The translations under genes were made by a program, and so were the position numbers. A DNA stretch of 64,000 nucleotides from an uncultured Chloroflexia bacterium. GTDB taxonomy: Bacteria; Chloroflexota; Limnocylindria; Limnocylindrales; CSP1-4. Shown here piece by piece: positions 1-64,000 of the stretch. The stretch lies in assembly GCA_963833225.1 (NCBI GenBank), contig CAWHXD010000019.1, positions 96,001 to 160,000 on the forward strand. The letters are read 5' to 3'. Numbering within the stretch: the stretch's first letter is position 1; every line of letters starts with the position of its first letter. A model generated the notes under the pieces. It searched no databases and was not told the origin of the DNA. It saw only the letters and a program-made list of their open reading frames with translations.

Positions 1-315
1 GCAGTAGTACTGGTGGCCGTTCCAGACCTTCTCGATGTTCTCCTTGATGGCCCGGGCAATGTCGTCCGTCACATGACACCTCGCCACCGCCGCCGGGGTA
101 CGCGCGGCGGCCAGCTGACCGGGCGTGCAGGCGGGCGTGATCGTGATGCGCACGTTGGCGGTGATGATCTTGGACAGGTCGTCGGTCTTCCAGCTGACAG
201 CGCTGGCGGTCGCGCCGGCCACCGGCACCGGAGCCACCGCGCCGACGCCGACGAGAATGGCAAGGGCGACCGCCCGGAGCGTCCGAGACAGGATCATCGA
301 TCTCAGCAGGCTCAT
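1..315 (-). CDS. Secreted hypothetical protein (partial, runs off window start)
   Basis: Not in the ORF track. ATG at 315 overlaps the upstream TGA (ATGA); reads MSLLRSMILSRTLRAVALAILVGVGAVAPVPVAGATASAVSWKTDD... (signal-peptide-like) and stays open to position 1. Confidence 0.65.
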   Translation of the reverse strand, partial: MSLLRSMILSRTLRAVALAILVGVGAVAPVPVAGATASAVSWKTDDLSKIITANVRITITPACTPGQLAAARTPAAVARCHVTDDIARAIKENIEKVWNGHQYYC

Positions 316-1020
316 GGGACGCTCAATCGGCCGATCGCGGGATCGAACTGCAGCGTTGCCCCGTTGGCGCCGAGCCAGGCCTTCCAGGTGGCCGCGAGGT
401 CCTGTGGCGTGGCGCCGTCGGGGACGCCGGGGCCGTCGATGTAGCGATCGAGCGTGGAGACCGCGAACTCCGAGATGGCCAGAGGCGGCTGGGATCCGCG
501 CAGGTCTCCGTCCTCGAGGATCAGGTCAGCGAGGACATCCGCGGCGTCTGATGCCCCCGAGCGAGAGGACGGTCGCCGCGGCCAGCGCGCGGATCGTCGG
601 ATCGTCGTTGCCGAGGAGCGGTTGCAGGACCGCCGGGTCGCTGCCCACGGTGCCGTACACGAGGGTCGCCGCCCACAGTGCGTCGCCGCTGGCGCCATCC
701 TGGATCGCGTTCGCAGCCGCGACCGCCCCGGCATCGGTGAACCGGACGGCGTCCACGGCGCTGAGCGATGCCGGGTCGTCGAGGTTGGCGGCGTCGATCG
801 CGGCCCGGGCTGCCGCGACGTCCGGGTCGCTCGATGAGGAATCGGAGGTAGGCGGAGCGGTCACCGATGCACTTTCCTGGGCGCCGGGGCTCTGGGTGGG
901 ACGGGGTCCCGTGGTCGTGTCCGGTGAGCCGCAGGCGGCAAGGACCGCCGCCAGGATGGCCGCGAGCATGATCGAGACGGAAGTCCGCCTCCCCACCAAG
1001 AGGACGCCGGGGACCCGCAT
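312..1020 (-). CDS. Lipoprotein with HEAT-like segment, split by one frameshift near 555
   Basis: Lipobox LAAC in ORF 526-1038; LQPLLGNDDPTIRALAAATVLSLG is HEAT-like; continues in ORF 312-734 (ASDAADVLADL...) across a G5 run. Confidence 0.6.
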
Positions 1021-1125
1021 CCCCGGACAATGCCACACGCGCGGCCGCGGTTCAATCCGCTATTTCAACCGCCTCGACCGGCGGTTGACTGCGGAATCAA
1101 GGTCCTGGCCGGTCACCGGGGTCGC

Positions 1126-1662
1126 TCATCGCGGGCTGGCGGCGCGGATCGCGGCCACGGTCGCGGCCACGTCGAGCGTCGTGGTGTCCAGGACCAGCCA
1201 GCCGTCGGCGACGAGGCCGTCAAGCATCGGACCCATGAAGCCGTAGGCGTGGCCGATCGCCATCTCGGCGGACGGATCGAGGGTGCCGATCCGGGCCGCG
1301 TTTCGCCGCCGGACCTCGGCCTCGGTGGGGTAGAGCACAACGCCAAATGCCCCGGGCTCCGCGAGCAGCCCACGGTACTCGCGCAGCCCGAGCGGATCGA
1401 AGAAGTCGTCGATCACGACCGTGAACCCGGCCGCCGCATAGTCGAGCGCCGTCCGCACCGCCGCCGCGCGGGCGAGTGCGATCTGGAGGACGAGCTCCTC
1501 GTTCCAGCCCGGCGCTGGGGACGCGAGGCCCGCCACCACCATGTGGCGCAGGTCGTCGACGGGGATGTGGACCCCGCGCTCGAACGACGCGGCGAGCGCG
1601 TGCGCCGCACTGCTCTTGCCGGCCGACGTGCTACCGACGATGAGGTAGATGGGGGAGGGCAC
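1126..1662 (-). CDS. P-loop nucleotide kinase (AAA_33 / shikimate-kinase-like)
   Basis: IYLIVGSTSAGKS Walker A; VHIPVDDLR and VVIDD segments. Confidence 0.75.
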   Translation of the reverse strand: MPSPIYLIVGSTSAGKSSAAHALAASFERGVHIPVDDLRHMVVAGLASPAPGWNEELVLQIALARAAAVRTALDYAAAGFTVVIDDFFDPLGLREYRGLLAEPGAFGVVLYPTEAEVRRRNAARIGTLDPSAEMAIGHAYGFMGPMLDGLVADGWLVLDTTTLDVAATVAAIRAASPR

Positions 1663-1739
1663 GTCCAGATGATCGCAGGTCGGCGGCAGCAGTCGCGTGG
1701 GCGACACCCGGGTCGGCCGGCGCCGGGCATCATTGGGCG

Positions 1740-3524
1740 ATGCCCGCTACCCACGATTCGTTCCGCGCCATCGATGACCGGTTTGCCCGCTTCCTCGACG
1801 AGCGCCGCGCTCCGGGTGCCGCCTGGGGCGTGATCCGCGACGGCGAGCTGGTCCACACCGGGGGAATCGGGGAGGCGGTCGTCGGCGTCGCGCGCAGGCC
1901 GGATGCCGACACCGTGTTCCGGATCGCATCGATGACCAAGTCGTTCACCGCGGCGCTGATCCTTGGGCTGCGCGACGAGGGGCGGCTTGGCCTGGACGAC
2001 CCGGTGGCCCGGCACATCCCCGAGCTCGAGGGCTGGGGCCCGCCGAACGGGGACGCCGGGCCCGTGACCCTTCGCCAGCTGCTCACGATGTCCGCGGGTC
2101 TCGCGACCGATGATCCGTGGGGCGACCGGCAGCAGGGGCTCCCGCTCGACGCCTTCGCGCGCTTCCTCGCGGCCGGCCCGGGCTTCGCCTGGCCACCGGG
2201 CGCGGCGTTCGAGTACTCGAACCTGGGGTTCGGGATCCTGGGGCGCGTCGCCACCAACGCCGGCGGCGCCGAGTACCGGGACCTGGTGACGACCCGGTTC
2301 CTGGTCCCGCTCGGGATGGCGTCCTCGGGCTTCCGCGAGGAGGATGTGCCCGGCGACCGCCTTGCGCGCGGCTACGTGCGCCGGAACGACGCCTTCATCC
2401 GCGAGGGCGACGATCCATACGGGGCCTTCGCGTCGATGGGCGGGCTCTACTCGACCGTACGGGACCTGGCGCGCTGGGTGGCGGGGTTCCTCGACGCGTT
2501 CCCGGCCCGCTCCGGCGCGGATGGCCCACATCCGCTGCGCCGGGCGACCCGGCGCGAGATGCAGCAGGTGCAGCGGGGCTTTCGCGCCGCGATCCCGGCG
2601 CACGCTCCCGACGCGGTCCCGGGTCTCGTGGCCGGCGGGTACGGGTTTGGGCTGTTCGTGACCAGCGACCCGGACCTCGGCACGTTCGTCACCCATTCGG
2701 GCGGCTATCCGGGCTACGGGTCCGAGATGGCCTGGCACCCGGCGACCGGCCTCGGGATGGTGGCGCTCGCCAACCTGCGGTACGCGGGGCCGTCTCCCGT
2801 GGTGGCCGAGCTGCTGGCGCGATTGGTTCGTGATGAGCAGGCACCGCGGCGGCGGCTCCACCCGGCGCCCGATACGGAGCGGCTCAGGCTCGCCGTCGAG
2901 GCGCTCGTCGAGCATTGGGACGATGCCGCGGCGGACGCAGTATTCGCGATGAACATGGACCTCGACGAGCCCCGCGACATCCGGCGAGCGGCGGTGAAGG
3001 CGGCGGTCGACGCGATCGGCGGACCGTACCGTCGCGATCCGGCGCGGGCAGAGCGCGTGCCATCCGCGGCGCAGGTGGAGTGGTGGCTTCGCGGGCGGGA
3101 AGGCTGGCTGCGGATCCTCGTGCTCGACACGCCGGAGCCGGAGCCGCGGATCCAGGCGCTCAAGATCGCCGCGGTCGGGGACCCGTCAGCGGCGCTTGCC
3201 GCGGCCGCAGGACAGATCCTCGACGCCTGCGCTGCCGACACCGATGCCGGACGGCTGCCGCGGTGGCCCGGCGGCCTCGACCACGCGGAGACCGTCGACA
3301 TCGCGAGCGTCGAGCGGAGCCTCGCGGCGGCCTGGGTCAGGTTCGGTCGTCTGGAGATCGGCGACCCGATCGATGGGGACGGTCACGCCTCCACCACGTG
3401 GACGCTGCGCACCGAGCGTGGTGGCGAGGCGACGCTCCGCCTCGGCGCGGATCCGGACAGCGGCGCCATCACGGAGTGCGCGCTGCTCGTCGCTCGCCGG
3501 CAGCCCCCCGACGAATCCTGGTAG
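1740..3524 (+). CDS. Serine hydrolase, beta-lactamase class C family, with C-terminal extension
   Basis: FRIASMTKSF (SxxK), FEYSNLGF (YxN), HSGGYPGY. Confidence 0.88.
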   Translation: MPATHDSFRAIDDRFARFLDERRAPGAAWGVIRDGELVHTGGIGEAVVGVARRPDADTVFRIASMTKSFTAALILGLRDEGRLGLDDPVARHIPELEGWGPPNGDAGPVTLRQLLTMSAGLATDDPWGDRQQGLPLDAFARFLAAGPGFAWPPGAAFEYSNLGFGILGRVATNAGGAEYRDLVTTRFLVPLGMASSGFREEDVPGDRLARGYVRRNDAFIREGDDPYGAFASMGGLYSTVRDLARWVAGFLDAFPARSGADGPHPLRRATRREMQQVQRGFRAAIPAHAPDAVPGLVAGGYGFGLFVTSDPDLGTFVTHSGGYPGYGSEMAWHPATGLGMVALANLRYAGPSPVVAELLARLVRDEQAPRRRLHPAPDTERLRLAVEALVEHWDDAAADAVFAMNMDLDEPRDIRRAAVKAAVDAIGGPYRRDPARAERVPSAAQVEWWLRGREGWLRILVLDTPEPEPRIQALKIAAVGDPSAALAAAAGQILDACAADTDAGRLPRWPGGLDHAETVDIASVERSLAAAWVRFGRLEIGDPIDGDGHASTTWTLRTERGGEATLRLGADPDSGAITECALLVARRQPPDESW

Positions 3525-4178
3525 CCCCCGGGTTCAGCGCCAGAGATCGGGCGGTGTCACCGTTGCGCCGGCGGCTCGCCGCGAGGCGCTCGAGGACCGA
3601 GTACCAGTCGAACCGGCTGGTGATCTCCGACGCGCGGAGCACGACCAGTCCGCTCGGCGGGGACCAGGTCGGGGAGCGTCCGGTCGAGGATCGCCTCGAT
3701 CTCGTCGCGAAAGGCGTCGCTGGTGGATCGCACGCCGTCCGCCTGGAGGGCGACGTCCGGGAGCAGGCGAACCACCAGGTCGTAGGTCTGCGACCAGCGC
3801 CGGACGAGGGGGCCCACGTCAAACGCGTCGGTCCCGCCGCACGCCCGCAGGTAGTAGGCGTAGTTGTCCATCACCCCGCGATCCGTGGCCAGGACATCGG
3901 CCTTGTGGGCCAGCTCCAGCTCCTGGCGGACCTGGCTGACCAGGACCCACAGCTGCGCCTCGCCGCTCGCCCCCTCGTTGATGCCCAGCGGGTTGTCGCG
4001 CACCACCTCGCGACCCAACTCCACGCTCCGTCCGGCGCGCTGCACCTCGGCCGCGAACGCGAGCAGGGCGCTGGTCTTGCGGATCCCGTGGGACCCGATG
4101 AAGGCGATCTTGGCCGGGCGCGGCCAGGCCGCGGGCGAGCGGGGCGACGGCCTGGATGCGCTTGCGGGGCATGCTCAC
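3469..4178 (-). CDS. NadR/Ttd14-type AAA_28 ATPase, frameshifted (about 4130 and 3650)
   Basis: KIAFIGSHGIRKTS P-loop variant, TDRGVMDNYAY, YDLVVRL...DGVR; pieces lie in three ORF-track frames. Confidence 0.65.
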
Positions 4179-4227
4179 AGGGTAGCCCCGGACGCCGGCG
4201 TGGTGAGGGCCCGGCGCCGGGTCGTCC

Positions 4228-5655
4228 CTACAGCGCCTTGACCGCCGAGACCAGCTCCCCGAGGCCGGCCTTCGCGTCGGCGAACAGCATCCCGGTCTTG
4301 GGGTTCGTGTACAGCTCGTTGTCGATACCGGCGTAGCCGCGGCCCATCGAGCGCTTCATCACGATGATGTTCTTGGCATGGTCCACGTCGAGGATCGGCA
4401 TGCCCGACACCGGGGAGCCGGGCCGGCGGGCGGCCGGGTTGGTGACGTCGTTGGCACCGATGACGAGGGCCACGTCGCAGCGGTCGAACTCGGGGTTGAT
4501 GTCCTCCATCTCCTTGAGCTGGGGATAGGGGACGTTGGCCTCCGCCAGGAGCACGTTCATGTGTCCCGGCATCCGTCCGGCCACCGGGTGGATCGCGTAG
4601 CTGACGTTGACCCCCCGGCTCTCGAGCAGCTCGGCGAGCTCGCGGACGCCGTGCTGGGCCTGGGCAACCGCGAGGCCGTAGCCCGGCACCACGATCACCG
4701 ACGAGGCGTACGCCAGCTGGATCGCCGCGTCGTCCATCGACACCTCGCGGACGGAGCCACCGGGGCCCGTCGCCGCGCCGGCCACGGCATCGCCACCACC
4801 AAACCCGCCGAGCATGATGTTCATGACCGACCGGTTCATGGCGTCGGCCATGAGCTTGGTCAGGATGGCGCCCGAGGCACCGACCAGGGCGCCGGCGATG
4901 ATCAGGACCGGGTTGTTCAGGACGAAGCCGGCCATGGCAACCGCGGTGCCCGTGAACGAGTTGAGCAGGCTGATGACCACGGGCATGTCCGCGCCGCCGA
5001 TCGGGAGCGTCATGGTGACGCCGAAGACCAGGGCTGCGGCGAGGATCGCCAGCATCACGGCCACGTGGTAGTTGCCGAGGAACAGGAACACGGACCCGGC
5101 GACCACGATGAGCGCCAGGAGGGCGGTCACGATCTGGCCACCCGGGACGATGACCGGGCGCGACGGCGTGATCTTGAGGCCCATCAGCTTCCCGGACGCG
5201 ATCAGCGAGCCCGTGAAGGTGATCGAGCCGATCGCGATGTCGAGGACGGTCGCGACGTTCTCCTGGAGGCCGGGGACGGTGCCGCCGTGACGCAGGTACT
5301 CGTCGATCGCGATCAGGGCCGCGGCGCCGCCGCCGACCGCGTTGAACAGGGACACCAGCTGCGGCATCGCGGTCATCTTCACGGTCCTGGCGGAGTACAG
5401 GCCGTACCCGCCGCCGACCGCGATGCCGGCGGCGATGATGATCCAGCCCAGCGGGTTGAAGGCGGCGGTCGTCGGCTTGAACAGCAGGAAGATGGCGGTG
5501 GCGCCGATCGCGAGGGCCATGCCGGCCGCCGAGACCAGGTTGCCGTTGCGCGCCGTGGCGGGCGAGTTCATCTGGGACAGGCCCACGACGAACGCGACGG
5601 CGCCCAGCAGCCAGGCCAGGCGGACGAAGGCGTCGAGCGGAGTGAGATCGGGCAC
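4228..5655 (-). CDS. pntB: NAD(P) transhydrogenase subunit beta
   Basis: MTAMPQLVSLFN, IGGADMPVVISLLNS, VPGYGLAVAQAQ, HPVAGRMPGHMNVLLAEA, GANDVTNPAA. Confidence 0.96.
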   Translation of the reverse strand: MPDLTPLDAFVRLAWLLGAVAFVVGLSQMNSPATARNGNLVSAAGMALAIGATAIFLLFKPTTAAFNPLGWIIIAAGIAVGGGYGLYSARTVKMTAMPQLVSLFNAVGGGAAALIAIDEYLRHGGTVPGLQENVATVLDIAIGSITFTGSLIASGKLMGLKITPSRPVIVPGGQIVTALLALIVVAGSVFLFLGNYHVAVMLAILAAALVFGVTMTLPIGGADMPVVISLLNSFTGTAVAMAGFVLNNPVLIIAGALVGASGAILTKLMADAMNRSVMNIMLGGFGGGDAVAGAATGPGGSVREVSMDDAAIQLAYASSVIVVPGYGLAVAQAQHGVRELAELLESRGVNVSYAIHPVAGRMPGHMNVLLAEANVPYPQLKEMEDINPEFDRCDVALVIGANDVTNPAARRPGSPVSGMPILDVDHAKNIIVMKRSMGRGYAGIDNELYTNPKTGMLFADAKAGLGELVSAVKAL

Positions 5656-5657
5656 GG

Positions 5658-5993
5658 TCAGTCTTCTGCCTTCTCGGCCTTGGGTGCCGCGGGCTTGCGC
5701 CTGAACATCTGGAGCATCCGGTCCGTGACCACGTAGCCGCCCACCACGTTCAGCGTGGCGAACGCGACGGCCAGGAAGGACAGCAGATAGGACACCGGGC
5801 TGTCCGCCCCGATGGCGATGATCATGGCGCCCACCAGCACGATCCCGTGGATCGAGTTGGCGCCCGACATCAGCGGGGTGTGGAGCGTGGCCGGGACCTT
5901 GGAGATCACCGCGAAGCCGACCAGGATCGCGAGCACGAAGATCGTGAACGCGAGGTCGATGGGCATCATCGTGGTCGTCGGGTCGGCGTTCAC
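5658..5993 (-). CDS. pntAB: NAD(P) transhydrogenase subunit alpha, part 2 (membrane)
   Basis: VISKVPATLHTPLMSGANSIHG, NVVGGYVVTDRMLQMF; GTGA overlap with the pntAA stop. Confidence 0.93.
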   Translation of the reverse strand: MNADPTTTMMPIDLAFTIFVLAILVGFAVISKVPATLHTPLMSGANSIHGIVLVGAMIIAIGADSPVSYLLSFLAVAFATLNVVGGYVVTDRMLQMFRRKPAAPKAEKAED

Positions 5994-7150
5994 GCGGCAC
6001 CTCCGGCGGGAGCCAGGAGCTTCTGCACGGGCTCGGACAGGACCGATCCGCCATGGGTGATGACGGTGGCTTTCGTGACCTCCTCCTCGAAGTCGAGATG
6101 GAGGTCGCCGTCCTTGACCATGTTCAGGAGCAGCATCGAGATGTTGCGGGCATAGAACTGGCTGGCCGAGAGCGGCATGGACGCCGGAAGGTTCTCCGGG
6201 GCGACGATGGTGACGCCGTTGCCGGTGACGATCGTCTGGCCGGCCTGGCTCAGCTCGCAGTTGCCGCCCAGGGCGCTCGCGGCCATGTCCACGATGACGG
6301 AGCCCGGGCGCATCGCGGTGACGGCGCCAGCGGTGACCAGCACGGGCGGCTTGCGACCAGGAACCTGGGCGGTGGTGATGACCACATCCTGACCGGCGAT
6401 CACCTCGTTGAGCTCCGCCTGCTGAGCGGCGCGCTCCTCGGGCGTGAGCTCGCGGGCATACCCCCCGGCGCCCGTCGCGTCGATCGCGGTCCTGAGCTTG
6501 ACGAACTTCGCCCCAAGCGATTCGGCCTGCTCCGCCGTCTCCGGGCGGACATCGTAGGCAGCCACCACCGCGCCGAGGCGGCGCGCGGTGCCGATCGCCT
6601 GGAGGCCGGCGACGCCGATCCCGAGGATCAGGACGTTGGCGGGCTTCGCGGTGCCGGCCGCCGTGGTCAGGAGCGGGAAGTAGCGCCCGAAGGTGTTGGC
6701 GGCGATCAGGACCGCCTTGTAGCCGCCCGTGTTGGCCTGGCTCGAGAGGGCATCCATCGTCTGGGCCCGCGACAGGGTGCGCGGGATCGCGTCGAGGCTG
6801 ACCGCGGTCACCCCGGCCGACGCCAGCGTCGCCATGAGCGCCGGGTCGAGCAGCGGTTGCAGCAGGCCGACAACGGCCTGGCCGCTGCGCAGCAGCGCGG
6901 CATCCTCGGCCGACGGCTTCTGGACGCGCAGGATCACGTCCGCTCCCGCGTACAGGTCGGCGGTGCTCACGATCGTTGCCCCGGCGTCGGCATACGCCTG
7001 GTCCGGGATCAGGGCACCGGCACCCGCGCCGGCCTCGACGAGGATCTCGAGCCCGGCGGCCGTCAGCTTGCCGAGCGCTTCGGGCACCAGGGCGACACGG
7101 CGCTCTCCGGCCGCGGTCTCCCTGGCGACGCCGACCTTCATGGGCATCAC
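5990..7150 (-). CDS. pntAA: NAD(P) transhydrogenase subunit alpha, part 1 (NAD-binding domain I)
   Basis: GERRVALVP, RAQTMDALSSQAN, GIGVAGLQAIGTARRLGA, GGNCELS. Confidence 0.95.
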   Translation of the reverse strand: MMPMKVGVARETAAGERRVALVPEALGKLTAAGLEILVEAGAGAGALIPDQAYADAGATIVSTADLYAGADVILRVQKPSAEDAALLRSGQAVVGLLQPLLDPALMATLASAGVTAVSLDAIPRTLSRAQTMDALSSQANTGGYKAVLIAANTFGRYFPLLTTAAGTAKPANVLILGIGVAGLQAIGTARRLGAVVAAYDVRPETAEQAESLGAKFVKLRTAIDATGAGGYARELTPEERAAQQAELNEVIAGQDVVITTAQVPGRKPPVLVTAGAVTAMRPGSVIVDMAASALGGNCELSQAGQTIVTGNGVTIVAPENLPASMPLSASQFYARNISMLLLNMVKDGDLHLDFEEEVTKATVITHGGSVLSEPVQKLLAPAGGAA

Positions 7151-7260
7151 CGTCCGTTTGGGCAGCAGTTGTGGACCGGGCCGATGGTACCGGAGGCAAC
7201 CGATTGCCGGATGTTGCGGGCCGGTTGCGACCGCGATACGGAGCCGGGATCGCCGCCCAA

Positions 7261-8572
7261 TCAGGCGGCGGTCGATCCCCGCCAGGTGCGGATGCCGCCG
7301 CCGTCGGCCTTGGCCGCGTACATCGCCCGGTCGGCGCGTTCGCGCAGATCGCTTTCGAGCTCGTTTCCACCCGGCCTGGCGAGGGCGATCCCGATGGAAA
7401 CCCCGATCTGCTTGGGTCCATCGCTGGTGCTGAAGGGCGCGAGGATCGCCTCGAGGACCCGCTGGGCAAGGACCATCGCCTCGTCCTCGTCGTGCACGCC
7501 GTTGAGCAGGACCATGAACTCGTCCCCGCCACGCCGCCCCACCGCATCGGTGACGCGGACGCTGCGGCGCAGCCGGGCGCCCAGCTCCGCGAGCACCTCG
7601 TCGCCGACGAGGTGGCTGCGCGGGCCGTCGTTGACCGATTTGAAGTTGTCGAGGTCCAGGAACAGGTAGGCGGCGCCATCGATGCCCTGGCGGGCGCGGT
7701 TCGCGGCCTCGGTGGCCCGCAGGGAGAACGCGTTCCGGCTCAGGACGCCCGTCAGCTCGTCGTGGTCAACGCGGGTCGCGTCGGCGGCGGCCCGCCACAG
7801 CGACAGCACGAGGGTCGTGCACAGGATCGGTGCCCACCAGCCGACGGCAAGCCAGACCACGACGAACAGCCAGCCCAGCAATGTCTCGGCGACCGCCGTC
7901 TGCCGGAAGGAGTCGTCGAAGAGGGCCGCCACGTCGCGCGGGGTCAGGCCGTCGCGCAGCACGATGACCAACGCGGCGAGCAGCGCCGAGACCACCGCCA
8001 TGACCGCTGTGCCGGCAATCCCGGCCAGCGAGCAGCACGACCAGCGTGTCGCCCACGCCCACCGCTTCGCATGCGGCAATCACGACCTCCAGCACCAGGC
8101 CCCCGATGACAGCGGCCAGCAGCAGCGCGGCATGGTTGAACGCCACCCCGTACCACGGCGCCTCGCGCAGCTCGCGGCGGTCAAAGGTGCCCAGCATGGC
8201 GACCCACGCTCCGGCGACCGGACCGCCGAGCGTCATGGCGGCGGCGATGAACGGCAGGTGCAGGCTCAGCGCGGTATGGCCACCCGGGTCCCGCAGGATT
8301 CGCATGCCACCGAGCAGCGCGAAGGCCGTCCAGGCCGTGAGACCCGCGGCACCCGACCATGGCTCGGGGACCCCCACGATGCCAAGCGTCGACCGCAGGT
8401 GGGCTCCCGGCACGACGAGCAGCAGCAGCGTTCCAATGGTCAGCGCCGCGGCGCCGGCCGCGATCACCGCAGCGGTGTACCCGGCCAGGAGCGCGGTGCG
8501 GCGGGGAACGGCGAGCAGGGAGCCACCGCGGATCGTGTGGCCGGCGAGGGTCAGCCGCACGCCACGCCCCAC
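7261..8572 (-). CDS. Membrane-bound diguanylate cyclase (GGDEF), frameshift near 8030
   Basis: Multi-TM N-terminus in ORF 7766-8572; DELTG, DLDNFKSVND, RRGGDEF, VSIGIA, ADRAMYAAK in ORF 7261-8079. Confidence 0.85.
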
Positions 8573-8932
8573 CCAGGGAGCGTGACCCGGGCGCGCGTCG
8601 GCCGCTGCACCCGATCGGGCGCGCGTGTCCGGGCACGGTCGCGGAGCTGATCAGCCTCCGCCGGCCGGCCGCGTGAGATTCGCACTGCGTCAACCCCTGC
8701 CTTCCGGAGCGCAGCACCGTCCGGGTCCGGTCGATGCGGCGGGCGGCGAGCCTTCCGGCACCGCCACCGCGGATAGTCTGTGGTGTCGCCGCCGTCCGGG
8801 CACCCACCCGTTGGTCATGGTTGACCGTCATGGCGCGGAGCGAACCGCCCGGCAAGCCACCAAAGGTCCCACGCGGGCGAATCGTGGTGCGTGGATGCTC
8901 CGCCTTTGCCGCCCCGGGCGGCATCCGGCACC

Positions 8933-10393
8933 ATGGCGCTCGTGAATGACGACGCCAGCCATCCCGATTCCCTCGACCCCGTGACGCCCGACCCCGTGAC
9001 GCCCGACCCCGTGACGCCCGGCGTCACTCGCGCATCCCAGCCCGCCGCTTCGACCGACGTCTCCGCTGACGCCGGCATCAGGGCGCAGAACCGGATCGCG
9101 ATCCTGGGGACGCTGGCGCTGATCGTGGTGCTCGCGGTCGGCGGCGCGATCCTCCTCGCCGGGGGCGCGGGCCGGGACGGTCCGCCGGTCGGGGCGATCG
9201 GCGCTTCACCGACAACGGCCGGGTCCGTCGATGCTTCCCTGCCCGTCCCGACCCCGCTCACGACCAGCGACCCGCTCGCCGCGCTGCCATCCGAAGGCAA
9301 TCGCCTGGGTCGTCCCGATGCGAAGGTGGTGGTCGAGTACTGGGCCGACTACCAGTGCCCCTACTGTGCCAAGTTCGCCCAGGAGCGGATCCCGGACCTG
9401 ATCCCGCTCATCGAGGACGGCACCGTCGCCCTCGTCCACCGGGACTATGCGTTCATCGGTCCCGAATCGTTCGACGCCGCGATCGCCGTGCGATGCGCCG
9501 GCCGCGAGGGCCGCTACTGGGCCATGCACGACGCGGTCTACGCGGCCCAGGCCGGGGAGAACCAGGGCGCCTTCTCTCGCGATCGGCTGACCGCGATCGC
9601 CGCCACCGTCGGCCTCGATGCCACCACGCTCGCGGCCTGCTTCGATGATCGCTCGCTGTATGTGGACGTCCTCGCCGACTCCGCGGAGGCCACCCGCATC
9701 GCCATCAAGTCCACACCGACGATCGACATCAACGGGACCCGGTTCCTGGGCGTCCCGGAGCCCGGCGAGATGGAGACCGCGATCTCGGCCGCCGTCGCGG
9801 GTGCCAGCCCGGAGCCGCTGCCCACCGCGGTGCCGATCCCTGATCCGTGGGCCGACGCCGGTGCGACGGGGCGCGTGGCCGGCTCGGCGTCGTCTCCCGT
9901 GACCGTGGACCTGTGGCTGGACTACCTGTCAGTCGACGGTGCGGCCTTCGCCGGCCAGTTGGGCGACGAGCTACGGGCCAGGGTGGTCGACGGCAAGATT
10001 CGCGTCGTCATGCATGACCTGGCGCTGATGGGCGACGAATCGGTCGTGGCAGCCACGTCCGTGCGATGCGTCGACGCCCAGGGCGGGTCTGGCTGGCTCG
10101 TGAGCACCGTCCTGGCTTCGGTCTCCGCCCAGGGACCCGTCTCCGGCGTCTTCATCCCCGACAACCTGCTGCGCCTTGGTGCCCAGCTCGGCCTTGATGT
10201 CCGCGCCCTCGACACGTGCCTCGGAGACAGCGCCGTGGCCCAGGCGGTGCGCGACGAGACCGCGGCAGGCGAGGCGCTCGGGCTGGACCAGGCCCCGGCG
10301 ATCATCGTGTCCAAGGGTGGCAAGCAGGTCGCCCGCTTCTTGGGGACGCTCGATGTCGCGGCCGTGATGGCCGCCATCGACAAGGCCGGCTAG
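8933..10393 (+). CDS. Membrane-anchored DsbA/thioredoxin-fold protein with two tandem domains
   Basis: ADYQCPYC, STPTIDING; the second domain is homologous but reads LDYLSVDG with no CxxC. Confidence 0.85.
   Translation: MALVNDDASHPDSLDPVTPDPVTPDPVTPGVTRASQPAASTDVSADAGIRAQNRIAILGTLALIVVLAVGGAILLAGGAGRDGPPVGAIGASPTTAGSVDASLPVPTPLTTSDPLAALPSEGNRLGRPDAKVVVEYWADYQCPYCAKFAQERIPDLIPLIEDGTVALVHRDYAFIGPESFDAAIAVRCAGREGRYWAMHDAVYAAQAGENQGAFSRDRLTAIAATVGLDATTLAACFDDRSLYVDVLADSAEATRIAIKSTPTIDINGTRFLGVPEPGEMETAISAAVAGASPEPLPTAVPIPDPWADAGATGRVAGSASSPVTVDLWLDYLSVDGAAFAGQLGDELRARVVDGKIRVVMHDLALMGDESVVAATSVRCVDAQGGSGWLVSTVLASVSAQGPVSGVFIPDNLLRLGAQLGLDVRALDTCLGDSAVAQAVRDETAAGEALGLDQAPAIIVSKGGKQVARFLGTLDVAAVMAAIDKAG
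8975..9019 (+). repeat. 3 x 15-bp perfect tandem repeat GACCCCGTGACGCCC (DPVTP)
   Basis: Read directly from the sequence, in the DsbA N-terminus. Confidence 0.9.
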
Positions 10394-10869
10394 GCGCCGG
10401 GATCCGGGTCCTGGTCCGCGAGGGCCGCCAGCCTGGCCACGGCCATCTCGATCTGACGCATGCACCCGTCGCGCCAGATCCCGCTCTCGATGAACGCCTG
10501 GTGACCTTCGTCCGTGCGCAGGTCCACGCCGGTCAGGGCGCGGCAGGTCGTGGCGCCGAACTCTGCCTCGAACGCCGCCATGAGCTCCGCCGTCGCGGCC
10601 CGGACCGCTCGCTTGGCCTCGTTATGGTCGGCGATGCGACGGGCAGTGAGCCGACCGACGGCCATCGCGGCGCCCGTGATCGCGCCGCAGGTTGCCCCCG
10701 AGTACGCGATCCCGCCGTTGAGCGCCATGGCCGGCGCCGTGTCGGCCGCGTCCGGCAGCCCATATGCCTCGGCGAGGACCATCAGCGTCGTCTCCGCGCA
10801 GCCGTAGGTGTTGGCGTCGTCGAGGAACAGCGCGCGAGCCCGGGCGCGCGCGGCATCGGCGCGGTTCAT
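10390..10869 (-). CDS. C-GCAxxG-C-C family putative redox protein
   Basis: YGCAET, GGIAYSGATCGAITGA, FGATTCRAL, terminal GC; ATGA overlap with the upstream gene. Confidence 0.85.
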   Translation of the reverse strand: MNRADAARARARALFLDDANTYGCAETTLMVLAEAYGLPDAADTAPAMALNGGIAYSGATCGAITGAAMAVGRLTARRIADHNEAKRAVRAATAELMAAFEAEFGATTCRALTGVDLRTDEGHQAFIESGIWRDGCMRQIEMAVARLAALADQDPDPGA

Positions 10870-11663
10870 CGCTTGTACAGGAACGTGTCCTGCGCGTCCG
10901 GCTCGCCGATGGCCAGGCGTTGCGCGCGGTACAGGGACATGCCGAGGGCGTAGGCGTCGTCTGGGTCCAGCTCCTCCGATCGGCGCAGGGCCTCCATCTC
11001 GGTGCGCACGGCAAGCGGCGGATGACGGGCGATCAGCCCGGCAAGTCGACGGGCCTCGGGCAGCAGCTCGTCCGGCTCGACGATGCGGTTGACGAGGTGG
11101 ATCCGAAGCGCCTCGGCGGCGTCGATCGGCTCGCCGGTCAACGCCAGCTCCCAGGCGGCGGTCGGCGGGAGGAAGCGGCTGAGCCGCATCGTGCCTGCGA
11201 TGCCGCCCATCCCGTAGGCGATCTCGGGCAGCCCAAACCGCGCATCCGGTGTGGCGACGCGGATGTCCGTGAGGCGCAGGAGATAGAACAGGCCCCGGCC
11301 CAGGCACCAGCCCCTGACGGCTCCGATCAGCGGCTTCGTCCGCTCCAGCCGGAGGATGGCATCGGCGGCATCCCAGCCGGCCGGGTCCGGAGCATCGGGG
11401 GTCACGGGGCCAGGGCCCATCGCGCCCAGCAGGTCGCTCGCGGCGTCGCCCGAGGACGGCGACTCGGACTTGATGTCGTCGCCGGCCGAAAACGCACGCT
11501 CGCCGGCACCGGTGAGGATCCCGACCCGGAGCTCGGGATCGGCGAGGAAGTCGAGCATGGCCGCATGCAGCTCGCGGTGCATCGCGGGCGTGATGGGGTT
11601 GACCTTGCCGTTGGCCAGGGTGAACGTCGCGATCGCGCCGTCCCTGGTGTACTCGATGCCCAT
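10866..11663 (-). CDS. Enoyl-CoA hydratase/isomerase family protein
   Basis: LTGAGERAFSAGDDI, KPLIGAVRGWCLG, FGLPEI, LTGEPIDAAEA. Confidence 0.9.
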   Translation of the reverse strand: MGIEYTRDGAIATFTLANGKVNPITPAMHRELHAAMLDFLADPELRVGILTGAGERAFSAGDDIKSESPSSGDAASDLLGAMGPGPVTPDAPDPAGWDAADAILRLERTKPLIGAVRGWCLGRGLFYLLRLTDIRVATPDARFGLPEIAYGMGGIAGTMRLSRFLPPTAAWELALTGEPIDAAEALRIHLVNRIVEPDELLPEARRLAGLIARHPPLAVRTEMEALRRSEELDPDDAYALGMSLYRAQRLAIGEPDAQDTFLYKR

Positions 11664-11735
11664 GCCGCCTCCGTCGTTCGCTGCCAGTCTAGGTGGCGGC
11701 TGGCCAACACGGCGACTCGCTCCGACGGCGGCGGC

Positions 11736-13361
11736 TCAGACGGCGGCTCGCTCCGCGCGCATCCTCGCCGCGACGTTGATCCGCTGCACCTTCCGGGTGT
11801 GGGTCCTCGGGAAGTCCGGTTCCGGGAACACGGCGTGAGCGACCACGCGCTGGTGTGGCGCCAGGCGCGAGTTCGCCGTCTTGACGGCCTGAACCACGGC
11901 GCCCGCCTCGTCGGCGACCGGATCCGCGAAGGCGCCGCCCTCGCGGTACGCCGCGCAGATCCTGCCGTCGCCCCCGTCGTACACGACGGGCTCAACTAGG
12001 CCTGCCGCGACCAGCGCCGCCTCCACGTCCTCCGGGTGGACGTTCATGCCGTTGGTCAACGGGATCAGCGATCGCGTCCGGCCGATCAGCCGGAGCGACC
12101 CGGTCGCGTCGATCTCCCCGTAGTCGCCCGTCCGGTACCAGCCGTCGGTCGTGAACGCCGCTGCCGTCGACTCGGGGTCCTCCCAGTAGCCGGTGAACAC
12201 CGACGGGCCACGCACCACCACCTCGCCGTCGGGCTCCACGCGAAGCTCCAGCGGTGGCATCCACCAGCCCACGCGATCGGGTGGGGTCCGGCCGCGCTGG
12301 TTGGTCGCCACGAGCCCCGCCTCGGTTGACCCGTATCCCTGGACCACCTCGACGCCCAATGCCTCCCAGCTGCGCTGGAGCGCGGGCGACAGGTACGCCG
12401 CCGAGCAGAGCACCATCCGCAGCTCGCCGCCCATCGCCTCGTGGATCGTGCGGAACAGGCGTCGCCGGAGGCCGACCGGCAGGTAGGGCGCAATGCGCAG
12501 TGCGCGGCGGAACGTCGTGCCCTTGCCGGAGCGGTCCGCCTCGCGACGGATGGCCAGGAACAGCAGCTCCAGGACCTGCGGCACCACCACCAGTGCCGTG
12601 GCCCGGTGACCGCGGATCGATGCCGCGATGAGGTCGGGCCGCAGGGTGGTGATGTACTCGGTCTCGGCGCGCGCGGCGACCGCGTAGATCAGCCCCGCCA
12701 CCTGTTCCATGATGTGTGACAAGGGCAGGATCGACACGAAGCGGTTGCCGCCGCGCGGGATCGTCCGCAGGCAGCGGACCGTCGATGCCAGGAGCATCGA
12801 CTGGGTCACGGTCACGCCCTTGGGGTTCCCGGTGGACCCCGAGGTGCACAGGATCTCGATGGGCTCGTCGGGATCGGCGGCCTCGCGTGCGTTCAAGGCG
12901 GCTACCGCGCCCTGCGGCGGGGTGTTCGTCAGGTCGTCCAGGTCGATCACCGGCAGCGAGGCCAGGCGCGGGATGGTCACGGGCTCCACGGTGCTTCCGC
13001 TGCCCAGCAGGATCGCGGCCGGCTTGGTCAGGCTGGCGATGCGGTCGATGGTGTCCGCGGTCATCCGGACGTCGAGCGGCACCAGGACCACGTTCGCACG
13101 ACCGGCGGCGAACAGCGCGGCCGCGAACCCGGGCCCCGGGGCTCCCTGCACCAGGATGCGAGCTCGCGGCGCCACCGCCGCCGCGAGCCGTGCTGCCGCG
13201 TTGCCGGTTGCCGTCCCGAACTCCGCCATGGTCATCGAGATTCCGCGGGTGCTCGAGGTGCGGACGCCTAGGAACGGCGCATCGCCTGCGGCGGCAACCG
13301 CCTCGTCCAGCAGGGCAGGGAGCGTCGCGGGAAGCGGAATCTCGGGGAAGGAATCGGGCAC
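11736..13361 (-). CDS. AMP-dependent long-chain acyl-CoA synthetase
   Basis: TSGSTGNPKGV, QGYGSTE, GWYRTGD, NVHPEDVE. Confidence 0.9.
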   Translation of the reverse strand: MPDSFPEIPLPATLPALLDEAVAAAGDAPFLGVRTSSTRGISMTMAEFGTATGNAAARLAAAVAPRARILVQGAPGPGFAAALFAAGRANVVLVPLDVRMTADTIDRIASLTKPAAILLGSGSTVEPVTIPRLASLPVIDLDDLTNTPPQGAVAALNAREAADPDEPIEILCTSGSTGNPKGVTVTQSMLLASTVRCLRTIPRGGNRFVSILPLSHIMEQVAGLIYAVAARAETEYITTLRPDLIAASIRGHRATALVVVPQVLELLFLAIRREADRSGKGTTFRRALRIAPYLPVGLRRRLFRTIHEAMGGELRMVLCSAAYLSPALQRSWEALGVEVVQGYGSTEAGLVATNQRGRTPPDRVGWWMPPLELRVEPDGEVVVRGPSVFTGYWEDPESTAAAFTTDGWYRTGDYGEIDATGSLRLIGRTRSLIPLTNGMNVHPEDVEAALVAAGLVEPVVYDGGDGRICAAYREGGAFADPVADEAGAVVQAVKTANSRLAPHQRVVAHAVFPEPDFPRTHTRKVQRINVAARMRAERAAV

Positions 13362-13611
13362 GAAGCGGGCCTCGGGTGCGGACGCGGACCTCGAGGCCCG
13401 GGAGGGCCGGAGGCGGTGAGGATACCCCGTCGGTGCGAGAACGCCCTTGGCGGGTCGGGATCCACGGCGGTCCGAGTTGCCCGGCTGACGTCCCGGTCGC
13501 GCGTCGCCGTGGGTGCCGGACGGCCTGTTTCGCCCACGCCGGAATCACCCTAGGCAAGCCCGGCCCGGCCCGGCCACGATCCGTCCACGACTAGCGCGAG
13601 GGAGGGATCCC

Positions 13612-14934
13612 ATGGCCCACGCGACCACCCGCGGCGCCTACGGGGCGCTGGCGGATCGACTCAACCGTCTTCCCCAGGGCGCGCCGCCCACGGATCTCCT
13701 GTTCCGGATCCTCGCCCTGCTGTTCAGCGAGAAGGAGGCCGGCCTGGTCGCCCGCCTGCCCGTCCGCCCGGTGACCGCCGGGAGGGCAGCCCGCATCTGG
13801 GGCATGCGCGAGGCGGAGGCACGGTCCGTCCTCGATGGCCTCGCCTCACGCGCGATCCTGCTCGACATGGAGGGCCCCAACGGGACGCTCTACATCCTGC
13901 CGCCACCGATGGCCGGCTTCTTCGAGTTCTCGATGATGCGGGTGCGCGACGACATCGACCAGCATCTGCTCGCCGAGCTTTTCTACCAGTACATCACCGT
14001 CGAGGACGACTTCATCGTCTCGCTGTTCACCAACGGCGAGACGCAGCTGGGGCGCACGTTCGTCAATGAGCCGGCCCTCGACGAGGCGCGGCCCCGAGCC
14101 GAGCCGCGGCCCCGAGCCGGTGTCAGCGACACGAGCCTCCAGGTGCTGGACTACGAGCGTGCCAGCGAGGTCATCGGGACGGCGCAGCACATGGGCGTCG
14201 GGGTCTGCTACTGCCGCCACAAGGCCGAGCACGTGGGCAAGGCGTGCGCCGCTCCGCAGAACATCTGCATGACCTTTGGCGGGACCGCGGATGCGCTCAT
14301 CCGCCATGGGTTTGCGCGGAGGGTGGACGCCGCCGAAGGGATGGACCTCCTCGCGCAGGCCTGGGACAGCCGCCTGGTCCAGTTCGGCGAGAACGTCCAG
14401 CGCGACGTCGCGTTCATCTGCAACTGCTGCGGCTGCTGCTGCGAGGCGATGATCGCGCAGCGCCGGTTCGGGGCCATGGACCCGGTCCATACCACCAACT
14501 ACCTGCCGCACGTGGATGCGGCGACCTGCAACGGCTGCGCGAAGTGCGTCGACGTGTGCCCCGTCGAGGCCATGACCCTGGTCTCCGCCAACGACCCGGC
14601 CAAGCCCCGCAAGCGTCGAGCCGAGCTTGCCGCGGACATCTGCCTGGGCTGCGGCGTGTGCACCCGGGTGTGCGCGCCCAAGGCGCTGTGGCTGGAGCCG
14701 CGGCCGGAACGAGTGGTGACCCCCGTGGACACGCTCCACCGGACGGTGATGATGGCCATCGAGCGGGGGAAGCTCCAGGACTGCATCTTCGACAACCGGG
14801 CGCTGCTCAGTCACCGGGCGATGGCCGGGATCCTGGGCGTCATCCTCCGCCTGCCGCCGACCAAGCAGGTGCTCGCGAACCGCCAGCTCAAGTCGCGCTA
14901 CCTGGCGAAGCTGCTCGAGCACGTCTCGGTCTGA
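13612..14934 (+). CDS. 4Fe-4S dicluster domain protein
   Basis: CYCRH, ICNCCGCCC, CNGCAKCVDVCP, CLGCGVCTRVCA; RBS GGAGGG upstream. Confidence 0.85.
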   Translation: MAHATTRGAYGALADRLNRLPQGAPPTDLLFRILALLFSEKEAGLVARLPVRPVTAGRAARIWGMREAEARSVLDGLASRAILLDMEGPNGTLYILPPPMAGFFEFSMMRVRDDIDQHLLAELFYQYITVEDDFIVSLFTNGETQLGRTFVNEPALDEARPRAEPRPRAGVSDTSLQVLDYERASEVIGTAQHMGVGVCYCRHKAEHVGKACAAPQNICMTFGGTADALIRHGFARRVDAAEGMDLLAQAWDSRLVQFGENVQRDVAFICNCCGCCCEAMIAQRRFGAMDPVHTTNYLPHVDAATCNGCAKCVDVCPVEAMTLVSANDPAKPRKRRAELAADICLGCGVCTRVCAPKALWLEPRPERVVTPVDTLHRTVMMAIERGKLQDCIFDNRALLSHRAMAGILGVILRLPPTKQVLANRQLKSRYLAKLLEHVSV

Positions 14935-14955
14935 GGGGCCCAGGCGCGGGGCACA

Positions 14956-15100
14956 GGGCTCCGGGCGGGCTCCGGGCGGGCTCCCTCGGCCTCCGGGCGG
15001 GCTCCGGGCGCCCCGCCCACGCTCGGCCTCCGGCTGGGCTCCGGCCGGGCTCCGGGCTCCCTCGGCCTCCGGGCGGGCTTCCGGCCGGGCTCCGGGCGCC
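14956..15100 (+). repeat. Degenerate intergenic tandem repeat, ~11-nt unit CTCCGGGCGGG
   Basis: About ten imperfect copies of gg(g/c)ctccgg... between convergent genes. Confidence 0.7.
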
Positions 15101-15311
15101 CGAACGGTTGCATCGGGTGACAACCAGGGCCGCGGCAGACCCGTTCGCTACGCGGGAGCGATCACACGCGCAACACGTCCCGCGGCTGACGCCCGAACCA
15201 GCCTGTGACGGGACCGTTGGGGCTCCGGGCGCCTGAAGGATCGCGCCCGCCCTGCGCAGGGGCTGCGGCCGCCCGGCCCACGCGGGAGCGAAACCCGGCT
15301 TCGGGCAGCCC

Positions 15312-15950
15312 TCAGTCGAGCGCCAGGACGTGGACCGGGACCGGAGGCAGGTCGTCGTACGTTTCGGAGGCCGCCAGCATGCCGTCCTCAGGCACCTCGA
15401 GCGCCTCGAGCGCCGCGTCCGAGATCAGCGCATAGGGCTGATCCCCGACAAGGTCCCGGGCGTGGTTCTTGAGCAGCCGGTGAGCCACGATCACGTCGGG
15501 CCCTGCGAGCTCCTCGTTCCCGAAGATCCGCTGGACCACGTACTCGCCGTGGTGCAGCACGAACTTCACCCCCAGGTCGTGGATCCTCGAGCATGAGGTG
15601 CATTCGCAGGTCCAGATCGAGTTGGCATTCGCGAGCAGGTCGGTGAACGACGCGTGACAGGCACGCAGGCAGTCGATGACCTGCGTTCCGCGGGTCGGGT
15701 GGGCAGCATCCGAAACGGCAAACAGCGCGTCGCCCTCCAGCTTCACCAGCCGGAACCTCGGGGCGACCTTCGCCACCATCCCGTCGAGCAGCGATGACAG
15801 CAGCTCGTAGGCGGCCGGCGGCTGGTCGGCCTCGATGATGAGCGCGCGATGGGCGTCGGCCACGCCGTGGAGAAACGCGGCGTAGCCAGAGATGTCGGCG
15901 AGGAGGAACGTGCCCTCCACGTGGCCGCCGCGGCCGGCAGGGACGTGCAT
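15312..15950 (-). CDS. DUF2652 family (class III cyclase-like) protein
   Basis: LLADISGY, VKLEGDALF, CECTSC, LAGPDVIVAHRLLKN. Confidence 0.85.
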   Translation of the reverse strand: MHVPAGRGGHVEGTFLLADISGYAAFLHGVADAHRALIIEADQPPAAYELLSSLLDGMVAKVAPRFRLVKLEGDALFAVSDAAHPTRGTQVIDCLRACHASFTDLLANANSIWTCECTSCSRIHDLGVKFVLHHGEYVVQRIFGNEELAGPDVIVAHRLLKNHARDLVGDQPYALISDAALEALEVPEDGMLAASETYDDLPPVPVHVLALD

Positions 15951-16139
15951 CGGCGCAGCCTAGCCGGTTCTCGCGGCGCGCGACGATCGGTCGTGCCCAA
16001 GCCGTGGAGTCGACGCCCGGCCGTGGCCGACGCACGAAGATGGTCGAGATCGTGCGACCATCGTCGAGGTCATTCTCCGCGCCCTCGCGCGGCCCGCCCA
16101 CGAATTTCGTCCGGCGCCGCGCACACGAGGACCACGCCA

Positions 16140-17378
16140 ATGACGATCGACGCGTCAGCTGCCGCCGACCGCAACCAGACCGCATCGCTCGCGAGCCGGG
16201 CGATCGCCGAGGTCGAGGCCCACACCGCCCACAACTACTACCCGCTGCCGGTCGTGCTCGCCCGGGGCGAGGGCGCATGGGTCGAGGATGTCGATGGCAA
16301 CCGCTATCTCGACCTGCTGGCGGGCTACTCCGCGCTCAACTTCGGGCACCGCAACCCGCGCCTGGTCGAGGCCGTGGAGCACCAGCTGGGCCGCCTCACC
16401 CTGACCAGCCGCGCGTTCCACAACGACCTCCTGGGCGTGTTCGCGCGCGAGCTCGCGGACCTATGCCGCATGGACTCCGTCCTGCCGATGAACACCGGCG
16501 CCGAGGCGGTGGAGACCGCGATCAAGCTCGCTCGAAAGTGGGGGTACGAGCGCAAGGGCGTCGCCGAGGGCCGCGCCCGGATCATCGTCATGGGCGGCAA
16601 CTTCCACGGCCGAACCACGACCATCGTCGGGTTCAGCGACGACCCCGTCGCGCGCGCCGGGTTCGGGCCGTTCACCCCTGGGTTCGTCCGCGCCGAGTAT
16701 GGCAATGCGGCGGCGCTGGCCGCGGCGATCGACGATGACACCGTCGGCGTGCTCCTGGAGCCCATCCAGGGCGAGAATGGCGTGATCATCCCGCCGGACG
16801 GATACCTGCGCGAGGTCCGCCGCCTGTGCACCGAGCGCAACGTCCTGATGCTCGCCGACGAGATCCAGTCGGGCCTGGGCCGGACGGGCCGGACGTTCGC
16901 CTGCGATCACGAGGATGTGGTCCCGGACGTGTACATCCTGGGCAAGGCGCTCGGTGGCGGGATCCTGCCGGTTTCCGCGGTCGTCGCCCGCGCCGAGGTC
17001 ATGGACGTCATCCACCCGGGCGAGCACGGCTCCACCTTCGGCGGCAACCCGCTGGCCTGCGCGGTGGGCATCGAGGTCGTGCGAATGCTCGCGACCGGCG
17101 AGCCCCAGGCGCGCGCCGCGGATCTGGGCGCGGTTCTCGCCGGGGAGCTCGCGACCCTGCCGGCGGACAAGGTGAGCGCCGTGCGGGCGCGCGGGCTGTG
17201 GGCCGGCATCGACCTCATCGGGCGCACGGGTCGCGACCTGTGCGAGGGGCTCCTGCGCCGGGGCGTGCTCGCCAAGGACACGCACGGCTCCACGATCCGC
17301 CTCGCGCCCCCGATCGTCATCGAGCGCGATGATCTCGTCGCCGCCATCGGCATCCTCCGGGAGGAGCTCACCGGGTGA
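16140..17378 (+). CDS. rocD: Ornithine--oxo-acid aminotransferase
   Basis: AHNYYPLPVV, YSALNFGH, PMNTGAEAVETAIK, EPIQGE, DEIQSGLGRTG, LGKALGGG, HGSTFGGNPLAC. Confidence 0.94.
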   Translation: MTIDASAAADRNQTASLASRAIAEVEAHTAHNYYPLPVVLARGEGAWVEDVDGNRYLDLLAGYSALNFGHRNPRLVEAVEHQLGRLTLTSRAFHNDLLGVFARELADLCRMDSVLPMNTGAEAVETAIKLARKWGYERKGVAEGRARIIVMGGNFHGRTTTIVGFSDDPVARAGFGPFTPGFVRAEYGNAAALAAAIDDDTVGVLLEPIQGENGVIIPPDGYLREVRRLCTERNVLMLADEIQSGLGRTGRTFACDHEDVVPDVYILGKALGGGILPVSAVVARAEVMDVIHPGEHGSTFGGNPLACAVGIEVVRMLATGEPQARAADLGAVLAGELATLPADKVSAVRARGLWAGIDLIGRTGRDLCEGLLRRGVLAKDTHGSTIRLAPPIVIERDDLVAAIGILREELTG

Positions 17379-17463
17379 CGTCGGTACGGGGTCCGAATGA
17401 GGGATTTCTCATCCCCGTCCGAAACTCCATGATCCTTGAGCACCTCAGAGTGGCGTCATCCCA

Positions 17464-18735
17464 GTGATGACCCATGACAGCTACGGAGCCCCGTTGATCG
17501 CCACCGCCATCGAGAACCGCCTCCTCGCCGGCCCGCCGCTGGCAGGTCGCCCCGAGTCCTTCGACGACCACCGCGCGCGGCTCGGTCCGTTGCCCGCCGC
17601 GTACGCCAACGGCGACGTCATCACCACGCTCGAAGCCAGCGGCCTCCTGGGCCGGGGCGGTGCCGGGTTCCCGGTCGGCCGCAAATGGCGCGCGATGGCG
17701 TCACGGCCGCACGGCGGCGCGGTCCTGCTCGCCAACGGTGCCGAAGGCGAGCCGCCCAGCCACAAGGACCGGACGCTGATGGAGCACCGGCCACACCTCG
17801 TTCTCGATGGCGCCGCCCTGGCGGCGGAGGCCGTCGGCGCGGACGAGATCGTCATGTACATCGGCGAGGAGCACGAGGCGTCGATCGAGGCGATGGCCCA
17901 GGCGATGCGCGAGCGGCGGGCGACCATCCCGCGGCCGATGCGCCTGGTGAAGGCGCCCATCGGGTACGTCGCGGGCGAGGCCTCCGCCGCGGTCCACTAC
18001 GTCAATGCCGCGGACGCGAGACCCACCACCACGCCGCCCCGGATGTCGGAGAAGGGGATCGACGGCCACCCCACCATCGTCCAGAACGTCGAGAGCCTGG
18101 CCATGGCCGCCCTCATCGCGAGGTTCGGCGAGGACTGGTACCGGTCCGCCGGTCGGCTTGCGACCAAGGGCACGGCGCTGATCACCGTCACCGGCCCGCG
18201 GCTGGAGCAGGGCGTGCGCGAGATCGAGCTGGGGACGCCCCTGGGCGAGGTGATCGAGTCGGCCGGCGGTCGGCGCGACGACCTGTCGGCCGTGATCCTC
18301 GGCGGCTACTTCGGGACGTGGACCGATCTCGACGAGGCCTGGGACCTGCCGCTGGACCCGGTCGCGATGCGCGAGGTGGGGTTGACGTTCGGCGCCGGGA
18401 TCATCGGCGCCCTGGGGCGCAACACCTGCGGAGTGGCGGCCACCGCCGAGATCATCGGCTTCCTGGCTCGCGAGAGCGCCGGCCAGTGCGGACCATGCGT
18501 CTACGGTCTCGCGGCCGTGGCGGATGGTGCTCGCCGGCTTGCGCACGGGGCGGGCACCGAGGCGGACCTGGCGAACCTCGAGCGGTGGACCGCGCAGATC
18601 CCCGGTCGTGGCGCGTGCCACCACCCGGATGGCGCGATGCAGATGATGACAAGCTCGATGGCGGTGTTTGGCACCGAGCTGGCCTACCACGCGCGAACCG
18701 GGCGCTGCTCGGTTCACGCCGGGGCGTTCGGCTGA
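17464..18735 (+). CDS. NuoF-like FMN/Fe-S NADH oxidoreductase
   Basis: GLLGRGGAGFP, NGAEGEP, ESAGQCGPCVYG, GRGACHHPDG. Confidence 0.85.
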   Translation: MMTHDSYGAPLIATAIENRLLAGPPLAGRPESFDDHRARLGPLPAAYANGDVITTLEASGLLGRGGAGFPVGRKWRAMASRPHGGAVLLANGAEGEPPSHKDRTLMEHRPHLVLDGAALAAEAVGADEIVMYIGEEHEASIEAMAQAMRERRATIPRPMRLVKAPIGYVAGEASAAVHYVNAADARPTTTPPRMSEKGIDGHPTIVQNVESLAMAALIARFGEDWYRSAGRLATKGTALITVTGPRLEQGVREIELGTPLGEVIESAGGRRDDLSAVILGGYFGTWTDLDEAWDLPLDPVAMREVGLTFGAGIIGALGRNTCGVAATAEIIGFLARESAGQCGPCVYGLAAVADGARRLAHGAGTEADLANLERWTAQIPGRGACHHPDGAMQMMTSSMAVFGTELAYHARTGRCSVHAGAFG

Positions 18736-18959
18736 TGGCCAGGACCGAGCGCCGCCTGCGCGTGGACTGGATCAAGTGCGACGGCTACGGCACCTGCGCC
18801 GACATGCTGCCGGAGCTGATCGATGTCGACGAGTGGCGCTACCCGATCCTCGTCGGCAGCCCGGTGCCCGGAGCGCTGATGCACGACGCCCAGCGCGCGG
18901 TCGATTGCTGCCCGATGAAGGCGCTGATCCTGGAGAAGGTCCCGCCGGCGCGGGTGTAG
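18735..18959 (+). CDS. Ferredoxin (Fer4_13/15-like)
   Basis: LRVDWIKCDGYGTCADMLPE...AVDCCPMKAL; coupled to the NuoF-like stop. Confidence 0.85.
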   Translation: MARTERRLRVDWIKCDGYGTCADMLPELIDVDEWRYPILVGSPVPGALMHDAQRAVDCCPMKALILEKVPPARV

Positions 18960-19109
18960 GTCCCTCGAGCCCGCCGGCGGTGACCCGCCGGCGGGCCCGG
19001 CCACTCGCCCCCAGCCCCCGTATCGCCCGGCATCGGGCCGCCCCGCCCCCGTATCGCCCGCGGCCCCATGCGTCCCGGGGCCATCAGCGGCCCGCGGACC
19101 CCTGCCGGG

Positions 19110-21101
19110 TCAGGGTGACGCCGTCCCAGTGACAGGGCCGCAGGCGATCCACGTCCCGAGTGGGCGCGAACCGACGGGCGCCTCGCCGCCACCGACGAAG
19201 ACGAGGTCGCCGCTCCGGGCAATCACCATCCCGGCAAGATCGACGAGCGCTACCCCGTCCGGACCGACCTGACCCGCGTACCCGAACGGCCACACCACCG
19301 GGACGAGCGTCCCGCCCTGGGCCGCAACGGCCAGGCCGAGGACGCGATCCTCGACGATCTTGCCCTCGAGCAGCGCGGCCGGGCACGCCTGGGCCGTCGC
19401 GCCCGGCCCCTCCATCCATCGCGGTCCACTGGTCGGGATCCGGACGGCGCCGTTGCCCGCGTCCATGCCCCGCTTCACCAGGTCCACGATCCACGAGGTC
19501 ACGTAGCCCTCGCCGATTGCGACCTCCTCCGGGCCACGCTGGCCGTGCACCGCGGACGCGCTGCCGTCCCAGCCGTCCGCCGGGACCAGGACGACCACGA
19601 CGTCGAAGGGATACAGGCGGTCGCAGGCCGCGTCGGGCGGACAGGTGTCATCGACGACGATGAGCACGGCCTCGTCATAGGCATCGGGCACGCGCTGGCG
19701 GACGAGCGCGATTGCCCCTTCGCAGTCGGCGGGGGCGATCCGCCCGCAGCGGACGATCGGTCCCAGGTCCAGGGGCCCGGCCGGTCCAGGAGTTGCGGTC
19801 GGCGTCGCCGGGGCATGGGAGACAGCGTGGGGGGCCTCGGTCGGCGCGGGGGGCGTCGCCGCCGTGGCCACTCCGGGGAGCACCCGGATGGTGACCGAGG
19901 CGATGAGGTCGTGAGGCTCGCCACCGCACAGGTCCGGTGTCAAATTCGGGCCGGCGGCGATGCCCAGCCGCGCCGTGAGCGTCCACGTGCCCGCCGGGAG
20001 CCGCAGGACGTCGCTGGCGCGGCCGTCTGGGCCGATGTCGAGGTACGCCTTCACGAACGCGTCGTTGGGCGCCGGGTTGTCGTTCGAGTACGAGCCCCCC
20101 TTGATCCAGGGATGGGTTCGGGGCGAGCCGCGCTCGTAGCTCGTCGTCCGACACATCAGCATCGACGGGATGACGCCCGTGGAGCGGTCACCGCCGACCT
20201 CCTGCACGGAGAAGGTGACCGGCCCATCCGCGGACCGCACCTCGACGATCGGCTCCGGACCCAGGTACTCGACTACGGCCACGGCGTCGATCGCCTCGCC
20301 CTCGCGGTAGATCGACCGGTCCGCTCGCAACACCAGGCTGAACCGCGCGTCGGCGTCGCGGACCTCAACGGGCGCCGCGCCCGTGTCGGCCGTCGTCGCG
20401 GGCACGACCGTCACGAGGACGGACGCGCTCAGGCCGGTCGCGAACGTGGCCGTGAGATCCCACGTGCCGGGCGGCAGGTGCAGTGCGTCCCCACTCTCGA
20501 GGTACTGCTCGACGAACGCGTCGTTGACCGGATCGCCGCCGGTCGTGCCCCCCGATTTCTGCCACGGGTACCGCACGACCTCGCTCCGCTGGAACGACGT
20601 CGTGGTCAACAGGTCACGGACGCCGCCGTCGACGTGTCGCTTGCCGCCCACCTCCATGACGCTGAACACGACGGGGCTCGAGGTGTGCTCGACGTCGGTC
20701 GTTGACTCCGGGCCGAGGAACTCCACGGTCGCCTCCGCGATGATCGCCTCCCCCTCGGCGTAGGCGGATCGATCGGCGGTGAGGATGATCCGGAAGCGGC
20801 CGTCTTCGTTGGTCCCGGTGACCGGACCCGGGAAGCCGTCCACGACGGCCCCGGCCGACGCTGTAGGGGATGGCGTCGTCGAACCCGGTGCGGCCGAGCC
20901 GGGCGTCGTCGGGCCCGTCCCGCCCCGGCCCACGATCGCGACCCCCACGATGGCGACCACAGCCACCACCACCAGCGACATCGGCAGGGCGGCCGTGGCG
21001 CGGACGGCTCGACGGGCGTCGTCAGCGGGCGGTTTCGCGGTGGCGGCCACGCGATTCCAGTCGCGAAGCAGGGTGTCGATGTCCTCGTCGGAGCGCTTCA
21101 T
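19110..21101 (-). CDS. Single-pass membrane protein, putative anti-sigma factor with two tandem extracellular beta-sandwich domains
   Basis: ATGA-coupled to an ECF sigma; TM LVVVAVVAIVGVAIV; internal duplication RF.(I/L).L.ADRS.Y.EGEAI...L.LP.GTW.LTA. Confidence 0.6.
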   Translation of the reverse strand: MKRSDEDIDTLLRDWNRVAATAKPPADDARRAVRATAALPMSLVVVAVVAIVGVAIVGRGGTGPTTPGSAAPGSTTPSPTASAGAVVDGFPGPVTGTNEDGRFRIILTADRSAYAEGEAIIAEATVEFLGPESTTDVEHTSSPVVFSVMEVGGKRHVDGGVRDLLTTTSFQRSEVVRYPWQKSGGTTGGDPVNDAFVEQYLESGDALHLPPGTWDLTATFATGLSASVLVTVVPATTADTGAAPVEVRDADARFSLVLRADRSIYREGEAIDAVAVVEYLGPEPIVEVRSADGPVTFSVQEVGGDRSTGVIPSMLMCRTTSYERGSPRTHPWIKGGSYSNDNPAPNDAFVKAYLDIGPDGRASDVLRLPAGTWTLTARLGIAAGPNLTPDLCGGEPHDLIASVTIRVLPGVATAATPPAPTEAPHAVSHAPATPTATPGPAGPLDLGPIVRCGRIAPADCEGAIALVRQRVPDAYDEAVLIVVDDTCPPDAACDRLYPFDVVVVLVPADGWDGSASAVHGQRGPEEVAIGEGYVTSWIVDLVKRGMDAGNGAVRIPTSGPRWMEGPGATAQACPAALLEGKIVEDRVLGLAVAAQGGTLVPVVWPFGYAGQVGPDGVALVDLAGMVIARSGDLVFVGGGEAPVGSRPLGTWIACGPVTGTASP

Positions 21102-21589
21102 CGCGCGTCCTCCAGCTTGCGTCGCGCGCGGCTGGCCGCCGCACGGAGGGCACCCGGCGTGGTGCCCATGAGCTCAGCGGCTTCCTCGTAGGTCCGACCG
21201 TCTACCGCGGTCATCACCAGCGCGGTCCGCTCGAGTGGGAGCAGCCCCGCCATCGCGTCCCGCAGGTCCAGCCAGCGGTCCGCAACGGCGGCGTCCAGGG
21301 TCGCGGGTCGAGCCCCGCCGCCGGCCGTCAGCCGCCGCCGCAGCCGCCGGAACCGATCCTGGGCCAGCCGTCGCGTCGTCACGATCAGCCACGGGAGGAC
21401 GCTGTCGGCCCAGTCCAGCCGATCGCGCTCGCGCCACAGGCGAGCGAACGCCTCCTGCGCGAGGTCCTCGGCCGCGGCCCAGTCGTTGGTCCAGGAGAGG
21501 GCGAACCGGAACACGTCGGACCACAGCGCCTCGTAGACGGAGGCGTACCGCTCCTCGGCGTTCAACCTGACGGACACGGCGATGACCAC
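21098..21589 (-). CDS. ECF RNA polymerase sigma factor
   Basis: AAEDLAQEAFARLW, PWLIVTTRR, TYEEAAELMGTTPGALRAAASRAR. Confidence 0.9.
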   Translation of the reverse strand: MVIAVSVRLNAEERYASVYEALWSDVFRFALSWTNDWAAAEDLAQEAFARLWRERDRLDWADSVLPWLIVTTRRLAQDRFRRLRRRLTAGGGARPATLDAAVADRWLDLRDAMAGLLPLERTALVMTAVDGRTYEEAAELMGTTPGALRAAASRARRKLEDAR

Positions 21590-22179
21590 ACCTCAATCAC
21601 GCACGAGGGCGGCGAAACGCACGCGCTGCGACGCACCGTATCAAGCCAGGGCGCCGGTCGCCCGCTGCCCGCGGGTGTGGCCGGCGCCCGGCCGGACGAG
21701 AACTGGGACGGCCGCGCGCCCGGGTGACCACAACTCTGCGCCAGATATCACCCCAGGCTGATACAGCAACCGATCAGGCGCCGAGACGCGCCTGCAATAT
21801 CACCAGGGACCGATACACGGCCTGTCTTGCGGTCGTGGCTGGTGGCAATAGCAGTACCCACCTATATCTGGTGCAGTCGGGCGGACCCGGTGCCCATCGG
21901 AGGCCCGCAACTGCGGTGGCACGGCCGAGGCCGTGATCCAGGCCCCAAGCGCGAGGCCCCGGGCCCGCAGGCCGCAAGGACCCGGGCTCCAGCCGCATAT
22001 CCACCCCGGAATCCGCCCGGACCACCACACCGGACCACGATCCGCTCACCACCCGGGACCGGCCCGCATCTGCTCTGGACCCGCCGGGCAGCCGCAACCG
22101 GCCCGGATGCCGCATCCTGAGGGGCAACAGCCGGGCCGCGCACCCACCCGCCCGCGCGGCACGCGGAAGGAGCACGCGC

Positions 22180-23583
22180 ATGCCGCAGGCAGATCGAGTC
22201 GTGGACATCCTCGCGGGACGACCCGCGATCGGCGAGCGGGCCACGGTCCAGGGGTGGATTCGCACCCGGCGCGACTCGAAGGCGGGCCTGTCGTTCCTCG
22301 CCGTCCACGACGGCTCGTGCTTCCCCACGTTCCAGGTCGTGGCCCCGAACACCCTGGCCAACTACGAGTCGGAGGTCCTGCACCTCACGGCCGGCTGCGC
22401 CGTGACCGTGACGGGGACCCTTGCCGAGTCGCAGGGCAGGGGCCAGGCCGTGGAGCTCCAGGCGGACGACGTGACGGTCGTCGGCTGGGTGGACGATCCC
22501 GACACGTACCCGATCCAGCCCAAGCAGCACAGCTTCGAGTACCTGCGCGAGGTCGCCCACCTGCGCCCGCGCACGAACACCTTCGGCGCCATGGCCCGCG
22601 TCCGGCACACCCTCGCGATGGCGATTCACGAGTGGTTCGACACCAACGGCTATGCGTGGATCCACACCCCGATCATCACCGCGAGCGATGCGGAGGGCGC
22701 AGGCGAGCTGTTCCGGGTCTCCACCCTGGACCTCGCGAACCTTCCGCGCACCCCCGTCGGCGGCGTCGACTATTCGACCGACTTCTTCGGCAAGCCGGCC
22801 TTCCTCACCGTGTCGGGCCAGCTCAACGTGGAGGCGTACTGCCTCGCCCTGGGCCGCGTGTACACCTTCGGGCCCACGTTCCGGGCCGAGAACTCCAACA
22901 CCAGCCGCCACCTGTCCGAGTTCTGGATGGTGGAGCCGGAGATCGCGTTCGCTGACATTCACGACAACGCCGACGTCGCCGAGGCGCTGCTCAAGGCCAG
23001 CTTCCGGACCCTGCTCGAGCGCCGTCCGGACGACATGGCGTTCTTCGCCGAGCGCATCGACAAGGAGGCCATCACCCGCCTCGAGGGCCTGATCACGAGC
23101 GAGTTCGTGCGCATGGAGTACACGGAGGCGATCGCGGTTCTCGAGCGGGCGAAGCGGACCTGGGAGTTCCCGGTCAGCTGGGGCGTCGCGCTCCAGGCCG
23201 AGCACGAGCGCTACCTGTGCGAGGAGTACGCGAAGAAGCCGGTGGTGGTCATCAACTACCCCAGGGAGATCAAGGCGTTCTACATGCGCCTCAACGACGA
23301 CGAGCGCACCGTGGCGGCGATGGACGTCCTGGCCCCGGGCATCGGCGAGATCGTGGGCGGCAGCCAGCGCGAGGAGCGGCTGGACGTGCTGGACGCCCGG
23401 ATCCGCGAGACCGGTCTCGACCCGCAGGTCTACTGGTGGTACCGCGACCTGCGCCGGTACGGCACGGTGCCGCACGCGGGGTTCGGCCTCGGGTTCGACC
23501 GGGCGCTGGCGTACGCGACGGGAATGGCCAACATCCGGGACGTCATCCCGTTCCCGCGGACGCCGTCCAGCGCCGACTTCTAG
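22180..23583 (+). CDS. asnS: Asparagine--tRNA ligase
   Basis: [62 protein letters not shown]. Confidence 0.97.
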
Positions 23584-23609
23584 GCCGACGATACCGGCCG
23601 GGAGGAGCG

Positions 23610-23975
23610 ATGACCGTCGAACCTGGCGAGCGACGCATCCTGGTCGCCATCAAGGCGTTCCACTCGGCGATCTTCCTGGTCATGCTGTCGTCGATCCTGT
23701 GGCTGGTCTGGACCGGGATCACGGGCCGGCGGGATCGGGGCGTGGCCGTGGCGGGAGCGCTCGTCGCTGTCGAATCCGCGGTGTTCGTGGTGAACGGTGG
23801 CGTGTGCCCGCTGACGCCGCTTGCCGAGCGCCACGGAGCCGGCCGCGGCGGGGTGTCCGACATCTTCCTGCCGGATGCGCTGGCCCGGACCATCCCGTTC
23901 TGGGCGACACCGCTGGTGGTGCTGGGCGCCGGCCTCCACCTGCGCGGGATCGTCGCGGCCCGCCGTCGCGGCTGA
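23610..23975 (+). CDS. Small membrane protein (DUF2784-like)
   Basis: RBS GGAGGAG; [27 protein letters not shown]. Confidence 0.65.
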
Positions 23976-24027
23976 CGGGAGCCAAGGGGGCGCTGCAGTC
24001 CCGCCGTGGGCTGGCGGTCACGTGGCC

Positions 24028-25581
24028 TCAGCCCCGCTGGCGCCGCGGGTTGACTCGTCGACCGCGCCCCGGCCCCTCGGTGGGCACGCCCGCGGCGAGC
24101 GCCTCGGCCGTGACCGGGTCGGGCGGTGGCGGGAGGACCGGGAGCTCGACCTGGTCCACGAGCCCGGACCGGATGATCCGGCGCATCTCCGCGTCCACGG
24201 CCGCGTCCGTCTCGATCGGCCGATAGGCGGCGAGCCGGCGGTCCACCTCGTCGCAGGCCCGGCCGTAGGTGTCCTTGCCGCCGGCTCGGAGCCAGCCCTC
24301 GCGGTTGTCGCGCATGATCACGGGCGAGGGGAGGTGGAGCTCCGTGGGCCAGTGGGCCGAGGTGTGGTCGGCCATGATCAGGTGTTGGTCCGTCATGACC
24401 TTGTCCACGAGCGCCTGGACCGGCAGGTCGTCCTGGACGCGGATCTCGCGCACGAACCGGAGCGCCTGGCCGCATATCTCGTCGTCGAAGACCAGCTTGG
24501 GCAGGCTGAACACCAGCAGGAAGTCCAGCATCCCGGGGCCGCTGACGCTGTTCACGCCGGCGAGGGCGGCGATCAACGCGCTGCCGAAGGTCTCCGCACC
24601 GGCCTGGGCGTCGAGGATCGGCGCGTCGGAGAGCGCCATATACGACTGGCAGGGAAGCTCGAGCGCCTTGGCGACGGCGGTGTACGCGGCGTCCAGTTGG
24701 ACGGCCTCGATGGCGGACATGGGCGAGCTGGCAACCTTCATGTGGAAGGTGGCCGGCGCGCCGCCGAACAGGACCGGGGCTCCCGGGCGGATCACCTGGG
24801 CCATCGTGATCCCGGCCAGGACGTCGATCGTGTGGAACACCGTCGCCCCCACGGTCGTGACCGGCGCGACCAGCCCCATCAGGGTGACCGGCACGATCTC
24901 GACCGGGATGCCGGCCTCGACGCAGTCGATCAGGTTCTGGCAGGAGTCCTCGGAATACCGGAAGTTGCCGGTCGCGGTGATCGTGAAGATCGACATCGGG
25001 CGCGCCACCAGGTCAGCGCGGTCTGCCCGGAAGAGCTGCATCAGCTCCACCATCCGCGGCACGCCGTGTTCGGTGAACGCGCCCGAGACGACGGGCTTCT
25101 TCGAGTTGGCCAGGACCATGTACAGGCGCCACGCGTCGGACACGCCGGGCTCGATGTCGTCGTTGGTGGAGAACGCCGTGGCCAGGTAGGCGATGTGGTC
25201 CAGCCCGTCGCCCAGGCGAACGTATTCCACGAAGTCGGTCGAATTCGCCAGCCGCACCTCGCCGGTCCGGTGATCAAGCCACTTGAGGCCGGACGAGCCG
25301 GGCACGAAGTGGACGCGATCCCCGCCGAGGTCCGCATGCGGGACGCCATCGCGGTCGTAGAGCGTGAACGCGGACGGGGCGCTCGCGATGGCCGCCTCCA
25401 CGATGTCGCGCGGGAACAGGACCCGGTCACCGGCGGCATTGGTGGGCAGGCCGGCCGCCACCAGCCGTCGCCGCATCTCGGCGCTGCGGATCTCCATCCC
25501 CGTCTCGGCCAGCACGCGCTTGGCCTCGTCGAGGATCTGGCCGATCAGGTCGTCCGACAGGACGCGAAGGGTGGGGCGCAT
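24028..25581 (-). CDS. Trimethylamine methyltransferase (MttB) family protein, non-pyrrolysine type
   Basis: [53 protein letters not shown]; no in-frame amber codon. Confidence 0.88.
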
Positions 25582-25697
25582 CAGGGTGGAAACCCTACCG
25601 CATGGGGGCGGGCCCGGCAGGCGCCACGACACCGAGCGGAACGGCCCGCGCGGCGTGCCGGGGTCCGGGCAGGCGCCCGTCGTTGCGGCGCCGACCT

Positions 25698-26813
25698 CTA
25701 GGACCGGATTGGCGAGCCCGATCCGCTCCCCGAACGGTCGTCCGATCCACCACTGGAGCCGCCACCGGAGCCGCCGCTGGGCCGCGGCGTCTCGCCTGGC
25801 CCGCCGCCCGGCGACCCGGACCCCGACCCGGACCCCGACCCGGACCCCGACCCGGACCCCGACCCGTGGGGCATCGCGGACGGGTTGCCGCTCGCGCGGG
25901 GCGCCTTCGTGGCATCGGGCGACGGCGCGCCGCCCTGTCCACCCGACGACGCCGACGGCTTCGGGCCGGGCGACCCCGCCGATCCCTGCGTGTGTCCAGA
26001 CGTCGACGCTGGCATCGAGCCGCGTGGCGACGCTGGCGTGCCGGGCGGCGGTTCGGCGGTCGCCCCGGGACCCGGGCCAGGACCGGGCCCATCGCCGTCG
26101 CCGGGCTCCCCGAGTGCTGCGAGGAACGCCCGTCCGGCGACGCGATCCCGCTCGCGGACCGCCTCGAGCCCAAGATCCCCCGTCCCGATGCCGGCGATCA
26201 CCTCGAGCTGGGCGCGGACTCGGGCGGCGAGCGGAGTGGCCGCCTGCGGGTCGGCGACCGGGATCGCTGCCGCCTCGGTCGCGATGCTGGCATACGCTCG
26301 GAGCGCGGCGGTCACGCCCGCGGCGTCGCCCCGCCCGGACGCGTCGAGCGCCTCGCGGACGCGCGCCTCGAGCCGCCCGACCTGCGCCCCTGCCCGGTCC
26401 GCCGACCCCTGCGGCAGCCCGAGCTCCTCGGCCGCGACGCGCGTGTCGTACAGCGGTCCACCGGGGGCGGACGCGGCGACGGTCCCCAGGCTCGCCGCGA
26501 GCAGGGCACATGCCGCGACGAGGACGAACACCGGGCGGCGCCCGCCTCGACGGATCATGGGCGCCGCGCTGGTCATGGGACGGGTGCGACCGGCGGTCCC
26601 CGGGCGAGGTTCGGCCCGGCTCGCCGACGCGCTGGCGAACGCGCCCAGCACCGCCGCCCGGCTCGCGTCGGGTCGGCGACCGTCGTCATCGGGTTCGGCG
26701 GTGGCGACGGTCGCTGTCATGAGGGCGGCGACATCCTCGACGCCCTCGTCGTCCCACGCGTCGCCCGCCGGTGGGCGAACCAGGAGGTCCCGGACTCGAT
26801 TGATGAGGCTCAT
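25698..26813 (-). CDS. Putative anti-sigma factor (DUF5667-like) with G/S/P-rich tail
   Basis: ATGA-coupled to an ECF sigma; TM then [17 protein letters not shown]. Confidence 0.65.
25813..25866 (-). repeat. 4.5 x 12-bp tandem repeat (GACCCGGACCCC on + strand) encoding GSGS
   Basis: Read directly from the sequence. Confidence 0.9.
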
Positions 26814-27391
26814 CGGGCATCCTCGTCGAACGGCAGGCCGGCCGGCTCCAGGAGCTCACGGAGCCGCACGAGGGCGCGGTGCTGCAGGACGCGGACCGCG
26901 CCGTTGCTCCGTCCCATGAGCACGGCCGTCTCGCCCGGTGACAGCTCCGCGAAGAACCGCCACTCGAGCACCTGGCGCTGGTCGTCCGGCAGGGCGTCGA
27001 GGGCCCCCCGGAGGCGATCGCGATCCTGGCCTCGCTCGGCCAGGGCGACCGGGTCCCCCACGTTCGCGGGCCGCTCGACCGCCGCCTCCAGCGAGACCGC
27101 GGGGTGCGTCGTCCGGCGATGGTCGATCACGGTGTTCCGCGCGATGCGGAACACCCAGGCCCCGAAGGGCAGGCCACGCGGCTGGTAGCGGGGGAGAGCC
27201 TCGATCATCTTGACGAACGTCCGTTGCAGCAGCTCCTCGGCGACATCGCCGCTGCCGACCTGGTGGCGCAGGAATCGGCGCACGCGAGGAGCAAAGGCAT
27301 CGTAGAGATCGGCGAACGCGGCACTGTCACCAGCGGCGGCACGTTCGACGAGCGCATCGACCGCGGCATCATCGGGAGGGCGGATGTCCAT
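26810..27391 (-). CDS. ECF RNA polymerase sigma factor
   Basis: AAAGDSAAFADLYD, FGAWVFRIARNTVIDHRR, MGRSNGAVRVLQHRAL. Confidence 0.92.
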   Translation of the reverse strand: MDIRPPDDAAVDALVERAAAGDSAAFADLYDAFAPRVRRFLRHQVGSGDVAEELLQRTFVKMIEALPRYQPRGLPFGAWVFRIARNTVIDHRRTTHPAVSLEAAVERPANVGDPVALAERGQDRDRLRGALDALPDDQRQVLEWRFFAELSPGETAVLMGRSNGAVRVLQHRALVRLRELLEPAGLPFDEDAR

Positions 27392-27528
27392 CTGGTGCGC
27401 CGGGTTACCTCCACGACTTGCTCGTGGGACGCTCCCCGATCGGCGGACCGGCCACTGCCGGCCTCATGCTGGCGCTCCACTGGACGACCCGCCATGGGCT
27501 CCCAGCCCCCGATCCCGCGGGTGCAAGG

Positions 27529-28149
27529 TCACGAACCGCCGTGCCCGCCTCGCTGGCCGCCCGGGTCGGGCGTAGCGTCGGGACTGCCGGGGCCCTGCTG
27601 CCCGGCCTGCTCCTGCTGCTGCTCCTGGACGGGCTCCTGCTGATCGCGCGTCTGCTCGCGGCTCTGCTCGCGCGTCTGATCGCGCGCGGGGTCCTGCTGA
27701 TCGCGGTTCTGCTCGCGCGCCTGCTCGCGGGCGGGATCGCTCCGGCCTCCGGTGGCCGGAGCCGCCGTCGCCGCTGCGTCGCCAGCACCGGTCCGGGTGC
27801 GGTCGCGGTCCGGGACGCAGGTCGTCCCGTCCGGCTCGCAGGTCTGGTCACGATCCTGATCCTGATCGCGATCCTGGTCGCGATCCCGGTCAGCCTCGAT
27901 CGCCGGGCTCGTCGCCTCGAGGACCACGTCGACACGATCACGGCTTCGGAGCTGATCCTGATCCTGGTCCTGACCCTCGGCAGGGTCCTGAGCGTGGATC
28001 CGGTCTCGATCCTGGTCGCCGCCCGTGCCGCCGACGCCGATCTGCGTGTCGGCCGCCACGAACGACGCCATCGCGAAGGTCGCCAGGAGGGCGCCACCGA
28101 GCACGGTGACCACCTTCCCGTGAGCGGAGGCGGAGATTTTGCTGGTCAT
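27529..28149 (-). CDS. Secreted low-complexity D/R/Q-repeat protein
   Basis: Signal-peptide-like N-terminus; DQDRDR, DRDRDQDRDQDQDRDQ and EQxR repeats. Confidence 0.6.
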   Translation of the reverse strand: MTSKISASAHGKVVTVLGGALLATFAMASFVAADTQIGVGGTGGDQDRDRIHAQDPAEGQDQDQDQLRSRDRVDVVLEATSPAIEADRDRDQDRDQDQDRDQTCEPDGTTCVPDRDRTRTGAGDAAATAAPATGGRSDPAREQAREQNRDQQDPARDQTREQSREQTRDQQEPVQEQQQEQAGQQGPGSPDATPDPGGQRGGHGGS

Positions 28150-28386
28150 GGCGGGAGATCCCTCCCAGGCAGGCGGCGGGCCTCTGCCCGGACTGCGCCA
28201 TCCCTGTTCGCCCAGCGACAACGAACGTTGCGGGAATCCTGTTACGCGGCGCGGTCGCCGGTCGGCCACCGCCTCCCGTCGCCGCCGTGAACGACCGTGC
28301 GCAATGCGGCGGCCCGCCCGACGTGTCGGACTGGCCGGAACGGCCGGACGGTCGACCCGCCGCGGCAGCGACCGCCGACCCGCGGG

Positions 28387-29706
28387 TCAGCGGTCCTTGA
28401 CCGCCACGAAGTCCCGTACGGGACGGCCGACGTACAGCTGGCGCGGGCGTCCGATGCGCGCCTGCGGGTCATGCATCATCTCGCGCCACTGGGCGATCCA
28501 GCCGGGCAGCCGCCCGATCGCGAACAGCACGGTGAACATCTGGGACGGGAACCCGAGCGCCCGGTAGATCAGGCCGCTGTAGAAGTCCACGTTCGGGTAC
28601 AGCTTGTGATCGATGAAGTACGGGTCGCTCAGGGCGACCTCCTCCAGCTCCATCGCGATCCGGAGCAGGTGATCGTCCCGGTGCATCCGCTCGAGGAGCG
28701 GCTGCGCGGCCGACTTGATGATCTGCGCCCGCGGGTCGTAGTTCTTGTAGACCCGGTGCCCGAAGCCCATCAGCCGGAACGGGTCCTCCTTGTCCTTGGC
28801 CCGCAACACGGCCTTGGCCACGTCGCCACCATCGGCGGCGATGGCCTCGAGCATCTGGAGCACCTCCTGGTTGGCGCCGCCGTGGAGCGGACCCCACAGG
28901 GCCGAGATGCCGGCCGCGACCGACGCGTAGAGGTTGGCGTGGCTGGAGCCCACCATGCGCACCGTCGATGTCGAGCAGTTCTGCTCGTGGTCCGCATGGA
29001 GGATCAACAGCACCCGGAGCGCCCGGAACGCCTCGGCGTCCGCGACGTATGGCTCGGACGGCACCGCGAACATCATCCGCAGGAAGTTCTCTTCGTAGGT
29101 GAGCGAGTTGTCCGGGTACACGAACGGCTGCCCGATCGACTTCTTGAACGCGGCCGCCGCGATCGTCGGCAGCTTGGCGATCAGGCGCACGCTGGACAGC
29201 TCCACGTCGCGATCATCGAGCACGTCGCCGGTGCCCTGGTAGAAGGTGGACAGAGCGCTCACGGCGGAGCCGAGGATCGCCATCGGGTGGGCGTCCATCG
29301 GGAACGCGTTGAAGAACTGCCGGAACTCCTCGCGGATCAGGGTGTGGCGCTTGATCTCGCTCGTCCAGGCGTCCAGCTGCGCGGCGTCGGGCAGCTCGCC
29401 GTTGATCAGCAGGTATGCCGTCTCGAGGAAGGTCGTCTGCTCGGCCAGCTGCTCGATCGGGTAGCCGCGGTAGCGCAGGATGCCCTTGTCGCCGTCGAGG
29501 AAGGTGATCGCGCTGCGCGTGGGTGCGGTGTTCGCATAGCCGTAGTCGAGCGTTACCAGCCCGGCGTCCTTGAGCAGGGGCGCGATGTTGATCGCCGACT
29601 GGCCATCGGTCGAGGCCTCGACCGGGAACGCCAGCTCCTTCTCGCCGATGGTGAGTCGCGCGAGCGCGGGCTCGTTGGTGCTCTCTGGACGCTCGGTCGT
29701 AGTCAT
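28387..29706 (-). CDS. gltA: Citrate synthase
   Basis: GILRYRGYPIEQLA, LHADHEQNCSTS, GPLHGGAN, MGFGHRVYK, YPNVDFYSG. Confidence 0.97.
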   Translation of the reverse strand: MTTTERPESTNEPALARLTIGEKELAFPVEASTDGQSAINIAPLLKDAGLVTLDYGYANTAPTRSAITFLDGDKGILRYRGYPIEQLAEQTTFLETAYLLINGELPDAAQLDAWTSEIKRHTLIREEFRQFFNAFPMDAHPMAILGSAVSALSTFYQGTGDVLDDRDVELSSVRLIAKLPTIAAAAFKKSIGQPFVYPDNSLTYEENFLRMMFAVPSEPYVADAEAFRALRVLLILHADHEQNCSTSTVRMVGSSHANLYASVAAGISALWGPLHGGANQEVLQMLEAIAADGGDVAKAVLRAKDKEDPFRLMGFGHRVYKNYDPRAQIIKSAAQPLLERMHRDDHLLRIAMELEEVALSDPYFIDHKLYPNVDFYSGLIYRALGFPSQMFTVLFAIGRLPGWIAQWREMMHDPQARIGRPRQLYVGRPVRDFVAVKDR

Positions 29707-29847
29707 CGATGCACGCCTCCTCCTCCGCCCCGCCGCAACTCGACAGGTGCGGTCGTCGACGCCAACGGTGGCCGGGAGCCTCAGGGTAGACAAGGGCCAT
29801 TGGCTCGTTACGACCGCCCCACCGGCCCGTGCCACCTCGCCCGCCAG

Positions 29848-31609
29848 TCAGCGATCGAGCACCGTGATCTCCCGCCAGGCGACCCACGACGGCCCGCTCA
29901 CGATCTCGACGCGCAGGTACCGGATGCCGGTCCACGGTTGCGCCGGCCGGAAGGCCAGGACCTCCTCGTTGTCGAGGGCTTGCACGAACTTGTGCAGCAC
30001 GGTCCGGGCGCCGCCCCGGGTCCCCGCTCCGTACACGCGCACGTCCATGCGGCCGCCGGGTGACATGGCGGAGGACAGCCGCAGCTCGGCGATCCGCTGC
30101 TTCGACCCGAGGTCGATCTCGATCCACTGCGGCGGGTGGCTGCCGGCGTTCCAGTAGCTGCCCGGGTCGCCGTCGACGGCACGTCGGGGGCCATAGCCGG
30201 GGAGCGTGAGGGAGGCGGTGACAGGGCGTCCAAGGGCGAGATTCGTCGCCAGGTCGAGGGAGCCGAGCTTGCAGGGGTTCGGGCGCACCACCGGGGAGAG
30301 CGCATCGGCGATGGCGCCGTCATGTTCGACGGCATTCCAGAACTCCGGCTGCTCGGTGGAATCCCAGGTCCACGTCAGCCAGCCGTCGAACCCGAACCGG
30401 CAGGAGTCCATCTGCCACGTGACCGCCGTGCGGATGGCATCCTCGAGGGTGGGGGTGGTGGCCCGTTCCACCCCGAACTCGCCCAGGATCACTGGCTTCC
30501 TGGTCTTCCGCGGCAGCCCGAAGTTGTCCACGATCTGGGGCAGCGTCAGGTCACCGCCCGGATAGCCGTGCAGGTCGATGAAGTCGGCGGTGGAGTGCAG
30601 GATCGCCTGCCGGGTCTCGATCAGCCGGTCGTCACCCACGCGAGACTCGTTGGGGCCCTTGGGCTGGAAGAAGCCGACCGTCACCAGCGCCGTCGGGTCC
30701 ACGCTGACGATCGCCTCCCGCATCCGGTCGATCCAGAACACCAGGCCATCCGCCAGGAGCTTCCGCTTCGCCGTCGCCGTCGACACGTCGTAGGTGTTGC
30801 CGTTGGCCGTCCGCACGGTCCCCGAGGTCAGCGAGAAGGGCGGCGCGAGCTCGGTGAAGTAGAGCTCGTTGCGGAGCTCGTAGGCCAGAAGCGCGCCGAG
30901 GGCCGCGCCCCGGTCGACGAGCCCCTGGGCCAGCTCGCGGAAGAACCGGGCACACGCCTGCAGGCCCCCCGTGGACAGGTAGAGGCTGTTGACGTCCTCG
31001 ATGCCGGGGTCGCTGTCGAACGCCCAGCCCGGGGATTTCGGGCAGCCAGTCGAGCGTGAACAGCACGAACATGCGATGGGTCTCGGCCCGCTGCAGGAGA
31101 TCGGCGGCGTTGTCGAGAAAGGCGGGGTTGAGCGAGCTCCCTGGCCCGGGCAGGCCGCCGCTGCTCGTGCCCAGGAAGATCCGCACCGCGTTGTAGCCGC
31201 GGCGGCTCATCTCGGCCAGCGCCGTGTCGATTCGGTCCGGGTCGTAGTGGCCCACGTTGAGCGTCACGTGCGCGCCCGCGAGACGGATGTAGTTCATGCC
31301 GCGCGGCACGAACCGCTCCCCGGTCACTCGGTCGTAGAGCTCGCCTTCACCGTCCGCGACGCGCACGCCGATCCGGTGTGGGACCGGCGCGGGCGGCGGC
31401 GATGCGGTCGACGGAGCCGTGGCGACCGGCGCAGAGGCGGGCGGCTGGGTGTTGATTGTCGTTGTGGCGGGCGAGGCTGCCGGCGGCGGGCTCGTCGTGG
31501 TGGCGGCCGAGCTCGGCGTGACCGGGGTGCCGCACGCCGCTGCGAGCAGGACGGTTGCGAGCGCCGCGATCACCGGCCGTCGCGGAGGGACGTTCGCCAT
31601 GCCCATCAT
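29848..31609 (-). CDS. Lipoprotein glycoside hydrolase (GH5/clan A-like) with C-terminal F5/8 discoidin domain, frameshift near 31035
   Basis: Lipobox LAAAC; FVPRGMNY, GYNAVRIF, YELRNE (acid/base), VILGEFG (nucleophile); AVDGDPGSYW, QWIEIDLG, RYLRVEI. Confidence 0.75.
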
Positions 31610-31644
31610 CGGGCGCAGCCTAACGGGTTGGAGGCCGAGGAGCC

Positions 31645-32892
31645 CTAATCGTCGCGGTTGCGCTTCGCCTCGATCAGGGCGGCGTCCGCCCGCTCCGTGA
31701 GCTCGTCGAGCGTCTCGTTGGATGTGAGCGTGGCGAGCCCGGCGGTGATCCCGACGCCGGTGGCATGCCGGAGGGACTGATCGATCACGTCGATGCGGTG
31801 CCTCACCTCGTCCGAATCGACCGAGGCGATCCCGCACACGAACTCGTCGCCACCAAAGCGCACGATCGGGTCGTACGACCGCATGTTGGCGCGCATCGTG
31901 GCCCCCAGCATTCGGAGCACGCGATCGCCGGCCGCGTGTCCATCACGGTCGTTCACGCCCTTGAGCCCGTCGACGTCGACGAACGCAATGACGAACTTGC
32001 CGTCGGCGCGCTTGGCGCGCTCGATCTCGTTCCTGAGCGCGAGCCGACCCACCTCGCGACGGAAGGCCCCGGTGAGCGCGTCGAGGTGCGCACGCTGCAG
32101 CTCGGCTTCCAGGCGCGCCTTCTCAAGCTCGGCATCGTTGTCCGTCATCGAGCGGAGGTCCTGTCCGGTGCCCAGACGCGACCTGGCGATCGAGTCCCGC
32201 TCTCCGAGCGCCCGATCGCGTGCATTGGCGATCAGGTCCCGGTCCGTCGCGGCCTGGTCCCGGGCATTGGCGATCGAATCACGCTCGGCGAGCGCCTTCT
32301 CCCTGGCCTCCACGGCCGCGGCGCGGTCGATGGCGGCCTGCTCCCTGGCTGCCGCGATCTCCGCCCGATCGAGGACTGCCTGCTCCCGTGCCTCGACGGC
32401 CGCGACGCGCTCGGCAGCCGCCCGGTGCATCAGCTCGGCGATCTGGACACGCTCCGCGATCGCCTCCTCCTCCCGTGCCTCCAGGGTGGCCTCCCGCGCC
32501 GATGCCGCCTGTTCGAGCGCGTCAGCGATCTCGGCCCGCTCCGCGGCGGCCTCGTACAGGGACTCGAGCGCTCCGGCCCGCTCCGCGGCCGCCTCGTACA
32601 TCTCCTCGAGCTCGGCCTCGCGCTCGGCGGCCAACGCGTCATCGCGCCGCGCGTCGCTCGTCGCCGCCGGTGTCTCCGGACCACCGGCAGGGGAATCCGC
32701 AGCCGGCTCCACGTCGCCGAGCGGGCGGCTCACGGCAGCGGCGGCCGCGTCGGCAGCGGCGGCAGCGGCGGCAGCGGCGTCGGCCGCCTCGAGGGCCTTG
32801 AGCGCCTGGCGCTGTGACTTCTTCAGCTTGCGGAAGTTCAAATGAGGCCTCGCTCGTCGATTGGGCGCCGAGCCGCGCCTTTGGTACCGCAT
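31645..32892 (-). CDS. Diguanylate cyclase with long coiled-coil N-terminus
   Basis: DALTG, DVDGLKGVNDRDGHAAGD, RFGGDEF; A/E/R-rich repeats. Confidence 0.88.
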   Translation of the reverse strand: MRYQRRGSAPNRRARPHLNFRKLKKSQRQALKALEAADAAAAAAAAADAAAAAVSRPLGDVEPAADSPAGGPETPAATSDARRDDALAAEREAELEEMYEAAAERAGALESLYEAAAERAEIADALEQAASAREATLEAREEEAIAERVQIAELMHRAAAERVAAVEAREQAVLDRAEIAAAREQAAIDRAAAVEAREKALAERDSIANARDQAATDRDLIANARDRALGERDSIARSRLGTGQDLRSMTDNDAELEKARLEAELQRAHLDALTGAFRREVGRLALRNEIERAKRADGKFVIAFVDVDGLKGVNDRDGHAAGDRVLRMLGATMRANMRSYDPIVRFGGDEFVCGIASVDSDEVRHRIDVIDQSLRHATGVGITAGLATLTSNETLDELTERADAALIEAKRNRDD

Positions 32893-32983
32893 CTTGCGGC
32901 CATATGTACCAAGTATCACGCGGAATCGGCGCCTGGAGAGTGAATCTGGTGCGAGAACGCCCCGCTATTCTCCGAATCGCGGA

Positions 32984-34711
32984 TCAGGCGTCCGGTCCGG
33001 CGGCAATCGCTCCGGCGGCCCGGAGGTCGCGCTTCCAGCGGTCGATGGCGTCTTGGGCCTGATACGGGTTGCCGTCCAGCCACGCGCCGACATCGACCGA
33101 CGGGTACCGTTCCCCGACCAGGGCCGCGGTGGCCCGGGCTCGCCGGTCCAGCCCCTGCTCAACCTGGGCCGCGGTCAGCACGAGGAGAGCCTCCAAGTTG
33201 AGCGGCTGGTGCTCGAGGACCATCTCCGCCACGGCCGCGGCCTGCTCCGGTCGGCCGCCCATCAACAGCGAACAGGCCTTGACGGTGGGGTACCAGGGCT
33301 TGTTGACCCCGGTCAGGCGCATCGCCTTGTCCGTGAGATCGACCGCCTTGTCCCATTCGCCGAGGTAGCGCCGGACGCTCCCCTCGAGGCCAAAGGTGAT
33401 GTCGCAGGTCGGGCGCACGATCTCCACCGCCTCGATCGCCTCCAGCGCCTCCGCCGCGCGACCCTCGGAGACAAGGATGGCGGCCTCCACGGTCCTGGCC
33501 ATGCCCGTCGGATCGCCGCACGCGAGACCGACCTTGGCCTGCTGCCGGGCCAGCAGGAACGTCTCGGTGGCGTTCTGGGCCCAGCCACTGTTGGCGCCCA
33601 TCCAGTTGGCAAAGGCCGAGAGCACGTGCCCGTACGGCTTGTCCGGATGGGTGGCGGCGACCTTGCCGAACAGCTCGAGGGCCATGGCCCACCCCTCCGG
33701 CGTACCGGTGTTGAGGTGATACCAGCCGAGGTAGACCTGCTCGATCGCCCTCGCGTCGTCCAGGTCGGCATACAGGCCGGCCGGCTCGCCGACGATGAGG
33801 TCGACCTCGACCGCGCGAGCGACCTCGTCGGCAAGCGTATCCGACAGCCCGAACAGCTCCGCGGTCGTCGCGGTCCACCGGTGCGACTTGACGACATTCA
33901 TGGTCGTGACGTCCATGATGGTCGCGTAGACCCGGACGTTGTCGCCCGCCTGGTGGATGCCGGTCTCGATCAGGTAGCGAGCCGATGCGGGCGTGCCACC
34001 GGTGCCGGGTTCCGTCCGGGCATCGACGACATTGAGCTGGGGGATCTGCGTCAGGCGGTGGACCAGGTCGGTCCGCAGCAGGTCCGCGGTGGCGCGCACG
34101 GTCGCATCGAGATGCTCGGTGTGGATGGGGAGCACCGCCACGGTGGGCGCCTCGAGTCCCAGGGGCCGCTGGCCCGGCGAGGCAGCCTCACCGCTCGGCA
34201 AATCGGCGAACTCGTAGATGTCGACATCCTCCGGGATGCCCTTGAGGTGTCGTCGGCCGATCGCCCTGAAGCGGAGGGCCGGCTCGTCGAGAGCCCGGTA
34301 GACACGCCCGGAGACGCTGATCCCCCCGGGCTGCGCCATGGCCTGGATGCGGGCCGCGATGTTCAGGGCATCCCCGAAGTGGTCGCCGCTGGACACCGCG
34401 ACAACGCCCTGGTCGAGGCCCATCCGGAATCGAATGGCGCGCGCCCCGGCGCGGCTGGCGTTGGCGGTCTCGATCTCCGTGGTGATCGCGATCGCCGCTC
34501 GCATCGCGTCCGTGGCGCCGGCAAAGACCGCCATGAAGTTGTCGCCGACGAAGTTGACCAGCGTTCCGCCGTTCCCGGACACCGTGCGGGCAACCAGGTC
34601 GCGGTACTCGTCCATGGTCGCCGTCACCGTCTCGAGGTCATCGGCGATGAGGCGGCTGTAGCCGACGATATCGGCGTTGAGGGCGACCATCTCGGAACGG
34701 GTCTGGCTCAA
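32984..34711 (-). CDS. Adenylate/guanylate cyclase with TolB-like and TPR regions
   Basis: RBS GGAGGAG then TTG; ADIVGYSRL, FVGDNFMAVF, GDALNIAARIQ, TVAVLP. Confidence 0.85.
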   Translation of the reverse strand: MSQTRSEMVALNADIVGYSRLIADDLETVTATMDEYRDLVARTVSGNGGTLVNFVGDNFMAVFAGATDAMRAAIAITTEIETANASRAGARAIRFRMGLDQGVVAVSSGDHFGDALNIAARIQAMAQPGGISVSGRVYRALDEPALRFRAIGRRHLKGIPEDVDIYEFADLPSGEAASPGQRPLGLEAPTVAVLPIHTEHLDATVRATADLLRTDLVHRLTQIPQLNVVDARTEPGTGGTPASARYLIETGIHQAGDNVRVYATIMDVTTMNVVKSHRWTATTAELFGLSDTLADEVARAVEVDLIVGEPAGLYADLDDARAIEQVYLGWYHLNTGTPEGWAMALELFGKVAATHPDKPYGHVLSAFANWMGANSGWAQNATETFLLARQQAKVGLACGDPTGMARTVEAAILVSEGRAAEALEAIEAVEIVRPTCDITFGLEGSVRRYLGEWDKAVDLTDKAMRLTGVNKPWYPTVKACSLLMGGRPEQAAAVAEMVLEHQPLNLEALLVLTAAQVEQGLDRRARATAALVGERYPSVDVGAWLDGNPYQAQDAIDRWKRDLRAAGAIAAGPDA

Positions 34712-34837
34712 GAAGCTCCTCCTCCGGGTGGGTAACGTCCCTCGGACGGGTTGCGCGTGAGGCCCGATGATCCCACGATGTCGCCAGCCGGTCGAACGTG
34801 ACGTGTCGCCGGCCCCGCATCCCGGAGGAGCAGCGCC

Positions 34838-35398
34838 TTGGACCGAGTGCGCCTGATCGTGGCATCCGTGCAGCAGACCCTGGTCGAGGCGGGCGCGACG
34901 GTGGACCCGCCCACGACGGTGGCGACCGCGGCCGTGGCGGTCCACAACCCGCTTGCGGGCCAGGGTCGCGTCGACGACCTGGCCGAGCTGGAGGCGCTCG
35001 GGCGCGAGGCGTCTGCCCTGCTCGTGGAGCGCGCCATCGCCGCCCTCGAGTCGGTCGGGCTCTCAGCGGCGGACGTGCGCGGCTACGGCAAGGGCGCCAT
35101 CGTCGGGATCGACGGCGACCGCGAGCACACGGCGGCGGTGCTCCATCCCCGGTTCGGCGCCCCCCTGCGAGCGGCGATCGGCGGGGGAGCCGACATCATC
35201 CCCGGGACCAAGAAGGTTGCCGGTCCCGGAGCGGTCATCACGATGCCGATCGGCAACAAGGACGACCGCTGGGTCTTCGACGACATGGACGCCGTGGATG
35301 TCAGCATCCCGGACGCGCCACGACCGGACGAGATCGTGATCGCCCTGGCGCTGAGCGCCGGTGGCCGCCCGAACGCCCGGGTCCGGAAGCCACAATAG
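34838..35398 (+). CDS. AA_synth (DUF1185) family protein
   Basis: AVHNPLAG, YGKGAIVGIDGDREH, DAPRPDEIVIALA...GGRP. Confidence 0.8.
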   Translation: MDRVRLIVASVQQTLVEAGATVDPPTTVATAAVAVHNPLAGQGRVDDLAELEALGREASALLVERAIAALESVGLSAADVRGYGKGAIVGIDGDREHTAAVLHPRFGAPLRAAIGGGADIIPGTKKVAGPGAVITMPIGNKDDRWVFDDMDAVDVSIPDAPRPDEIVIALALSAGGRPNARVRKPQ

Positions 35399-35503
35399 GG
35401 CCCCTGGCCGCAATCGAGCCCCAACGGTCCGCCCGGGCGGCTGGCTCGAGCTGACGATGACGTCGCGGCCGGGCTGCGAAGGCACCCCTGTACCATCGCG
35501 GTC

Positions 35504-36403
35504 ATGGACGCCCCCCACCGCCTCGTGCGGCTCCCCGATGGCCGTGATCTCGACGTCATCGTCGATGGCCCGGACTCGACATCGGCGCTGCTCCTGATCA
35601 ACGGCTCCCCGACGGGCGTGGTCGCGTCACCCCAGGAGGTTGCGGCCGCCGCAGCGCATGGCCTCCGGTTCGTGACGTTCGGCCGGCCGGGATACGCGGA
35701 CTCCACGCGCCTGCCGGGTCGCTCGGTGGCGGACGTGGCGCCGGACATCCGGCTGCTGGCCGCCGAGATCGGCATCGACCGGTTGTTCGTCATCGGCTGG
35801 TCGGGCGGTGGTCCGCACGCGCTCGCCTGTGCCGCGCTGCTGCCCGACCTCGTCGCCGGGGCTGCCACGATGGCCGGTGTCGCGCCCTATGACGCGGAGG
35901 GGCTGGACTGGCTCGAGGGCATGGCGCCCGAGAACCACGAGGAGTTCGGGGCAGCCGTCGCGGACCCGGTCGCGCTCCAGGGTCTTCTCGAGCGCTATGC
36001 TGCGGACCTTCGCGACGTGACCGGAGACCAGGTCGCCGATTCGCTCGGCGAGCTCATCCCGCCGGTGGACCGGGCGGCGCTCACCGGCGACTTTGCCGGG
36101 CACACCGCCGCCCTGTTCCGCGACGCGGTGCGGACCGGCATCTGGGGCTGGTTTGACGACGACCTGGCCTTCATCCGCGACTGGGGCTTCGGGCTGGGCG
36201 AGATCCGGGTCCCGGTCTCGGTTTGGCAGGGCACCGAGGACGCCATGGTTCCGTTCGCCCATGGGCGCTGGCTCGCCGACCATGTGCCCGGGGCGACGGC
36301 CCGGCTGCTGGACGGCGAGGGTCACCTGTCGCTGGGCGTGGTGGCGTTCGACCGCATCGTGGACGAGCTGGTCGACGGCGACCGCAGCCCGGGAGCGACG
36401 TGA
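35504..36403 (+). CDS. Alpha/beta hydrolase
   Basis: GWSGGGPHALA nucleophile elbow, WQGTEDAMVP, GEGHLS. Confidence 0.9.
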   Translation: MDAPHRLVRLPDGRDLDVIVDGPDSTSALLLINGSPTGVVASPQEVAAAAAHGLRFVTFGRPGYADSTRLPGRSVADVAPDIRLLAAEIGIDRLFVIGWSGGGPHALACAALLPDLVAGAATMAGVAPYDAEGLDWLEGMAPENHEEFGAAVADPVALQGLLERYAADLRDVTGDQVADSLGELIPPVDRAALTGDFAGHTAALFRDAVRTGIWGWFDDDLAFIRDWGFGLGEIRVPVSVWQGTEDAMVPFAHGRWLADHVPGATARLLDGEGHLSLGVVAFDRIVDELVDGDRSPGAT

Positions 36404-36412
36404 GGGCCGCCG

Positions 36413-36742
36413 ATGGCGTATGACGAGATCCTCGCGGCGCGCGTCCGGTCGCGGATCGGGGATCACCCCGGCCTGAGTGAGCGGGAGATGTTCGGCGGGA
36501 TTGCGTTCATGATCGGCGGCAACATGGCCGTTGGCGTCAGCGGGGACGAGCTGATGGTTCGCGTCGGCAGGGCGGGGCATGATGCCGCGGTTGCGCGACC
36601 CGGCGCCCGCGTCATGGACTTCACCACCCGTCCCATGATCGGCTGGATCAGCGTGACCCGGGAGGGCTTCGCCGAGGACGCGGACTTCGATGCCTGGGTG
36701 GACCAGGGCGTCAGCTACGCGGGCAGCCTCCCGGCGAAGTAG
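36413..36742 (+). CDS. TfoX/Sxy N-terminal domain protein
   Basis: EREMFGGIAFMIGGNMAVGV...LMVRVG, SLPAK end. Confidence 0.85.
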   Translation: MAYDEILAARVRSRIGDHPGLSEREMFGGIAFMIGGNMAVGVSGDELMVRVGRAGHDAAVARPGARVMDFTTRPMIGWISVTREGFAEDADFDAWVDQGVSYAGSLPAK

Positions 36743-36788
36743 GCATCTCGAACGACCGCGGTCCGGGCACCGGGTCGCGGGGGGCATC

Positions 36789-37262
36789 TCAGTCACCGGC
36801 GGTGCGCGGCTCGAGGACGACCACCGCCGTGCCGGACGGCCGCCTGACTGCATAGCCGTCGACGTCGTCGCCCATCTCTCGCCAGCGCGCCCACAGTCGC
36901 ACCCGTTCGTCGCCTTCGGCCGCACGCCCGCGAACCGCTCGGGCGCCGGTCTTGAGCTCGACTGTCGCGTCGGGTTGCGCCTGGAGGTTGAGCCACCACG
37001 CCGGCTCGGCCTCGGCCCAGCCGTTCATCGCCATCGTGACCAGGTTCGGGCCGTCCTCGTAGTAGCCGAGGATCGCGATCCGCTCCTTGCCCGTGCGGCG
37101 CCCGACGGTCACGAGGCGCATCGTGCCCCACTTGCCGGGCTTGGGAGGCCAGAGCCCGCGCCGGCCCCCCGTGAGCCGGTACAGCGCCCGATGCAGGAGC
37201 CACGCCGTTCGGACGAACCAGCGAGGCGGGAGGGGCGGGGCGGTCCCGGGGCTGTTGGACAT
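36789..37262 (-). CDS. Deazaflavin (F420)-dependent nitroreductase family protein
   Basis: LVTVGRRTGKER, AMNGW..EPAWWLNLQAQPDATV, VVVLEPR. Confidence 0.87.
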   Translation of the reverse strand: MSNSPGTAPPLPPRWFVRTAWLLHRALYRLTGGRRGLWPPKPGKWGTMRLVTVGRRTGKERIAILGYYEDGPNLVTMAMNGWAEAEPAWWLNLQAQPDATVELKTGARAVRGRAAEGDERVRLWARWREMGDDVDGYAVRRPSGTAVVVLEPRTAGD

Positions 37263-37419
37263 GGCGGCGACCTCCAGGGACGCCCGGCAATGATCCCACG
37301 CGAGGTCCGTCACCGCCGGATCCGTGCGGACGGGGCTGGTCGCCAACGGGACCGCGTCGGCCGTCGGGGGGCCATTCGCCTCTGATGCCGCGGGCGTCCA
37401 GGCCGCCATCCTCTTCGGG

Positions 37420-38343
37420 ATGACGCGGATCGGGATCCTGACCGGTGTCGGGGCGGTGGCGGCGGTTGGGGCATGCATGCTGGCTCGCCGGTGGCGGCAC
37501 CGGGTCCAGCCCACCGATCACCCGGCCACGGAGATCGCTCCGGGCGTGTTTCTCCTGGGCCCATGGGGCCGGTCGCAGACCAGCGTCTACCTCATCTGCG
37601 ATGGGTCGGCGTGGCTCCTCGTGGATACCGGGTGGGGGAGCGACGGACCGCGCATCCAGGCGGCTGTGCGGTCGTTGGTGGGTCCCGATGCGGCCCCCTC
37701 GGCGATCCTGCTGACGCACGCTCACCCGGATCATTGTGGGTCGGCCCGCGAGCTGGCGGAGGCGTGGAGCTGCCCCGTGTACGCACACCCGGCCGAGCTC
37801 CCGCTTGCCACGGGCGACTTCGCCGCGATGGCGAGGTACGCCGGACCGCTCGACCGGTGGTTGATCCTGCCCGTCATGCGGGCCATCGGTGCTCGCCGCC
37901 GCGAGGCGGCCCTCGCCGCGTCGAGCCTGGCGGGCGTCGTGGAGGCCCTGGCGCCGGGTGGCGAGATCCCGGGGGTGGACGGCTGGACCTGGATCCCGAC
38001 GCCGGGCCATACCCCGGGGCACGTCGCCTACCTCCGGGCGCGCGACCGGGTCGTCCTCAGCGGCGACGCCCTCGTGACCCTGGAGGTCAACGCCCTGGCA
38101 GGCATCCTGTGGCAGCGCCAGGGCCTGTCCGGTCCGCCCTGGTACACGACCTGGGATCGGCGGGCCGCGAATGACTCGATCTGCGAGATCGCCGATCTCG
38201 AGCCCGATGTCCTCGCCGGCGGCCACGGGCTGCCGCTGCTCGGGCCGCGGACAGCCGCCCTGGTTCACGCGTTCGCGAAGACCCGAGCCCACCGATCTCG
38301 CTCCCCGGCGGAGGGACAAGAAGGGGCGTCACGCCAGGCGTAG
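37420..38343 (+). CDS. MBL-fold metallo-hydrolase
   Basis: LVDTG, THAHPDHCG, TPGHTPGH, SGDA, GGHG. Confidence 0.88.
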   Translation: MTRIGILTGVGAVAAVGACMLARRWRHRVQPTDHPATEIAPGVFLLGPWGRSQTSVYLICDGSAWLLVDTGWGSDGPRIQAAVRSLVGPDAAPSAILLTHAHPDHCGSARELAEAWSCPVYAHPAELPLATGDFAAMARYAGPLDRWLILPVMRAIGARRREAALAASSLAGVVEALAPGGEIPGVDGWTWIPTPGHTPGHVAYLRARDRVVLSGDALVTLEVNALAGILWQRQGLSGPPWYTTWDRRAANDSICEIADLEPDVLAGGHGLPLLGPRTAALVHAFAKTRAHRSRSPAEGQEGASRQA

Positions 38344-38859
38344 CCGGTCGCGGACTTCGCGCGAAAGCACAGCATCGGCCCAGGATCCGACGTGGGGATG
38401 CTCGGGCGCCCAGGAGTCCCAGACGCTCCGCGCCCAGGCTTGGACACGGTTCGCGTGGTCATCCGGCGCGATGGCTCCGGCGACCTCGGCGACGGTGAGG
38501 ACCGAGCCATCCGCACGGCCACGGAACCGCGGCCACGTCGAGTGGCGCTGGGCGAGGTACTGGTGCGCGCCTCGCACCGCCGTGCCCGACCAACCGCGCT
38601 CCAGCGCCAGGTAGAGCCCGATGAGGCCGAATGCCGTGGCGATCGGCGGCGAAGGCGCGCCGGCGTGCTGGGCACCGTAGGCGTCGACGGCCAGCTGGTG
38701 ATACCGGCCCAGCTGCGGCAGGTGCTCCATCTCGAAGGTCAGGACCTCGGTGTAGAGGTGCCAGCAGGCAGGCGAAGCGTTGGCCTGGCGCTCCATGGGC
38801 CAATCCGTTGGCTCCAGGACGACACCGCATCCAGGACAAGGGCTCGGGGCATCGACCAT
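38329..38859 (-). CDS. DUF5946-like protein
   Basis: CPGCG, ASPACW, HQLAVDAYGAQH, WARSVWDSW. Confidence 0.7.
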   Translation of the reverse strand: MVDAPSPCPGCGVVLEPTDWPMERQANASPACWHLYTEVLTFEMEHLPQLGRYHQLAVDAYGAQHAGAPSPPIATAFGLIGLYLALERGWSGTAVRGAHQYLAQRHSTWPRFRGRADGSVLTVAEVAGAIAPDDHANRVQAWARSVWDSWAPEHPHVGSWADAVLSREVRDRLRLA

Positions 38860-38923
38860 GGCACCAGCATGGGGAGGCGTCGGCCGCCGGTCAACCGCCG
38901 ACCGGGCCGCCGATCGGGCCGGC

Positions 38924-39991
38924 TCAGCCCCGACGGGAGCCCCAACGCCGCCCGCCCTCGAGGAACGCCGCCACGTTGGCCCACGGCACGTCCGGCTCGT
39001 CGACGTCGTAGGCGGGGCACAGGATCAGCCCGGCCCGGCCGAGGCCGGCGACGCACCTCCGGACCTCCTCGGCGATCGCCTCCGGGCGCTCGTACGAGAA
39101 CGTCGTCTGCCGGCCGACGCAGCCCCAGAGCGCAAGGCGCCTGCCAAACCGCCGGCGGATCCGCGCGGCGTCCATGTGCTCCGGCTGCACGGGGTTGATC
39201 GCGGCGACACCGATCTCGACCAGGTCGTCGAGGATCGGCTCAATCGTCCCATCCGAGTGGTACAGCACGCGGATCGCGGGGTTGATCGCCCGGGCCGCCT
39301 CGATCACGCCGGCCAGGCGTGGCTTGAAGAAGGTCCGCCACGTGGCCGGGCTCATCATCATGGTTCCCGGGATCCCGACGTCATCGTCGAGCGAGAGGAC
39401 ATCGACACCGGCGGCGGCGAGGGTCGCCGCGTTGCGACGCGCGAGCTCGGCCAGCCGGTCGAGCAGGAAGTGGGCCATGTCCTGGCGCTCGAGCAGGTCG
39501 ATCAGGAAGGCCTCGAGGCCTCGGAGCCGCCAGGCTGCCTCGAACAGCTCCCCGCCGAGGTGCGGCGTGTTGCCGCCGGCCGCAAGGCCGCGCCGGTGCA
39601 CGTCGTCCACCGCTTGGGCGAGGCCATCCACCGCCAGCGGGCCGGCCACGGCCGGGAACGGGAACCGCTCCAGGTCGGCCAGGGTTCTCGCCGCCTCGAG
39701 CGGGTTGCGGTCCTCGGGTGCGCCCGGCTGGTACCGCCAGCTGGCGTAGCGCGCGGCCTGGGACGCGTTGCCGACGCGCGTGTTGCCCTCGTACGGCGAG
39801 GCGATCCGGCGCAGCTCGGCTTCCTCGTCCGACACCGGGAACTCGACGAACTCGATGTCAACGTGGTCGTCCCGCCAGGCGCCCGGCGGTGCCAGCCGTG
39901 CGCCATCGATGCGATAGAACGCGAGGGCGAGGGGGATGACATCAGGCTCGTCGCCGTCCATCGCCGCGAGGATCCGATCCCGGCCGGTCAC
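38924..39991 (-). CDS. Uroporphyrinogen decarboxylase family (MtaA/CmuA-like) protein
   Basis: LFEAAWRLRGLEAFLIDL, DDDVG, YHSDG, INPVQPE, LILCPA. Confidence 0.85.
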   Translation of the reverse strand: MTGRDRILAAMDGDEPDVIPLALAFYRIDGARLAPPGAWRDDHVDIEFVEFPVSDEEAELRRIASPYEGNTRVGNASQAARYASWRYQPGAPEDRNPLEAARTLADLERFPFPAVAGPLAVDGLAQAVDDVHRRGLAAGGNTPHLGGELFEAAWRLRGLEAFLIDLLERQDMAHFLLDRLAELARRNAATLAAAGVDVLSLDDDVGIPGTMMMSPATWRTFFKPRLAGVIEAARAINPAIRVLYHSDGTIEPILDDLVEIGVAAINPVQPEHMDAARIRRRFGRRLALWGCVGRQTTFSYERPEAIAEEVRRCVAGLGRAGLILCPAYDVDEPDVPWANVAAFLEGGRRWGSRRG

Positions 39992-39998
39992 CGTTGCC

Positions 39999-40490
39999 TC
40001 AGCCGATGGTCTTGCGCATCGTGACGTCGGTCTCGACGTAGCCGGAGGACAGGTAGAGGCTCCGCGCGACCGCGTTGTCACCGAACACGTGGAGCCCGAT
40101 CTCGTGGTAGCCCAGGTCCCGCGCGATCGGCTCCAGCGCGACCAGGGCGGCGCGGCCGTAGCCGCGGCCACGCGCCTCCGGAAGGACCTCGATGTCCCAG
40201 ATGAAGCAGGGGCTCCGCTCGGCCTCCCGGAGTGGCCCGAACCAGATCGTGCCCACCACCTCGCCCGACTCGTTCACGATCGAGCGCAGCTCGTGGTCGG
40301 GGGTCGCGAGGCCCTGGGGCAGCAGGGTCGTGAACTCGCGATCTGATCGCGCCTCCGCACCCTCCGCGGGCCAGGTGCCGACGCGGACCTTGTCGGCGGC
40401 ATATCCGCGCACGGAGGTGACGCGCCAGCGCTCGAAGGTCTCGCCGGACATCGGCTCGAGCGTGACGGTCGGGGGCTCCGCTGGCTTCAT
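39999..40490 (-). CDS. GNAT family N-acetyltransferase
   Basis: EARGRGYGRA, LHVFGDNAVARSLY. Confidence 0.88.
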   Translation of the reverse strand: MKPAEPPTVTLEPMSGETFERWRVTSVRGYAADKVRVGTWPAEGAEARSDREFTTLLPQGLATPDHELRSIVNESGEVVGTIWFGPLREAERSPCFIWDIEVLPEARGRGYGRAALVALEPIARDLGYHEIGLHVFGDNAVARSLYLSSGYVETDVTMRKTIG

Positions 40491-40531
40491 CGGGTGGAGG
40501 ATATCCGGTCAGCGCTGCGATACTCCGCCCC

Positions 40532-41665
40532 ATGTCCCCCGTCACCGCCCCAACAGACCGCCGCCGGATCGCTACGCTGCGGCTCGCGGCCCAGCGCCTC
40601 GTGGCCGCCGGTTCGCCATCGGCGGCGGACGCGGTTCACTGGATGCTGGCCGTCCAGGCGCAGGACCTGCCAGGCGCGAAGCGGTCACTCGGGTTACGGA
40701 CGGAGGGCGGCACGGAGGCTGCCGTCAACGCGGCGCTCGACGCGGGTCACGTCGTCCGCTCCTGGCCGCTGCGCGGCACGCTCCATTTCGTCGCCGCCAA
40801 GGATCTCGCCTGGCTCCTGGCGCTCACCGGGTCCCGGCAGATCAGCCGCGCGGCGACTCGCCGTCGGGAGCTCGGCATCACCGACGCGGACCTGGGGCAC
40901 GCGGAGGCGGCGGTGCGGACAGCGCTCGGAGGCAGGCGCACCCTGCCCCGCGATCAGCTGCTCGCCGAGATCGAGGCGGCCGGCGTGGCGACGGACGGCC
41001 AGCGGGCCTACCACCTCATCTGGCACCTGTCGCAAGCGGGGACGCTGGTCATGGGCGCGACGCACGGCCGGGGCCAGGCGTTCGCCCTGCTCGACGACTG
41101 GGTGCCCAGGGGACCCGTGCTCGACCGCGACGAGGCTCTGGGCCGGCTCGCGCTCCGCTATCTGCGATCCCACGGCCCGGCCAGTGACGCGGACCTGGCC
41201 CGCTGGGCGGGTTTGACGATGGGCGAGGCCCGCCGAGCCCGCGCCGTCTGCGGCACCGCGCTCGCCACCATCGAGATCGGAGGCACCCCCTACGCCCTGG
41301 ACCCCGAGGTGCTGGATCGCGGGACGGATCGGCCATCGCCATGGCAGCCCCGGGTTCTCCTGCTGCCGGGCTTCGACGAATACCTGCTGGGGTACGGGGA
41401 TCGGTCGGCGGTCCTGGCGCCTGAGCTTGCCGACCGCATCGTCCCCGGCGGCAACGGGATGTTCCGGTCGACGGTCGTGGTCGACGGCGAGGTGGCCGGC
41501 ACGTGGAGCCGGGCCGTGCGCGGCGGGAAGCTGCTCGTCGCGCCGGAGTTGTTCGCCCCTCTTGCCGCCGACCAGCTCGGCGGGCTTGCCGACGCGGTCG
41601 GGGCGCTCGGATCCTTCCTTGGTCAGGACGCGCACCTCGCGCCGATGCCAGGATCAGCCGACTAG
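40532..41665 (+). CDS. HTH_42 / AlkZ-like DNA glycosylase family protein
   Basis: LAVQAQD, RSWPLRGTLH, RYLRSHGPA, LLPGFDEYLLGY. Confidence 0.85.
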   Translation: MSPVTAPTDRRRIATLRLAAQRLVAAGSPSAADAVHWMLAVQAQDLPGAKRSLGLRTEGGTEAAVNAALDAGHVVRSWPLRGTLHFVAAKDLAWLLALTGSRQISRAATRRRELGITDADLGHAEAAVRTALGGRRTLPRDQLLAEIEAAGVATDGQRAYHLIWHLSQAGTLVMGATHGRGQAFALLDDWVPRGPVLDRDEALGRLALRYLRSHGPASDADLARWAGLTMGEARRARAVCGTALATIEIGGTPYALDPEVLDRGTDRPSPWQPRVLLLPGFDEYLLGYGDRSAVLAPELADRIVPGGNGMFRSTVVVDGEVAGTWSRAVRGGKLLVAPELFAPLAADQLGGLADAVGALGSFLGQDAHLAPMPGSAD

Positions 41666-41792
41666 GCCATCGAGAAGCTGACCCAGGCTGCGGCCCGGTC
41701 GAAGGAAACCGAACGGGCAGCGCATTGCCTCCGACCCGTCTCCGGCGCATGATTCCTCCTCACCACGAGTCAACGAGCGAGAGGAGGCGACC

Positions 41793-42590
41793 GTGGAGAC
41801 CCGATCGATCGTGTCGCGGATCGAGGCGTTTGCCCGGGCCATGGCGACCGGAGACGAGGCGGGCATCCGCTCGTTCCTCGCCGAGGACTACGCCGGGCAT
41901 CGGCGCGGGCCGGACGAGCCGTCGCAGGCGGACCGATGGGTCGCGACGGTGCCCGACCTCGTCGCGGCGATCCCCGACCTGAAGGTCACGGTCGAGGACA
42001 TCACGGAGAACGCAGGTGGCGTGCACCTGCGGGCGATCCTCGAGGGGACGCACACGGGCGACCTGTGGGGCTCGCCCGCAACCGGCTCCAAGGCACGACT
42101 CGAGGTCCCGCTCACGCTCCGCGACACGGGCAACGGCTGGACCGTGCACAGCGACGCGCCCCCGACGGCGTTGCTCGGTGCCCTTCGCGAGGTCGGCGTC
42201 GTCCCGCCCGCGGACCAGATGCACCTGCCGCCCGTCAACCCGATCCGCCCGCCGGAGTTCCTGCTCAAGCTCGCGTTCACGGGTGCTGCTGCCGACCGGC
42301 CCTGCGCGCACCTTGCGAGCGCGAAGGTATTCGAGTCCACCGGCGATGCGTGCGCCCAGTGCGTCGAGAGCGGGGGATTCTGGCCGGCCCTGCGGATGTG
42401 CCTCGTGTGCGGGTTCGTCGGCTGCTGCGACACCTCCGTCAGCAAGCACATGCGGGCCCACCACGAGGCGACCGGACACTCGATCTTCCGGTCGATCCGG
42501 CTGCGCGAGGGCTGGGGCTGGTGCTACGAGGATGCCGCGTTCTTCGAACGGGCGACCCTGGAGCGACTGGCAGCCGCCGCGCAAGCCTGA
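41793..42590 (+). CDS. SnoaL-like (NTF2-fold) domain fused to a UBP-type zinc finger
   Basis: IPDLKVTVED...GTHTGDLWGSPATG; CAHL, CAQC, LRMCLVCGFVGCCDTS..KHMRAH, WGWCYED. Confidence 0.8.
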   Translation: METRSIVSRIEAFARAMATGDEAGIRSFLAEDYAGHRRGPDEPSQADRWVATVPDLVAAIPDLKVTVEDITENAGGVHLRAILEGTHTGDLWGSPATGSKARLEVPLTLRDTGNGWTVHSDAPPTALLGALREVGVVPPADQMHLPPVNPIRPPEFLLKLAFTGAAADRPCAHLASAKVFESTGDACAQCVESGGFWPALRMCLVCGFVGCCDTSVSKHMRAHHEATGHSIFRSIRLREGWGWCYEDAAFFERATLERLAAAAQA

Positions 42591-42616
42591 TCGCCGATCG
42601 GATTGGAGGCACCGTC

Positions 42617-42901
42617 ATGGCCTACATGGCTCAGCAGGCGGTCACGACCGCCGTTCGAGAAGCGTTCCGGGATCGCCCGGACGCGCTCACCCAGGCAGAG
42701 GAAGCCGCGCGATGCCGCGCCTGGCTAGCATCCCTTCCGATCGAGCCGTCGCTCCTCGCGCCGATCATCGAGCCGATCGCGGCGCTCGAGGACGGCATTC
42801 GCGAGGCGCATCGTCGCGCGTCTTCTCCGGCGCCTTGGCCGGAGGCTGGCCAAGGCCAGGAGAGTCCGATCGCAGGAAGCGCGGTCCGCGCAGGAGAGTG
42901 A
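42617..42901 (+). CDS. Hypothetical protein
   Basis: RBS GGAGG before ATG; sits tightly between two + strand genes. Confidence 0.45.
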   Translation: MAYMAQQAVTTAVREAFRDRPDALTQAEEAARCRAWLASLPIEPSLLAPIIEPIAALEDGIREAHRRASSPAPWPEAGQGQESPIAGSAVRAGE

Positions 42902-42904
42902 ACG

Positions 42905-43288
42905 ATGGACGAGCAACAGGTACGCGAACGCGCCCAGGCGGTCTGCGCGGCGATCGTCGCCGGGGACGTCGAGGCCGCCATCCTGGACTTCAGCAAGGAG
43001 CTGCGACGGAATCTCGGCGAGGTGCTCGCGCTCCTGCCGCTGCCGTCGATCGAGGCGACGGTTAAATCCATCGACAGCGCCGGACACGGCAGCCACACGG
43101 TCGTCCTGAGGCTCGTCGGCGAGCGCGAGGAGGTCCAGGTCCAGACTCGGTGGAAGGAGCGTGACGGCCGGTGGACGATCGTCGAGGCCAGCCACCTGAG
43201 CAGGGCCGAGCGTGCCACTGGGGAAGGGGCTGCTGACCTTGAGGCTGGCGGCAATGCCGACGACGCGGAGGCAGCCGCGCCAGGCTGA
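42905..43288 (+). CDS. Hypothetical protein (NTF2/DUF3887-like)
   Basis: GDVEAAILDFS...VQTRWKERDGRWTIV. Confidence 0.6.
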   Translation: MDEQQVRERAQAVCAAIVAGDVEAAILDFSKELRRNLGEVLALLPLPSIEATVKSIDSAGHGSHTVVLRLVGEREEVQVQTRWKERDGRWTIVEASHLSRAERATGEGAADLEAGGNADDAEAAAPG

Positions 43289-43363
43289 CCCGGCTCCTGG
43301 TCCGCGTCGATTCGCCGGTCGGCATCCCTCGAGCACCCGCGGCTTCGGCGGCGGTGCGAACCG

Positions 43364-44365
43364 CTAGAGCGGGAGCAGGGTGCCGAGGCCCCTTGCCTCG
43401 GCCGCCCGGAGGACCAGCGGCGCGACCGCGATGTCGTCCAGCGCCAGCCCGAGGTTGCACGCCATCGTCCGCTGCTCGGCTGACGTCCGTCCCGGCCGGG
43501 CGCCGACCACGAGCTCGCCGAGATCGGCATCGATCGGCGGGATGTGCCCGAAGTAGCCAAGCTCCCGGAAGTGCTCGAGCTGCGGGACGTCGTCGGTCGT
43601 GAACAGATCGAGCTCGGTGAGCGCCGCCGGGTCCCAGTAGCTGTCGAAGTCGACGGCCGAGGCGAACGCTCCGGGCGCCATCCAGCCGGCCTTGAGCGAG
43701 GCGTGCGGGGTGTGGAGGATGGGGCCCGAGGTGACAATCACGTCCGCGCCACGGACCGCGGCCTCGGGATCGGCGGACGCCGTGACCTCGATCCCGTGGC
43801 GGTTTCGCACGCCGTCGGCAAAGGCCGCCACGCGCGCCGGATCGGGGTCAAACGCCCGGATCGTGGCGATGCTCGGCAGGACGGCCCTGAGCGTGTCCAC
43901 GTGGAACGATCCCTGCACGCCGCAGGCAAGGATCGCGAGCACCGATGCGTCCGGGCGGGCCAGGTAGCGGGCCGACACCGCGGATGCGGCAGCGGTTCGG
44001 ATCCCGGTGATCCAGGTGGCGTCCATCACCGAGATCGGGATCCCCGTTGCCGGGTCGTTGAGGATCAGGAGGCCCGTGATGTACGGCAGTCCGAGCGCCT
44101 GGTTGCCCGGGTACCCGCTGATCCACTTGATCCCGACGGCATCGAGGCCGGGGATCGACGCGGGCATCGCGTGAATGAAGTTGTCACCCTCTCCCGGATG
44201 GACGCCCGGCTTGGGCGGCATCTCCACCCGCCCGTGCCCCTTCTCGCGAAAGCCCGTCTCGACAGCGGCGATGACCTCGTCGACCGAGACGCCGGCCGCC
44301 TCGACGTCGGCGCGGGAGAGGTAGCGGATGGTGGGGGACCGGTGGGTGGCGGGCGGCATGGCCAC
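43364..44365 (-). CDS. Ornithine cyclodeaminase / mu-crystallin family protein
   Basis: HAMPA, GIKWISGYPGN, MDATWITGIRTAAAS, GLALDDIA. Confidence 0.9.
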   Translation of the reverse strand: MAMPPATHRSPTIRYLSRADVEAAGVSVDEVIAAVETGFREKGHGRVEMPPKPGVHPGEGDNFIHAMPASIPGLDAVGIKWISGYPGNQALGLPYITGLLILNDPATGIPISVMDATWITGIRTAAASAVSARYLARPDASVLAILACGVQGSFHVDTLRAVLPSIATIRAFDPDPARVAAFADGVRNRHGIEVTASADPEAAVRGADVIVTSGPILHTPHASLKAGWMAPGAFASAVDFDSYWDPAALTELDLFTTDDVPQLEHFRELGYFGHIPPIDADLGELVVGARPGRTSAEQRTMACNLGLALDDIAVAPLVLRAAEARGLGTLLPL

Positions 44366-44481
44366 GTGCGTTGCCTCCTGCTCGTTGGTGCTCCAAGGGC
44401 CCGGATCCCGGCGTGATCGGTCGACCCGCGCCCACCATAGCCCATCGTTGATCGCGCGGAGACAGGGCCGATACTTGGGAG

Positions 44482-45099
44482 ATGACGCAAGCTGACCCGG
44501 TCGTCTTCCTGCTCGGCCTCGTTGCGGCCGGGTCTACGGCCGGCGCCGCCATCCTGGTCGTGTGGCTCCACTTCCTTCCCACCGGCGTCGATGCGATGCG
44601 GGAGGGGGTGAGCGGCTACGCGCTGGGGCGGTGGGGAGGTCTGTATCGGGCTCAGGTGATCGGCTGCGGCGTGGCCGCCGTGCTCATCGTCGTCTGCTGC
44701 GGCATCCTCGGGATTGGCTCACTGGCAGGTCTGGCGGCGCTGGTTGTCTACGCCGCGGCGCGCTTCGCCATCGTCCGCTACCCGACCGACCCGCCGGGAA
44801 CGGTCGCGCTCTCACCGACGGGACGGACGCACGCCTTGCTCGCGGCAGCCGCGTTCCTCGCGCTCGCCGTGGCCGCGCCCACGCTGGGTCTGACCTTCGC
44901 GGCGAGCCCGCGGTGGGATTGGACGGAACCGGTCCTCGTGGCGCTGTCGGTCGCGGTGCCGGTCACGGTCATGGCGACGTTCGCCGCGGGTGGACTTCCC
45001 CCGCTGCGTCCGCTGTTCGGCCTGATCGAGAGGATGGTCTATGCGACGGGACTCGCGTGCCTGTTCCTCGTGTCGCTGGGGCTCGCCGTCCTCCACTGA
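44482..45099 (+). CDS. DUF998-like membrane protein
   Basis: WLHFL, VSGYALG, YPTD, GRTH, FGLIER; about 5 TM segments. Confidence 0.7.
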   Translation: MTQADPVVFLLGLVAAGSTAGAAILVVWLHFLPTGVDAMREGVSGYALGRWGGLYRAQVIGCGVAAVLIVVCCGILGIGSLAGLAALVVYAAARFAIVRYPTDPPGTVALSPTGRTHALLAAAAFLALAVAAPTLGLTFAASPRWDWTEPVLVALSVAVPVTVMATFAAGGLPPLRPLFGLIERMVYATGLACLFLVSLGLAVLH

Positions 45100-45260
45100 C
45101 GACACCGGGGTCGTGATGGCCTCGAGGGCGCCCGAACATCCGAGGGGCCAGGTGACGTCAATCGATCCAGGCGGGAGGGCCCGCCGGCACGGCACCGACC
45201 TGCTGCATCATCGCCAGGGCGGACCGCCGTGCCGACACCGGCTGGACAACCCCGAGCCGG

Positions 45261-48200
45261 TCAGAGGCGCATCGACGTCGTTGCTGCCGGTTCCTCTTCC
45301 GCCTCCGCCATTCCGAGCGATTGCCAGAACTCGGGGTTGCCGGACATCGCCCTGCGGGTGGTGATCGGGAACACTGCCTTGCCGGCCGCGCGGATTGCGG
45401 CGATCGTCAGACGCATCAGCCTGACTCGCTTCTCGAGGACCTCGGCGAGCGGTGTCAGGGCCGCCACGCGCGTCGCCCGGTCGTCCGCCGCCGTCCATGC
45501 CTCGCGCAGCTCCGCGATCTTCGGGTCGAGCGCCGCCTGGCCCTTGTCGTCAGTCGTCGCCTGCGCGATCCAGCTCTTTGCGATCGCGATCTGGATCTGG
45601 GCGACCTTTGAGTCCGCGCCGACCTTGAGCGCGGTGGAGCCCTTGCTGCCGATGGCGTCGCCGAGCGCCCGCGAGGAGGTTCGGATCTGCGATCGCAACG
45701 CCCCAGCCGAGACCTCTGCCGCATGGATTCGATGCTGGAGCTTCGCGGTCTCGCGGTCCGTCTTCTGCGTCGCCGGTCCGCCCTTCGCGCCGTCCGGCTG
45801 GCTCCGCATGGCAATCGCCTGCGCGTTTCGCCGGACGCGCTGGAACTCCGCGATGTGCCGGTCGATCAGCGCGAGCTGTTGCTTGCGCAGCCCGTCGGGA
45901 AGGTCCGTGTAGCGCTTCGGGTCGGCCACCGCGGCTCGCCGCTGCCGAAGCCGGACGAGCGCCGCGCCGGTTGCGCGGATGACGTCGTCGGCCTTGGGAG
46001 CCTTGGCGGTCAGGGCCTTGGCGAGGGCCCGGCGCTGGTCGCGGAGCTTCTGGCGACCCGAGGGGCCCGGGAAGTTCTCGTCGCCCTTGAGCTCGAGATC
46101 CCAGGCCTTGTTCGACATCCCGACCTGGCCGCCGAGCATCTGGGCGCCGTTCTGCTTCACGAGCTCGGCGTAGACCGTCATCTTCTCGTCGAGCGTCTTC
46201 GCCCGGCGGAGCGCTGGGTTCACTGCCTCGAGCGCGCGGATCGCCGCCATGGGCACCGGCGCGCTGAGCGTCCATTGACCGGACGGCTTGGCGTCGCTGG
46301 ACCGCGAGTCCTGGAAGATCTTGCGGAACTCGTCGCGGTTGAACGATCCCGCTTCGCCGGAGACGTTCAACACCGCCCGAGCGGCGGCCTCCTTGTCGTT
46401 CTCCTGGCTGCGGACGATCTGGGCGTTGGAGTGCTCCGCCTTGTCACCCAGGTATTTCCAGACCCTCCCCGGGTCCTGGTCGTGCGACTGCTTGCCGCCG
46501 TACTGCTCGTGCGTTCCGCTGTCGTCTTCGACCCGGTTCTGCCAGGTCGTGCCCGTCCAATCGGCCGCCCCGCCGAGCATCGCGTACTTGTCGTGGTCCT
46601 CCTGCGTGTTGAGCGTGCGCACGCTGACCCGCTTTGATCCCGTCGCAGGCGGGAGCGGGATGGCGACGAACTGCAGGAACGCGTTCGCTCCATCCTTCGA
46701 GGCCAGGTCGAAGGCGTAGGTGACCGCGAAGAGCGAGCTCTCGGAGGAGCCCTTCTCGTTCGTCAGCCCGCCGCTGATGCCCCAGTCACTGCCCTCGGAC
46801 GCGGTGATCGTGTACGTGACGTGGACGGTGCTGGTGGCGGCATGGAGGACCGACAGCTCGTGCGCGGACGTGGTCTGGCCGCTCTTGGAGATGGTGGCGC
46901 CGAACGTTCCCGAGACGCTCCCCGACTTCGTGCGGGACGATCCGATCCCGCGCGACTCGCCGATCGGGATCGCCAGCGCGCCCGGGATCGTCGTCACGGG
47001 GAAGAATCCGAGGCTGCCGTCCTTGGCGATCCGCTTGGCGGCGTTCTCCTTGAACGCCTTCGCCTCCTGCTCGCTGCCGAAGCGGCGAGACCCCGTCCTG
47101 CTGTCGGCGTCCGTGACGCTCCCGCTGGCACCGAACCCGACGCCACCGGCCTCCCCGCTGACACCGCCCCCGACCGAGCTGGTGTCGGCCACGACGAAGC
47201 GGACCTCCCAGACGCCCGGAGATACCTCCTCGGGGTCCTCGGCGGTGACGCTGTGGCCGCCGCTGACCGTGACCGACGCACCGTAGCCACCCTTGGACTT
47301 CACGCCCCCGGTCAGCGACGCAGACGAGTTGCCCTTGTCGTCGGCCGAGAAGGCCGCGCTCCCGGCGACCTCGTGACCGCCGCGCGTGCCGTAGCCCTTG
47401 CCGTACTCGCCGGCGACGCTGTGCGGGTCGACCGTCACCGAGCCCGTCGTCGCCGACGACGTCTTGACCGGGGTCCCGTCCGGCTTCGTGCCGTGCACGA
47501 CCTCGCGCTTCCGCTCGCCGCCCACCTTGAACTTTCCTTCGCCGGTGACGCCGCCCGTGACGTGCCTGGAGTCGGTCACGCCGAAGCTGTCGCCGACCTT
47601 GGTGGCCTCCGAGCGGCCGTACTGCGCGCCGACGACGTTGCCGCCGACCCCGAACCCGGCCCCGGCCATACGCTCGCGACGGTGGCTGAGCTCGCCGTCA
47701 GACGTCTCCTCGCCGGTCGTGACCATCCCGAGCTCGCGCTTGCGATCGCGCGTCGTCGTCTGGTCGCCCTGCTGGGTCACCGTCGAGGTGTAGCTCCGAC
47801 CAGCGGACGACTCGTCGTACGTCGTGCCGGGCAGCCCGACGGTCTTCGCCGCCGTCGCCGCTGCAGACGGGCCGGACGCACCGCCGGTCGGGGTCGACGG
47901 CGTCGCCGAACCGGCGGATGCCGGCCCCGCGCCGATCGGGGCGTCCGGTGGGCGTCGTGCCCCCGGTGGGCGTCGTGCCCCCCGCCGGCGAGCTACCCGC
48001 TGGCGAGCCGCCAGCGCCCCCCTGACCGGCTCCCTGCCCGTGCCCCCCGCCGCCATCCGCCGAGTGGCTCGGCAGCTCCGTGGCCGGGCCCCGGTGGTCG
48101 GGCGAGACGGCGATCTGGTTGCCGACCCGGAAGGCTTTCGGATACGAATCGCCCGTGCCCTCGTCGAGGTCGTACATCTGCTCGTGCCAGTCGTGGCTGG

Positions 48201-49167
48201 GGCTCCGGATCACCGAGGCGGGATCAGCCTGAAACGCTGCCTCGACCTCGGCGTCGGTGACCGGCCGCGCGGTGTCCCAATGCTTGGGCCGTCCGACCCG
48301 CCTGGCCGGTCGGTCGCCCGCTCCTCCACCGCGAGCCGGCGGCGCCACGGAGCCGACCGTTGCCGAGCCGGGAAGCTGGTCCTTGGGCACGATCTGGGGG
48401 GGCGGCAAGGTGGCCTGCCCGCCTGCTCCGCCCAGACCGACGTCGCCGGTGGCGGCGTACTGGGGGAGCGTCGTGGCGGGTCCCGGGTAGTCAGGGTGGA
48501 CGGCGATCTGATCACCGACGCGGAACGCCTGCGGGATGCCGCCGGTGCCCTTGTCGAGGACGTAGATCTCGTTGTGCCAGGACGTGGTCGGGCTGCGGAT
48601 CACGCTGCCCGGATTGCGCTCGAACGCTGCCGCCACATCGGCCTCGGAAACCGGCACCGCCTGATGCCGGAGCGGGGCACTGCGGTCGAACGCGGGAGCC
48701 GGGTTCCCCGTGCCCGGGACCGTGGCAGCGAGGGCGTCCGGCGTGGTGGCGGCGGGCTCGGGAGCCTGGGGCGTCGGCGCTGGCCCCGGCAGCGTGGCGC
48801 CAAGGGCCGCCGGAGACCGGTCCTTCGGGCGGTCCGGGGCACGCTGCACGGCACCGGCGACCGACGCTGATGCCCCGGCCCGGCGCACCATGCCGGGATG
48901 ACCCGCTGCGCGCGGCAATGCCCTGCCCAGGGTCGACCCGCGAAACGGCGAGGCGAAGGCGCGACCCGGCTCGTTGCGAGAACCGAGGATCAGGCCCGCG
49001 ACCGCCCGATTGCCGGCCGTACGCTGGAGTTCCAGGGCTGACTGGAGGTCAGGCGGGCCCGAACCTCGGGCAGCTGCGGCCTCGGTCGCCAGTGGGCCAA
49101 GCCCACGCTGGGCCGCACCCGGTCTTGAGCACCGCGTTATCGCAGCGCGGGACGCTTGTTCGCGCAC
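45261..49167 (-). CDS. Large (~1,300 aa) putative secreted effector/toxin, frameshift near 47945; start uncertain
   Basis: Joins ORF 47698-49386 (LELQRTAGNRAV, AVQR, duplicated ~68-aa domain) to ORF 45261-48056 (G/S/T-rich beta region, then helical basic C-terminus). Confidence 0.6.
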
Positions 49168-49428
49168 GAGAGGGAAAGTCACACGGTGGCCGCTCGCGCG
49201 GCAGCGATTCTGGGACAGACTCCGATGCAGCAACGCCTGCCCGAAACGGAACCTCGCGATGCCCGATCGGGCAACTGACCATGGGAGATTGGCGCGGTGG
49301 CGGGCGAGGTCCGGGAGAGGCACCGGGCGCCTGGGTCGACTCGCGGCCGCTGCTCGGCGGCACGCACCAGGCGCGGGAACGACCATCGGAGGCCCGCTTC
49401 GGGCTCTGGCCCGGTCACGGTGTTGTTC

Positions 49429-49436
49429 TGGCGCGC
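49429..49436 (+). repeat. Target-site duplication TGGCGCGC (left copy; right copy 52450-52457 is the tRNA 3' end)
   Basis: An identical 8-mer directly abuts both TIRs. Confidence 0.9.
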
Positions 49437-49460
49437 ATCCCTGTTGTATCTGCGTTGGAA
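49437..49460 (+). repeat. Left TIR ATCCCTGTTGTATCTGCGTTGGAA
   Basis: Exact reverse complement of 52426-52449. Confidence 0.95.
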
Positions 49461-49506
49461 GACGCCGCCGCTGGTCCGCCCGCTCGCCGGCGTCCGGTGA
49501 CGAGCG

Positions 49507-50187
49507 TCAGGCCGAGACGTCGAACGACGCCTTCCAACGCGCCCGGCTTCGCTTGGCCCGTCGCTCGAGGCGCGGAATCTGATCGGCGGGGCCGAGGCGC
49601 CGAACGATGTCCAGGAGCAGAACCGGCGAGAGGTATGGGCCAAGCGGCCAGCGATCCGGCTCCGTCATCAACACGTCCCGCACTGCCTCCTCGGACGTCA
49701 TCCGCTCGATGGTGGGAATGGCGACATCGGCGAGCCGTCGCTGCACGACGTCGGTCAGGGGTCGCAGGTCAACATCCTCACTCGAGCCAGCGCGGATGTT
49801 CCAGCCGTATGCCGGGTCGAACGCGTCGGGCGAGTCCTCCGGCGGCATCAGGTCGCTGTTGTAGAAGATCCAGATGCAGCCTTCGACGGACGGCGGCGGG
49901 GGCCGCCGTTCGTTGGTGATCTCCTCGGCCAGGCGGGCAAGTCGCTCGACGTAGACGCCTGCCTGGAGGTCGAGGAAGACGTGCTCGGCTCGGCTGTAGC
50001 GGTCCTTGCGGACCCTGATGACGCCGGTCACGCCCCCGGGTCGCTTGAGCAGGTAGGACGCTCGCGACTTCACGAAACCGCGCTGGGTCATGAACGGCGT
50101 GATCTCACTGGCGAGCCAGGCGTCGAAGATGTCGAGGGCAGATCTCACGCCGAGATGGTGAGCGCCCGGGGAGGCGCTTGTCCGCAT
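49507..50187 (-). CDS. Passenger protein, DUF4304-like (alternative GTG start at 50148)
   Basis: ITPFMTQRGFVKSRASY...VIRVRK...LQAGVY resembles the DUF4304 N-terminus (from memory, not searched). Confidence 0.55.
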   Translation of the reverse strand: MRTSASPGAHHLGVRSALDIFDAWLASEITPFMTQRGFVKSRASYLLKRPGGVTGVIRVRKDRYSRAEHVFLDLQAGVYVERLARLAEEITNERRPPPPSVEGCIWIFYNSDLMPPEDSPDAFDPAYGWNIRAGSSEDVDLRPLTDVVQRRLADVAIPTIERMTSEEAVRDVLMTEPDRWPLGPYLSPVLLLDIVRRLGPADQIPRLERRAKRSRARWKASFDVSA

Positions 50188-50208
50188 GAGCCTGCGATCT
50201 GCGAGGCG

Positions 50209-52361
50209 TCAGGACGCTGGCGGCAGGACTGCGATCTGTGCCTCGGCAGCCGCTGCGACCCGTTCTCGCCGACGCTGTGCCGCCTCCTTCGCCCTGGCTG
50301 GCTGCGCCAGGCGGTCGCACTCGGGGCAGTCCGTCATCGAGAGCGTGCGCTGGTAGACGACCGCCGGCCACTCGTGGCCGAGCGCGCACTGCCAGTAGGC
50401 GCGGTAGGCCGAAGCGCGGGTCACCTCGTCCGCGTGCTTCGTGTTCTTCTCGGCGTGCCACTCGAGCGCGAGGTGCGGGTAGTAGGCCGCCAGCGACTCC
50501 GCGGGATGGACCCGGTTGCCCATGTGGAACGGGCAGAACGAGCCGTGGTAGATCCGGTCGACGAGCTCGGTCTCCCAGACGTGGTTCTCGTTGAGCAGGC
50601 AGCGCCAGATGACGCGCCGCCGGCTGCCCGCGCTGATCGTCATCGGGTCGAGGTCGCCGTTGAAGTCGTAGTCCCACTCGAGGAGGTAGTCCTCGAACTC
50701 GTGGAGGAACCGGCCTTTCGTCGGCGTGACGACGCGCGGCCGCGGGTTCTTGGGCCGGCCCTTCGGCGGGATTGGCAGGCCGTGGAGCTGCCGCAGGTCG
50801 AGCGCCTCGTCGTAGAGACGGCGGTTGCGCTCCCGCGCCCACTCGAGGTGCTCGTCCGCCGCACGGCGCCTTGAGCGACGGTCGGACTCGAACACGAGTC
50901 GCGGGATGGACGCCTCGTCGCGGTCCTGCCAGGTCCGCCACCAGCTCATCTGCCGCCGCCTGCCTCGGTAGGTCTCCATCGGCAGCACGTTGGCCGCCGG
51001 CAGGTGTGATGCGTTCGCGTTCGCCTCGAACTGGGCGCGCACGATCTTCGCGTAACGCGCCTCCCGGGCGAGGCCGCGGCCCTTGAGCGTGATGAGGCCG
51101 AGCACGAGGTTGAGCCGGCGCGCGTTCTGCCAGCGGCCGGCCCGGCGCTTGATGGGCGCGAGCCACTCGGCGATCTTGCCCTCGAGCGAGCCCGTCGAGA
51201 GCGGGATCGGCCCGTGCTCGCGGGCGATCCGCCACTGGCGCACGATCAGCAGCTCGTTGGTGGCGACCCACGAGCGCAGGGCGAGCTTGTCGGGCGGGAC
51301 GTAGCGGGCGACCGCGTCCTTGAAGGCGGCCCACTCCTCGGGGCCGCGCTGGGCGACCTTCATCGCGGCGTAGAGCGGGTGGTCGCCCCACCGTCGAACG
51401 GTGCCACCGGTCCAGGCGACGCGTCGCTCGACCTTGATGGGCTCCTCGAGGCGGATCCGCTCGGCGATGCCGTCCTCGGCGGCCCGCTTGCGCATCAGCT
51501 CCTCGATGTGGTGGCGCGAGTGGTAGAGGATCGCCTTGGGCCACGTCTCGCGCACGGCTCGCGCGATTGCGGCGTCGAGGTCGGCGATCACCCAGGACGG
51601 TTCTCCCGAGAGCTGCGAGAAGAACGCCTTCCAGCTCTCCACGTCCTTACCGCCCGCGACCTGCATCGGCACGGGCACGGTCTTGTGGTGGGTGCCGTCC
51701 ATCGCGACGAGGATGGTGCCGGCCTTGAGGTTGCGGACGAAGCGCTCCTCGTCGGGGCTCGCGCCCGCGGCTCGCTCCGCTGCGGACGGCGGACGGTAGC
51801 CGGTCGCCATGAGGGTCGTCGAGTCGAGGATCAGGACCCGCGGCCACTCGTGCGGCATGAGCTCGGCGAGGACGGGCAGGGCGTAGGCGTCGAGGTAGTT
51901 GACCGCGAGGTTGGCCTGGCGGCTCGTGTCGCCGCGACGGATCCGCTTGAACTGCGGCTCGTCCGCCTTGCGGTTGCTGGTCTTGAGAACGTGCTCGCGC
52001 AGCTCGCAGCTCGCGTCGCGCAGGCTCATCCCCTCCCGATGTGGATGAACAGCCGGGCGAGCTCCTGGTGGCCGAACACGAAGCCGAGGCCGCAGCGCAC
52101 GCCCTCGTGGCGCTCGAACACGTGCTCGCAGTTGGCGCAGGCAGCGCCGGCGTCGGGGTGCTTGGCGGTCGGCTGCCGGACCGGGACCGGCAGCCTGAAG
52201 ACGTGGCCACGCGTGCGGATGGGCCAGACGCACCGGTAGCGCGGCCGGCGGTGGGCGGTGCTCCACCGGCAGGGCGAGAAGCCGTCGAACTGGACCCGCG
52301 TGCCTGGATGGTCCGGGCACACGGGGCGGACATCGGGCCGGTCAGGGAGGGCGAGAGTCAT
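50209..52361 (-). CDS. Mutator/IS256-like DDE transposase with N-terminal Zn ribbon and two C-terminal DUF4379-like zinc ribbons; frame break at about 52030
   Basis: D1 LILDST; D2 WVIADLDAAIARAVRETWP; YHSRHH at the C/DxxH position; E STGSLEGKI..IKRR; C-terminal EWDYDFN...VIWRC..H.W...CPFH and EWHAEKN...YWQCALGHEW...CPEC. Confidence 0.8.
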
Positions 52362-52425
52362 GTCGCGAGTCTGCCGCGGCGCTGTGCCACCTACGATGGC
52401 GCGGTGGTCCCGATCTCGCTACGGG

Positions 52426-52449
52426 TTCCAACGCAGATACAACAGGGAT
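52426..52449 (+). repeat. Right TIR TTCCAACGCAGATACAACAGGGAT
   Basis: Exact reverse complement of 49437-49460; abuts the tRNA CCA end. Confidence 0.95.
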
Positions 52450-52526
<77 letters not shown>

Positions 52527-52628
52527 GCGGCCGCCGAATGATACCGCCCACGCTCGTCCGCACCAATCGAGTCGGGGCCCGTCGCGTGCGAGGCGAGTCG
52601 CGAACCCGGCGGGACGGGCCCCCACCGG

Positions 52629-53600
52629 GTGGGGCACAATCCCGTGGTGCCCCCTGAACAGCGCTTCCCGCAGGCGCGTCCCCGCCGAAACGCGCATGCC
52701 CGTCTCGCGCTGATCGGCGCGGCGGGGGCCGCGGTCGTGCTGCTGGCCGCCCCCGCGCTGGGTCCCCGCGGCAGCGTCCTCGACCTGCGCAGCGACAACA
52801 CGACGCCCGCGGCCGTGACCCAGGCGCGCGATCCCGGTGGCCCATCCGCAACCGCTCCGGCCGCGGCCGCCACCCCCGGGCCGGGTGCCCTGCCGGCGTC
52901 CGCCGCGGGGACGCGGGACCTCGACCTTGCGCTTGACCTTGTCGCCCAGCGGGCCGCCATGCGGCAGGTGACGCGGCCGGTCGGTGTCCCCCCGCTCTCC
53001 AGCCTGACGGGCTACCAGTGGCCGCTCGCGCACCCGCGCCTCACCCTGCCGTTCGGGCCATCGCCATGGGGCTCGCGCCTCGTGGCCGGCGAGCCATTCC
53101 ACGATGGGGTGGACCTCGCCACCTTCTGCGGCGACCGGATCCATGCCGCCCATGCCGGCACGGTCATCGCGGCGGGGCGTCACTACGACGCGGCGATGGG
53201 CTGGGTGGGGGACCTGCACCCCTATCTCGCCCGTCTCGATCGGAAGCACCTGTGGTTTGAGCTGCCGATCGTGGTCGTCATCGACGACGGCAACGGCTAT
53301 CGCAGCATGTACGCCCACTTCGGACGCCTCGTCGTGGCCAAGGGCGACGTCGTGCAGGCGGGCGACCTCCTTGGCTTCGAGGGGATGACGGGTCGCGCCT
53401 CGGGCTGTCACCTCCACTACGGGCTGTACTCCCCGATGGAGACGGCGACGTTCCGGCTTCGGCCCGACGTCGTGAAGCGCATGAAGCTGCCGCGGGCGCA
53501 GATCGCGCGCGTCGATCCGCTCCTGGTCCTGCCACCGAAGGCCGGGATCAACGCCCCCAAGCACCACAAGACGTCGCCGCCCCGCGACACGTCTCCCTGA
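52629..53600 (+). CDS. M23 family metallopeptidase
   Basis: FHDGVD (HxxxD), SMYAHF, GMTGRASGCHLHY; N-terminal TM. Confidence 0.88.
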   Translation: MGHNPVVPPEQRFPQARPRRNAHARLALIGAAGAAVVLLAAPALGPRGSVLDLRSDNTTPAAVTQARDPGGPSATAPAAAATPGPGALPASAAGTRDLDLALDLVAQRAAMRQVTRPVGVPPLSSLTGYQWPLAHPRLTLPFGPSPWGSRLVAGEPFHDGVDLATFCGDRIHAAHAGTVIAAGRHYDAAMGWVGDLHPYLARLDRKHLWFELPIVVVIDDGNGYRSMYAHFGRLVVAKGDVVQAGDLLGFEGMTGRASGCHLHYGLYSPMETATFRLRPDVVKRMKLPRAQIARVDPLLVLPPKAGINAPKHHKTSPPRDTSP

Positions 53601-53612
53601 GGCGCGAGACCC

Positions 53613-55082
53613 CTAGTCCGACCGCCGGTACCGGCGCCCGACGAGCGACCACGCGGGCACCCTTCCCAGCGCGGCTTCCAGCGACGGTCCCGCGCCGCCG
53701 TCCCGTCGCTCGATGGCGAGCCGGTCGGGCGCGCCGGCACCGGGCCTCGCGTCGATCCCCACGAGGTCCACGACCACGCGCCCCGGCTCCGCCTCGCCGA
53801 GCTCGGCGAGCAGCGCCGCAGGCCACTCGGGCGTGGCCTGCTCGGCGTGAACCTCGCGCTCCGCGTGCCAGCGCGGGTGGCGGAGGAGGATCGCCCGCCA
53901 GCCGTCGGCGACCTCGGAGGTCACGCACCCGTCGCCGGGAACAGGCGTGACCGAGAGATGCTCCCCGCGCGCCCAACCGGCGGCCTGGTGGAGCAGCGCG
54001 TACTCGTCGAGATCCGCGAAGGCGGACAGCCGCTCGGCGGGAGACCCATCCCCGAACACGGCCCGGATGGACGGCGCGAACACCTCGGCGAGGTCCAGGT
54101 CGATCGCCCGCACGGTCCGGTGCAGGTACACGTGGCGGTACATGAACAGCCGCGCCGTGAGGAACATCTCGAGCGCCCCCAGCCCGGACTCGTAGAGGGT
54201 CAGCCCGCGCTCCGAGATGAAGCAGTACCGTCGGAGCCGCTCGGCGTCCACCGGGCCCATCGACACACCGGTCAGGTAGGCGTCGCGGCGCACGTAGTCC
54301 AGGTTGTCCACGGTGAACACGCCCGAGAGCAGCGGCTGGAGGACGCGGATCCAGCCCGGCATCGATGGATCCTCGAGCGCGGGCTTGGACACCAGGAAGG
54401 AGACCCACCGCGGGTCGATGCGCTCGCCGTCCGCGAATCGGTCACGTTCCGGCCCGCGACCCGGGGCCCGGCGCAGTCCCCGGATGACGGGTCCCAGCTC
54501 CCGCTCGATGACCAGCTGCGAGAGGTCCTCGTGGCTGAGCGACTTGGCGCCGGGCCGTCGGGGATCCGCGGGTGCCGGAAAGGCGGACAGGAACCGGTCG
54601 TCGAAGAAGTGGGCGAACGGCCCGTGTCCCACGTCGTGGAGCAGGCCGGCGATCCGGAGGGTCTCCACCACCAAACCCTCGGACGGGACGGGCTCACCCG
54701 GGGCGAGCACGGGCAGCGACGACACCAGCGACGCGTAGAGCGAGCGCGCCCACAGCCCCGCCTCATGCATCACGCCCAGGCCGTGCGTGAACCGGGAGTG
54801 CTCCGCGGTCGGGAAGACCCAGCGCGCGCTCTGGAGCTGGGAGATCCGGCGCAGCCGCTGGAGCCACGCGGAATCCAGGAGATCGTCCTCGGCGACGTCC
54901 TCGTCCGCGAACCCCGCCGCGCGGCACTCCGCCGGGGAAAGGCGCTTGGTCAGCTCGACGTAGCCGTGGATCGGGTCGCTGATCAGGTTGACGGCCGCGA
55001 ACGGCGCGCGACGCCCGGGCGCTTCCCGGGGCGCTCCATCGAACGCGGCTACGGGACCCAGATCTTCTTCTCGGTGGTCCAC
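53613..55082 (-). CDS. HD-domain phosphohydrolase (SAMHD1/dNTPase-like)
   Basis: ISDPIHGY, LQRLRRISQL, AEHSRFTHGLG, LLHDVGHGPFAH, DNLDYVRRD. Confidence 0.9.
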   Translation of the reverse strand: MDHREEDLGPVAAFDGAPREAPGRRAPFAAVNLISDPIHGYVELTKRLSPAECRAAGFADEDVAEDDLLDSAWLQRLRRISQLQSARWVFPTAEHSRFTHGLGVMHEAGLWARSLYASLVSSLPVLAPGEPVPSEGLVVETLRIAGLLHDVGHGPFAHFFDDRFLSAFPAPADPRRPGAKSLSHEDLSQLVIERELGPVIRGLRRAPGRGPERDRFADGERIDPRWVSFLVSKPALEDPSMPGWIRVLQPLLSGVFTVDNLDYVRRDAYLTGVSMGPVDAERLRRYCFISERGLTLYESGLGALEMFLTARLFMYRHVYLHRTVRAIDLDLAEVFAPSIRAVFGDGSPAERLSAFADLDEYALLHQAAGWARGEHLSVTPVPGDGCVTSEVADGWRAILLRHPRWHAEREVHAEQATPEWPAALLAELGEAEPGRVVVDLVGIDARPGAGAPDRLAIERRDGGAGPSLEAALGRVPAWSLVGRRYRRSD

Positions 55083-55855
55083 GCCGAGAGGTTACCGCGA
55101 CCGTCCTGCGCCTGGACCCGGAAGAAATACCAGTGGCCGTGCGCCCGGTTCTTGCGCCGGACCCGTGTCTTCGTGGTGTCGTCGCGGATCGTCTTCCAGG
55201 CGTGATCGTCGCGGCGGAACTGGACGTCGAACGAGCTCAGGCCCGCGGTGTGGGTCTGCAGCCGAGGGTCAGAGCCGCTCCACCGGAACGTGAGGTCGTC
55301 GCCGCTCCGCACCAGGCTCCCATTGCGCGCGACCGGCAGGGTGTGGTCCGCGGACTCCGTCATCACGATCGATGCCCAGGTGGAGCCGTCGCCTGCCTGC
55401 GCGATGCCCACCCCGACGTAGTTGAAGTCCGCGCTGAACATGATCCCGCGATGGGCGTCGCTGTTCTTCCACATGGAGTACAGGCTGTCGGCCGCCTGCT
55501 GCCCGATCGGCCAGCCGGTCATCCCGATGATCTCGCCATAGCCCAGCCAGTTGATCCCACGCGCGTCGAGCGCGAGCCCCACGTCGCCGCCGGCCGCGGT
55601 ATGCGAGAGGGTGATGAGGTCGGCCATGCGTTGCGCCCGCTCGGTCGCGAGGGCGGTGAGGGCGTCCCACGTCCGGTAGGCGACCAGCCCCCGGTCCGTT
55701 CGGTCCCCGTTCATCGAGGCCAGGATCATCCCGGCAACGTCGGTCGTCGTGGCGGCAGCCACGGGCGCGGGCGCCGCACCCAGGGCAACGATCAGCGCAA
55801 GGGCGGCAGCAAAGGAGGCGAGTCGGCCAGAGATGCGGGGGGTGGTGGCGTCGAT
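55049..55855 (-). CDS. Secreted CAP (SCP) domain protein with C-terminal FN3-like domain; start uncertain
   Basis: LSHT, GEII, WKNSDAHRGIM, YVGVGIA. The frame extends upstream of the ORF-track start through a signal peptide (RLASFAAALALIVALGAAPAPVAA) to an ATC after GAGGGA. Confidence 0.78.
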   Translation of the reverse strand: MDATTPRISGRLASFAAALALIVALGAAPAPVAAATTTDVAGMILASMNGDRTDRGLVAYRTWDALTALATERAQRMADLITLSHTAAGGDVGLALDARGINWLGYGEIIGMTGWPIGQQAADSLYSMWKNSDAHRGIMFSADFNYVGVGIAQAGDGSTWASIVMTESADHTLPVARNGSLVRSGDDLTFRWSGSDPRLQTHTAGLSSFDVQFRRDDHAWKTIRDDTTKTRVRRKNRAHGHWYFFRVQAQDGRGNLSAWTTEKKIWVP

Positions 55856-55957
55856 GGGAGGTCCCTCTGCGGGGGCAAGATGGGCGACCCGCCAAGGCTA
55901 GCGGAGATGGTGCAACCGGGCACCGGACCCGATGGGCCACCGCTGCCGGGCCGTTTG

Positions 55958-56977
55958 TCAGGTTGTGGACGAGTACCGGTCGAGGGCCGCCCGCAGCGTG
56001 CCCACCACGTCGTCGCGCAGCGCCGCCGGGGCAAGGACCTCCACATCCGAACCCCAGGACAGGATCCACAGCCGGATCTCGATGGTGCCGGCCACGGTTG
56101 CCCGCCACTCCAGGGAGCCGTCCGGCAGCTCCGTCACCCGCTGGCTCGGGTGCCACTGCGCCTCCATCACCCGCCCGGCGACGTCCGGCCGGAAGCGCAG
56201 CACGACCTCGGTCGCCGGCTGGTCGGCGATGATGTCCCACGCTCGCCGGAGCTGGGCGACCACGTCGGCCTCGGGGGCCTCGAACGTCCGCGGCAGCACC
56301 GCCAGATCCCGGATGCGCTCCACCTTGAAGGTCCGCATCGCCCCTCGATCCTCGTCGAACCCGATCAGGTACAGGGCGTGCGTCTGCAGGGACGGCTCCA
56401 GGAGATAGGGACGGACGGTGGCCCGACGCGGGCTCCGCGCCCCGCTGTACGGGGCCGGGACGTACTCGAACGCCACGACCCGCCGGTCCGCCCAGGCCTT
56501 CGTGAGGTCCCCGACATGGCGGTTGAAGACGGGGTCAACCGCGCGGCTCGCCAGGTCCTGGACGGTCCGCTCGACGTGCGCCCGCAGCGACGCGGGCAGG
56601 CCTTCCTCGAGCTTGGTGAACGCGGAGGCGAGGACCGGGTCGTGCTTGTCCATGTACCGGGTCAGCAGGCGCGCCGAGAGGAAGATCGCCATGGCCTCCG
56701 AGAGGGTCAGGCGAAGTGGCGGCAGGAAGGCCTCGCCCTCCACGCCCCAGCGCCCGCCATCGCTCCAGACGGGGATGCCCAGCTCTTCCTCGATCGCCTT
56801 GAGGTCGCGATAGACCGTCCGCTTGGCCATGCCGGTCCGCTTCGCGATCTCCATCGGCGTGATCCCGTGCGTCCCGTTGGCCCGCAGCACCCCGACCACG
56901 GTCAGCAGCCGGGCCGTGCGGTCGCGCTTGGCGCGGTCGTCGCCCGGCAGCTCATCGAACACGGGCGTCCTCCTCAT
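55958..56977 (-). CDS. HTH-WYL transcriptional regulator
   Basis: KRTVYRDLKAIE, VRPYLL, LYLIG...MRTFKVERI, WILSWGSDVEVLAP. Confidence 0.92.
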   Translation of the reverse strand: MRRTPVFDELPGDDRAKRDRTARLLTVVGVLRANGTHGITPMEIAKRTGMAKRTVYRDLKAIEEELGIPVWSDGGRWGVEGEAFLPPLRLTLSEAMAIFLSARLLTRYMDKHDPVLASAFTKLEEGLPASLRAHVERTVQDLASRAVDPVFNRHVGDLTKAWADRRVVAFEYVPAPYSGARSPRRATVRPYLLEPSLQTHALYLIGFDEDRGAMRTFKVERIRDLAVLPRTFEAPEADVVAQLRRAWDIIADQPATEVVLRFRPDVAGRVMEAQWHPSQRVTELPDGSLEWRATVAGTIEIRLWILSWGSDVEVLAPAALRDDVVGTLRAALDRYSSTT

Positions 56978-57195
56978 CGCGGTCCGGTGGACCAGTCGCG
57001 GCGGCCTCGCCACGATCGATCTCCGGCAGCCGACACCGTACCCCGATCGACCACGCGCCGTCCGGGGCTGTGCGCGGCCCACCCATGCCCAAGGTACTCA
57101 GACCGATAGGACTCCCGGGTCATCGTCCCGCGATGCCCCCAGGATCATCGTTGCGTCACCGCACCACGGTGCAGCACCCACAGACGACATCCCCA

Positions 57196-57279
57196 TCCGG
57201 TCGAGGCGGTTCTTCCCTCCTCCCGCCGAGACCGGAGACCCTCCGAAGCGACGCCGACCTCCTCCCGGCGTCGCTTCGG
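57196..57279 (+). promoter_or_regulatory. Two adjacent hairpins with CCTCCTCC-containing loops (candidate leader RNA or sRNA)
   Basis: Stems TCCGGTC/GACCGGA with inner GGCGG/CCGCC, and a perfect 14-bp CCGAAGCGACGCCG/CGGCGTCGCTTCGG. Confidence 0.5.
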
Positions 57280-57335
57280 CCGTTTGCGCACGGGTACACT
57301 TCCGCCGGACACCCCAAGGAGGAGCACCCAAGGAC

Positions 57336-58301
57336 ATGCGCACGCTCAAGGGCATCCCTGCCCTCGCCCTCGTCGCCGCGTTCGCCGCGGCCTGTACCGG
57401 CGGCGCCGCCTCGCCGTCCGCCGCCCCCACCGTGGCCCCCACGGTCGCCCCGACCGAGGCGCCTGCAACGGCCGCCCCCACGGAGGCCCCCACCGAGGCG
57501 CCAACGGCGACCCCCGACGCCTGCGCACCGGAGAACCTCGCCCTCAAGACCCCGGGCATGGTCACGATGGGCGCCGACAACCCGGCGTACCCGCCGTACT
57601 TCGAGCCCGGCGACACGAACACCGATCCGTGGGAGCTTGGCGACCCGACCAACGGCATGGGCTTTGAGGGAGCGGTTGCCGCCGCCGTCGTGCGCGAGCT
57701 CGGCTTCGGTCCCGACACCACGACCTGGGTCGTCGCCCCGTTCAACAACGCCATCGGTCCCGGCAGCAAGGACTACGACATCTACATCTCGCAGGTCAGC
57801 TACACCGACGAGCGTGCCCAGGCCGTGGACCTCACTGACGGCTACTACGACGTCGCGCAGTCGATCGTCGCGGCCAAGGGCAGCCCGCTCGCGAGCGTCA
57901 CCTCGGTTGCCGCGCTCAAGGACTTCGTCTTTGGCGCCCAGGTCGGCACCACGAGCTACACGCTCATCACCGACGTGATCGCCCCCACCAAGGATGCCAA
58001 GGTCTACGACACCAACGACCTCGCAGTGAAGGCCCTCAAGAACGGCCAGATCGACGGCCTGGTCGTCGACCTGCCGACGGCGTTCTTCGTGACCGCGGTC
58101 CAGTTCGGCAAGGGCACCATCGTCGGCCAGTTCGCGCCGGCGGCCGACGCGGAGCACTTCTCGATGGTTCTCGCCAAGGGCAGTCCGCTGACCGCCTGCG
58201 TCAATGCCGCCCTTGGCCGGCTCCGCGCCAGCGGCGAGCTCTCGACGATCACCCAGGAGTGGCTGGCCGACAAGGCGGACGCCCCGGTCTTCCAGCCCTA
58301 G
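57336..58301 (+). CDS. Amino-acid ABC transporter substrate-binding lipoprotein (SBP_bac_3)
   Basis: Lipobox AAAC; DNPAYPPY, GFEGAVA, ERAQAVDLT, GAQVGTTSY. Confidence 0.9.
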   Translation: MRTLKGIPALALVAAFAAACTGGAASPSAAPTVAPTVAPTEAPATAAPTEAPTEAPTATPDACAPENLALKTPGMVTMGADNPAYPPYFEPGDTNTDPWELGDPTNGMGFEGAVAAAVVRELGFGPDTTTWVVAPFNNAIGPGSKDYDIYISQVSYTDERAQAVDLTDGYYDVAQSIVAAKGSPLASVTSVAALKDFVFGAQVGTTSYTLITDVIAPTKDAKVYDTNDLAVKALKNGQIDGLVVDLPTAFFVTAVQFGKGTIVGQFAPAADAEHFSMVLAKGSPLTACVNAALGRLRASGELSTITQEWLADKADAPVFQP

Positions 58302-58311
58302 TCCTCGGTTG

Positions 58312-59244
58312 ATGCCTCCCGACGGGGCCCTGTCGTCGTCCGACGGGGCGGTTCCGCCGCCCCGCGTGACCCGCGGGCCCCGGTTCGGGCTGGGCGCGGA
58401 GGGCGCCCGCTCGCTCGGGGTTGCGACCGTCTCGACGGTCGTGGTGTTCGGCCTGCTGGGGTTCGTGATCGTCAACTCGGCCGGCTGGCCGGAGGTCCAG
58501 CGCTACTTCTTCGACGGAAAGATCTTCGCCGAGTCGCTCCCCAAGGTCCTCGGCAAGTTCTGGGTCAACATCCAGCTGTTCCTGATCGCCGAGGTGCTGA
58601 TCCTGGTGTTCGGGCTCCTGCTCGCGGTGCTCCGCAGCCTGCCCGGGCCCGCCTTCTTCCCGCTCCGCCTGATGGCCACGATCTATGTCGACGTGTTCCG
58701 GGCGCTGCCCGGGATCCTCGTCATCCTCGCGCTGGGCATCGGCATTCCCGCGCTCGAGATCGAGGGGGTGCCCAAGGATGAGTTCTTCTACGCGGTCGTC
58801 GTCCTGACGCTCCTCTACTCGGCCTACGTGTCCGAGGTCTACCGGGCCGGCATCGAGTCCATCCACCCCAGCCAGACCGCCGCCGCCCGGTCGCTCGGGT
58901 TGTCCCAGGTGCAGACGATGCGCCACGTGGTCGTGCCCCAGGCGGTCCGCCGGGTGATCCCGCCCCTGCTCAACGACTTCATCGGGCTCCAGAAGGACAC
59001 CGTGCTCGTCTCCTACATCGGCCTGGTGGAGATCTTCCGCCAGACCCAGATCATGTCCGCCGCCAAGTTCAACTTCACGCCCTACGTGGCGACCGCGCTG
59101 GTGTTCCTGGTGGTGACCATCCCGCTGGCCCGCCTGACCGACTGGCTGATCGCCCGAGAGCGGCGCAAGGGACAGGGTGGCTCGGGAGCGCCGTCGGCCT
59201 CGGCGTCGCGGCGGCGCGGCCGCCTGGTGGGGGCGGGGCGGTGA
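58312..59244 (+). CDS. Amino-acid ABC transporter permease
   Basis: [54 protein letters not shown]. Confidence 0.92.
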
Positions 59245-59990
59245 GCGGCTCCGCGCTCTCAATCCACGGGCTGTGGAAGTCGTTCGGGCACCTCGACGTG
59301 CTGCAGGGCATCGACCTCGAGGTCGCCGAGCACGAGGTCATCGCGCTCATCGGCGCGTCGGGGAGCGGCAAGTCCACGCTCCTGCGCTGCATCAACCTGA
59401 TCGAGCCGATCGATGCCGGCCGGATCCTGATCGAGGGCGAGGAGATCACGGCCAAGGGTGTGGATGTCGACCGGATCCGACGCCGGGTGGGCATCGTGTT
59501 CCAGGCGTTCAACCTGTTCCCCCACATGCCCGTGATCGACAACATCACGCTCGCCCCGCGCAAGGTCCTTGGCCGGTCGCGGGCCGAGGCCGAGCGCGAG
59601 GCCACCGAGCTGCTCGAGCGGTTCGGCCTGGCCGAGAAGGCGGGCGACTACCCGGACCGGCTGTCCGGCGGGCAGCAGCAGCGGGTGGCAATCGTCCGGG
59701 CGCTGGCCATGCAGCCGGACCTGCTGCTCCTCGACGAGGTGACCTCCGCGCTGGACCCGGAGCTGGTTGCCGAGGTGCTCAGCGTGATCCGGGAGCTGGC
59801 GACGGGCGGGATGACCATGCTCATCGCCACCCACGAGATGGGGTTTGCGCGGGACATCGCCAGCCGGGTCTGCTTCCTCGATCAGGGCACGATCCTCGAG
59901 TAGGGGCCGCCGGCGCAACTGTTCTCCGAGCCCCGCGAGGCGCGAACCCGTCAGTTCCTCAACCGGATCATCGAGGCGGGGCGCCTCTAG
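59241..59990 (+). CDS. Amino-acid ABC transporter ATP-binding protein (GlnQ-like) with in-frame TAG at 59901
   Basis: [33 protein letters not shown]; after the TAG the frame continues [19 protein letters not shown], the normal family C-terminus. Confidence 0.9.
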
Positions 59991-60757
59991 GGGCCCTGCC
60001 TGCCGGCGGCCGGACCCCGGCAGGCGTCCACGAAGAACGCGAACAGCCGCTCGAAGGCCCGCGGCGTGGACTCCGTGCGCTCGGGATGACACTGGACCGC
60101 GACCCGGAACGGTCCCGACGGCGCCTCCATGGCCTCGACCAGGTCCCCGACGGGGCTGGTGGACAGACCCGATGCGACGAACACGGGTGCGAGGTCGGAC
60201 GGCCGAACCGCCTGGTGGTGATAGCTGTTCACGGTCAGCACGGCGCTCCCGGCAAGGGTCGGGCTCAGGATCCGGGCGAGCCTCGAGCCGGGCGTCAGCC
60301 GGAGGGGATGCATGTGCGCCTGGCCGTGACCGTATGGCGCTCCGAGGTGGCCGTCGACGTGGCGGGTCAGCGTGCCGCCGGCGAACACGTTCATCGCCTG
60401 GAGGCCGCGGCAGATTCCCAGGACGGGCAGCGCGCGGGCATCGGCGGCGGCCCAGGCAGCCGCCTCGAGCGCATCACGCCACGCATCCACCGCCGACGAA
60501 CCGGCCTCGGACCGCCCGTACCGGGCCGGCTCGATGTCCGAGCCGCCGCTGAGCAGGAGCCCATCCATCGACGCGAAGGCCCCGGCGCGCATCGACTCCG
60601 GCGTGGTGGCATCAAGCGGGATGGCGGTCCCGCCGTGACGGGTCACGCAGTCCACGTAGAGGGCGTTCTTGCGTGCGACCAGCGCCGGATCGGCTGCACG
60701 GGCGGCGGTTGCGAGCGTGACGACGATCCGGGGCGATCGCCCCCGGGCGGGTGACAT
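59987..60757 (-). CDS. Peptidase C26 / gamma-glutamyl-GABA hydrolase (PuuD-like)
   Basis: DGLLLSGGSDI, PVLGICRGLQ, VNSYHHQAV, VQCHPE. Confidence 0.9.
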   Translation of the reverse strand: MSPARGRSPRIVVTLATAARAADPALVARKNALYVDCVTRHGGTAIPLDATTPESMRAGAFASMDGLLLSGGSDIEPARYGRSEAGSSAVDAWRDALEAAAWAAADARALPVLGICRGLQAMNVFAGGTLTRHVDGHLGAPYGHGQAHMHPLRLTPGSRLARILSPTLAGSAVLTVNSYHHQAVRPSDLAPVFVASGLSTSPVGDLVEAMEAPSGPFRVAVQCHPERTESTPRAFERLFAFFVDACRGPAAGRQGP

Positions 60758-60796
60758 GTCGCGCAGCATACCCACCCCCGGATCTGGCTCGCGGGC

Positions 60797-61297
60797 CTAC
60801 CCGGCCGGCGACGCGTCCTCGGGCGGCATCGACTCGTACTCGTCGGGCGGGGTGGGGGTAGGCTCCTCGCCGGTCTCGCCGTCACCGGGCGGGGGGACGT
60901 ACTGCTGCCCCGGGAGGATCCGAAGCACCCAGCCACGCTGGAGGTTGTTGGGCGCGTAGTCGGCGGACTCGGGGTCCAGGGTCGGGTACTGGTCGCGGTT
61001 CCAGTAGGCGATGGACCGCCCGGTGGTCTTGTACCGGCGCCCGAGCCCTGTGAGGGTGTCGCCGCTGACCACCTTGTGGAGCAGGAAGGTTGGGGCTGGC
61101 GTCGGGGTGGGCGGGCCCGGCGTTGGCGTCGGGGTGGGCGGTGCGGTTGGCGTCGGGGTGGGCGTCGGGATGGGCGTGGGTGTCGGGCGGATCGACGCCG
61201 GCAGGCACGCGCCAAGAGCGACGAGAAGGAAGATCGCGAGGATGATGCGACGGGCGTGGGGACCGGGCAGCCGGTGATCGCCGCCCGGTGCGTTCAC
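60797..61297 (-). CDS. LysM-domain lipoprotein with PT-rich linker
   Basis: GTGA overlap with the upstream stop; LGAC lipobox; HKVVSGDTLTGLGRRYKTT...LQRGWVLRI. Confidence 0.8.
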   Translation of the reverse strand: MNAPGGDHRLPGPHARRIILAIFLLVALGACLPASIRPTPTPIPTPTPTPTAPPTPTPTPGPPTPTPAPTFLLHKVVSGDTLTGLGRRYKTTGRSIAYWNRDQYPTLDPESADYAPNNLQRGWVLRILPGQQYVPPPGDGETGEEPTPTPPDEYESMPPEDASPAG

Positions 61298-64000
61298 GAT
61301 GCGGCGTCCACGAGCGGCGGATCGAACGGCGTCGGCGTGGACGGCGTGAACTCGGCGGCAAGGGCCAGCCCCTCGAGCGCGGTCGCCACGCGTCCCCGAC
61401 CCCGGCGCTTGGCGACGAAGCACGCCCGATCCGCGGCCAGGAGGACCTCCTCGGCAGTGCGTCCGTCCACCGGGAACGCCGCCGTGCCGATCGAGGCGGA
61501 CACGTGCATGCCATCGGCCACCCACGTCGGACCCCGGCGCCCCGACGCCCGCGATCGCGGCCCGCACGCGCTCCGCGACGACCGCCACGCCCGTGGCCTC
61601 GGTCCGAAGCAGGAGGACGGCGAGCTCGTCGCCGCCGTACCTGAACACGGCGTCGGTCATCAAGACCGTTCCCCGCACGGCCTGGGCGATCTCGCGCAAG
61701 AGCCGGTCACCGGCCTGGTGGCCCATCGTGTCATTGACGGTCTTGAACGAGTCGAGATCGATCATCAGCAGGCCGAACGGATCGCCGGCCGCGACGCTTC
61801 GCTCCAGGTACTCGTTGAAGGTCCCGTGATTGAGGAGGCCAGTGAGGTCATCGGTCCTGGCGCGGACCTCGGCCTCCTGGAACGACTCCGCGTTGCGCAG
61901 GGCGATGGACACCTGGGCGGCAAACAGCTTGACGAGCTCGAACTCCTGCTCGTCGAACGCCATCGTTGGTCCCACGCGCTCGAGCGTGAGCACGCCGATG
62001 GCCCCGTGCGGGCCGATGAGCGGCACCACGATCAGGCTCCCCTCGATCGGGCCCATGTCACGGAAGTGGTTGACGCGAGGGTCGGTTGACTCGTCCCCGA
62101 TCAGCACCGGCTCGTTGTGGTCCACGACCCAGGTGGCGATGCCCGTCTCACCCGGTTCCCACGGCAGCATGAAGTAGTCCGCGTGCACGCCGCGCGCGGT
62201 CAGCGGCTTGAGCATTCCCGATGGACGGTCCACGACCTCGATCGCGATGTTGTCGCACTGGATCAATGAGCCCAGCCGCTCGGTGATCTGGTCGAGCACC
62301 GAGTGCTGGTCGAATGTCGTCAGCATCGACTCCGTGATCCGCAGGAGCTCCGCCTGGGCCCGCACCTGGCGCTCGAGCGCGGTTGACTGCTCCCGCAGGC
62401 GCGCGGTCGCGTCGGCGTTGGCCATCGCCTGGGCCGCGAACGACGCGTAGATGACGAGCAGGCGCAGGTCATCCTCGGTGAACTGGCGGAGCCCGGGCTT
62501 GGCGAGGACCAGGACACCGATGCACTGGTCCTCGTGCACCATCGGTGCCAGCAGCAGCGACTCGTCACCATGCTCCTCGGTGCCGGGGATGGTGATCCCA
62601 CGCGGGTCACTCGCCGAGTCGTCCACGAGCTGCGCGACGCGGAACTGGGCCACCCAGCCCGTGATCCCCTGGCCAACGGGCACCGCGAGGCTCTCGGGGG
62701 TCTCCTCGCTATAGACGCGTCCGTAGCCCTGGTAGGCCACGGGCCGGAGCTCGTCGCCAAACACCCGGTAGACCCGGGCGTTGTCGTAGCTGATGAGCTG
62801 TCGGAGCTCGGTGGCGATCGTGGTCCCGATGTCGTGGACATCGCTGAGCCCGGCGAGTCGGGCCCCCAGGCGCTGGATGGACTGCAGCTGGGCGGCCCAC
62901 GCGGCCATGCGGCTGAACGTGCGAGCCGAGCGAACGGCGACCGCGGCGTCATCCGCGAGCGCTTCGGCAGCTTCGAGATCGCCGTCTCGCCAGCGGTACG
63001 GTCGATCGTGGGCGAGGTAGAGGACCCCCTGGATCTCGTTGCCGTCCACGAGCGGGGCCGCAAGCAGGCTCCCAAGGCCCTCCTGGATCCCGGCCGCCCG
63101 GGCCGGGCTGGAGCCGCGAGGGGCATCTGGGCCCACCAGGGGCTGGGGTCGCCGTGACGGCACCTCGCGCTGGGTGCCCTGGCCTTGCTCGAGCTCGCGG
63201 GCGGACGCCAGGAACGCCTCGGAGAAGCCCGATCCGCCCGGCGAGGAGACGCGCCCCTCGCTGTCGCGCAGGATCACCGCCACCCGGTCTGCGCCGAACA
63301 GGACGCGGGCATGGTCGGAGAGGTCGCGGATCACGTCCGCCACGTCAAGCCGTGACAGGAGGTCGGTGGCGACGCGCCGCAGGGCTTCGGATCGGCGAAG
63401 CCTCGCCGCGGCCTGCTCAGCTGCCGAGGCGCCGCGGACCAGCACGCCCAGGGTCCGGGCGATGGCGGTGGCGAGACTGCGGCCGTCGTCGGGTCCCAGC
63501 TCCATCGCCCCAGCGAGCACCAGGACGCCCCACGGGGTATCGCCGCCGGGAAGGGCCACAACGAGCTCATCGGTGCCGATGCCGAGGATCGGACTCACCT
63601 GCGGATCGCCTGGCCGGGCGTGGACGGGCTGGTCGCTCTCCAGCGCTCGTGCGAACAGCGTGCGCCCCGGCGGGATGCTCCGGAGGGCCGTCACGCCGGC
63701 GCCCTCGGCGTCGGTGGCGCGCGGGACCAGGCCGCCGGGCCGGCGCTCCCAGACGCCGACGAGCGCGGCACCGGTCGTCAGTCGGATCCGCCGGCACGCC
63801 TCGTCGAGGGCCGTGTCCAGCCCGGACGGGAACGAGGCGATCTCCGCGAGATCGGCCAGGAGGTCGAGACCGGCCGTGGTCTCGGTGAGGGTGGCCTGGC
63901 CGTCCCGGCGCAGCCCCCGGATCGGGGCGAGGTCCGTGATGTCTGCGGGCACGGCCGCCTCGGCGGCGCTCAGGAACCGCTGCAGGTCGCTGAGCCGGTA
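61294..64000 (-). CDS. Multi-GAF diguanylate cyclase (5' partial; frameshift near 61530)
   Basis: About four GAF domains; DDLTGLLN, DLDSFKTVND, RYGGDEL; C-terminus VSASIG...ADRACFVAK is in ORF 61294-61521; frame open to the window end. Confidence 0.88.

Follow-up and report, generated by a model that had tools for sequence, protein, structure and literature searches.

The insertion sequence at positions 49437–52449 (minus strand) of the window, the 64,000-nucleotide stretch of DNA analysed here, is one frame-broken copy of a large and unnamed family of the IS256/Mutator superfamily that inserts at the 3' ends of tRNA genes. Simple insertion sequences are usually thought to be loose in their choice of target, and to our knowledge it is chiefly integrases, RNA-guided elements and multi-protein Tn7-like elements that are known to have precise addresses. 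In the present case, one polypeptide seems to locate a feature generic to tRNA genes and to insert harmlessly. Literature searches gave no published description of a DDE insertion sequence that targets tRNA 3' ends, and the targeting of these ends by an entire family is new here.

The insertion sequence and its target

The element is 3013 bp long. Its ends are inverted repeats of 24 bp without a mismatch, and a direct repeat of 8 bp flanks it. The terminal repeat on the tRNA side, which is also the side of the transposase start (52426–52449, minus strand), is identical at 24 of 24 positions to the repeat at the distal end (49437–49460, plus strand); the 24-bp sequence occurs twice in the window, where 100 shuffles give an expectation of 0.00. 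The target is an intact tRNA-Arg (anticodon TCG) with an encoded CCA, called by ARAGORN at 52450–52526 (minus strand). From our reading of the sequence, the first copy of the target-site duplication (52450–52457, minus strand) is the final 8 nt of this tRNA, CCA included, and the second, an identical 8-mer (49429–49436, minus strand), is followed by the original tRNA trailer. As the last 8 bp of the tRNA are duplicated, the gene is left intact. Two relatives (L193 and L199), located by searching from the tRNA side, have the same tRNA-Arg without the element, followed by a trailer that starts like the DNA beyond the second duplication copy; a search through the distal flank matched two relatives, neither with a tRNA nearby. 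Relatives also carry other DNA at this tRNA-Arg end, which is a hot spot.

Besides the transposase, the element holds a passenger open reading frame of 226 aa from the ORF list (49507–50187, minus strand), whose weak DUF4304 match in a profile search (E 0.029) is below the cut-off. It is absent from all other fetched loci and from the rest of the genome, and because it is carried here the window copy is longer than most family members, which are mostly 2.2–2.4 kb. A PHROGs search with the three ORFs of the element gave nothing useful (best E 0.074).

The transposase

The transposase gene of the window is split into 111 and 606 codons. The first frame (52026–52361, minus strand, 111 aa) encodes an N-terminal Cys/His-rich region and the start of a helix-turn-helix, with 81% identity to residues 1–120 of the homologue P0002; the second (50209–52029, minus strand, 606 aa) encodes the DDE core, a helical linker, two fingers and a C-terminal helix, with 91% gapless identity to P0002 residues 109–717. 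The frames overlap by 4 nt at the break (52026–52038, minus strand), where the homologues, single proteins of about 717 aa (717 in P0002), read straight through. The length of about 715 aa given in the initial annotation is therefore right only for the two frames joined. Programmed −1 frameshifting is described for the ISMich2 group (PMC3942029). We rejected it as a rule for the present family because the read-through homologues are single-frame, most matches having 717–735 aa, and because an additional base stands at the break in related contigs, behind 52035 in those from three of four public runs.

The predicted catalytic residues, in P0002 numbering, are D180 (codon 51823–51825, minus strand; invariant in 30 of 30 homologues), either D261 or D263 of an Asp-Leu-Asp sequence in which both aspartates are invariant (51574–51582, minus strand), and E394 (51181–51183, minus strand; invariant in alignments A1 and A2). 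The positions of the D180 codon and of the finger modules were derived by hand from the alignments. Foldseek with the whole-protein model gave ISCth4 as the best match (6xgx_A, E 2.1e-7, TM 0.48 on the target, 391 columns), and ISCth4 chains hold ranks 1–5 (E 2e-7 to 1e-4); the modelled fold is IS256/Mutator-like. Since no ISL3-family entry is among the Foldseek matches listed, this test could not weigh ISL3. Transposase_mut (Pfam) has no match at E up to 1 in either the window protein or P0002, and transpos_IS256 (NCBIfam) none at E up to 1 in the former or 0.01 in the latter; proteins of a sister clade pass Transposase_mut marginally (24–25.4 bits against 21), far below the 150 bits of NCBIfam. 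The window protein does not reach the ISL3 models either (Pfam, 13.8 bits against 23; NCBIfam, 18 against 180), and 17 of 30 homologues give weak ISL3 matches (best E 3.5e-6). The NCBIfam model for ISKra4, NF033572, has no match at E up to 0.01 in 10 superfamily proteins, and in the genome of the window it matches three other loci and not this one. The earlier label of IS256 is thus kept, on the strength of the fold, for the superfamily, while no IS256 family model reaches its cut-off.

After a basic linker, the minus-strand frame that ends at 50209 has two similar modules of about 55 aa, which lie inside 50209–50760 as the initial annotation had it. Their assignment to DUF4379, a probable treble-clef zinc finger, was borne out by Pfam: PF14311 matches in two stretches (E 4e-28, 97.8 bits against a cut-off of 24.5) and is also matched by all 30 aligned homologues. 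Finger 1 occupies 50524–50685 (minus strand; Pfam and alignment, pLDDT 94 in the C-terminal model) and finger 2 occupies 50317–50472 (minus strand; the best Pfam stretch), the latter matching the DUF4379 protein mt-SAF33 of the PDB (E 9e-5). By table count, 48 of 58 superfamily representatives of at least 600 aa have two modules. The four putative zinc ligands of each finger (C588, H594, C610 and H613; C659, H663, C679 and C682) are invariant or at least 90% conserved, and the fingers as a whole (0.76–0.77) are as conserved as the catalytic core (0.71–0.83). Conservation is highest in the 10 residues that join the two fingers (0.90) and lowest (0.50) in the long helix that follows finger 2 (50230–50325, minus strand; predicted at residues 680–711, and at 146–178 in the C-terminal model). 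The finger pair is modelled as a single confident unit (pLDDT 94.4, pTM 0.74 in the C-terminal model), and the basic linker ahead of it is predicted to be disordered (pLDDT below 50 for residues 528–542). Directly before the fingers, this low-confidence linker has a Gly-Arg-Pro sequence (50752–50760, minus strand; G535, R536 and P537 invariant in 30 of 30), which may resemble the core of an AT-hook. Among the structural neighbours, the only solved DUF4379 relatives are mitoribosomal, ribosome-bound proteins, that is, proteins in an RNA setting.

Insertion at tRNA 3' ends across the family

We surveyed 107 loci of the family, of which 95 have a recognisable end; 140 of the 158 ends have at least 25 nt of flank. 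Sixty-one of these readable ends adjoin a tRNA directly, either the 3' end of a tRNA called by ARAGORN (42) or a T-arm plus CCA (19), and a further 53 carry TGG and five more bases, the reverse complement of a duplication ending in CCA. The tRNA end or its duplicated 8-mer is thus found at 114 of 140 ends; the others end in CCA only (13) or are of another kind (13). ARAGORN called 57 tRNAs in the loci, and 42 of them have their 3' end at an end of the insertion sequence, 39 at one fixed spacing. These 42 represent 23 distinct tRNA ends and at least 17 anticodon classes. The element shows no bias of orientation relative to the tRNA (31 vs 29). Of the 49 elements with both ends, 24 have a best 8-mer direct repeat with at most one mismatch, compared with about 20% when partners are shuffled; among genome-derived loci only, the figure is 10 of 13. 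The same picture is seen in long contigs (172 kb to 298 kb). Some copies adjoin incomplete tRNA 3' pieces, uncalled by ARAGORN, in which a normal T-loop is absent (L015, L080, L089, L097, L105, L029 and L068). The consensus of the target is simply that of all tRNAs in the genome. The unit that recurs is one DDE transposase gene (about 717 aa) between conserved inverted ends of about 24 bp, and it follows the encoded CCA of many different tRNA genes without a gap; the terminal ends vary among members and the target is constant. The whole family inserts site-specifically at the 3' ends of tRNA genes, and of this we are highly confident.

The family spans several phyla of mostly uncultured bacteria, and database names for its protein are only 'zinc-ribbon domain-containing' or hypothetical.

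Relatives with other targets

With one transposase and no conserved second gene, the target has to be read either by that protein or by a host factor. The finger pair is shared by a sister clade whose insertions lie 14 bp from a TGTCAA/TTGACA hexamer; none of four ends from this clade has a tRNA, nor was one found in L126, L127, L130–L132, L135 or L138. L126, the nearest outgroup of the tRNA clade in a quick tree (SH-aLRT support only), showed neither inverted ends nor a tRNA. As the sister clade has both fingers and is not at tRNAs, the pair is insufficient for tRNA targeting and is not a tRNA reader as such. A test for residues specific to the tRNA or the TGTCAA clade, the latter with only six sequences, showed no enrichment in the fingers, which have 5 and 11.7 clade-differential positions per 100 aa against 13–15 in the core. 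In the N-terminal Cys/His region, 31 of 84 positions are conserved only in the tRNA clade, a count that is inflated because the sister-clade frames as cut lack the first 40 or so residues in alignment A2, although in L131 and L132 the match to the model already begins at position 8.

Fingerless relatives (L140, L142, L143 and L146) have basic tails. Fingerless proteins are scattered inside the fingered clades of the quick tree, and no clean control was found among them. Further copies of L143, sought through its ends in 141 genomes of the family, came to its own copy only, and hence no target can be inferred for it. In the comparison of homologues with and without the extension, which the initial annotation had suggested, the two fingered clades are site-directed, to different targets, and the fingerless L143 is single-copy. 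Its idea that the modules read tRNA gene sequence gains from the insertion of the family at tRNA 3' ends, with the reader in the transposase or a host factor, and loses from the two-finger sister clade away from tRNAs and from the clade-specific residues, which are not enriched in the fingers; it is thus partly supported.

Discussion

We suggest that the target reader is part of the transposase itself. The best candidate would be the tandem DUF4379 pair, a rigid unit tethered by a flexible basic linker in which Gly-Arg-Pro is invariant; it may dock on the duplex DNA of the 3'-terminal 17–30 bp of the tRNA gene (the 3' half of the T-arm, the 3' strand of the acceptor and CCA), and docking would position the catalytic dimer for staggered cuts, 8 bp apart, across the final 8 bp of the tRNA. 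By analogy with ISCth4, transposition is probably copy-out/paste-in via a circle. The finger pair is our leading candidate for the main target reader, though we put this at slightly less than an even chance. Points for the fingers are that the element is self-contained (the other ORF is unique to the window copy), that they are present in 30 of 30 homologues and that they are conserved at the level of the core. Another clade with two fingers likewise inserts at a fixed site, given by a different motif, and plain IS256, which has no fingers, is reported to insert at random (PMC3942029).

The target could instead be read by the N-terminal Cys/His and helix-turn-helix region or by the catalytic core, with the fingers binding the element's own ends or subterminal DNA, or clamping the target without reading it. 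Such a division of labour would suit fingers that are common to clades with different targets, and it agrees with the N-terminal region having the most positions conserved only in the tRNA clade (31 of 84) and with the placing of the targeting motif between the N-terminal domains in TnGBS, ISLre2 and ISKra4 (PMC3942029). However, the N-terminal domains of IS256-type enzymes are taken to bind the inverted repeats (PMC3942029), the ends vary within the family while the target is constant, and the count of 31 is inflated by the short sister frames; we regard N-terminal or core reading as possible but rather unlikely. We think it improbable that what leads the transposase to tRNA genes is a host protein, the tRNA transcript, an R-loop or a single strand folded in the course of replication, with the fingers binding RNA or a partner. 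The mitoribosomal setting of the solved DUF4379 proteins and a target consensus no different from that of all genome tRNAs would fit such a route, as would the RNA polymerase initiation complex proposed as host factor for promoter-targeting relatives (PMC3942029), but copies beside partial tRNA pieces without a normal T-loop, the unbiased orientation and the base-exact spacing in 39 of 42 cases argue against it.

Many of the loci are short metagenome contigs, and about half of the two-ended elements are flanked by two different tRNAs, which suggests chimeric assembly or recombination. This might mean that there is no targeting at all, and that insertion is random with copies at tRNA ends persisting as harmless, or that the pattern is an artefact of repeat assembly. 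We consider this very improbable, given base-identical junctions at 17 anticodon classes, a tRNA end or duplicated 8-mer at 114 of 140 ends and the same picture in long contigs; neutral survival, moreover, would permit any intergenic site.

Returning to the fingers as reader, the two clades might belong to a superfamily in which a compact, exchangeable two-finger reader sets the address, the tRNA 3' end in one clade and a −35-like TTGACA box in the other. We advance this only tentatively and think it less likely than the role of the fingers in the tRNA clade. If it is true, the address would be re-settable by a change of the finger unit alone, no known targeted transposase that works by protein alone would be simpler, and tools for safe-site insertion in bacteria could use the enzyme as a natural scaffold. 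The family is a natural example of a simple transposon with built-in target choice; it points to a likely function for one use of DUF4379 and offers an explanation for a class of assembly breaks beside tRNA genes in metagenome bins. With the sister clade as its natural counterpart, it allows one to ask what aims a DDE transposase.

Comparison with known systems

The family shares with IS256 and ISCth4 (p-MULT 1) a DDE core with a helical insertion, an 8-bp duplication (8–9 bp in the IS256 family) and one transposase gene between inverted ends. Its transposase is about 300 residues longer than that of IS256, having a Cys/His region at the N terminus and the DUF4379 finger pair at the C terminus, and it is site-specific, unlike IS256, for which random insertion is reported (PMC3942029). 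TnGBS, ISLre2 and ISKra4 (p-MULT 3 and 4) insert 13–17 bp upstream of the −35 box of sigma-A promoters (Guerillot et al. 2014, PMC3942029), and the specificity motif of these promoter-targeting Mutator-like elements has been placed in the N-terminal part (PMC3942029). They resemble the present family as Mutator-like DDE enzymes that act at a fixed distance from a short DNA landmark, and the sister clade behaves as they do, with TGTCAA, the reverse complement of TTGACA, 14 nt from its end. In the tRNA clade, by contrast, the landmark is the tRNA 3' end and the NCBIfam ISKra4 model is unmatched; the main text of PMC3942029 has no occurrence of tRNA, zinc or C-terminal domain.

DUF4379-like modules have been proposed as DNA binders that give specificity to homing endonucleases (PMC12350094). 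As in those DUF4379/CapR/DUF723-like arrays, tandem treble-clef modules of about 60 aa sit on the DNA-cutting enzyme of a mobile element. The arrays, proposed to add sequence specificity, have 3–5 modules N-terminal to an EDxHD/Vsr-type nuclease (PMC12350094), whereas here exactly two modules lie C-terminal to a DDE transposase; the roles are predicted in both cases.

Islands with tyrosine or serine integrases, prophages and casposons use the same tRNA 3' address and keep the tRNA whole by duplication of its 3' end. The present elements differ in having inverted ends and an 8-bp staggered-cut duplication in place of attachment-site repeats, and in their size of only 2.2–3 kb; domain searches found no integrase, tyrosine or serine recombinase domain or Cas1 in the window element. 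Tn7-like elements, which through TnsD/TniQ select glmS, tRNA or other attachment sites, likewise combine DDE transposition with a fixed harmless site just downstream of a conserved essential gene, and some of them target tRNA genes. Their machinery comprises several proteins, among them an ATPase and a dedicated selector, and their insertions have a single orientation. The family described here uses one protein, inserts in both orientations and accepts many different tRNAs rather than one site, and the 3013-bp element has neither a TnsA/B/C core nor a TnsD/TniQ selector, holding only the transposase frames and a 226-aa ORF without such domains. The likeness to TnsD drawn in the initial annotation thus fails for the architecture, there being no separate selector protein, but the outcome is alike: next to an essential gene lies an insertion site that is fixed and harmless.

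The window transposase and its element

The open frame on the minus strand that ends at 50209 closes with ~180 residues consisting of a basic linker and two alike modules of ~55 residues. Pfam matches PF14311 (DUF4379, "probable treble clef zinc finger") in two stretches (E 4e-28, 97.8 bits against a cut-off of 24.5), finger 1 at 50524-50685 and finger 2 at 50317-50472, both on the minus strand; these and the other transposase sub-feature coordinates were worked out by hand. Both modules lie inside 50209-50760, where the initial annotation had described two C-terminal DUF4379-like repeats, correctly in both description and coordinates. PF14311 is matched by 30/30 aligned homologues, and the alignment shows the four Cys/His ligands of each module to be invariant or almost so. 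A search of 5.8 billion proteins returned 219 matches at E ≤0.001 among 8000 candidates scored; PF14311 occurs in 119 of the 120 homologues listed, most of them single proteins of 700-735 aa. Where the source names a listed match, it is "hypothetical" or "zinc-ribbon domain-containing", never a transposase.

The best homologue, P0002 (717 aa, our numbering reference), is 91% identical to the window transposase. The window gene is split on the minus strand into a frame of 111 codons (52361..52026), which holds a Cys/His-rich N-terminal region, and one of 606 codons (52029..50209) for the remainder, with a four-base overlap. Homologues run uninterrupted across this junction and, when contigs from four public runs were aligned to the window, one contig in each of three (X1, X3, and X4) had one additional base behind 52035; we therefore infer that the window copy, or its assembly, lost one base. 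Short of ribosomal slippage, this copy probably has no activity.

The window contains a perfect pair of 24-bp inverted repeats, 49437-49460 and 52426-52449 (two window matches against 0.00 expected), each with the identical 8-mer directly outside it (49429-49436 and 52450-52457). The tRNA-Arg(TCG) at 52450..52526 encodes its CCA, and its final 8 nt are the 52450-52457 copy of the 8-mer. The repeats and flanking 8-mers thus delimit an element of 3013 bp placed immediately after the CCA, and the tRNA is intact because the element duplicated its last 8 bp. In two loci of the same genus (L193 and L199), the orthologous tRNA continues into a trailer that starts like the DNA past the second 8-mer of the window; these loci represent the empty site. 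The only other ORF in the element (226 aa, 49507-50187, minus strand) shows no more than a weak similarity to DUF4304 (E 0.029). Neither the other fetched loci nor any other part of the genome contain it, so it is cargo of the window copy, not a family component. The genome carries one copy of the element and one decayed distant paralogue. Just past the distal end of the element, two very large overlapping frames of 931 and 562 aa (45261-49386, minus strand) have zero Pfam matches at E ≤0.001.

Insertion at tRNA 3′ ends across the family

The family was sampled at 107 loci: 26 from species-representative genomes, 80 from metagenomes, and the window. The genomes, which are MAGs, belong to Chloroflexota, Limnocylindrales, Acidimicrobiia, other Actinomycetota, and a few others; the loci come mostly from MAGs and short contigs. 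Locus L136, whose genome is marked unpublished, underlies no claim. The element ends are conserved family-wide, with CCTGT following one to three initial bases, and at least one end is recognisable in 95/107 loci (158 ends, 18 with <25 nt of flank). Of the other 140, 42 adjoin the 3′ end of a tRNA called by ARAGORN, 19 adjoin a T-arm and CCA (chiefly tRNAs cut by the contig end), 53 face TGG and five bases (the reverse complement of a CCA-ending duplication), 13 show CCA only, and 13 have other flanks, some of which are a second element copy 8 bp off (L032 and L052). In these two loci (at about 1-60 and 850-900, respectively), two elements lie end to end with only a tRNA-end-matching 8-mer between them, as expected from a second insertion at an already occupied tRNA end.

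The 3′ end coincides with the element end for 42 of the 57 tRNAs called in the loci, 39 of them at one identical spacing. Five of the 15 "non-adjacent" cases are one tRNA-Val in a subgroup whose element end escaped the end pattern; in L016, where the distance was measured, it precedes the gene match by ~58 nt. The 42 adjoining tRNAs represent 23 distinct ends and 17 anticodon classes (Ala, Arg ×4, Asn, Cys, Gln, Gly, Lys, Pro ×3, Ser ×2, and Val ×2), and the element takes either orientation (31 versus 29). The targeted flanks share their consensus (T-arm, acceptor 3′ strand, CCA) with the full set of tRNAs in the window's genome, where CCA is encoded by 48 of 54 called tRNAs. Because kin are not independent, these counts should be read as descriptive of a pattern, not as a statistical test.

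Of 49 two-ended elements, 12 have an exact match as their best 8-mer direct repeat and 12 have one with a single mismatch (9.6% and 10.9% with shuffled partners); in genome-derived loci, the repeat is exact or one off in 10/13. In the remaining two-ended elements, the two flanks derive from different tRNAs; for a repeat on short contigs from metagenomes, this may reflect chimeric assembly or recombination among copies.

Five copies (L015, L080, L089, L097, and L105) sit beside a hairpin-like piece composed of ~20-28 nt of a tRNA-Arg 3′ end and the reverse complement of a tRNA-Arg trailer, with no normal T-loop. They hint that a DNA duplex of 17-25 bp could suffice as a target; they could instead be later rearrangements. 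Elsewhere, the tRNA-Arg(TCG) end of relatives runs directly into other DNA with its own short direct repeats (L195, L196, L198, L201, and L197, the last with several tandem copies of the final ~17 nt of the tRNA), and this end is a hot spot for mobile DNA in general. The foreign end found there recurs as the outer flank of three family copies (L028, L037, and L092).

Neither a DDE insertion sequence targeting tRNA 3′ ends nor a transposase-DUF4379 fusion is described in the full-text literature searched, which covers a minority of subscription journals. Members of the family may already be named in the element tables of PMC3942029, whose supplement includes tables of elements and 2,833 junctions.

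Classification and the sister clade

On the DDE part, curated models match weakly and below cut-off: DDE_Tnp_ISL3 (13.8 bits) and MULE (14.3 bits) in Pfam, ISL3 (18 bits against 180) and IS1249 (16.5 bits against 300) in NCBIfam. The NCBIfam ISKra4 model matches none of the family or relatives tested, yet it picks other loci in the same genome; two of these, C6:148829-149986 and C7:31422-32579 (equal scores of 147 bits, below cut-off), are probably two copies of another insertion sequence. D180, D261/D263, and E394 (P0002 numbering) are invariant. The AlphaFold model from 30 sequences (pLDDT 76, pTM 0.72) has as its nearest PDB neighbours five chains of the ISCth4 transposase, an IS256-family enzyme (E 2e-7 to 1e-4, target TM 0.45-0.50), followed by the P-element and Hermes transposases, and more distant relatives reach or slightly exceed the Pfam Transposase_mut or MULE thresholds. 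Together, these results assign the family to the IS256/Mutator-like superfamily but to none of the curated family models; the original assignment to IS256 thus holds for the superfamily but not for the family.

With only the DDE core as query, a profile-free search yielded 318 cluster representatives at E ≤0.001. Among the 149 representatives listed, the finger-module model detects a pair of modules in 56, a single module in seven, and more than two in none; of the 58 listed with at least 600 aa, 48 have a pair. In a quick tree, "fingerless" representatives are scattered within fingered clades and look like losses or truncated gene calls. The same tree recovers the tRNA-end clade as one group (SH-aLRT 100) and a second, sister group (SH-aLRT 100; L131, L132, L135, L108, L106, and L110) that has both fingers but other ends, duplicates 8 bp of unrelated sequence, and adjoins no tRNA in the loci examined. 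The nearest outgroup of the tRNA clade, a two-finger protein of 797 aa (L126), has neither inverted ends nor a nearby tRNA detected at its locus and may be an immobile or domesticated copy. The decayed paralogue in the window's own genome (C19:753.7-755.5 kb; L003 and L152) belongs to the sister clade; it shows Transposase_mut at 24 bits, two DUF4379 modules, and broken frames, lacks inverted ends and a tRNA, and adjoins an ORF judged by eye to be IS110-like.

Four sister-clade loci (L131, L132, L135, and L108) have TGTCAA exactly 14 nt outside one end. Among 37 distinct ends from a pattern search of 401 genomes, the hexamer is at the exact offset in nine and a one-letter variant in six more; about half is the highest proportion expected, because only one side of the element faces the motif. 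A palindrome often follows the hexamer (the same four loci and L153-L182).

Which part of the transposase reads the target

The reader of the target must sit in the sole conserved protein or in the host. The initial annotation proposed that the fingers read the tRNA gene; the fingered family does insert at tRNA 3′ ends, but the same finger pair serves a clade with another address, TGTCAA. We tentatively suggest that the finger pair is the reader. Compared with IS256, which is reported to insert at random, the fingers stand out as an addition; they match the catalytic core in conservation within the family, the ten residues between them being the most conserved stretch. Both fingered clades studied are site-directed. 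Folded alone, the C-terminal 183 residues (37 sequences; pLDDT 94.4, pTM 0.74) give two β-hairpin-plus-helix modules and then a long terminal helix; the unit is strongly conserved and, by the model, rigid and tethered. The linker ahead of it has low model confidence and an invariant Gly-Arg-Pro, which we take to resemble an AT-hook core. Only seven papers in the literature searched mention DUF4379; in one of them, PMC12350094, DUF4379-like modules are proposed to confer sequence specificity on a homing endonuclease.

It is less likely, though a serious alternative, that the N-terminal or core region reads the target. Positions conserved differently between the clades number 5 and 11.7 per 100 residues in the fingers and 13-15 in the core (six sister sequences only); being no denser in the fingers, they count against a finger reader. 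So does the finding, from the same six sequences, that positions conserved only in the tRNA clade are most numerous in the N-terminal Cys/His region (31/84). For relatives, PMC3942029 puts the promoter-targeting motif in the N-terminal part. That a host factor or an RNA route finds the target seems improbable to us. A sequence search and two structure searches found solved relatives of the finger fold only among kinetoplastid mitoribosomal proteins with a DUF4379 annotation: mt-SAF33 (E 9e-5, Z 10.0, rmsd 3.5 over 88 residues), mS66, and one assembly factor of the large subunit. This RNA setting also weighs against the finger pair as a DNA reader; the PDB copy searched contains no DNA complex of this fold. 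A usable fingerless control was sought among the fingerless relatives and not found.

The reverse complement of the sister-clade hexamer, TTGACA, is the -35 consensus, and insertion by this clade looks, from its flanks, like promoter-upstream targeting. In this, the sister clade resembles TnGBS, ISLre2, and ISKra4, for which promoter-upstream targeting is described in PMC3942029, but its proteins differ in having no match to the ISKra4 model.
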